A stretch of DNA of 36,059 nt from a virus (taxonomy: Duplodnaviria; Caudoviricetes): the IMG/VR virus record IMGVR_UViG_3300028128_000005, positions 1-36,059 of that record. One strand, written 5' to 3'. Both the position numbers and the translations under genes were made by a program. Of the stretch, positions 1 through 36,059 are shown piece by piece (the first letter of the stretch is position 1; each line of letters begins with the position of its first letter). A model generated the notes under the pieces. That model was not told the DNA's origin, searched no databases, and worked only from the letters and a program-made list of their open reading frames with translations.

Positions 1-1
1 A

Positions 2-142
2 GAGGAGGTAGTGGTAAAGAACTTCAAAAACGATGTACAGGAGAAGGAACATACGTTCTCGATCTACGATGCCGATATCGTTAAGATGATCAATGCGCAT
101 TTACAAGTAGCGCACTTTGGCGGTACGTTGGAATCAGTATAG
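2..142 (+). CDS. 3' end of a small hypothetical early protein (partial)
   Basis: Open frame EEVVVKNFKNDVQEKEHTFSIYDADIVKMINAHLQVAHFGGTLESV ending TAG at 140-142, just before the next promoter. Confidence 0.6.
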   Translation, partial: EEVVVKNFKNDVQEKEHTFSIYDADIVKMINAHLQVAHFGGTLESV

Positions 143-143
143 A

Positions 144-159
144 GGAACCCTTCTATAAT
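144..159 (+). promoter_or_regulatory. Early promoter GGAAC-N5-TATAAT, copy 1
   Basis: GGAAC CCTTC TATAAT, then 6 nt, then ATG 166. Confidence 0.8.
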
Positions 160-165
160 AAGAAC

Positions 166-375
166 ATGCGAAACCCACACACAATCAGAAGTATCAAAGA
201 TCTAACTGAAGAGGAACGTTCCGTTCACTTACACTACACCGTAGAGTTTCTAGAGGAAAATATTAAGGAACTATATGAAGTGCTATCGGATGATATTAGT
301 TCCGACCGAACAATTCACCGTCTGGCGTTCCTTACTGATATGAATGACCGTCTAGAGACCATGCTCGATAAATAG
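166..375 (+). CDS. Hypothetical early protein, 69 aa
   Basis: ORF tiled exactly between two motif promoters. Confidence 0.75.
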   Translation: MRNPHTIRSIKDLTEEERSVHLHYTVEFLEENIKELYEVLSDDISSDRTIHRLAFLTDMNDRLETMLDK

Positions 376-390
376 GAACCCTGATATAAT
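375..390 (+). promoter_or_regulatory. Early promoter GGAAC-N5-TATAAT, copy 2
   Basis: GGAAC CCTGA TATAAT, 6 nt, ATG 397; first G is the last base of the upstream TAG. Confidence 0.8.
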
Positions 391-396
391 AGTAGT

Positions 397-591
397 ATGA
401 CAGACACAACAAACACAACAGATGTATACGTAGCCACGACAGTCCGATTCAGCCCTCAAGGAGAGAAGCTCGAGGAGGTTCGCGACTTTGCAAACGATTG
501 GGACGGCTTCAAAGAAGCAAGCAAGTTCGTCGCAGGAGCAGACGAATACGCTATTTGGTATCAAGATAAGATAATCGATTTCTCGAAATAG
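397..591 (+). CDS. Hypothetical early protein, 64 aa
   Basis: ORF tiled between motif promoters. Confidence 0.75.
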   Translation: MTDTTNTTDVYVATTVRFSPQGEKLEEVRDFANDWDGFKEASKFVAGADEYAIWYQDKIIDFSK

Positions 592-606
592 GAACCACGA
601 TATAAT
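591..606 (+). promoter_or_regulatory. Early promoter GGAAC-N5-TATAAT, copy 3
   Basis: GGAAC CACGA TATAAT, 6 nt, ATG 613. Confidence 0.8.
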
Positions 607-612
607 ATTACT

Positions 613-831
613 ATGAAACAACACGACAACACATATAACCGAATCAATTCTCTGGTACATCTCAAACTGCAGGACGATGTATTGAATGCATTTGCAGCAA
701 TGATGAAAGATCTCTTAGACGAGGAGCCATTTGAGCCCGAAGATATAGTTAAGTACATGGCTATTCGAATGCAGGAAGCAGCCGACAAATGGATCAACCC
801 AGAGCTTCCTTCGCAACGCCACGACTGGTAA
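613..831 (+). CDS. Hypothetical early protein, 72 aa
   Basis: ORF tiled between motif promoters. Confidence 0.75.
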   Translation: MKQHDNTYNRINSLVHLKLQDDVLNAFAAMMKDLLDEEPFEPEDIVKYMAIRMQEAADKWINPELPSQRHDW

Positions 832-834
832 GTA

Positions 835-850
835 GGAACTCTGATATAAT
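835..850 (+). promoter_or_regulatory. Early promoter GGAAC-N5-TATAAT, copy 4
   Basis: GGAAC TCTGA TATAAT, 6 nt, ATG 857. Confidence 0.8.
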
Positions 851-856
851 ATTGGT

Positions 857-1081
857 ATGACAAATACAACAGAGCAGACAATCGAACAGAATCAATACGG
901 TACCTTCAGCGTTTACGAATTCGGCGAATGGCCTCAAGGGTCAGTGCTTGAAGGCCAGACCATGAAACGCTTCTTAGGCATGTACGAGACAGCTGAGCAA
1001 GCGAAGAGCGCTCACCCTGAAGCAGAAGAGGGGTACAGAGATGCACATAACCACTTCGATCACTTAAGTGACGAGTATTAG
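857..1081 (+). CDS. Hypothetical early protein, 74 aa
   Basis: ORF tiled between motif promoters. Confidence 0.75.
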   Translation: MTNTTEQTIEQNQYGTFSVYEFGEWPQGSVLEGQTMKRFLGMYETAEQAKSAHPEAEEGYRDAHNHFDHLSDEY

Positions 1082-1096
1082 GAACTTAGATATAAT
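1081..1096 (+). promoter_or_regulatory. Early promoter GGAAC-N5-TATAAT, copy 5
   Basis: GGAAC TTAGA TATAAT, then an A/C-rich leader without SD to ATG 1134. Confidence 0.8.
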
Positions 1097-1133
1097 AATA
1101 GAGTAAACAATAACCAATAACCAAACACAACAT

Positions 1134-1340
1134 ATGCAAAACCCAATCACACCAGTAGGCCTCTTCCATACACCAGAGAATATCAAAGAGCTTCAAGACA
1201 TCCTCGCAAGCTATACAGCACCAGGTGAGAGTATCGTAGCTCAGACAGCAGCCTTTATGGCATGGAATCTAGCGAGTAAGATCGTTGAAGAAGCATTAGC
1301 AGATAAGAATGCAAATCCTCTAGCTGGAACAGTGATATAA
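1134..1340 (+). CDS. Hypothetical early protein, 68 aa
   Basis: ORF downstream of motif promoter. Confidence 0.75.
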   Translation: MQNPITPVGLFHTPENIKELQDILASYTAPGESIVAQTAAFMAWNLASKIVEEALADKNANPLAGTVI

Positions 1341-1341
1341 T
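1326..1341 (+). promoter_or_regulatory. Early promoter GGAAC-N5-TATAAT, copy 6
   Basis: GGAAC AGTGA TATAAT, then an A/C-rich leader to ATG 1393. Confidence 0.8.
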
Positions 1342-1392
1342 ATAGAGGTAAGAGAGATATAACTAACAACAAAAATACAACAAATAAAAATT

Positions 1393-1704
1393 ATGAGCAT
1401 TACTACAAAAATTAACGGAGTAGAAGTAAACGAAGTACCTAACCAGACAGAAGCAAAGTCGAAGGAAGTATCGATTGGTGAGGTATGCAATGCGATTGAG
1501 ACAATTGTATATGCTAGCAAGGTAATGGGAGCGCAGGCATTTGCTAGCATCATTACTGATAAGCTTTATAGCTCGCATGAAGAGACTTATGTCAAGATGC
1601 TAGAGCTAGCAGGCGAGAGAGCTAAGAGCATTCAGCAGGATGCTTGGCAGGAAGCTAATAAGGATCGAATTGTAAGCTGCGGGCCAGAGCTAAGTCGCCG
1701 ATAG
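1393..1704 (+). CDS. Hypothetical early protein, 103 aa
   Basis: ORF downstream of motif promoter. Confidence 0.75.
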   Translation: MSITTKINGVEVNEVPNQTEAKSKEVSIGEVCNAIETIVYASKVMGAQAFASIITDKLYSSHEETYVKMLELAGERAKSIQQDAWQEANKDRIVSCGPELSRR

Positions 1705-1720
1705 AGGTTGTGTTGTTTCC

Positions 1721-1743
1721 TAGGCAAGAGTTTAAACTGCCTA
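1721..1743 (+). terminator. Hairpin at the end of the early array (terminator-like or structured RNA)
   Basis: TAGGCA-N11-TGCCTA, followed by ACATTTT. Confidence 0.4.
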
Positions 1744-1786
1744 ACATTTTAAAATAATTATAACATCGAAATAATAGTAGTATAAT

Positions 1787-1794
1787 TATAAATA
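1787..1794 (+). promoter_or_regulatory. T4-type late promoter TATAAATA
   Basis: Exact gp55 consensus, 5 nt before ATG 1800. Confidence 0.75.
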
Positions 1795-1799
1795 GTAAT

Positions 1800-2057
1800 A
1801 TGAAAACAGATCGAGATTTAATTTTCGAAGCATATATGGCTAACAGTAAAACATCTACTTCACAATCTCAAAAGAGTTCGAGTGTGAAAGATATCATACC
1901 ACTAAGTAAACAATACATGGCCGCTCATAACAATTACGAAGAAGCGCTCGCAGAGGGTGATAATAGTGCAGCATATCATTACGAGCGTGAAATGAACCGC
2001 TTGAGTAGAGAGATCGAAGATTGGGAATATGAGCATCCTGAAGAGGTTGAATGGTAA
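1800..2057 (+). CDS. Hypothetical acidic late protein, possible internal head protein
   Basis: Late promoter; N-terminus MKTDRDLIFE. Confidence 0.7.
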   Translation: MKTDRDLIFEAYMANSKTSTSQSQKSSSVKDIIPLSKQYMAAHNNYEEALAEGDNSAAYHYEREMNRLSREIEDWEYEHPEEVEW

Positions 2058-2080
2058 TCACTTTAATTGTTGTGTTGTAT

Positions 2081-2113
2081 GAGGTCTAGTTCGCAAGAGC
2101 TAGGCCTCTTTTT
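2081..2113 (+). terminator. Rho-independent terminator
   Basis: GAGGTCTAGTTC-GCAA-GAGCTAGGCCTC followed by TTTTT. Confidence 0.85.
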
Positions 2114-2300
2114 ACCTCTCCAGTAAGGGGTACTCTGAGAGGTACACCCTTGCTAGCAGAGAGCCCCCGCTCAGAGCGGTAACCGTGGGAGAATTCTATA
2201 TATAGAGCGGGGTATCCGAACCGGTGCTCACCCATGCCAATACAAAATTTTTTGATCGCGTCTCCCTTCTCTATATATACCCCGGCGACTATCTAAATCT

Positions 2301-2346
2301 CCGAGCCTTTCCGAACTAGTTCCGAATATACCGAGCCTTTCCGAAC
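2301..2346. repeat. 16-nt direct repeat CCGAGCCTTTCCGAAC
   Basis: Copies at 2301-2316 and 2331-2346. Confidence 0.85.
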
Positions 2347-2415
2347 CCCACCTTGCAGAGGTAGCAGACGTAGTATACATAGCAATACCCTGCATCTCCC
2401 AATGCTCTACCGTTC

Positions 2416-2638
2416 GGAACGTTCCATATAACACCCTCTATGGGGAAGCTTGGAACGTACCGAACCATAGGAACTTCTAATATTTGGAACATATAGAGTT
2501 AAGAATGTTCCTAGTTCCGTATTAATAGTGTTCCGAAAAGGAGGTGTTCCGTATATATGAGAGCTGCGCTTTGAGCGGGAACTCTGCGCGTTGCGCTTTG
2601 TGGGGGGAACTTAATAAAAGATGGAACTATAGTGTTCC
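2416..2638. repeat. Dense GGAAC/GTTCC array with dyad symmetry
   Basis: GGAAC at 2416, 2452, 2470, 2486, 2578, 2606, 2623; GTTCC at 2421, 2507, 2514, 2530, 2546, 2634. Confidence 0.8.
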
Positions 2639-2654
2639 GATATTAAATAGATAT

Positions 2655-2864
2655 ATGGACGAATTAAGTGCAACTAAATACGCAGCTAAATATTATACTG
2701 GAGTATTACAGGATTTAAATAAGATTGTTTGTAAAGCAGCAATTGACAGGAACATTGACCTATCTGTAGAGCAATTGGAACTAATAAAGGAAATATCTCA
2801 TAACGCAATTAAGCATGCTCGAGAGCGCGCTAACAGTGCAGGTGACTTACACGGCCGGTACTAG
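2655..2864 (+). CDS. Hypothetical protein, 69 aa (start moved from 2544)
   Basis: ATTAAATA (2642-2649), 5 nt, ATG 2655 MDELSATKY. Confidence 0.65.
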   Translation: MDELSATKYAAKYYTGVLQDLNKIVCKAAIDRNIDLSVEQLELIKEISHNAIKHARERANSAGDLHGRY

Positions 2865-2885
2865 GTCAGGAACACCTCTATATTA

Positions 2886-2901
2886 GGAACAGTGATATAA
2901 T
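2886..2901 (+). promoter_or_regulatory. Early promoter GGAAC-N5-TATAAT, copy 7
   Basis: 28 nt identical to 1326-1353; tandem degenerate copy GGAAC ACCTC TATATT at 2869-2884. Confidence 0.8.
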
Positions 2902-2912
2902 ATAGAGGTAAG

Positions 2913-3356
2913 ATGATCGTTATAAAGCTAAAATGTGATAAGAAGATACGGGAACGTTTCAAGTACTACGGTATTGATAAGCGTAAGCTTGAGAACTTTC
3001 TTATGTTCCATACTAACAATTTAGTTAAGACGAGGAAGTGGTGGGTGCATGAGATTAAAGTAAAGGGTATAGCTGGTGCTGGCTCTCAGTACTTTTGGAA
3101 CGAAGATGAGATAGAGATAGCGTTACAGTGTAGTGAGTGTTCCTCTAAGAAGCAAAGACGTATATACTTCCTTCAGAGTCTGGTGCACGAGTATAGGCAT
3201 TGGATCCAGGCTCAGTTACAGCGAGTGGCTGAGAAAAAGATTACCTACACAGAGAAGGATGTAGAGGAACGTAATGCTAACTATCTTAAGAACGTATATG
3301 AGTTAGAGTGTACGGAGTGGGAAAAGATTGTTGAGAGATTTAACGAATTTATATAA
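2913..3356 (+). CDS. Putative zinc metallopeptidase-like protein (HExxH)
   Basis: LVHEYRH motif with downstream YELE. Confidence 0.55.
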   Translation: MIVIKLKCDKKIRERFKYYGIDKRKLENFLMFHTNNLVKTRKWWVHEIKVKGIAGAGSQYFWNEDEIEIALQCSECSSKKQRRIYFLQSLVHEYRHWIQAQLQRVAEKKITYTEKDVEERNANYLKNVYELECTEWEKIVERFNEFI

Positions 3357-3364
3357 ATAATATT

Positions 3365-3643
3365 ATGAAGTCATTCAAAGAATTGTATAAAAGCCTTATC
3401 AGCGAGTATAATGAAGATTATAAAGACTCGCATGCAGATGCAGAACAAGAGTATAAAGGTTATACAATCTCTTATACGACAGAATATGAAGAAGATTATT
3501 CGCATAATTTTTATACCATCTTTACTCCTGATGGTAAGAAGATAAGTAGTGTAGACTTACAAAATATTGGTGTGAAGCTTCCTAGAGATGATAATGAAGC
3601 ATTTGATGTGATTGCAGGTTTAATAGATACGGGGAAGATTTAA
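3365..3643 (+). CDS. Hypothetical late protein with a T4 internal-protein-like N-terminus
   Basis: TATAAATA 3352-3359, 5 nt, ATG; MKSFKELYKSLISE. Confidence 0.7.
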   Translation: MKSFKELYKSLISEYNEDYKDSHADAEQEYKGYTISYTTEYEEDYSHNFYTIFTPDGKKISSVDLQNIGVKLPRDDNEAFDVIAGLIDTGKI

Positions 3644-3644
3644 T

Positions 3645-4037
3645 ATGCATAATAAAACTGACAATGAAATGATCTATGAAAGTTTAAACCAATCAGGTAT
3701 TGCTTATGATCAGCAACAGAGTAAAGGTAACAAGTATAGACCACAAGTTGGTAAAGGTAACTATAATCAATTTTCTGGTTTAAACACTTCACTTAAAACT
3801 AACGCAGGTGCTATGCCTAGCTTCGGTGGTATTTCAGATGAAGAAATTGAAGGTGATGAGGATACGATTGAAGTTAAAGGTTACGGTGTAATGACAATTC
3901 AGCAATTGAAGCAATTAATTGAACGTAGATCGAATGAAATTTCACAATCTATTGCTGATGGTAATTTAGATGTAGGTAATAAAGCAGACATATTAAAGTT
4001 ATTTGCTGACACTTACAGTCGTAGAAATAATTATTGA
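3645..4037 (+). CDS. Hypothetical protein, 130 aa
   Basis: Abuts the upstream gene; N-terminus MHNKTDNEMIYE. Confidence 0.7.
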   Translation: MHNKTDNEMIYESLNQSGIAYDQQQSKGNKYRPQVGKGNYNQFSGLNTSLKTNAGAMPSFGGISDEEIEGDEDTIEVKGYGVMTIQQLKQLIERRSNEISQSIADGNLDVGNKADILKLFADTYSRRNNY

Positions 4038-4061
4038 CTTTCAACAGACATACGCTATAAT
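4034..4061 (+). promoter_or_regulatory. Sigma70-type promoter, leaderless
   Basis: TTGACT-16-TATAAT, 5 nt, ATG 4067. Confidence 0.75.
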
Positions 4062-4066
4062 AGTGT

Positions 4067-4522
4067 ATGGTAGACAAAATAAAAGTTACGTGGAGCGATA
4101 TAGAATTTCTTAGTAATGTAGTTTCAGAGACTATTATTAAAAGTGGTATCAAATATGATACAATTATTGCTCTAGGTAGAGGTGGTTTGATACCTGGAGC
4201 TATATTGAGTTATAAGCTTGACATAAAAAACTTACAAAACTTAGGTATTAACACACGACATGATGATGGTAAATATCTCGAAACTTTAGTATATCAAAAA
4301 CCGAATAGTATCTCGGGTAATGTATTAGTAGTAGATGATATCAATGATAGTGGTAAAACTTTTGAAGCTGTTAATTCGTTAATTAAAACTGAATACCCAG
4401 ATATAGGTGAATTACTGTACTGCAGTTTAACGACAAAACATGATACAGAATTTAACGAAAATACTATTTCTGGAGAAATAATCAATACTTCTGATTGGTT
4501 AGTGTTTCCTTGGGATAAATAA
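4067..4522 (+). CDS. Type I purine phosphoribosyltransferase (Gpt/Hpt-like)
   Basis: IALGRGGLIPG, PRPP loop VLVVDDINDSGKT, C-terminal WLVFPW. Confidence 0.85.
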   Translation: MVDKIKVTWSDIEFLSNVVSETIIKSGIKYDTIIALGRGGLIPGAILSYKLDIKNLQNLGINTRHDDGKYLETLVYQKPNSISGNVLVVDDINDSGKTFEAVNSLIKTEYPDIGELLYCSLTTKHDTEFNENTISGEIINTSDWLVFPWDK

Positions 4523-4526
4523 TTAA

Positions 4527-5663
4527 GTGAGAGCAAAACCTTTTTACTTCGAAATTAAAGATATGGTAACGCAGTTTATTGCTGCGTTTGATGATGTAGT
4601 AATAAGCAGATACAATAAAGATAGGCAAGAACAGGATAAGATAAATGTAAGATATATATACGCTCCTAAAGAGAGAGTGATGTATGATATCATTAACGAA
4701 AATAAAACAATAACACTACCAGCAATTGCAGTTAATATTACTGGTATAAATAGAGACGAAACTCGTGTGTTTAATAAGTTAGATGGGTTTTACTATCAAG
4801 GTACAGTTGGGGAAGAAAAGACTTCAACTCATATAAAATCTCCTATACCAGTTAATATATCTTTAAAGGTATCTGTTCTGAGTAGATATCAAACCGATAT
4901 GGATCAAATTATTAGTAACTTTGTACCATTTTGTAACCCGTATGTTATAGTAAGTTGGAAGGTACCTACTGATTTTGACTTAACTAACGAGCAAGAAATT
5001 AGAAGTGAAATATTATGGGATGGTAATATTTCAATGTCTTACCCAACAGAGCTAACATCATCGAAAAAAGCTAGAGTAACTGCTGATACAAATTTTACTA
5101 TAAAAGGCTGGCTATTTAAAGATACTACAGGTCCTGCTGGTAATATATTTTATATAGATCAAAATACTAATTTAGAAAATAAATTAGAAAATTATGATAA
5201 TTTTGAAGCTCTATCAGGTAATTCATATACATTCCCAACTTCAACTGGGTTAATTTCAGATACACAAAGTATATATATTTCAGGTACACCAACGATAACA
5301 GATATATTTTATAATGGTGTTCAGTTATTTGATGATATAACTCTAACTTCAGATATTACAGGTAATGTAATATTGAATGGTAATAGATTTAATGATGTTA
5401 CAAATATGTTAGTCAGTACGAATAACAGTTCATTTTATACTAACCTAACATCTATAGACGGGTTTACTCGTCAACCAGCTATATCAGGTCAGTTAGTTAA
5501 CTATACTGTTTTAAATGATAATATAATAATGGTTGAAACACCTAATATTAATTCAGGTTCTATTAGATTTATACCTTATAACATAGCTGGATATTCATTT
5601 AGTGACGCAACTTTACACTCTCAATCTTTAAGCACCAATTCTACCTTTATTATTGTAGAATAA
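4527..5663 (+). CDS. gp15: T4 gp15-like tail sheath stabilizer/terminator with C-terminal extension
   Basis: QFIAAFDDV, YAPKER, TLPAIAV, PIPVNI, DQIISNFVPFCNP; GTG start 5 nt after GATAAATA. Confidence 0.8.
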   Translation: MRAKPFYFEIKDMVTQFIAAFDDVVISRYNKDRQEQDKINVRYIYAPKERVMYDIINENKTITLPAIAVNITGINRDETRVFNKLDGFYYQGTVGEEKTSTHIKSPIPVNISLKVSVLSRYQTDMDQIISNFVPFCNPYVIVSWKVPTDFDLTNEQEIRSEILWDGNISMSYPTELTSSKKARVTADTNFTIKGWLFKDTTGPAGNIFYIDQNTNLENKLENYDNFEALSGNSYTFPTSTGLISDTQSIYISGTPTITDIFYNGVQLFDDITLTSDITGNVILNGNRFNDVTNMLVSTNNSSFYTNLTSIDGFTRQPAISGQLVNYTVLNDNIIMVETPNINSGSIRFIPYNIAGYSFSDATLHSQSLSTNSTFIIVE

Positions 5664-5679
5664 ATCATAAATAATTACA

Positions 5680-7413
5680 ATGGCAGATCAACAAAATAAC
5701 GGGCAACAATCCGGTTTCTTCAAAAACATTCTAAATAAATTACCATACCAGACGGTTGATTTTAATAAAGTTCTTAATGACTTAAATCCAAAATACCAAT
5801 CATTTGAAGATGTCGGTATGAAAAGAACTGAAGCTTTAGCTAAAAATAGTATATTTTTTAATAATGAATATAATAATACAGGTACAGGTCAGATAAGTGT
5901 TGATGGTAATTATGGTAATTTAGTATATGCTAATGTAGAAGAAAATAAAGGAGGCCGTTTACAGGATTATAGAATAATGGCATCATTTGCTGAAATTTCA
6001 GATGCATTAGATCAAATATGTGATGAATGTATTAATAAAGATGCTCAAGGTAATATTATAAAATTAATATTAAGAAATACTGAACTTCCGAGTGACATTG
6101 AGAGAAATTTAACAGATGAATTTGAAAAATATATAGAATATTTTCAATTAGAAAGAAAAGGTTTTGAATATTTTAGACAATTGTTAGTTGAAGCTGAAGT
6201 TTATTTTGAACATATTATACATAAGCAGCATACTGAAGATGGTATTCTTGGTGTTGTACATTTACCGTCAGATTTAATTGACCCTATATATGATAATATT
6301 CAAAATATGATCATTAAAGGTTACATATTACGTAAGCCTATTTTTGATCCAACTAAACCTGGTAAGATTGATAAATTTGATTTTATACCAATGGATGATA
6401 ATCAAATATCTTATATCAATTCCGGTATATGGAATCAAGATAAGACATTTAGATTACCGTATATTGAGAATGCCCGTCGTGCATATAGACAATTATCACT
6501 TGTTGAAGATTCTATTGTTATATATCGACTAGTAAGAGCACCAGAACGTCTCGTATTTAATGTTGATGTCGGTAACATGGCACCGCCAAAAGCTGAAGCA
6601 TATTTGAGAAAGTTAATCCAAGAGTATTGGAGTAAGAAGACTTTTGATAGCAGTCAGTCTGGTCAAGTTCAAAAGTTTAACCCGCAAAGTATGCTCGATT
6701 CATTCTGGTTTGCTAAAAGAGCAGGCTCTGAAGGTACATCAGTTACTCAATTACCTGGTGGAGCTAATCTTGGTGAGTTAGCAGATTTAATGTATTTTGT
6801 TAATAAACTATATAAAGCTTTAAAAGTACCAACAAATAGATTAAACCCAGATTCAACGTTTAGTGATGGTGATCAGATATTAAGAGAAGAGCTTAAATTT
6901 GCTAAGTTTATTATACGTTTACAACAACATTTTGCACAAGGTATAAAAAATGGCTTTTTAACACATCTTAAATTAAAAGATATGTTCACTAAGTACGATC
7001 TTAAAGCTCAAAATATACACTTGGAATTTAATGTACCGACTAATTTCTATGAAATGAGAGAAAGTCAGAAGTTAGAACTTAAAGCTGCTAACTTTAATTC
7101 ATTAGCTACTAATGAATATATTTCAGCTACGTACGGTCAAAAGAAATATCTTGGCTGGTCTGATGTAGAAATTAAAGCTAACAGAGAGTTCTTACGTAAA
7201 GATAAAGAGTTAGAGTGGGAATTAGCTCAAATAACTAACGGTGGACCTAATTGGAGAGATGATTTAGAGCAAGCAGCTGCACCGGGAGGTGATGTAGCTG
7301 GTGGTGGTGAAGTAGGTGGCATGCCTCCTGAATTCGGTGGAGGTGAAGCTGATGTTGGTGCTGAACCAATCGAAGAACCGATTGAAGAACCAATCGAAGA
7401 ACCTGTTGCTTAA
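5680..7413 (+). CDS. gp20: Portal vertex protein
   Basis: IYRLVRAPERLVFNVDVGNMAPPKAEAYL, LPGGANLGE, REELKFAKFI. Confidence 0.97.
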   Translation: MADQQNNGQQSGFFKNILNKLPYQTVDFNKVLNDLNPKYQSFEDVGMKRTEALAKNSIFFNNEYNNTGTGQISVDGNYGNLVYANVEENKGGRLQDYRIMASFAEISDALDQICDECINKDAQGNIIKLILRNTELPSDIERNLTDEFEKYIEYFQLERKGFEYFRQLLVEAEVYFEHIIHKQHTEDGILGVVHLPSDLIDPIYDNIQNMIIKGYILRKPIFDPTKPGKIDKFDFIPMDDNQISYINSGIWNQDKTFRLPYIENARRAYRQLSLVEDSIVIYRLVRAPERLVFNVDVGNMAPPKAEAYLRKLIQEYWSKKTFDSSQSGQVQKFNPQSMLDSFWFAKRAGSEGTSVTQLPGGANLGELADLMYFVNKLYKALKVPTNRLNPDSTFSDGDQILREELKFAKFIIRLQQHFAQGIKNGFLTHLKLKDMFTKYDLKAQNIHLEFNVPTNFYEMRESQKLELKAANFNSLATNEYISATYGQKKYLGWSDVEIKANREFLRKDKELEWELAQITNGGPNWRDDLEQAAAPGGDVAGGGEVGGMPPEFGGGEADVGAEPIEEPIEEPIEEPVA

Positions 7414-7421
7414 TTAGCTAA

Positions 7422-7583
7422 TTAATCTTTCCAGACTAATACTAAACTACCGTGATCTAATATAGTAATCAATTCACCTGATGTTGGATTCATAGTAGTA
7501 TTTAAAAAGTCTTCAAAATACTCAGTGGACATTGCTCCGGTTACTGAAGGTACGACTGTTGCGTTGTAATTAGGTGCTGACAT
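7422..7583 (-). CDS. 53-aa late protein missing from the ORF track (MSAPNYNATVVPSVTGAM...LVWKD)
   Basis: Manual translation; AATAAATA late box 5 nt upstream; fills the gp20-gp13 gap. Confidence 0.65.
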   Translation of the reverse strand: MSAPNYNATVVPSVTGAMSTEYFEDFLNTTMNPTSGELITILDHGSLVLVWKD

Positions 7584-7636
7584 ATTATTATTTATTTAAT
7601 TAATTGAATCTAACAAAGATATATTAAATATTGTTG

Positions 7637-8791
7637 ATGGCTAATTGCGAAATATCTCCAATATCAGGGTTCCAAAGTACCAATCTTAATAATAGAATTG
7701 ACAGTTTTAGTAGATTAGGTGATAGAGTATTACGTACTCTCGGGTATCCATTTATCAATGTTGAAGTACATAAAGACCAGCTTTATGAAAATATAAGTAT
7801 CGCATGCGAATATTTTACAAAATTTGCTGGATACACAAAAGAGTATCTTATATTTGATAGTGCAATGTATAAGAGAAATTATGGTATAAGATTAGATGAG
7901 TTATTTACTCTGCAGAATAGTGATACATTTAAAGAGCAAAAAGATTTAAGAACTAGAAATCCAGATTTTACAAAACTAGTAGAAGATAATACAGTTTACA
8001 TTTCTACTAGTGGTGCACCTGGTTCATTATTTACAGGTATATCTTCTTTATCTTCAGCTTTATTAAGTGGTATAGATGCATATGATATTTTTACACCTGA
8101 TTTTTATACTAATATTATCACCGAAGTTCCGACAATTAGCTCAATTTTTAAAACAAAAGTTCAAGATAAATTTACCGTTGAAGGTTCTGATAACGGTAAT
8201 AATGGTCAATTTATCAATAGTTTCGATTACGATGTAATGGATTATAGAAAAGTTGTGGCTATGACAGACTTTGAAGAAGGTTCATCTACTGGTATTAATA
8301 CATTGTTTACTATTGAACAAACGATGGCTCAACAAACTTATTTTAGTTATGCAATGGGTAATTACGGCTTTGATTTGGTTAGTTGGTATGCTATGAAAGA
8401 TTGGATGGAAACGAGAGAAAAATTATTAGCTACCAGACGATCATATACATTTGATGAAAGAACACAAATTATGAGAATGTACCCTCAACCTAATGCTGGT
8501 AATAGTGATATAAGATTTTACGGTGTCATTGCATGCTACGTAGAAAGACCTATTAGAGATATTATTAAAGAATTATGGGTATATCAATATACATTAGCTC
8601 TTACAAAGATGGTAGTTGCTAATATAAGAGGTAAATATGGTAGTGTATCTCTTTTTGGCGGGGGTAGTGTAAACGCTACAGATTTGATGACACAGGGTTT
8701 AGCTGAAAAGCAAGCATTAGAAGAGCAACTACTTACAGGGGCTGCACCAGGTCAAGGAGATGCAGACCCTGCTATGTTCTTTGTTGGTTAA
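7637..8791 (+). CDS. gp13: T4 gp13-like neck protein
   Basis: LRTLGYPFINVEV, WVYQYTLALTK, GKYGSVSLFGGG; ATG 7637 is 6 nt after ATTAAATA. Confidence 0.85.
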   Translation: MANCEISPISGFQSTNLNNRIDSFSRLGDRVLRTLGYPFINVEVHKDQLYENISIACEYFTKFAGYTKEYLIFDSAMYKRNYGIRLDELFTLQNSDTFKEQKDLRTRNPDFTKLVEDNTVYISTSGAPGSLFTGISSLSSALLSGIDAYDIFTPDFYTNIITEVPTISSIFKTKVQDKFTVEGSDNGNNGQFINSFDYDVMDYRKVVAMTDFEEGSSTGINTLFTIEQTMAQQTYFSYAMGNYGFDLVSWYAMKDWMETREKLLATRRSYTFDERTQIMRMYPQPNAGNSDIRFYGVIACYVERPIRDIIKELWVYQYTLALTKMVVANIRGKYGSVSLFGGGSVNATDLMTQGLAEKQALEEQLLTGAAPGQGDADPAMFFVG

Positions 8792-9312
8792 TCGGTAGCT
8801 TGAAATATTTCAATTAGCTTTTGAATAATACCACTTGCATCGTTTATACTTAAAACTTCTTTAACTGTAGTTATTTGTATATCTGCTTCCGGTTCAGATT
8901 CATAATCACCGTATACATCCTCTTCATCAGTTACTGATAGATCAACTGCATCAGTACTATTATCTACTACAGGTGTATCATATGATACTTGATTTATACT
9001 ACCTGCATCTGTTAATATATTTTCTAAAAGTTGTTTTGTATGTTCTTGTTCTTTACTTCTACCAACAAAATCAATTATCTCACTTTGAGTAAATAAACCT
9101 TTTAAACTTGTTATTGGATTATCATAAGATGCATAACATAGATGAGCTAGATATTTAACTGTTACATCTGCAGTATCTTTAATGAGATAATATGCACCTT
9201 TTTTGTTTATAGTAACACCGGTATCAGGATTTTCATACGCCACTTTAGCTGGTCTCATTAGATTTTTTTGTCTAATGCTTGAATTAGTTATTATCTTTTC
9301 TTCAAATATCAT
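8788..9312 (-). CDS. Hypothetical late protein (start moved to MIFEEK)
   Basis: TATAAATA on minus strand (9318-9325), 5 nt, ATG. Confidence 0.7.
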   Translation of the reverse strand: MIFEEKIITNSSIRQKNLMRPAKVAYENPDTGVTINKKGAYYLIKDTADVTVKYLAHLCYASYDNPITSLKGLFTQSEIIDFVGRSKEQEHTKQLLENILTDAGSINQVSYDTPVVDNSTDAVDLSVTDEEDVYGDYESEPEADIQITTVKEVLSINDASGIIQKLIEIFQATD

Positions 9313-9327
9313 AATTATATTTATAGT

Positions 9328-9780
9328 ATGAAAAAGGATAAAAGGTATAGACAAGGTATATTCAAACCTAATAACAATAAAAAATACATAGGTAAAGGAG
9401 ACCCTGTATATAGGTCGAGTTGGGAATTAAAGTTTTTTAGATGGGCAGATTTAAATGAAAATGTATTAGCTTGGGGTAGTGAAAATATTGTAATACCGTA
9501 TTTAAGTCCTATAGATAATAAGGTGCACCGTTATTTTGTCGATAATTTTATAGTTTTCCTGGATAATAAAAATAATAAAAAGAAATTTTTAATAGAAATA
9601 AAGCCAAGTAAACAAGTCGAAAAACCATGCAACACCAAAGGTAAAAGAAGGACGACTATATTATATGAACAAAAGACTTGGGTTGTCAATCAAGCTAAAT
9701 GGGTAGCAGCTAAAAAATGGGCAGATAAAAAAGGTTATGAATTTTTAATTTTAACTGAAAAAGAATTAGGTATAAAATAA
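9328..9780 (+). CDS. gp4: Head completion nuclease (TnsA-like PD-(D/E)xK)
   Basis: KYIGKGDPVYRSSWELKF, WGSE, HRYFVD, IEIKP, NQAKW. Confidence 0.92.
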   Translation: MKKDKRYRQGIFKPNNNKKYIGKGDPVYRSSWELKFFRWADLNENVLAWGSENIVIPYLSPIDNKVHRYFVDNFIVFLDNKNNKKKFLIEIKPSKQVEKPCNTKGKRRTTILYEQKTWVVNQAKWVAAKKWADKKGYEFLILTEKELGIK

Positions 9781-9822
9781 AAAATAGTAGTAAATAGTTC
9801 CTACTAGTATAAATAATATTAC

Positions 9823-10491
9823 ATGAGTTTAAATCTTATAGTTGAATCACCTGCACCGAAAGAAGAATTTGAATATATCGTCGAAGAAGGTAATTCAAAA
9901 GGCTCTCAAAATTTCTTTATTAAAGGTCCATATATGATGGCGGAAGATGTTAATAGGAATAAAAGAATTTATTCTCTTAACGAAATGCAAACAGAAATTA
10001 AACGGTACGAAGATACGATGGTAAATACCGGTAGAGCAATGGGTGAGTTAAATCACCCAACTACAGCTGATGTTGATCTAGAAAGAGCATGCCACTTAGT
10101 TACAGAAATGACGCAAGATGGTAATGTATTTTACGGTAAGAGTAAAGTTCTTTCTACACCAACAGGTTTAATTGTCAGGTCACTTATTAATGATGGTGTA
10201 AGAGTCGGTATGAGCTCTAGAGCTTTAGGTCAGTTAATACCAGAATCAGGCCAAGATGGTGTTAGCCGTGTTCAAGACTTTAAATTAGTAGCTATTGATT
10301 GTGTAGCTGATCCATCGTTTCCGAAAGCTTTTGTAAATGGCATTTTAGAGAGTAAGCAATACGTTGTTAATGCATATGGTCAGTTCGAAGAAGCTTATGA
10401 TATTTTTGAGAAAAACATATCAACAATGCCTTTAAAAAATAAAGATGCATTTCTTAAAGAAAACATTATTAAATTCCTAAGAACGTTATAA
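9823..10491 (+). CDS. gp21: Prohead core protease
   Basis: NRNKRIY, GELNHP, GMSSRALG, DCVADPSFPKAFVNGILE. Confidence 0.95.
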   Translation: MSLNLIVESPAPKEEFEYIVEEGNSKGSQNFFIKGPYMMAEDVNRNKRIYSLNEMQTEIKRYEDTMVNTGRAMGELNHPTTADVDLERACHLVTEMTQDGNVFYGKSKVLSTPTGLIVRSLINDGVRVGMSSRALGQLIPESGQDGVSRVQDFKLVAIDCVADPSFPKAFVNGILESKQYVVNAYGQFEEAYDIFEKNISTMPLKNKDAFLKENIIKFLRTL

Positions 10492-10500
10492 ATAATTAAT

Positions 10501-10653
10501 ATGTTAGATGTAAAGACAGATATTAGGAAATTTATCGGTAATGTCATGAACAAAGATTACCAGAATGCAAGTAATAATTTATCTGAGGTAATTGATCAGA
10601 AAATTAAGCAGCAAATCATAAATAATAATATAAATATTTTTAACCATGAGTAA
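10501..10653 (+). CDS. 50-aa gp67-like prohead core protein missing from the ORF track
   Basis: MLDVKTDIRKFIGNVMNKDYQNASNNLSEVIDQKIKQQI...; TATAAATA 10487-10494, 6 nt, ATG; located in the head cluster. Confidence 0.6.
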   Translation: MLDVKTDIRKFIGNVMNKDYQNASNNLSEVIDQKIKQQIINNNINIFNHE

Positions 10654-11506
10654 TATTAAAACAATTCTAAAAGAAGCAACCGGCGGAGCACTTAACGATG
10701 AAGTGTTATCTGAAATTGAAAACGTCTTTGAACAAAAAGTCAATGATAAGGTTGAGCTTCATGTTGAACAAGCATTAAATGATCAAGATGAATTATATTC
10801 TGAAAAGCTTGAAGAATTGATTGTTCATATCGATAATGATCATAGTGCTAAATTAAAGACAGTGGTTGAAGCGGTAGATGCTGATAGAGCTAATAAGCTT
10901 AAAGCAGTTATTCGTAAGTATGAAACAACATTAACAGAAGATGCTAATGACTTTAAGGAAAGCTTAGTAGAAAGCATTTCTGATTACATCGACGTTTATA
11001 TCGATGAAAAAATCCCAACTGCTAGCATTCAAGAAGCAGTTAAAAATACCAAAGCTAAGAAGGTATTAGAAAATTTAAGATCACACCTTGCAGTTGATAG
11101 CGCTCTTGAAAAAGAAAGCGTTAAAGATGCAGTGTTAGATGGTCATAACCAAATCAATGAAGCTTCTAAGAAGCTTGAGTCTGTTCTTAAAGAGAACGCC
11201 GCAGTAAAGAAAGAATTAGATGCAGTTAAATCTGAGTTTATTCTAGAAAATAAGGCAGCGCAACTCGATGAAAGAGCTAAAAAGTATGTCAAGAAGGTAC
11301 TATCCGGTAAGGGTGCAGAGTTTATCTCTGAGAACTTCGACTATACTGTTAAGCTTTTCAAGAAAAAGGAAGAGAGCAGGCTCGAGACTCTAAAAGAAGA
11401 GGCTTATAGTACAACGGAGAAAGTAGATCGTGTTATACATGAAAGTGCACCGGTTCAAAGTGCATCTAATGACTCACCTTATCTTCAAGAACTTTCAAAG
11501 TACTAA
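10646..11506 (+). CDS. gp22: Prohead core scaffolding protein
   Basis: Acidic coiled-coil protein directly upstream of gp23; many L/I-x-E sites. Confidence 0.85.
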   Translation: MSNIKTILKEATGGALNDEVLSEIENVFEQKVNDKVELHVEQALNDQDELYSEKLEELIVHIDNDHSAKLKTVVEAVDADRANKLKAVIRKYETTLTEDANDFKESLVESISDYIDVYIDEKIPTASIQEAVKNTKAKKVLENLRSHLAVDSALEKESVKDAVLDGHNQINEASKKLESVLKENAAVKKELDAVKSEFILENKAAQLDERAKKYVKKVLSGKGAEFISENFDYTVKLFKKKEESRLETLKEEAYSTTEKVDRVIHESAPVQSASNDSPYLQELSKY

Positions 11507-11589
11507 GAATTTCCTACATTGTTTAGGCATTCCTGAGTTTCCTGGTTTACGTAAAAACCTTGGGGTCGATATAAAGGAAAAAATCTATT

Positions 11590-13065
11590 ATGAATACAAA
11601 TACAATTAGACCTTCACAGGCATATATTGATGAATCAAGAGCTTCGTCTCTTTTAGAAAAGTGGGCTCCAGTTCTGGACTACACATCTAAGAGTGTTGCA
11701 GCAATTGAAGACAGTCACACTCGTTTGAATACAGCAATGTTATTGGAAAACCAAGAAGCATGGTGCATTCAAGAGGGTAACACATCAGGCACTGGCGGTG
11801 CTTTCGGTAACGGTGGTTCTATCGGAGTTGGCGGCAACGCTTCCGGTACACCTGGAACTGACAGCTATGCTACTAATGATGCTCGTCTTCCAAAAATCTT
11901 GATTCCAATGATTAGACGTACTTTTCCCGAGTTAATTACAAATGAAATCGTAGGTGTCCAGCCTATGGCAGGTCCAGTTGGTCTTGCTTTCGCACTTCGT
12001 TATAAGTATTCAGGCCAAGTTCTGGGTAACGGTATTGACAACAATACCGCTCCTACTCCGAGCGTACCTGGTACTATCTCTTCACTAGCTAATAGTGGAA
12101 GCGGAACCGAAGCTGGATACCAAGAGCTATACACAGCCTACACTGGTACATCTGCTAACTACTTAAGTGGTGATGAAAGTACAGAGTTTGGTGCATTCAG
12201 CGAAGCTGATAGAGGTGTCGCAAGACTCCTTCAAAACTTCGAGCTCACAGGTGATATTCCAACTATGGAAGTATCCTTTGAGAAGACTGCAGTTGAAGCC
12301 GGTACACGTCGCTTAGGCGCACGTTGGTCGGTAGAGCTTGAACAAGATCTCAAAAACATGAATGGTATCGACATCGATACTGAATTGACAAACGCTATGT
12401 CGTATGAAATTCAGGCCGAAATCGACCGTGAAATGCTTATGAGAATGGTTCAAGTTTCTCTCAACGCTGGTAAAGGTGTTGGTTACTCAGTTTGGGCTCC
12501 ACAGTCCGCTGATGGCCGATGGTTAGTAGAGCGTAACCGTGATTTCTACCAAAGATTAATCATTGAAGCAAATCGAATTGCTGTTCGTAACCGTAGAGGT
12601 GCTGCAAACTTTATAGTTTGTACTCCACGTGTTGCTGCAATTCTTGAAATGCTTCCTGAATTCCAATGGGCACCAGTACAAGGTAGTGTTAATACACAAC
12701 CTGTCGGTGTTGCAAAAATTGGTAATCTTGGTGGACGTTTCAACGTTTATCGTGACACACGTACAGAAGGTCAGGCACTTAAGAATGACCTTTCTGGCGG
12801 TGCAGCGATCAACAGTACTGTTGAATACGCACTTCTTGGTTATAAGGGTCCAGAGTTTTACGACACTGGTCTTATCTATTGCCCATACATCCCAGTTATG
12901 GTTCAGAGAACAATTGGACCGAATGACTTCGCGCCACGTGTAGGCTTGCTTACACGTTATGGTGTCGTAGACAATATCTTCGGTGCTAATCTCTACTATC
13001 ACGTTATCATTGTAACCGGACTCGGACAAGCATTCACTCCTGCTACGCAGAGTGTTTACTTCTAA
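11590..13065 (+). CDS. gp23: Major capsid protein
   Basis: LLEKWAPVL, VGVQPMAGPVGLAFALRY, WSVELEQDLK, IYCPYIP, TRYG. Confidence 0.97.
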   Translation: MNTNTIRPSQAYIDESRASSLLEKWAPVLDYTSKSVAAIEDSHTRLNTAMLLENQEAWCIQEGNTSGTGGAFGNGGSIGVGGNASGTPGTDSYATNDARLPKILIPMIRRTFPELITNEIVGVQPMAGPVGLAFALRYKYSGQVLGNGIDNNTAPTPSVPGTISSLANSGSGTEAGYQELYTAYTGTSANYLSGDESTEFGAFSEADRGVARLLQNFELTGDIPTMEVSFEKTAVEAGTRRLGARWSVELEQDLKNMNGIDIDTELTNAMSYEIQAEIDREMLMRMVQVSLNAGKGVGYSVWAPQSADGRWLVERNRDFYQRLIIEANRIAVRNRRGAANFIVCTPRVAAILEMLPEFQWAPVQGSVNTQPVGVAKIGNLGGRFNVYRDTRTEGQALKNDLSGGAAINSTVEYALLGYKGPEFYDTGLIYCPYIPVMVQRTIGPNDFAPRVGLLTRYGVVDNIFGANLYYHVIIVTGLGQAFTPATQSVYF

Positions 13066-13114
13066 GCCGAATTAAACGCGGATTAATCCGCTATCTGGTT
13101 AACAGATATAGTTT

Positions 13115-13151
13115 GAGACCTAGTTCATTAATTTGAGCTAGGTCTCTTTTT
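13115..13151 (+). terminator. Rho-independent terminator of the head operon
   Basis: GAGACCTAGTTCA-TTAATT-TGAGCTAGGTCTC followed by TTTTT. Confidence 0.85.
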
Positions 13152-13160
13152 GTGCGCATT

Positions 13161-13188
13161 AAAAAGCCGATAACTTTCGCTATCGGCT
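13161..13188 (-). terminator. Rho-independent terminator of the queF operon
   Basis: AGCCGATA-N8-TATCGGCT with an A-run on the left (U-tail on minus strand). Confidence 0.75.
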
Positions 13189-13194
13189 CTTATA

Positions 13195-14124
13195 TTACTG
13201 CTTACTCGTTTTGATATGTATCATCCCAGGATCAACAAGCGGCTTAGCAAACCGTTCAATTAGATCATTGCTTGATGCTCTAACTGGGTTAATATCAATA
13301 CCACCTCGTCGCGCATATAGACACATTACTAAGAGTTCGCTCGGTTCGAACGCATCTTGTAAACGTTTATATATACACTCGCAAATTTCTTCATGGAAGT
13401 GACATTCATCTCTAAATGATATAACATATTTCAATATACTATGAGCATCGATAGCATTCTTTGATTTAATATGAATGAATACATCCCCCCAATCTGGCTG
13501 AGAAGTAACACGACAGTTACTCTTAAGTAAACCAGAATAGAACTTCTGCTCTACTTCATTCTCTCGACTAACTGCTTCTAATAAACTTGGATCTTCAGTA
13601 TACTGAGTATATTCAAGCTCGCTAGAATCCTCTAAGAGATCAACATTTAAATAATGCTCAATATCCCATTCATTATCTGGACTATTAAACTTTTTATTTA
13701 CTCGTACACCACTATGAAATGATACCTTAACATCAGTCTGAAGTAATTCACTTAAGTCTCTAGCAGAAATTTCTTCGAAGTTCTTAACTGCTTTATCATT
13801 ACCATCTCCCATTTTAGTCATATTAAAAGAGTTAAAGTATAGTTTAATACTCTTACTCTCGACAATATACTTACTACTGCATGGGTATACACATTTAACT
13901 ACACCTGTTACAGGTCGACCATTCTTTAAAAGGAATGAGCATTCATATGCATTCCACGTATCTGAACCAACGAATGGTAAAGCATCATCAAAAATATTGA
14001 GATACTCTCTGTTATTACTTCGGGGTTCTCTTACTAGTAGACCTTTATCATACGTACTCTTATATTGAGACGATTGACCAAGATGCTTACTAATATTGCT
14101 GTTATCTAATTTACTGTTTGCCAT
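13195..14124 (-). CDS. queF: NADPH-dependent 7-cyano-7-deazaguanine (preQ0) reductase, bimodular YqcD type
   Basis: DTWNAYECSFL, QueF motif VESKSIKLYFNSF, catalytic KSNCRVTSQPDWG, FHEEICE, YARRGGIDINP. Confidence 0.93.
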   Translation of the reverse strand: MANSKLDNSNISKHLGQSSQYKSTYDKGLLVREPRSNNREYLNIFDDALPFVGSDTWNAYECSFLLKNGRPVTGVVKCVYPCSSKYIVESKSIKLYFNSFNMTKMGDGNDKAVKNFEEISARDLSELLQTDVKVSFHSGVRVNKKFNSPDNEWDIEHYLNVDLLEDSSELEYTQYTEDPSLLEAVSRENEVEQKFYSGLLKSNCRVTSQPDWGDVFIHIKSKNAIDAHSILKYVISFRDECHFHEEICECIYKRLQDAFEPSELLVMCLYARRGGIDINPVRASSNDLIERFAKPLVDPGMIHIKTSKQ

Positions 14125-14662
14125 AATTATCAAATGTATTATATATTGTTTCTAACCGTTGTTCAACTGTACCACTTAACCTTACTACATCTATTTTAAA
14201 ATGATTGATTGCCTCTTCAAAAAGGTTAATGATAGTATCACGAAACTCTTTATTCGCACTTCTCTCACCGTCATCTACTAAGGGTATGTCAGGTTCTGTA
14301 TAAAGTATAACATCTACATTACCAATCAATTTACTAAAGAGGTATTCACTATAATTATATATCTCAATAGGTATTTTTTTCGTCTGATACTGATACATCG
14401 TATATATCAACCCGTCTAGAATACATCTATCTAATACAACATTTTTACCTTTAAAATCGAGATAATTATATAGATGACTATTTACAGTTAATAATTGAGT
14501 ATATTCATCTCCACTCTCATTAATATCTAACTTATATTTATCTTTTAAACTCCTTGTAATTTCTGGTACGAAATTAAACTTACGAAAGCGTTCATCCAAT
14601 TGAATTGCTTTCAGTAAAGTAGATTTACCTGTACTTTGAGCTCCTGTAAAACTAATAACCAT
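14111..14662 (-). CDS. P-loop kinase/ATPase (AAA_28, NadR or dNMP-kinase-like)
   Basis: GAQSTGKST, DRCILD, DDGER. Confidence 0.8.
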   Translation of the reverse strand: MVISFTGAQSTGKSTLLKAIQLDERFRKFNFVPEITRSLKDKYKLDINESGDEYTQLLTVNSHLYNYLDFKGKNVVLDRCILDGLIYTMYQYQTKKIPIEIYNYSEYLFSKLIGNVDVILYTEPDIPLVDDGERSANKEFRDTIINLFEEAINHFKIDVVRLSGTVEQRLETIYNTFDNYGKQ

Positions 14663-15443
14663 GACCTATAATACTTTTAAATTGATTAACATTGTAATTT
14701 ATATTCTCTTGCTCCGTATCAGTAACTTCATGATCAATTAGATCAGCTAACATAATCGATGGCTTTTCGTTTAATCCTAGATCACCATTATATCTAAGTT
14801 CCTTAATACCTGCAACTACTGGATTAGATGTATCTACAGATCTAATAGATCTATCACCAATATAGCTTTTGAATTCCTTAGCCAAAGAACAACCTAAAAG
14901 GTGATGAGGTTTATTATTATTCCAAATACCATCCGATTTTAATTGGTTAATTAATCTTCGACGACCATCACACCATCTTTCTAATTTAGTCTTACCGATA
15001 CCAGTTACAATATAATAACTAAAATCGAAACTAATCGCGATGTAATCAGCATAGTCTGACATATACCTATAACAATCGACAATCTCATCATATGTCTTAC
15101 CTTGAACTGCTCCGATTTTTAAACCTGGTAAGTCTGGATATTTACCTGTAAATTCAGAAAAACTCTTAATTGTAGCATATCCATCCTCTAATACATCGGG
15201 TACAATATAAAAACTAGGTTTTAATTCTTCAGCATATTTAGCAAACTTTTCTGAATCAAAAGACTCACCGAGCTCGAAGATACTATTATCTAGCAATACT
15301 TGACGACCTAATTTAATAGAATCTTTAAAAAACTGATAATATTCTGGGTGAGTCTCAAATAGATGAACTAAAGCATAATCGTAATCATTATACGATCGTG
15401 ATTGTTCTAGAAATGATATAGGACTTTCATGTGATACATACAT
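14652..15443 (-). CDS. TGT-fold transglycosylase, DpdA-like (7-deazaguanine exchange)
   Basis: LLDNSIFE, VPDVL, GAVQG, HHLLG, SVDTSNP in TGT/DpdA order; co-operonic with queF. Confidence 0.7.
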   Translation of the reverse strand: MYVSHESPISFLEQSRSYNDYDYALVHLFETHPEYYQFFKDSIKLGRQVLLDNSIFELGESFDSEKFAKYAEELKPSFYIVPDVLEDGYATIKSFSEFTGKYPDLPGLKIGAVQGKTYDEIVDCYRYMSDYADYIAISFDFSYYIVTGIGKTKLERWCDGRRRLINQLKSDGIWNNNKPHHLLGCSLAKEFKSYIGDRSIRSVDTSNPVVAGIKELRYNGDLGLNEKPSIMLADLIDHEVTDTEQENINYNVNQFKSIIGHGY

Positions 15444-15449
15444 ACATTA

Positions 15450-15477
15450 ATTATAGTAGTAAAAACTGAATAGTCAA
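15450..15477 (-). promoter_or_regulatory. Sigma70-type promoter of the dpdA-like operon, leaderless
   Basis: Minus strand TTGACT-16-TATAAT, 6 nt, ATG 15443. Confidence 0.75.
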
Positions 15478-15489
15478 GTAAATATTTAT

Positions 15490-16491
15490 ATGCCGCTCCC
15501 TAAACCAAATTTAGATGAATATACAGAAAAAATTAACAATATTATACCTACTAAAACGTTAGAATTACCTACAACTGTAAAGACATCAGTAATTGGTGAT
15601 ACTATAAGTAATGTTAAAGGTGAATTAAAAGATAAAGTTTGTGGAGCAGTTGATTTAGTCTCAGATATAAAATCTGGTCTATCGAGTTTAGCTACAGACG
15701 TTAAAGATATAGATGTCGGTGCTTATATTAATTCTGGAGTTGATGCAGTAAAAGGTAAATTAAATGAAGCTAAGAACTTATTTACATCTGCTAGTGCAGA
15801 ATTACAAAAAGGTGCAGCAAGTATTAAAGATGAAATTAAAAATAGTTTAAACGCTTTAGAAGATGAAATTGTACAGCAGGTAGAGAGTGCTAAATTAGCA
15901 GCTGCTGGTCTAAAAGATACCGTAAAAGATATAGGTAATATGAGTAATAAGCTTGTTAAGAATTTAACTACAGTACCTGATATAAAGCTAGGTATACCAA
16001 ATTTTAAAGGTAATTTTTGCGATGAAAAAACTGCTGAAGCTGCAGCAGGTGTTGAAGCTGCAGCACAAGCTGAAATCCCCGTAGCAGAAGTAACGAAGAG
16101 TCAAACGAAATCTTTATCCAGAGTATCTAGTTTAGCTGGTCCTATGACGGAAGAAGAAGAAGCAGCATATTTCGCTGGTCAAGCAATTATACCTACTAGG
16201 TTTATAGCGACTATAATGAAAATAGATGACTATTACGATTTTTCTCCATATGGAATGTCTAACTATTTTGCTATACAAGAATTTGCAAAAAAAGAAGCTG
16301 CAGCAGGTTACCCGGAATGGGTCGGTGATAACGGTACAAACATTACTACTTATTTTGAACAAAAAGCATATTATATGGATGTAGCTAAATCAAGATTACC
16401 AAACCCTAGCACTGTCAGTGCAATTACTTTACTAGCTCAACAAATATTTGAAGAACGTTTCGGAAACATAACCGATAGAAAATGGATATAA
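15490..16491 (+). CDS. Hypothetical late protein with amphipathic helical N-terminal half
   Basis: GTAAATA box 5 nt before ATG; directly upstream of the gp5-like gene. Confidence 0.75.
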   Translation: MPLPKPNLDEYTEKINNIIPTKTLELPTTVKTSVIGDTISNVKGELKDKVCGAVDLVSDIKSGLSSLATDVKDIDVGAYINSGVDAVKGKLNEAKNLFTSASAELQKGAASIKDEIKNSLNALEDEIVQQVESAKLAAAGLKDTVKDIGNMSNKLVKNLTTVPDIKLGIPNFKGNFCDEKTAEAAAGVEAAAQAEIPVAEVTKSQTKSLSRVSSLAGPMTEEEEAAYFAGQAIIPTRFIATIMKIDDYYDFSPYGMSNYFAIQEFAKKEAAAGYPEWVGDNGTNITTYFEQKAYYMDVAKSRLPNPSTVSAITLLAQQIFEERFGNITDRKWI

Positions 16492-16495
16492 TATA

Positions 16496-18823
16496 ATGAA
16501 AGAATATAACAGTACATATATAGGAATCGTCGTTCAAAATAACGATCCAGATCAAAGAGGTAGGGTTAAAGTCTTTGTACCTCATATTTCTGGAACGGTT
16601 TATAGTAAATGGATAGAAGATAAGACAGATAAAAAATATAAATTTATCGGGTTTAATATTGATTCAGATTTAACATCAGTTTTAGAAGATTTAAAACTGG
16701 TATTACCATGGTGTGAAATATGTTCACCTTTAACAAGTGAGAATAGTTCAGGTAGGTTTAACGATTTTAATTACCATGCTAATACATCTGATGGTAATTT
16801 TTACTCTAATTTCGCAGCGTCATCTGGCTCTAAACCTGGTTCAGTTTATGAAAATGCAAACGCTAGATTAGAAGACGCATTTGCAGGTGATGTTAATAAT
16901 GTTAATAACCCGAACCCGTATAGTTATATGTATAAACCGACAACATATACTAACGGAGCAAAAGGTGCATTTGGTATACCAGCAGTTGGTGCACATGTGT
17001 ATGTATTTTTTAGAGATGGTAATCCGAATTTCCCAGTTGTAACTGGTGTTAGTTATGGTTCAGATGATTGGAATGGTATCTACAACGAACCTCAAGATTA
17101 TCCTGGTAAGTTTGAAAATTATCCAGAACCCTTAACTGAAGTAGATCAAAATGTTGAAAATTACAGAAACAAATATGTCCTCAATCAAAAAGGAGGTACT
17201 TTTGAAATTGTCAATTCTGATTTAAATGAAAAAATTAAATTAACCCATTATAGTGGTTCGTTTAAAGAATTTAATAATAATGTTAATATTGAACTAGCTA
17301 CAAAAAATGATCAAAAATTGGTATTAAATGATAGTTTTGATACAGTTCAAGGTTTTAAAAATTCGTATACTGGTAAAGATTTTGATGAAATAATTAAGCG
17401 GGATAAATATAAAAAAGTTGGTACTTTAAATACCGAATATTTCGATAAATGGAAAGATATTGTAGCTGTTATACAAAACAACAAGCAGTTATTTGAAATT
17501 AAACGTACAAATAATAATAATATACTTAACGCTAACGGTGCTATAATGGTTAAGCGTAATAGTACTGAGCAATCTAGAGTTGGAGATTTTATAAACTTCC
17601 CGGTTACAGATGGTAAGTACGAATATAAAGCTTTAAAGAATGAAGATATACAACCTGGTAACGGTTTTGGTAAATTCTCTACTAGTACATTTGATGGACC
17701 TACAGGTATGAATGATTTAAAAACTGTAGCTCAATCAACAACAACCGCGCCTATTGTTTCAAGATGGGTAAATGAAAGTGGTAGAGATTGGTTAAATGGT
17801 AAAGGTAAACATCTTTCAACACAAAATGGTGAATGGGACGTTGAAACAAAAAAAGATAAATTACAGTCGTTAATTGAAGATAATTTAGAAGATTTAATTA
17901 AAATAGAAAATGAATTAGGTCTTGGTGGTAGTGAAGTTATTGAAATAACTAAGCATAAGTTAGAAACTATCGGAGTTCTTATGAATGATTTCGGTAGTAT
18001 ACGGCTGGATAATATCGGTAAATCAATAAACAATGAAGTTTTAGTTGATGATGATGGTGTATATGTAAATCAATCTGATAGCCCATTACTTGAATATGTA
18101 CATGTTCAAGATCTACCTGGCGGTAATTCAACGTTAAATGTATGCAATAGATATAACGTAATGGTTGGGGCAGGTGGGTTACATCTAAAAACATACGGAC
18201 CTATAAATATGTCAGGAACCATAACTAATATAGCTGGGGAACAAATTAATTTAGGTTCAGAAAATGAAATTAATATAGATGCTAAAACTATTAATATTAG
18301 TGCTGAAATATTAAACATGAGAAACAAACGTCAAAGACAGATTATAATTGAAAACAGTCTCGGGGTTAATAAAAATTTAGTTGTTGGTGGTGGGTTACAT
18401 GTAGAAGGTGAAACATTCTTACAGCATGTTACTGCTCCAAGAGAGTTTCAATTAACCGAACAGACAACTGTTTTTGCTAAACTGTTAACAGGTCTACAAT
18501 TTAAAGTAAATATTAAAGGTGGTACACATGTAGATGCAGCAGATAGTTCTGATAACCATAATAGTTGGACCGGTGGTACAATAACTCTTATAGCAGATAG
18601 TAATGATGATAAAGTTAGATGCTATGAACATTCTCATGCCTTTGCAAATTTACCATTAACCTTAGTAGATAATAATACAAGATTGAGAGAAATTGCTAAA
18701 GAAGTTAATTCTGGTAGTGATAGATCAATATCTAGACCTCAACATAATGAGAAAAAATCTAATTTTGGTCCAGGTAAAGGTAATTACCAAGATAACGATA
18801 AACCTACTAAAGGTGATACCTAA
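16496..18823 (+). CDS. gp5: gp5/VgrG-like baseplate hub and spike protein
   Basis: OB-fold motifs GIVVQNNDPDQRGRVKV and PAVGAHVYVFFRDGNPNFPVV; beta-rich C-terminus; HSH near the end. Confidence 0.8.
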   Translation: MKEYNSTYIGIVVQNNDPDQRGRVKVFVPHISGTVYSKWIEDKTDKKYKFIGFNIDSDLTSVLEDLKLVLPWCEICSPLTSENSSGRFNDFNYHANTSDGNFYSNFAASSGSKPGSVYENANARLEDAFAGDVNNVNNPNPYSYMYKPTTYTNGAKGAFGIPAVGAHVYVFFRDGNPNFPVVTGVSYGSDDWNGIYNEPQDYPGKFENYPEPLTEVDQNVENYRNKYVLNQKGGTFEIVNSDLNEKIKLTHYSGSFKEFNNNVNIELATKNDQKLVLNDSFDTVQGFKNSYTGKDFDEIIKRDKYKKVGTLNTEYFDKWKDIVAVIQNNKQLFEIKRTNNNNILNANGAIMVKRNSTEQSRVGDFINFPVTDGKYEYKALKNEDIQPGNGFGKFSTSTFDGPTGMNDLKTVAQSTTTAPIVSRWVNESGRDWLNGKGKHLSTQNGEWDVETKKDKLQSLIEDNLEDLIKIENELGLGGSEVIEITKHKLETIGVLMNDFGSIRLDNIGKSINNEVLVDDDGVYVNQSDSPLLEYVHVQDLPGGNSTLNVCNRYNVMVGAGGLHLKTYGPINMSGTITNIAGEQINLGSENEINIDAKTINISAEILNMRNKRQRQIIIENSLGVNKNLVVGGGLHVEGETFLQHVTAPREFQLTEQTTVFAKLLTGLQFKVNIKGGTHVDAADSSDNHNSWTGGTITLIADSNDDKVRCYEHSHAFANLPLTLVDNNTRLREIAKEVNSGSDRSISRPQHNEKKSNFGPGKGNYQDNDKPTKGDT

Positions 18824-18905
18824 TTTAAATCCAATAATTTTTATTAGATTAATTTAATGATTTCAATTAGATTCCCTAATAAATCTCTTAAATATAAACA
18901 TATAT

Positions 18906-19199
18906 ATGGACTCTAGAGAAAAAACTCGTCTCGATAGAATTGAAGAAAAGATTGATAAGATGGCAGAAGCTGTTGTATCTTTAGCCCGTGCTGAAGAAAA
19001 AATTCTTAGTCTCAACACTACAACACACACTATATTAAAGCGGCTTGTTGAATATGAGACACGTATGAGAGAAGTTGAACAGAAAGCAGCTGAATCAGAA
19101 TCAAAACTTAAATCAATTACAGCATTTATATGGACTATAGTTACAGCTGTAACAGCGGCTATAGTCAGTGGGATTGCTTGGTTTAATGGTAGTAATTAG
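18906..19199 (+). CDS. Coiled-coil protein with a C-terminal TM helix (XhlA/holin-like)
   Basis: RLDRIEEKIDKM coiled coil; TM AFIWTIVTAVTAAIVSGIAWF. Confidence 0.6.
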   Translation: MDSREKTRLDRIEEKIDKMAEAVVSLARAEEKILSLNTTTHTILKRLVEYETRMREVEQKAAESESKLKSITAFIWTIVTAVTAAIVSGIAWFNGSN

Positions 19200-19201
19200 T
19201 A

Positions 19202-19387
19202 TTATCTTTTAGGTAAACTAGTAACCCATTTTGTTCTGTAGTTTTTCGTCCACAAAAAAACCGCTTTATTGTATCCAATATCGCGGCCTACTTTCTCTGA
19301 TTCAATCCATTTTAATTTTTCGATCTCTTGCTGTTCTTGCTTGAGAAACCGATAATAGCTTGAATTACTAAAATTGATATCAGACAT
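19202..19387 (-). CDS. Small DUF4032-like protein
   Basis: EIEKLKWIESEKVGRDIGYNKAVFLW; ATTAAATA late box upstream. Confidence 0.65.
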   Translation of the reverse strand: MSDINFSNSSYYRFLKQEQQEIEKLKWIESEKVGRDIGYNKAVFLWTKNYRTKWVTSLPKR

Positions 19388-19579
19388 TACATTAGTATTT
19401 AATCTATTTCGATACATAAAATATACAATCATCATGGTTAAACTGCATGTAGCACCAAATATATAATTTGTTAATAAAATAACATTAATGCCTATTGTAT
19501 CTATAGTATATATACAAGCGCAAATATATCCAGCTAAAGATAGTATAAAGAGTGATATACTTATATCATCTACTCGTTT
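19388..19579 (-). pseudogene. N-terminally truncated PQ-loop/SemiSWEET-like membrane gene remnant
   Basis: Open frame KRVDDISISLFILSLAGYICACIYTIDTIGINVILLTNYIFGATCSLTMMIVYFMYR with no upstream ATG and no PQ motif. Confidence 0.5.
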
Positions 19580-19791
19580 TTCTCGATTGGAACTATTAAA
19601 CCATTCTCTTCGATATATGTTAGAAGCTCTTCTTCTGTATCAGCAATCACCATAATATGTGGTGATGATGTATACCCACTGCATTGAAATGGACCTTCTA
19701 TTACAATTTTTGTTTCATCATTATATAGTATCCACCACTGCTCTTGAGTCGTTTCGATATTATCGACATTTGTTATTTTTTGTATTGCCAT
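19570..19791 (-). CDS. Hypothetical protein, 73 aa, downstream of the LRR gene
   Basis: Starts 4 nt after the LRR stop codon. Confidence 0.7.
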   Translation of the reverse strand: MAIQKITNVDNIETTQEQWWILYNDETKIVIEGPFQCSGYTSSPHIMVIADTEEELLTYIEENGLIVPIEKNE

Positions 19792-19795
19792 GATA

Positions 19796-21250
19796 TTAAT
19801 TTGTTGTTACACTCCAACCTCTTGAAAGTAATGTTTGTTTATCAGTTAATCCTTGTCCTGTTGGTGCAGCATTTCCCGGATCACCTAAATTTAAAGTACC
19901 ATTCGTCGCACCCGCGGCAACGAAATCTGCTAAAATGGCATTTACCGCTGTTGCAGTTAATTGATTGCTATTTGCTCTAAAAGTTTTTAAACTTACTGGT
20001 ACCGAACCAGCCACGTATCCAGTGAGGTCATTGGTGTGACAATCAAAATAAACCAACTCTGTATTATCACTTAAATCTGGGATAGAGCCAGTGAGTTGAT
20101 TATTTAAACAGTTAAATATTTCAAGCACTGTATTGTTGCTTAAACTTGGAATATTACCAGTGAGTTGATTATTGAAACACTTAAAATTTATAAGCGGTGT
20201 ATTATCACTTAAATCTGGAATTGAGCCAGTGAGTTGATTATCGTAACACGCAAAACTTGTAAGCGCTGTATTATCACTTAAATCTGGGATAGAGCCAGTG
20301 AGTTGATTATTGCGACACGTAAAATTTATAAGCGCTGTATTATCACTTAAATCTGGGATAGAGCCAGTGAGTTGATTAAAACCACATTTAAAAGTTCCAA
20401 GCGCTGTATTGTTGTTTAAACTTGGAATATTACCAGTGAGTTGATTACTACGACAGTTAAATATTTCAAGCACTGTATTGTTGCTTAAACTTGGAATATT
20501 ACCAGTGAGTTGATTTTTGAAACACTTAAAAGTTCCAAGCACTGTATTGTTGCTTAAACTTGGAATATTACCAGTGAGTTGATTATCGGAACACGCAAAA
20601 TTTGTAAGCGCTGTATTGTTGCTTAAACTTGGAATATTACCAGTGAGTTGATTATCGCGACACGTAAAATAAACCAACTCTGTATTATCACTTAAATCTG
20701 GGATAGAGCCAGTGAGTTGATTATCGCGACACGTAAAATAAACCAACTCTGTATTATTACTTAAATCTGGGATAGAGCCAGTGAGTTGATTATTGCGACA
20801 CTTAAAATAAACCAACTCTGTATTATTACTTAAATCTGGGATAGAGCCAGTGAGTTGATTATCACCAACTACAAAATTAACTAAAGCTGTGTTATCACTT
20901 AAATCTGGAACATTACCAGTCATTGGATTCTCTGAACAACGAAAATCTTCAAGATTAGTATAGGTAGATAAATTCGATATAGATGTTATCAAGTTATTAT
21001 CAAGTGATATTTTTTTTACACCTAATGGCATGTATTGATTTACTGTTCCTTGTAACTTGTTATAATTTAAAGATAACTCTTCAAGGTTACTATTAGGAGG
21101 AAAAATAAAATTTTGAATATCATTTTCATTCACACTAAGACTAACTAGACTATCAAACCCAGTTACATCTACAACACCACTTAATCTGGGAGTAGATGCA
21201 CCTAAATCTATAGATTCTATTGTTTGAGGTGATGTTAAACTTAATATCAT
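19796..21250 (-). CDS. Leucine-rich repeat protein with plant-type (GxIP) 23-aa repeats
   Basis: 13 units of NQLTG(S/N)IP(D/S)LSxNTxLxxFxCxx; TATAAATA 6 nt before ATG. Confidence 0.9.
   Translation of the reverse strand: MILSLTSPQTIESIDLGASTPRLSGVVDVTGFDSLVSLSVNENDIQNFIFPPNSNLEELSLNYNKLQGTVNQYMPLGVKKISLDNNLITSISNLSTYTNLEDFRCSENPMTGNVPDLSDNTALVNFVVGDNQLTGSIPDLSNNTELVYFKCRNNQLTGSIPDLSNNTELVYFTCRDNQLTGSIPDLSDNTELVYFTCRDNQLTGNIPSLSNNTALTNFACSDNQLTGNIPSLSNNTVLGTFKCFKNQLTGNIPSLSNNTVLEIFNCRSNQLTGNIPSLNNNTALGTFKCGFNQLTGSIPDLSDNTALINFTCRNNQLTGSIPDLSDNTALTSFACYDNQLTGSIPDLSDNTPLINFKCFNNQLTGNIPSLSNNTVLEIFNCLNNQLTGSIPDLSDNTELVYFDCHTNDLTGYVAGSVPVSLKTFRANSNQLTATAVNAILADFVAAGATNGTLNLGDPGNAAPTGQGLTDKQTLLSRGWSVTTN
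20019..20930. repeat. 69-nt tandem repeat array encoding the LRR units
   Basis: CCAGTGAGTTGATT recurs 12 times at a 69-nt period from 20088 to 20847; degenerate copies at 20019 and 20916. Confidence 0.95.
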
Positions 21251-21259
21251 TATAAGTAT

Positions 21260-21523
21260 TTATATATCGATATATTTATCAATAGATGTTTTTAATTCTT
21301 TACCGATAATTATACCTTTTAACCTATCTAACTCAACATTATTTTTTGTTATAATTGTTGTTGGTATAGATGTAATGTCATATTTTTTTGTTATATCAGC
21401 ATTGTCATCTATATCTACTTCTTTTACAGTTATATCGGAATATTTTGATATAACATCATCAAAAATAATTTTATATGTCTTGCAAGGACCACACCATTTT
21501 GCTGAGAATTTAATAATTTCCAT
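21260..21523 (-). CDS. trxA: Thioredoxin
   Basis: FSAKWCGPCK, SIPT. Confidence 0.9.
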   Translation of the reverse strand: MEIIKFSAKWCGPCKTYKIIFDDVISKYSDITVKEVDIDDNADITKKYDITSIPTTIITKNNVELDRLKGIIIGKELKTSIDKYIDI

Positions 21524-21562
21524 GTATCAATATTTAGTTAATATACAGAGATTATCAATATT

Positions 21563-21606
21563 CTAAACGCTAAAAACCCACCATCCATCCCCTATTTAGC
21601 GTTTAG
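21563..21606. other. 12-bp inverted repeat with a strongly skewed 20-nt loop
   Basis: CTAAACGCTAAA-AACCCACCATCCATCCCCTA-TTTAGCGTTTAG. Confidence 0.6.
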
Positions 21607-21634
21607 TTATGCCCCGGCCTATTTTTATTTATAG

Positions 21635-22051
21635 TTATATGGTGTATTTCTTAATGTATTCCTCTTTTTTTCTACGTGGAGCATTAACTTCTAACATACC
21701 ATCTTCATAGTTAAACTTAATCTTTTTAAGATCATAGTCTCTACCTACTGAAAACGAGCGATTGAGTGTTAGTTGTTTTTCACTATCATTATTTTTAATA
21801 GTGCGTTTAGCTTTAATGTAAACATCTCTGGTGTCAGAATCAACACTCAGATCAAGATCTTCTTTCTTACAACCTGGTATGTCGATTTGTACTGCGAGAC
21901 CATCATCACCTTGTGAAAAGCGGACAGTATCACCTGTAATGTATACTTCTTCCAGGTTATGGAAGATAGGAGTTAAATTGAACATGTTTTCTAATGCAGA
22001 TTCAATGTTTGTTATTGGGTTTGTACCTCTATATGTAGTTAGTTTAGTCAT
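21635..22051 (-). CDS. Small heat shock protein (Hsp20/alpha-crystallin)
   Basis: IDIPGCKKEDLDLSV, RSFSV, YEDGMLEVNAPR. Confidence 0.85.
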   Translation of the reverse strand: MTKLTTYRGTNPITNIESALENMFNLTPIFHNLEEVYITGDTVRFSQGDDGLAVQIDIPGCKKEDLDLSVDSDTRDVYIKAKRTIKNNDSEKQLTLNRSFSVGRDYDLKKIKFNYEDGMLEVNAPRRKKEEYIKKYTI

Positions 22052-22089
22052 AGAATATTATTTATTACCTCTAGTTTGTTTTTCAATTG

Positions 22090-23805
<1,716 letters not shown>

Positions 23806-23833
23806 TTATTTATATTAAATCAGAAGGTAAGCA

Positions 23834-24895
23834 TTAAAGATCAAAGTCATTAAACTCTTCTTCTCCAATCTCTGTATCTCGAGCTCCGATTTTATAAGAG
23901 CTAATTTCCGTCTCTTGCGGAGCTACTTGAACCTTAGAGCTATCTGAAAAGCTATTCAACCAACCACCAATTGGGTTAGTAGGCTGATCAAAGATCTTAT
24001 CATAGCCAAGAGAACGTAATCTTGTATTAGTTAACCATTCAATATAACCGCTGAGCATTTCAGCATTCAATCCTAATAGTGAACCTTGAGAAAATAGATA
24101 TTCTCCCCACTTCTTCTCGTTCTCTGCAGCTAAGCCATACATATCGTAAATCTTCTGCTTATTATCTTTCATTATTTGCTGGAAGCCTTCACTCTTATCT
24201 TCCTTCCAATACTTCATAATATTTTGAGTAATTGCAGCATGTAAATTTTCATCACGAGCAATTAATCCAATAATCTTAGCATTACCTTCCATCTTACCTC
24301 TATAACCGAAGAAGAACGAGCATGCAAATGATGTGTAGAATGATAAACCTTCAGTAATTTGAGTAGAAAGAATGGCATTAAAGATCTTCTGCTTAATATC
24401 ACCTGAATCATCTCCGAGTAATTGATTATATGCAGAACTAGCTTCAGCAGCACGTTTAACAATTTCCTTATCCTCTAGAATAGAATCAAAAAATCCCGTA
24501 GCATCTTTAGTAATATTTTGTAGAGTATATGTATACGAATAGCTATGAATAGTTTCAAATCTAGCCCAAGTAGTCATACAGATTTCTAATTCAGGATTAG
24601 AAACATAATTTTTAATATTATGAATACTTCTAGATAACATACTATCAGTCATAGTTTGCCATCTAAGATTACTATTAAAAATAAACTTTTCAGTATCTGT
24701 TAGGTTTTCATAATCACTACGATCCTTTGTAAGAGAGACTTCTTCTGGTAGCCAGTGAAACTCTTCTTGCTTTCTCCATAGGTCGAAGAACTTCGGATAT
24801 TTAAACCTATCGTAACGTTGAAGAGCTAGATCCTCTCCAAGAAACATCGGCTGTTTTGTTGTGTCAATATTCTTTAAATTTAGTACAGTTTCCAT
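23834..24895 (-). CDS. nrdB: Class Ia ribonucleotide reductase beta subunit
   Basis: WLPEEV, TDS, ETIHSYSY (radical Tyr), EGLSFY, RDENLH, VAPQETE. Confidence 0.96.
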   Translation of the reverse strand: METVLNLKNIDTTKQPMFLGEDLALQRYDRFKYPKFFDLWRKQEEFHWLPEEVSLTKDRSDYENLTDTEKFIFNSNLRWQTMTDSMLSRSIHNIKNYVSNPELEICMTTWARFETIHSYSYTYTLQNITKDATGFFDSILEDKEIVKRAAEASSAYNQLLGDDSGDIKQKIFNAILSTQITEGLSFYTSFACSFFFGYRGKMEGNAKIIGLIARDENLHAAITQNIMKYWKEDKSEGFQQIMKDNKQKIYDMYGLAAENEKKWGEYLFSQGSLLGLNAEMLSGYIEWLTNTRLRSLGYDKIFDQPTNPIGGWLNSFSDSSKVQVAPQETEISSYKIGARDTEIGEEEFNDFDL

Positions 24896-24911
24896 ATTTA
24901 TATATCTTTAT

Positions 24912-27176
24912 TTATAATGCGCATGCTCCAGATTCACAACCATTATCCGATTGTTCCTCACCACTAGAACTTTGCTTATCACCATCGTCAGTATTATTAT
25001 AATATCCTGTTCTCCAGCCTAATTTATAAGCAAGAAGAATCTCTTTAATAACTTTAGAGTCAGGTAGAGCTCCATTTTCATAATGTTCGTAATTATAGTA
25101 CATATTAGCACTAATACTCATATCTACCCATTTCTGTAATGCTCCTACAATCTTAATAAGCCCGGCATTATCTTCCATTTCATACGCTAGAGTATATTTA
25201 TTTTTTAAAGAACTATAATTAGGTACGATAACTGGTAATGTACGAGCTTTAGATTTCTTATATGTAATATAAGATCTAATAGGTTCTATACCATTCGTTG
25301 AACACTGTATTACAGAAGAGCTCTCGCACGGCATGATAGCCGATACAGTACTATGACGTAAGCCATGCTCTTTAATTCTCTCTCTTAAGCCTTCCCAGTC
25401 CATTGAATTCTTACGAGTAACAAATTCGTCGATTTCCTTCTTATAAGTATCAATTGGCAACCAACCTTGACTGTATTTAGTCTTATGATATTTCGGGCAT
25501 TTACCCTTTTCGCTAGCAATATTGCATGAAGAACTGAGAAGATAATATTGTACCTTTTCCATCAACTCGTCAGCTACATTAGGAGCTTCCTCATCAGTAT
25601 ACTTAACACCAGCTTTTGCAAGATATGCTGCGAAGTTTGTAATACCAATACCTAAAGATCTTCTATTCTTAGTAAAGTTTTCAGCAGCAGGTAAGAAGTA
25701 ATCTTGATAATCAATTAATTGATCTAAGATACGTACGATAATATCACATACCTTTTCCATCTCTGCATCAGATTGAATCTCTAAAACGTTAATTGCAGAT
25801 AAAATACAAATACCGATTTCAGCATCCTTATCATCAGTATGTTGTAACGGTTTAGTAGGGTGTAACACTTCAACACAAAGATTAGTCATCTTAATATCAT
25901 CATTCCATGCAGATCGTTGATTACAATGATCAATATTCATGAAGTATATACGACCAGTTTCAACACGCTCTTTAACAAAAAGAGACATCATTTCCCTAGC
26001 TTTAACAGTCTTCTTAAATTTAAGACTAGTCTTACGCTCATATTGCTCATAAAGCTCATCAAAATTCTCATGACCAAATGCATCATAAAGATCCTTAGCT
26101 TCGTTAGGTGAAAACAATGTAATATTTTCATTCTTTAAGAATCTCTTATAAAAGAGCTCACTGAATTGAATACAATAATCTAGCTTACGAACTCGGTTAT
26201 CATCAGTACCGGAATTATTCTTAAGCACCAGCATGTCTTCTGCTTCATAATGCCAGAAAGGAAAGTTAACTGTAGCTGACCCACCTCTAATGCCATTCTG
26301 ATGACATGACTTAACTGTAGATTCCATTAACTTTAAGAATGGAATAACACCAGTATGCATAACTTCACCATTACGAATTGGTGAGTTGATAGGGCGAACC
26401 CGGCCAATATTTAATCCAATACCGTAACGAGAACCAGTTGCATAACCTGCTGCGGTAGATGATGAGAAGATAGATGGTAATGTATCATCGATATCGATCA
26501 AGCAGCAAGATGCATATTGTCTAATCTTACTACGTACACCTGCCATTAATGGTGTTGGTAGATTGATCTTAAACTTAGAGAAATAATCATATGCTTTCTT
26601 TACATACTGTACGCGAGCTGAACCGGTATATTGACCGAAGCATACCATTGCAATAATCATATAAGCAAATTGAGGAGTCTCGAAAATTTTAGTATTAGAT
26701 CTATCTTGAATTAGATATTTGTCACAAAGTTGCCGCATACCTGCATATGTAAAGAGGTTATCACGATCATGAGCGATATACTCATCTAGCTTATTAATCT
26801 CTTTGTCTGTATATAACATAAGAATATCTTCATCATATACATCATTCTCATGTACATTCTTATTAATAAAATCTAATAGCTTAGGTGGGTTCTTACCTCC
26901 CCAAACATCTTTACGTAGCTGGTAGGATAATAAGCGGGAAGCAACGTACTGATAGTTCGGTGCATTTAAAGAAATTAAATTAACAGCAGACTCAATTAAT
27001 ACATTATGTATTTCATCAGTCGTAATACCTTCAATCATTTGAAGTTTAGAGTTAATTTCAATATCAGAAGCGGTTACCCCTTTTATATCTTCAACTGCCC
27101 AGTTTACGACTTTATGAATCTTTTCTACGTCATATGGGACGGAATCACCGTTTCTCTTTACAATATTCATATTCAT
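24912..27176 (-). CDS. nrdA: Class Ia ribonucleotide reductase alpha subunit with ATP cone
   Basis: VKRNG, ASCCL, TNLCVE, MPCESSS, C-terminal CESGAC; true start may be 27170 (TGTAAATA, 6 nt, ATG). Confidence 0.97.
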   Translation of the reverse strand: MNMNIVKRNGDSVPYDVEKIHKVVNWAVEDIKGVTASDIEINSKLQMIEGITTDEIHNVLIESAVNLISLNAPNYQYVASRLLSYQLRKDVWGGKNPPKLLDFINKNVHENDVYDEDILMLYTDKEINKLDEYIAHDRDNLFTYAGMRQLCDKYLIQDRSNTKIFETPQFAYMIIAMVCFGQYTGSARVQYVKKAYDYFSKFKINLPTPLMAGVRSKIRQYASCCLIDIDDTLPSIFSSSTAAGYATGSRYGIGLNIGRVRPINSPIRNGEVMHTGVIPFLKLMESTVKSCHQNGIRGGSATVNFPFWHYEAEDMLVLKNNSGTDDNRVRKLDYCIQFSELFYKRFLKNENITLFSPNEAKDLYDAFGHENFDELYEQYERKTSLKFKKTVKAREMMSLFVKERVETGRIYFMNIDHCNQRSAWNDDIKMTNLCVEVLHPTKPLQHTDDKDAEIGICILSAINVLEIQSDAEMEKVCDIIVRILDQLIDYQDYFLPAAENFTKNRRSLGIGITNFAAYLAKAGVKYTDEEAPNVADELMEKVQYYLLSSSCNIASEKGKCPKYHKTKYSQGWLPIDTYKKEIDEFVTRKNSMDWEGLRERIKEHGLRHSTVSAIMPCESSSVIQCSTNGIEPIRSYITYKKSKARTLPVIVPNYSSLKNKYTLAYEMEDNAGLIKIVGALQKWVDMSISANMYYNYEHYENGALPDSKVIKEILLAYKLGWRTGYYNNTDDGDKQSSSGEEQSDNGCESGACAL

Positions 27177-27187
27177 TATTTACAAAG

Positions 27188-27718
27188 TTATACTAAAATT
27201 AATAGCTTAAAGCTACCGAATTTTTGAAAATCAAATTTATGTTCATTTAGGTTTAAAAGATGCTGTAATATCTTATTATCATCTCTTAAACTATTATCAG
27301 TTAGTTCCTTAAAGTGGGTAAAATCTATCGGGTATATTCGCTTATTCAAATACGAATAACTATCATTGCATGATAGATTATATTCAGCTAGAATCTTTTC
27401 ATACCTATCAATATTCATATTGCCTGCTAATTCCTCAGCCAATAGAGTTTTTGCTATATTATTACCTTGTTGGTTAAGGTTAAGAAATAACCCATATAGT
27501 GGTAAAACACTAAATTCATTATCTATTTTTGAGAACCCGTCTTTATTTTCAAATATAAAAAGGCGCTTTTTTGGTTCATACTTTTCACAAATTTCTAAAC
27601 GCTGATTATCATACTCATTTTTTATAGCAAATCCTAAAAATAGAGTAGGCAGCTTTTGATCAAATGCTTTAAATTCCTTAGTGTTTACTGCACATTCAGT
27701 TAGTGTAATATCAATCAT
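27188..27718 (-). CDS. Hypothetical protein, 176 aa
   Basis: Tightly packed ORF in operon. Confidence 0.7.
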   Translation of the reverse strand: MIDITLTECAVNTKEFKAFDQKLPTLFLGFAIKNEYDNQRLEICEKYEPKKRLFIFENKDGFSKIDNEFSVLPLYGLFLNLNQQGNNIAKTLLAEELAGNMNIDRYEKILAEYNLSCNDSYSYLNKRIYPIDFTHFKELTDNSLRDDNKILQHLLNLNEHKFDFQKFGSFKLLILV

Positions 27719-27719
27719 A

Positions 27720-27944
27720 TTACATTTGAATATCTGAAATTAACCGGCCGTTAGTCATATCATATGTACGGGATCTGTTCGTTCCGTTACTCATATGTAT
27801 ACTAACTGTAGTTAAGTCACCAGAAGCAATTGGACCTGAAAACGTGGCTCCTGACGGTAACCCCATTGTTCGTTTTATTGCTCCGTTAGATGGGTCAAAT
27901 ATCTGTAATTTATTACCGTTAATGCGTGGGACTAATATACTCAT
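27720..27944 (-). CDS. Hypothetical protein, 74 aa, beta-rich
   Basis: ATGA overlap with the upstream gene. Confidence 0.65.
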   Translation of the reverse strand: MSILVPRINGNKLQIFDPSNGAIKRTMGLPSGATFSGPIASGDLTTVSIHMSNGTNRSRTYDMTNGRLISDIQM

Positions 27945-28303
27945 ACGTTAATTATATGATTATATATGAAGATTTCAACGTCTGGATCTGATTTATTATA
28001 AGTAAATCCTGATAAATTTTCACTTACAATTGGTACTTTTAATTTTGTTTTTGTATATTTTGACTCAATAAAAGCCATTATATCTGGATGTGGTATAGCA
28101 TTATCACTGTTAACATTTAAAATATTGATAATTTCATTAATCTTATAACCTTTAGTAAGTAAAGTTTTAACTTCTCGGCTGACATAATACTTTTCTAAAG
28201 ATTCAATACATCCATATTCTTTAATTTTTTTTACTAAATATTCTCCAGAAAAGAAACTTTCTTTACCCGTTACAATACATTTTATTTTTAATGACTTGCG
28301 CAT
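27941..28303 (-). CDS. Hypothetical protein (start MRKSLK)
   Basis: Promoter TTGAAT-17-TATAAT, 7 nt, ATG on minus strand. Confidence 0.7.
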   Translation of the reverse strand: MRKSLKIKCIVTGKESFFSGEYLVKKIKEYGCIESLEKYYVSREVKTLLTKGYKINEIINILNVNSDNAIPHPDIMAFIESKYTKTKLKVPIVSENLSGFTYNKSDPDVEIFIYNHIINV

Positions 28304-28328
28304 ATACACTATTATAATAAATATTTAC

Positions 28329-28580
28329 ATGAAATTCAACTCAATGGTCGAAAGTATACTAGAAGATTTTAGAGCTCCTACAGATACTAAAAAGCCGGTA
28401 AAGGTAAGATCACGTGGTAAGTATGGTACGGTCAACCCACAGCTAAATGAACCTCATGACACTAAGTCTACTACTGGTTTTAAAGGTCAATCAGGGGGTA
28501 AGGTAAGTACTTTACTATTTCAATTACCTGATAGCAACACAAAGAGACGTTCAAAGAAAAAAGGATCTACCAAGAAGTAG
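28329..28580 (+). CDS. Small basic late protein (start MKFNSMVESILE)
   Basis: AATAAATA 28316-28323, 5 nt, ATG; K/R-rich. Confidence 0.65.
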   Translation: MKFNSMVESILEDFRAPTDTKKPVKVRSRGKYGTVNPQLNEPHDTKSTTGFKGQSGGKVSTLLFQLPDSNTKRRSKKKGSTKK

Positions 28581-29148
28581 ATATCCATTTAGCAGCTGCC
28601 ATCGTAGCTCCTAACGCGTCGTTTTTCTCTAAGATATCTGACCAAGCTTTTTCATCATAATCTTGTAACCTTTTCAAGGCGTCATTACCGAATGCTTTAT
28701 GAAATTTAGAACCAAAATACGCAGATGAATTTTTAACTAAATCCATTGCAGTTTCAGGTTCTACTTGCCAATAACTTTTTGCAGGACCACCACCGTATTG
28801 AACTTTTGTTTTGTATTCTGATTCTACTGCTCCGGTCTTTTCTAAATAGTCTTTTAATTCAGCTGCACTATGACCATCATCACCATCAAAGATAGCCGCT
28901 GCTATTGAGATTGCTTCTTTAGCATCTGCAGGTACTGTATAACCAGCAGTAAGAACTGCTGTTGCTCTAGCTTCGTTTTCTTTAGCTTTTGCTTGTAGCG
29001 CTGGTTTACTACTACTACCGAACGTTTGGTAATAATCTGACCAATCGTCAACAAAATTACCAAATACAGATGATGTAGCTAAAGCTCCCATCGCTAAAGC
29101 TTTACTTAATTTTCCTTCTTCGATGTAATAATCTTTAAAAGTTTGCAT
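28567..29148 (-). CDS. Lysozyme-fold/lytic transglycosylase-like late protein
   Basis: AVES...GGGPAKSYWQVEPETA resembles the SLT ES...GxxQxxPxTA pattern; TATAAATA 6 nt before ATG. Confidence 0.6.
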   Translation of the reverse strand: MQTFKDYYIEEGKLSKALAMGALATSSVFGNFVDDWSDYYQTFGSSSKPALQAKAKENEARATAVLTAGYTVPADAKEAISIAAAIFDGDDGHSAAELKDYLEKTGAVESEYKTKVQYGGGPAKSYWQVEPETAMDLVKNSSAYFGSKFHKAFGNDALKRLQDYDEKAWSDILEKNDALGATMAAAKWISTSW

Positions 29149-29157
29149 TAATAATAT

Positions 29158-30789
29158 TTATACAAATCTATCGAGAAAGTACTTAGGCAATGATTCTTTA
29201 TTTCTTAATATAGCTTGAAATATACTCGCATCTAAAATATATGTTTTACAATGATCTTCCTGACTTCTAATTCCACGACCACATTGCTGTACAACATTAC
29301 TTAACATTTTATTTGAATACCATTGTTTATCTAATTCAAACATTTTTTTAATCCGTTCATCACCTAAAGGTAAATACGGTGCTTTAATAATTATTTGAAA
29401 TCTTGCAAGATCATCCTTTAAGTCAATACCTAAGCCTAAAGATGGACTAACCAGTACAGTTGGTTCAGAACTTAAAGAATGTTCATGTAATATATCCTCA
29501 TTTCGACTTTCTTGATCTCTATATAAGAATCTTTTATTACCTCTAAAACCATCTTTTAAGCATGATGTAATAAATCCAGTATGGGTATGTATAATACCTT
29601 TTTCATTTTTATGTTCTTTACAAATATTATCAATTTGTTTAATAATACTAGGTAATATTTTCTTTAGATTATAATGATTAATTTTATGTTTAGTATTAAT
29701 ATAAATTGGAGCTTTTTCTGCTTCAAATGTACTATCAACTTCAATATATTTGTAATCAGTAATACCTAAAGTCTTTGCAAAGTGTTTATGATCGATAATA
29801 GTTGCTGACATTAGTAAAACTTTATCACCATAGTTAAAAATATATTTGGTTAACTTATCGACTTTCAATGGAGTTATACTTACAATACCTTCATTTCTTT
29901 GCGTAATATACTCACAATCACCCCACGTTTCAATAATAAGAGATAATGTACGGTGTAAGTTTTTACAATATGATAATTTAATTGAATCACTATGACTAAT
30001 TTCAATATTATTTTTATTATTAACGTTTGTTAATTTAGTTACATGCTCACTAATTTCAACAATAGTATTATATAACCATTTAAGTACTGCTTCATTTTTA
30101 GTTGAATATAGACTACCACTATTAACTCCATATTTTTTTAACCTATCTGGATCAATTAAAGCAGAAAACTGTTTAATTATTTCATCTTCTAATTCAGATG
30201 CTTCATCACAAATAATAAAATTCTTACGTTTAACGTGAGCCGGTAAAGATAAAAACATTTTATAGTTCAGCACTCCAAATTTTTCAATTAGAGCTTTATT
30301 ACGAGCGTTATGGTATGGGCATTTATTATTAATTCTATGCTCTTCCAAAATCTTTTTTGGTATAATAGCATTTTCTACTTCTACATCAATATTAGTATCA
30401 ATAGTACTTACGTAGTTTGATTTACCTTTTGCGACAACACTATCTTTAAATAATTGTAGGTATTGATCTTGTAATGATTTTGTTATAGTTAATGCAAAAG
30501 CTCCAGATGATTTTTCTTCTTTACATTCGTCTTCATATTCATAACCACCTGTACCATCCATTTTAAAAGCTTTATATGTCTGTACCAATTCTTTAAAATA
30601 ACTACTAGGTTCGTTTGAAACATTAGCTAACGTTTTAGATATAAAGCTTTTACCGCTACCAGTCGGAGCACTGCAAATTACAAACTTAACACCGCTACTA
30701 TAAGCATCTTCTATATCTCTTATTAACTTAACTTGCTGCTTACTTGGACTATAACCTTCAGGAAAATTATTTATATATTTGCTTACCAT
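29158..30789 (-). CDS. DinG/Rad3-family SF2 helicase
   Basis: APTGSGKS, DEAS, MSAT, GIDLKDDLARFQIIIKAPY, QCGRGIRS. Confidence 0.88.
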   Translation of the reverse strand: MVSKYINNFPEGYSPSKQQVKLIRDIEDAYSSGVKFVICSAPTGSGKSFISKTLANVSNEPSSYFKELVQTYKAFKMDGTGGYEYEDECKEEKSSGAFALTITKSLQDQYLQLFKDSVVAKGKSNYVSTIDTNIDVEVENAIIPKKILEEHRINNKCPYHNARNKALIEKFGVLNYKMFLSLPAHVKRKNFIICDEASELEDEIIKQFSALIDPDRLKKYGVNSGSLYSTKNEAVLKWLYNTIVEISEHVTKLTNVNNKNNIEISHSDSIKLSYCKNLHRTLSLIIETWGDCEYITQRNEGIVSITPLKVDKLTKYIFNYGDKVLLMSATIIDHKHFAKTLGITDYKYIEVDSTFEAEKAPIYINTKHKINHYNLKKILPSIIKQIDNICKEHKNEKGIIHTHTGFITSCLKDGFRGNKRFLYRDQESRNEDILHEHSLSSEPTVLVSPSLGLGIDLKDDLARFQIIIKAPYLPLGDERIKKMFELDKQWYSNKMLSNVVQQCGRGIRSQEDHCKTYILDASIFQAILRNKESLPKYFLDRFV

Positions 30790-30801
30790 TAATCTATTAT
30801 A

Positions 30802-31152
30802 TTACATAATAGCTGATATAACAACTGTATAGTTGTATAACTTACTCTTTTTCGGTTCATTTATCATCTTACATTTATAATAAAATATCTCATCACGTTG
30901 TGAAAATTCTTTTAACGTGTAATCCATTACAACGTTACCACCAACACTGGTTATATTAAAAGGATAAGGCATTTCATAATCCTTAATACTACCTTTATCT
31001 GTTTTTAGTGAAAATACGTAATAAAATTCCTTTTTCTTAAAAAGAATTAATTGTCCTTTTTTAAGAATTTTTCCATTTGAATTTATAAATACTAAATCTC
31101 TAAGTAGTAATTTGGATAAAATTTCATCAATCTTTTCATTGTATACCATCAT
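30802..31152 (-). CDS. Hypothetical protein, 116 aa
   Basis: ATGA overlap with the upstream gene. Confidence 0.7.
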   Translation of the reverse strand: MMVYNEKIDEILSKLLLRDLVFINSNGKILKKGQLILFKKKEFYYVFSLKTDKGSIKDYEMPYPFNITSVGGNVVMDYTLKEFSQRDEIFYYKCKMINEPKKSKLYNYTVVISAIM

Positions 31153-31523
31153 AACATAAAACTCATTTTCTCTTCTGCTGACATCTTTAAATAATTTTCA
31201 TTAAAGTATTCCCAAAACTTATCATTACCAGGAATTGAATTAATTAAATCACAATTATCCATACTCACCATTCTCCAATCTTGCATAAATATATCCCATA
31301 CTAATAATAAATTTTTAGATTCAGGATTATATTTCGGAGCACTAGTTGGTGGTTTATAGTTTAGAGTTATTCTACCGTTAACGCTATTTAAAATACTTTG
31401 ATCTAAAGTACAAAGCATTTTTCTGCTAGGTGATCGACCTGCTCGTGGTCGTCTTCTTGCGAATAATATTTCGCAAACATTAGATCTTAATGTTGATTTT
31501 AAACTAGCTAACCCTATTTTCAT
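31149..31523 (-). CDS. WYL_2/DUF2693-like SH3 beta-barrel protein
   Basis: RKMLCTL and VWDIFMQDWR motifs. Confidence 0.6.
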   Translation of the reverse strand: MKIGLASLKSTLRSNVCEILFARRRPRAGRSPSRKMLCTLDQSILNSVNGRITLNYKPPTSAPKYNPESKNLLLVWDIFMQDWRMVSMDNCDLINSIPGNDKFWEYFNENYLKMSAEEKMSFML

Positions 31524-31526
31524 CTA

Positions 31527-31937
31527 TTATGTCTTTAATTTACAAATACCAAACAATCGTTGTTCATTTAAGAACATACCTTTTTTGATCTTACCATACC
31601 CTTCAATTTCCATATTAGATACAGGTGCACCTTTATCATTAGGAAACATTACTATATCATCCTTTTTAGTATATTTAACTTCAGGTCCGACGAGAACGAC
31701 TTTAGCCTTTCTCCATGCTTTATTGAGAGAATTTGTTGGTATATAAATACCACCTCTCTTAATTGCATCACCTGCACCTTCATCAGAAGATTCATCGATA
31801 AATTCTACTAGTATAATATCATCAAAAACAAAAGAGAGTAAAAACTCTTCTCCGAGACCGAAATCACCATCACTATGACCTTCTAGGTCAATTGTACTTC
31901 TTTGCGTTGCTAACTTATCAATACTTGCTTGTGCCAT
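31527..31937 (-). CDS. GroES/Cpn10-like co-chaperonin
   Basis: DDIILVE, GGIYIP, AKVVLVGP, DDIVMF. Confidence 0.75.
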   Translation of the reverse strand: MAQASIDKLATQRSTIDLEGHSDGDFGLGEEFLLSFVFDDIILVEFIDESSDEGAGDAIKRGGIYIPTNSLNKAWRKAKVVLVGPEVKYTKKDDIVMFPNDKGAPVSNMEIEGYGKIKKGMFLNEQRLFGICKLKT

Positions 31938-32105
31938 ATAAAGTTATTTAAACCTTATAAATTAGTAATCAACAAGATGTTTATATTCTATATTAGAATA
32001 ACAAAATAATATTTATTTACTTTAATTTTCTATTAAGAAAAAGTACATCATATACAAAAGCTATTGAGCCGGGGATTAAAATGCAAAGGTAAAATATAAT
32101 ATCCA

Positions 32106-32462
32106 TCAAAGCATATTTAGTAATACTTGATCGTTTTTATATTCTCTTTCACTATAAAATTCAGGTAATATTAACTTTTCTTCTTCTTTCTTTTTTTCCT
32201 TTTTAGTCTTCTTAATATAATTAAGTCTCTTAAATTTTAGTTTAGGTAATACTGAATAGATATAGTTATACTGAGATGGTTTATCACTAAAAAGATTCCA
32301 ATATTTATTAGTCGTCTCATTTACATAATCATTTAGCTCCTTCGAATACATACTCGTCCATCTATTAACCATAAATAGATTAAATTGCGACTCATCATCG
32401 CAATTCATGTCTGCCTTTTTCTTACTGAATAAGAGACCGTTTAAATATTGAAATAGATTCAT
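32106..32462 (-). CDS. gp62: gp62-like clamp loader small subunit
   Basis: MNLFQYLNGLLFSKK, FNLFMVNRWTSM, basic C-terminal tract. Confidence 0.7.
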   Translation of the reverse strand: MNLFQYLNGLLFSKKKADMNCDDESQFNLFMVNRWTSMYSKELNDYVNETTNKYWNLFSDKPSQYNYIYSVLPKLKFKRLNYIKKTKKEKKKEEEKLILPEFYSEREYKNDQVLLNML

Positions 32463-33053
32463 TTATAGGTTGATCTTAGTAGTAGCAATAAACATATCAT
32501 CTACCATCGCATAAAAAAGATCAATAATATCCTGCATAAACTCTGTAGTTTGATCGTCAGTTAAACCTGTACTATATGCAAAGTTAGGAGCTTTACGACC
32601 TGCATTAACATTAATACCAGTGTGACCGATAGCTACATTATCTTTCGAGTATGTAATACTTACGCTACACTTACCGACCTTTTGTAATGTACCATCACTA
32701 CCTTCAAACTCAGCATGTACCATTAAATCATCCCCGTCTACTTCAATAGGCTTCTTAATATATTTAGAAGAAAGTACATTAGCAATTTGAGTATTAAGCA
32801 ATCGCTGAAACGCTACAGCACCTAGCTTATCTAGATTAGGAATCTCCCAGCAGAAGTTAATAGCATCATCACTATAGATATAGTCACCTTGAAGTACATC
32901 TTCCTGATCGATCATACCATCGATACTCACATCCATCGGGCATCGAAAAGCGATAATATTACCTATAGGTAATGTCTTATTACGAAAGTAATCGTACGCA
33001 AAACGCTTATGAATTAATGGACCGTCATATACTTTAATATCTTTAATAATCAT
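32463..33053 (-). CDS. DUF366-like protein (biotin/lipoate ligase, class II aaRS-like fold)
   Basis: YDG...FAY, FQRLL, GDDL, KCSVSI, HTGIN; promoter TTGAAA-17-TATAAT, 6 nt, ATG. Confidence 0.65.
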   Translation of the reverse strand: MIIKDIKVYDGPLIHKRFAYDYFRNKTLPIGNIIAFRCPMDVSIDGMIDQEDVLQGDYIYSDDAINFCWEIPNLDKLGAVAFQRLLNTQIANVLSSKYIKKPIEVDGDDLMVHAEFEGSDGTLQKVGKCSVSITYSKDNVAIGHTGINVNAGRKAPNFAYSTGLTDDQTTEFMQDIIDLFYAMVDDMFIATTKINL

Positions 33054-33124
33054 ATAACAATTATAGTATATGAATGTTGATGTTTCAACTATATAAAATT
33101 ATTTATCTATGTTTTAACAGATGA

Positions 33125-33673
33125 TTATAGTTGAAATATCCAACTCGTATCATTAAAGATTTCAATAGGTTCACCTAAATGCTCTCTTACTGCTTTTAAT
33201 ACACCATACATATGACTATCATGACCAGCAATGTACCCGCCTTTCTTAATCTTACTCTTCCACGTATTAATGTCATTTATAACTGCAGCATAAGAATGGT
33301 CTCCATCAATATAGACAAAGTCAAGAGAGTGATCTTCATACGACTTAGCAGCCTCTGCACCTGTTGATTTAAACTTTGTGATGTTAGGGTAATCAACTAA
33401 GATTTCATCAAACATGCTTTCAGGGTTCATGGAACCACCTTGCTGCAAACCAACTGGCCAAGGATCTATACAATGTAACTTCTCACAGTGAAGAGATAAC
33501 ACTCTACTACTCACCCCTGAAAAACTCCCATGCTCGACGACATGATCACTCTTCTTAATATACTTTTTGCATAGATCTATGAGACCAGCAACATTGTTTG
33601 AAATGAAATCTAATTCTAGCCAGTATATTCTAGGTGTTTCTAATAGTTGATTAATCTTTTCTTCGTATGTCAT
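33125..33673 (-). CDS. Class I SAM methyltransferase (Methyltransf_24-like)
   Basis: VEHGSFSGVS, DFVYIDGDHSY, GGYIAGHD. Confidence 0.85.
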   Translation of the reverse strand: MTYEEKINQLLETPRIYWLELDFISNNVAGLIDLCKKYIKKSDHVVEHGSFSGVSSRVLSLHCEKLHCIDPWPVGLQQGGSMNPESMFDEILVDYPNITKFKSTGAEAAKSYEDHSLDFVYIDGDHSYAAVINDINTWKSKIKKGGYIAGHDSHMYGVLKAVREHLGEPIEIFNDTSWIFQL

Positions 33674-33679
33674 AATGTC

Positions 33680-34222
33680 CTAACTTCTTAAGTAATTTAC
33701 ATATGCAAGATATTTTTCAATAATATCTATACTTGGTGATTTATTGTATATATCCTCAGCAAAACAACCATCTGCACAATACTTTTCGTTGTACCATCTA
33801 GTATCACCTACTATAGAACGTTTAACCATAAAACAAGCAGAATCAACCGCTCCGGTTTGAAAATTCCCAGCATCTAAACAATGTGATCCATCTTTTCTAA
33901 TTTGCTTCCAACAAACTACATCAGATGTACAATCTTTTACCTCATCCCAAAAATTTGGATGTAAAATATTATCATCATCCATGTACATAACATACCCATC
34001 ATTTATTAATGTCTTTGCGTAATTACGCTGAGCATTACCAAATACGCTACCTTCATTTTGATGAGCGTAACATTCGCAATTACTAGGAAGCTGCATGTCA
34101 GGAATTTGCGGTGCATCGAAGACAACAATCCAGCGATAGTGTTCTGAAGGTATATTAATACTTTCAGATATAGCAGAAAGATTTTCAGGCCTTGTGCAAG
34201 GTGTTATAATATTAATTAGCAT
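33680..34222 (-). CDS. GT-A fold glycosyltransferase (GT2-like)
   Basis: IITPCTR, GNAQRN, YMDDDN, ADG; start moved to MLINII. Confidence 0.75.
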   Translation of the reverse strand: MLINIITPCTRPENLSAISESINIPSEHYRWIVVFDAPQIPDMQLPSNCECYAHQNEGSVFGNAQRNYAKTLINDGYVMYMDDDNILHPNFWDEVKDCTSDVVCWKQIRKDGSHCLDAGNFQTGAVDSACFMVKRSIVGDTRWYNEKYCADGCFAEDIYNKSPSIDIIEKYLAYVNYLRS

Positions 34223-34268
34223 ACATATAGTATATAATAGAGTTATAAACATTAATCAAGTTATATTT

Positions 34269-35270
34269 TTATAACGATTTACATTTTAACATTGCTTGTT
34301 TAATTGCCATCCACATGTCTAGATATTTATATGTAGCTAGCCTCCCAACAAAAATTACATTATTTTCAGATTTAGATAATTCAATATATTTTGACGCCGC
34401 TTTTCCAGAATCTCCAAAATGTATTGGGTAAAACGGAATGTTCTTACCATTATATTCAACTGGGTATTCTTCAGTTACTACCGTTATATCTTGATTATGA
34501 TTTAGATCAAAATAACTGTGGTCGTATTTTCTAGTATAATTATGTTTTTTTGTATTAGAATTTTCTACCAGATATGACATTTTTTCATCAGTAACTGTAT
34601 GTTTAAATTTGAGAGATCTGTAAGGTAGACGACCAAATTTAAAGTCATAAAACTCATCTATTTTACCGGTATATATAGTTATATCTGCATGGTATTTTTT
34701 CCAATCCTCATCAGTACAGGAGAGTTTTACATCAATCCCGTCAAGCATTTTTCCCATCATTTTTGTGTATCCGTTTTTAGGCAAGCATTGATATTTATCA
34801 TTTTTAAACCAAGTAGGGTCCTCCATTTTTGCTGTATCAGGAATTCTGTTTGTTATTGTTTTAGGTATTTTATCGAAAGATACTCCCCATTGTTTTTCTG
34901 AATAGTCTTTAAATAAATACTTTTTAATTTCGTCAGGAGATAGTTCTCTACCTATCTCTTTAATGGTTTTTTTACTATATGGTAAAGAAATTAATCCAAG
35001 TTCTGTTTCCCCTTTAGGTTGATATTTGAAAGGTACCCATTCCGTATACTTACTTAAAAATTTAAAAACCTCTTCATCATTTGTATGAAAAATATGTGGA
35101 CCGTAATTATGAATCATTGTCCCGCATAAGTTGCTATCAAAACAATTACCTCCTATATGACTTCTTTTTTCAAAAATTTTAACATTATAACCCTTTTCCT
35201 TTAAAATTATCGCAGATGTTATGCCTGATAAACCACATCCAACTATCTTTACTTTCTTTTTATCTATCAT
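34269..35270 (-). CDS. glf: UDP-galactopyranose mutase
   Basis: VGCGLSG, HIGGNC, YGPHIFHT, LPYRSL, GRLATYKYLDM. Confidence 0.93.
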   Translation of the reverse strand: MIDKKKVKIVGCGLSGITSAIILKEKGYNVKIFEKRSHIGGNCFDSNLCGTMIHNYGPHIFHTNDEEVFKFLSKYTEWVPFKYQPKGETELGLISLPYSKKTIKEIGRELSPDEIKKYLFKDYSEKQWGVSFDKIPKTITNRIPDTAKMEDPTWFKNDKYQCLPKNGYTKMMGKMLDGIDVKLSCTDEDWKKYHADITIYTGKIDEFYDFKFGRLPYRSLKFKHTVTDEKMSYLVENSNTKKHNYTRKYDHSYFDLNHNQDITVVTEEYPVEYNGKNIPFYPIHFGDSGKAASKYIELSKSENNVIFVGRLATYKYLDMWMAIKQAMLKCKSL

Positions 35271-35280
35271 TTAAAAAAAA

Positions 35281-35874
35281 TTATGCAAGTATATATTTCC
35301 ATAATCTCTCCATTACATGAGCATATTCTTTACTCGGTTGATCCGGATCGTTATTAGATAACGAATATAATAACTTTTCATATATACTTTTATCTTTTTT
35401 GTGAATACTCTGTTTACTTACAGCAAATTGCGCTCCTTGTACAAATTCGACTATATTATTTTTTACATCCAAAGTAAAATCATGATCATGACAAAATTTT
35501 ACTAAATCTTTATTTAAGAATGGTTCACCTAACAAAGTACATGTATAATAATTTAAATCTTTACGATTAAAAGGGTAAAAATCTTTTTTAAATGTTACAT
35601 TATTAAACATTTCAATAGATGGGTAATGATCATGAAATGCATGATCAAATGGATTTCCTTGTAAAAATACTGTATAGTCATCAAGCTTCTCATAATTTTT
35701 TACAATATGATAAAGATACGTTTGAGCTTCTCTACCTACATTAGGAAGGTTAATGGAATTTGGAATATTATCTCCCCCTTTATTATAAAGATATATATTA
35801 TGGGTTACGGTTTTAACCCAATCAATATTTTCATTATATCTTGCTATTACTACGCCGATTTTTTGACATGTCAT
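35281..35874 (-). CDS. DUF3431-family protein
   Basis: VIARYNE, LPNVGREAQTYLYHI, FLQGNPFDH, GAQFAVS, MERLW. Confidence 0.8.
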   Translation of the reverse strand: MTCQKIGVVIARYNENIDWVKTVTHNIYLYNKGGDNIPNSINLPNVGREAQTYLYHIVKNYEKLDDYTVFLQGNPFDHAFHDHYPSIEMFNNVTFKKDFYPFNRKDLNYYTCTLLGEPFLNKDLVKFCHDHDFTLDVKNNIVEFVQGAQFAVSKQSIHKKDKSIYEKLLYSLSNNDPDQPSKEYAHVMERLWKYILA

Positions 35875-36059
35875 AATTGATTTAATATATAATTAGCTAG
35901 TTGTTTTGTTGTATTATTATTCGATACATGCAGTTCAAACTTTTCTTTATATTCATTATAAACATCTACAGCTGTATTTGTTTTCAATAAATTATTAACT
36001 TCTAAGCATAATTTTTTTGGAAAATTTACCATAGTTAAATCAGGACATTTAGATATATC
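35871..36059 (-). CDS. 3' end of a glycan-cluster gene (partial)
   Basis: Open frame DISKCPDLTMVNFPK...LANYILNQL ending TGA, overlapping the next ATG. Confidence 0.6.
   Translation of the reverse strand, partial: DISKCPDLTMVNFPKKLCLEVNNLLKTNTAVDVYNEYKEKFELHVSNNNTTKQLANYILNQL

Follow-up and report, generated by a model that had tools for sequence, protein, structure and literature searches.

The 13 GGAAC/GTTCC boxes between positions 2416 and 2638 form the peak of a cloud of GGAAC sites that has no fixed order and lies beside a conserved non-coding core, and we tentatively read the core as the packaging-start (pac) site; the probability that we attach to this reading is roughly 0.45. As a whole, the locus works most like a pac site accompanied by a cluster of short sites for an enzyme or a protein, and it is presented as a candidate set apart from the pac sites of the P1/T4 kind as well as from iteron origins. 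The coordinates of the features discussed are collected in Table 1.

Table 1. Features of the window relevant to the GGAAC boxes and the conserved core.
Feature	Position	Strand	Basis or remark
Six GGAAC-N5-TATAAT early promoters	144..1341 (144, 375, 591, 835, 1081, 1326)	+	ahead of small ORFs
Intrinsic terminator of the early small-gene cluster	2081..2113	+	12-pair stem and T run
Conserved non-coding core, candidate packaging start	2167..2280		profile matches and 26-copy alignment
Core part: CCGCTCAGAG	2167-2176		alignment
Core part: left TATA box	2194-2205		alignment
Core part: CCCATG	2231-2236		alignment
Core part: A/T tract	2244-2253		alignment
Core part: CGCG	2255-2261		alignment
Core part: right TATA box	2269-2280		alignment
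14th GGAAC box, beyond the range described previously	2319..2323	-	box count
Semi-conserved short inverted motif CCTTGCAGAGG	2351..2361		by eye; found in many relatives, at 65-125 nt to the right of CATG
Densest part of the GGAAC cloud	2416..2638		13 exact boxes (forward 7, reverse 6), without a -10 box after any of them
Second GC-rich semi-conserved element GCGCTTTG..GCGCG, right island edge	2563..2602		by eye in L005, L007, L013, L020, L033, L079
69-aa conserved ORF, right border of the island	2655..2864	+	conserved in L001-L012; 2 further boxes inside
Seventh GGAAC-N5-TATAAT promoter	2886..2901	+	ahead of the 147-aa ORF at 2913
Bimodular QueF (preQ0 reductase)	13195..14133	-	79% identical to a G001 protein matching Pfam QueF_N and QueF
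DpdA-like guanine transglycosylase (TGT fold), candidate writer at GGAAC	14652..15443	-	atlas, model and PDB matches

The window, that is the whole 36-kb stretch of DNA analysed, belongs to an uncultured marine T4-like phage, its source runs being seawater metagenomes. The genes gp15, gp20, gp13, gp4, gp21, gp22 and gp23 follow one another in that order at 4.5-13 kb, and the best cultured match of the capsid is 34% identical. The phage family is large and uncultured, its capsid patterns matching about 3900 stored stretches, and a BLAST search of positions 2050-3360 against 50,697 phage records returned no match. Small ORFs, each behind a GGAAC-N5-TATAAT promoter, fill bases 1-2060, and the non-coding island extends to 2654, after which the 69-aa ORF begins. 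The terminator of the early cluster is also found upstream of the core in the relatives inspected, and RNA contigs from two studies end at 2072 and 2163, a weak hint of termination. A T4 late-type TAAATA box (2644-2649) precedes the 69-aa ORF, for which no Pfam or atlas family was found. Further downstream, positions 2913-3356 (+) encode a 147-aa protein with an HEXXH-like stretch (LVHEYRHW) and its own GGAAC promoter; this protein is retained between the island and gp15 across the family and gave no family match. Regarding the host, the capsid relatives found in genome bins came from unrelated taxa (Bacteriovoracaceae, Terrimicrobiaceae, Proteobacteria and an archaeon) and were rejected as a guide, while a Verrucomicrobia T4-like virus (PMC4611503) provides a lead.

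The boxes start at 2416, 2421, 2452, 2470, 2486, 2507, 2514, 2530, 2546, 2578, 2606, 2623 and 2634, in agreement with the preliminary description, which counted and placed 13 of them in 223 nt. In 3000 dinucleotide shuffles the mean was 0.47 boxes and the maximum 4, none of the shuffles reaching 13. The palindrome GGAACGTTCC was likewise present at both positions reported, 213 and 2416. The dyad symmetry proposed for the array survived in part: three mirrored pairs do exist (centres 2501-2502), but they comprise six boxes selected out of 13, and at least three such pairs arose in 9% of 1500 random placements of 13 boxes with the same orientations, so that the symmetry is not significant (P about 0.09). 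Relatives with at least eight boxes (n = 10) contain just one or two mirrored pairs each (P 0.115-1.0). The symmetry is not kept in relatives, and neither it nor the 16-18 nt periodicity is supported as functional design. Box 2507, which forms a 7-bp inverted repeat with box 2486, had been omitted. Inverted half sites at fixed spacing, as in a palindromic operator array, are not kept in relatives either; the zero-gap palindrome alone recurs (spacing 5 in nine adjacent pairs, which are not independent). That the spacers are unpaired holds by and large for the dyad at 2452-2550, whereas the island as a whole folds better than shuffled sequence (z -3.6 on either strand). The k-mer enrichment check suggested at that stage was run and showed that the boxes exceed shuffled sequence without being confined to the array, the observed and expected numbers being 12 vs 3.4 in 1-2060, 14 vs 1.1 in 2061-2654, 9 vs 1.0 in 2655-3400 and 19 vs 31.8 in 3401-36059. 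Among the three nearest relatives, 1 of 65 box positions and 14 of 158 spacer positions are variable, a difference that is not significant (P 0.07).

The pentamer of the array is indeed, as had been proposed, the pentamer of the early promoters, and of 179 GGAAC..TATAAT pairs, 147 are separated by 5 bases. Among 158 distinct promoters no -35 signal could be seen, and the ATG lies 6 bases after the -10 box (leaderless). With this ATG counted as +1, a predicted start, GGAAC occupies positions -22 to -18, which is where the Z-element is contacted by the beta-prime zipper in promoters working without a -35 box (PMC3173786). The GGAAC promoters share with -10/Z promoters the position of the element, a strong -10 box and the absence of a -35 box. 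However, the Z-element (AACCT/AACAT) has a loose consensus and less than 2-fold effects (PMC3173786), whereas GGAAC is invariant, stands in another register, its AAC being shifted by two bases relative to the loose AAC(C/A)T-like sequence, and is selected away from -10 boxes too. Selection outside the promoter context argues against RNA polymerase alone as the reader of the word. The PeSL cassettes of T4-like phages are likewise repeated promoter units before small ORFans in a hypervariable region, but they consist of a -35 box, a -10 box and a stem-loop, and a free cloud of boxes is not part of the PeSL description in the portion of the source available (PMC2839356).

The early promoters of the complete genome G265 read TTGA-17-TATAAT and contain no GGAAC. 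The ordinary-promoter early genes of this genome (217-229 kb; L430, L431) are also leaderless, with the ATG 6 bases after the -10 box, and leaderless starts would therefore predate the GGAAC box. Clusters of TGGGA/GGGAT in G265 were rejected, as they are coding repeats. Seven GGAAC promoters were found in G287. As for a host origin of the word, GGAAC-N5 was rejected as a host consensus since no excess was seen in the phylum of G007, the single phylum examined, where 95 of 251 genomes have any GGAAC-N5 match; within the phylum of a candidate host (101 genomes), the 5-base gap was not in excess, with 331 cases against 406 at gap 4 and 391 at gap 6. Searches of the open full-text literature showed no paper on GGAAC-N5-TATAAT phage promoters, on the conserved core, on the behaviour of the cloud or on a link to DpdA.

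The core is a 115-base element situated 140 bases to the left of the array, after the terminator that closes the early genes and ahead of the late ones, and it was overlooked in the preliminary description. A profile seeded on six copies recovered it at each of the 15 gp15 loci that have over 4.2 kb of upstream sequence; two of these 15 are seed or identical entries. In 26 aligned copies CATG never varies, nor do the two TATA boxes that flank it at distances of about 34 and 41 bases; the A/T tract and CGCG lie on its right. RNAalifold yielded no consensus pair over the 26 copies, and Rfam and tRNA scans returned nothing; the core is therefore read as a DNA element, and the earlier preference for a DNA site cluster over a conserved hairpin is upheld. 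One core match per genome was obtained in G001, G002 and G265, and a single conserved site per genome, as expected of a pac, is found except in the complete genome G261, which gave no significant match (best E 0.99). In G261 a GC-rich non-coding kilobase at 203-204 kb adjoins the GGAAC peak. A diverged core in the same place, after the last early gene, is present in G265 and also in G262 and G263 (gp15 identity 44% and 40%), in these last two with weak scores obtained in a targeted search only (E 7e-4 and 2e-4). Judged by sequence, the core persists down to 40% gp15 identity and in an ordinary -35-promoter phage, being kept in G265. General motif scans confined it to the T4-like family of the window, other matches being chance or look-alikes of the right arm. 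In unrelated phages (L130 and L132, around 1500), an A/T tract-CGCG-TATATA arrangement resembling the right arm stands in non-coding DNA beside G-rich runs.

Averaged over 26 loci, 4.04 boxes fall within the first 250 nt to the right of CATG, where 0.33 would be expected, and the density is down to background by about 2.5 kb; on the early side there are about 2 boxes per 250 nt throughout. The number of boxes in +40 to +540 is bimodal (8-15 in 11 loci, 1-4 in 8 and none in 7), and their positions and orientations differ between loci with no common spacing. The pentamer is exact, 148 copies being present against at most 36 for any of the 15 one-mismatch variants, and 115 cloud boxes have no informative flanks. 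In the peak bin, 61 boxes are forward and 44 reverse, with spacings of 5-30 and more. A reverse-strand SNase gene occupies the gap in many relatives, and copies of it at 88-100% protein identity hold 0-7 boxes, several of them through synonymous changes (19 rows compared; per-column counts are approximate). This pattern suggests that site density is under selection, with each site acquired individually. On this comparison of sequences, the cloud is lineage-variable and its boxes are gained singly, in either orientation and even inside coding DNA. An array that is essential in itself is hard to reconcile with the 7 of 26 relatives that are box-free in the 500 nt right of the core, or with G265, which keeps the core and has no GGAAC promoters. 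The strongest cloud was found in G261, where the box density peaks inside the early cluster; a tandem GTTCC run lies within an intergenic gap of this genome (200.2-200.4 kb; L322:250-400). Depletion of GGAAC as a lineage marker did not separate the lineages.

The island does look like a packaging or end site, one of the roles suggested for it at the outset. Three contigs end within 6 bases of CATG. Of 14 metagenome contigs found with a left-arm pattern, 12 run through the motif and two, which approach it from the early side, terminate there. L465 ends inside CCCCATG, between A and T, and L462 ends one base before CCCC; the chance of two or more such ends is roughly P 0.001-0.007 for windows of 12-30 nt. 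L002 starts at the first base after CATG. Such ends may be assembly breaks. No contig end was seen right of the core among 9 and 10 viral contigs of two further scans, mostly of loci already covered. Unitig depth left and right of the core was 7.9 vs 5.4 in X4, 10.2 vs 7-8 in X5 and 23.7 vs 7.3 in X6; the early side is thus deeper in three of four DNA runs, a measure confounded by strain mixtures in early genes, and in X1 one unitig spans the core.

In the mechanism that we propose, the terminase would bind the TATA/A-tract arms and cut at or near CCCATG. Headful packaging would probably proceed leftward, in which case the early cluster would be terminally redundant and the first to enter the cell. 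Each GGAAC may serve separately as a target of a single protein or modifying enzyme, acting at promoters, and in cloud-bearing lineages the density of sites may tune or label packaging, in the way of the GATC repeats at P1 pac. Against the pac reading stand the 12 contigs that run through the motif and the X1 unitig that spans the core; moreover, the cloud would lie on the side not packaged first if packaging runs leftward, and G261 has no significant core despite its cloud. In addition, pac sites are expected in or beside terminase genes, whereas TerL is about 120 kb from the core in G001 (about 123 kb vs 0.3 kb) and at 139 kb vs 217 kb for the core in G265. T4-like phages are usually treated as being without a fixed genome start, and the invariant CCCATG in a conserved intergenic element provides an exact coordinate for testing such a start in virome reads.

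Among known systems, P1 pac carries seven GATC repeats methylated by Dam (PMC10028697), and the likeness consists in a short enzyme-type word clustered beside a cut site, which is presumed here, and in headful packaging. In P1, however, seven ordered hexamers flank the cut on both sides inside pacA (PMC10028697), whereas the GGAAC word is not palindromic and its cloud is optional, has no order, stands between genes and is distant from terL, the cut and the modification being predicted ones. With T4 pac the core shares a T4-type terminase, headful packaging and a GC-rich signal, but T4 pac is coding and next to terL, while the core is non-coding and about 120 kb away. We have not classed the core with the P1/T4 kind because it lies outside the terminase genes and its cut is a putative one. 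A parallel in setting is offered by T4-like cyanophages such as S-PM2, in which the last of the small early genes is likewise followed by an unannotated element that is GC-rich and contains a TATA box and A tracts. In S-PM2 (NC_006820; L339:25030-25270) this early/late junction element contains CTCTATATA and A tracts, and it is 74-81% conserved in S-RIM32, S-H9-2, S-RIM44 and Syn1. However, its likeness to the core in sequence is weak (E 0.005 against the core model in a 2-kb search), with no CCCATG in the same setting and no GGAAC cloud. Puxty et al. (PMC4503421) reported that S-PM2 read depth is 2-3-fold higher downstream of the ORFan block and read this as terminal redundancy; the available text of that paper places no cut in the junction element. 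A similar unannotated element at the same junction in cultured cyanophages nevertheless means that a cultured system exists for the pac idea.

Ranked after the pac reading, and doubtful, is the possibility that the core is a replication origin of the R-loop or initiator type, with the boxes as initiator or helper sites like the repeats of T4 oriE or plasmid iterons. It speaks for an origin that the core is a conserved, GC-rich and non-coding site that occurs once and combines TATA boxes with an A/T tract, and a repeat cluster in a T4-like genome has a precedent in T4 oriE (PMC3016281). Similarly, two GGAAC promoters of G261 aim into a GC-rich non-coding stretch in the style of T4 R-loop origins. 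The iteron-like origin advanced in the preliminary description does not hold up for the length, orientation and spacing of the repeats or for GC skew: iterons are direct 12-22 bp repeats in one orientation and at even spacing, conserved at a syntenic site, whereas the boxes are 5-mers in both orientations at uneven spacing, absent from 7 of 26 loci and differing in position among the others. The GC-skew inflection check proposed with it gave no origin signal. It is on account of the contig ends, the depth, the S-PM2 likeness and the lack of a GC-skew signal that the pac reading was placed first and the origin second. The G261 segment at 203.1-204.3 kb (L322:3130-4300), in which the two GGAAC promoters are opposed to the early genes and face the GC-rich non-coding kilobase, may represent an R-loop origin; a long non-coding RNA is the other candidate.

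A further reading is a specific form of the pac explanation and compatible with it. It holds that GGAAC is the target of the DpdA-like enzyme, which would swap guanine for a preQ1-type base, and that the mark, present in the virion, helps the host RNA polymerase to open the -35-less early promoters ahead of phage protein synthesis and labels the packaging region as phage DNA. The enzyme lies in a block right after gp23 (13195-15443, -) that encodes QueF, a small kinase-like protein and the DpdA-like TGT-fold protein. The ORF at 14652-15443 scored 0.98 as a transglycosylase and 0.95 for a DpdA cluster in the atlas, its model has a pLDDT of 91, and the best PDB matches of this model are all TGTs (E 9e-9). 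Its family counts 3948 homologues at E 1e-10, and 19 of 34 homologues match weakly DUF6610, which has been linked to DpdA4 by Cui et al. (10.1101/2023.04.13.536721). The window protein itself has no Pfam match at 1e-3, and a DpdA profile found no match among PDB sequences. The QueF protein carries the PHROG label GTP cyclohydrolase, and QueC, QueD and FolE2 are also encoded in G001. A TGT fold without the tRNA-type size, standing beside Que genes in a phage, is what marks a DpdA and is found for this ORF; phage DpdA systems do combine a TGT-fold enzyme with Que pathway genes, as in the window (10.1101/2023.04.13.536721; PMC10484667). The phage DNA probably carries 7-deazaguanine, to judge from these genes, and the DpdA-like enzyme is the best, if weakly supported, candidate found for the GGAAC reader.

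The DpdA reading would explain an exact, flank-free and orientation-free word, which is the behaviour of an enzyme site, as well as a phage-specific box in promoters firing before phage proteins are made. GGAAC sites amount to 0.2-0.3% of guanines, within the range for low-rate DpdAs (10.1101/2023.04.13.536721). In a DpdA tree, one branch (91/88) splits 10 GGAAC-promoter records from 6 without, while the gp23 capsid tree rejects this grouping (p-AU 0.015); both trees omit G274, identical to G285, and records lacking either gene. Neither a DpdA match nor GGAAC promoters were found in the sequence examined of G268 (87 kb) and L151, and a comparison of G261 with G265 brought out no further gene particular to the GGAAC lineage; the search for a regulator in this comparison gave two candidates, a helicase also present in G268 and a weakly conserved 148-aa protein. 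However, the tree contrast hangs on G280, a 28-kb fragment missing its early region, five of the six records with no promoter seen are 13-20% fragments, and the branch support falls short of the 95/80 threshold. A single change is likewise required on the QueF tree (63/86), and most of the contrast is therefore accounted for by shared ancestry. In addition, G265 has a DpdA (56-58%) without a special promoter word, and the phage DpdA motifs mapped so far have 2-3 bases (GA, GGC, GGT; PMC10484667). Known DpdAs act in nuclease protection, and no 5-base motif and no role in promoters or packaging was found in the available parts of the sources (10.1101/2023.04.13.536721; PMC10484667). Since the contrast depends on one fragment and the mapped motifs are this short, we consider the DpdA reading unlikely. 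Its fuller version is less likely still: a DpdA-written GGAAC mark as an inherited signal, replacing the -35 box at entry and flagging the packaging site by its density, would be a positive code beyond a nuclease shield. If DpdA writes GGAAC, deazaguanine modification would be linked to transcription and packaging. A GGAAC promoter lies directly before or inside the dpdA-like gene in G278 (25348), G274 (25468) and G285 (46650).

The cloud could also be a mere sink or loading zone for a host or virion-borne early-promoter factor, with the core as a barrier between early and late transcription, although we regard this as improbable. It would accord with the fixed place of GGAAC in the 158 distinct promoters, with the even presence of boxes across the early region and with the peak inside the early cluster of G261. 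Against it, the core is retained in G265 without GGAAC promoters, the intrinsic terminator already closes the early cluster, no lineage-specific regulator gene emerged between G261 and G265, the 101 genomes of the candidate-host phylum have no 5-base-gap excess, and the contig ends at CATG are left unexplained.

That the cloud is a neutral by-product, left by promoter copies in decay and by short duplications where recombination is frequent, is very unlikely. Variability between lineages is high, tandem copies of the 'GGAACACCTCTATATTAGGAACAGTGATATAAT' type stand before the 2913 gene and tandem GTTCC runs occur in G261, but the cloud boxes retain no promoter flanks, one-mismatch variants are not enriched, and a nuclease gene that is still intact has gained boxes of both orientations through individual point changes. 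Least credible of all is a structured non-coding RNA with pairing boxes, for which the island fold (z-score -3.6) and RNA-library contigs of relatives covering 2443-2663 and 2458-2638 could be cited, since the z-score is equal on both strands, conserved pairing with covariation amounts to zero consensus pairs over 26 copies with no Rfam match, RNA runs X15 and X16 do not cover 2201-3400 (in X17 and X18 it is covered by relatives), and RNA libraries may contain DNA.

Elsewhere in the window, a 97-aa ORF (18906-19199, +) has weak PHROG matches, one of them labelled hemolysin (E 2.5e-5). In G001, a block at 56.8-61.8 kb (L092:16804 to L093:1813) encodes a CHASE2 adenylate cyclase, FecR, CsgG and CsgF, as in marine SAR11 myophages. 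The same genome also carries genes for spermidine synthase, AdoMet decarboxylases, SOD and PhoH.
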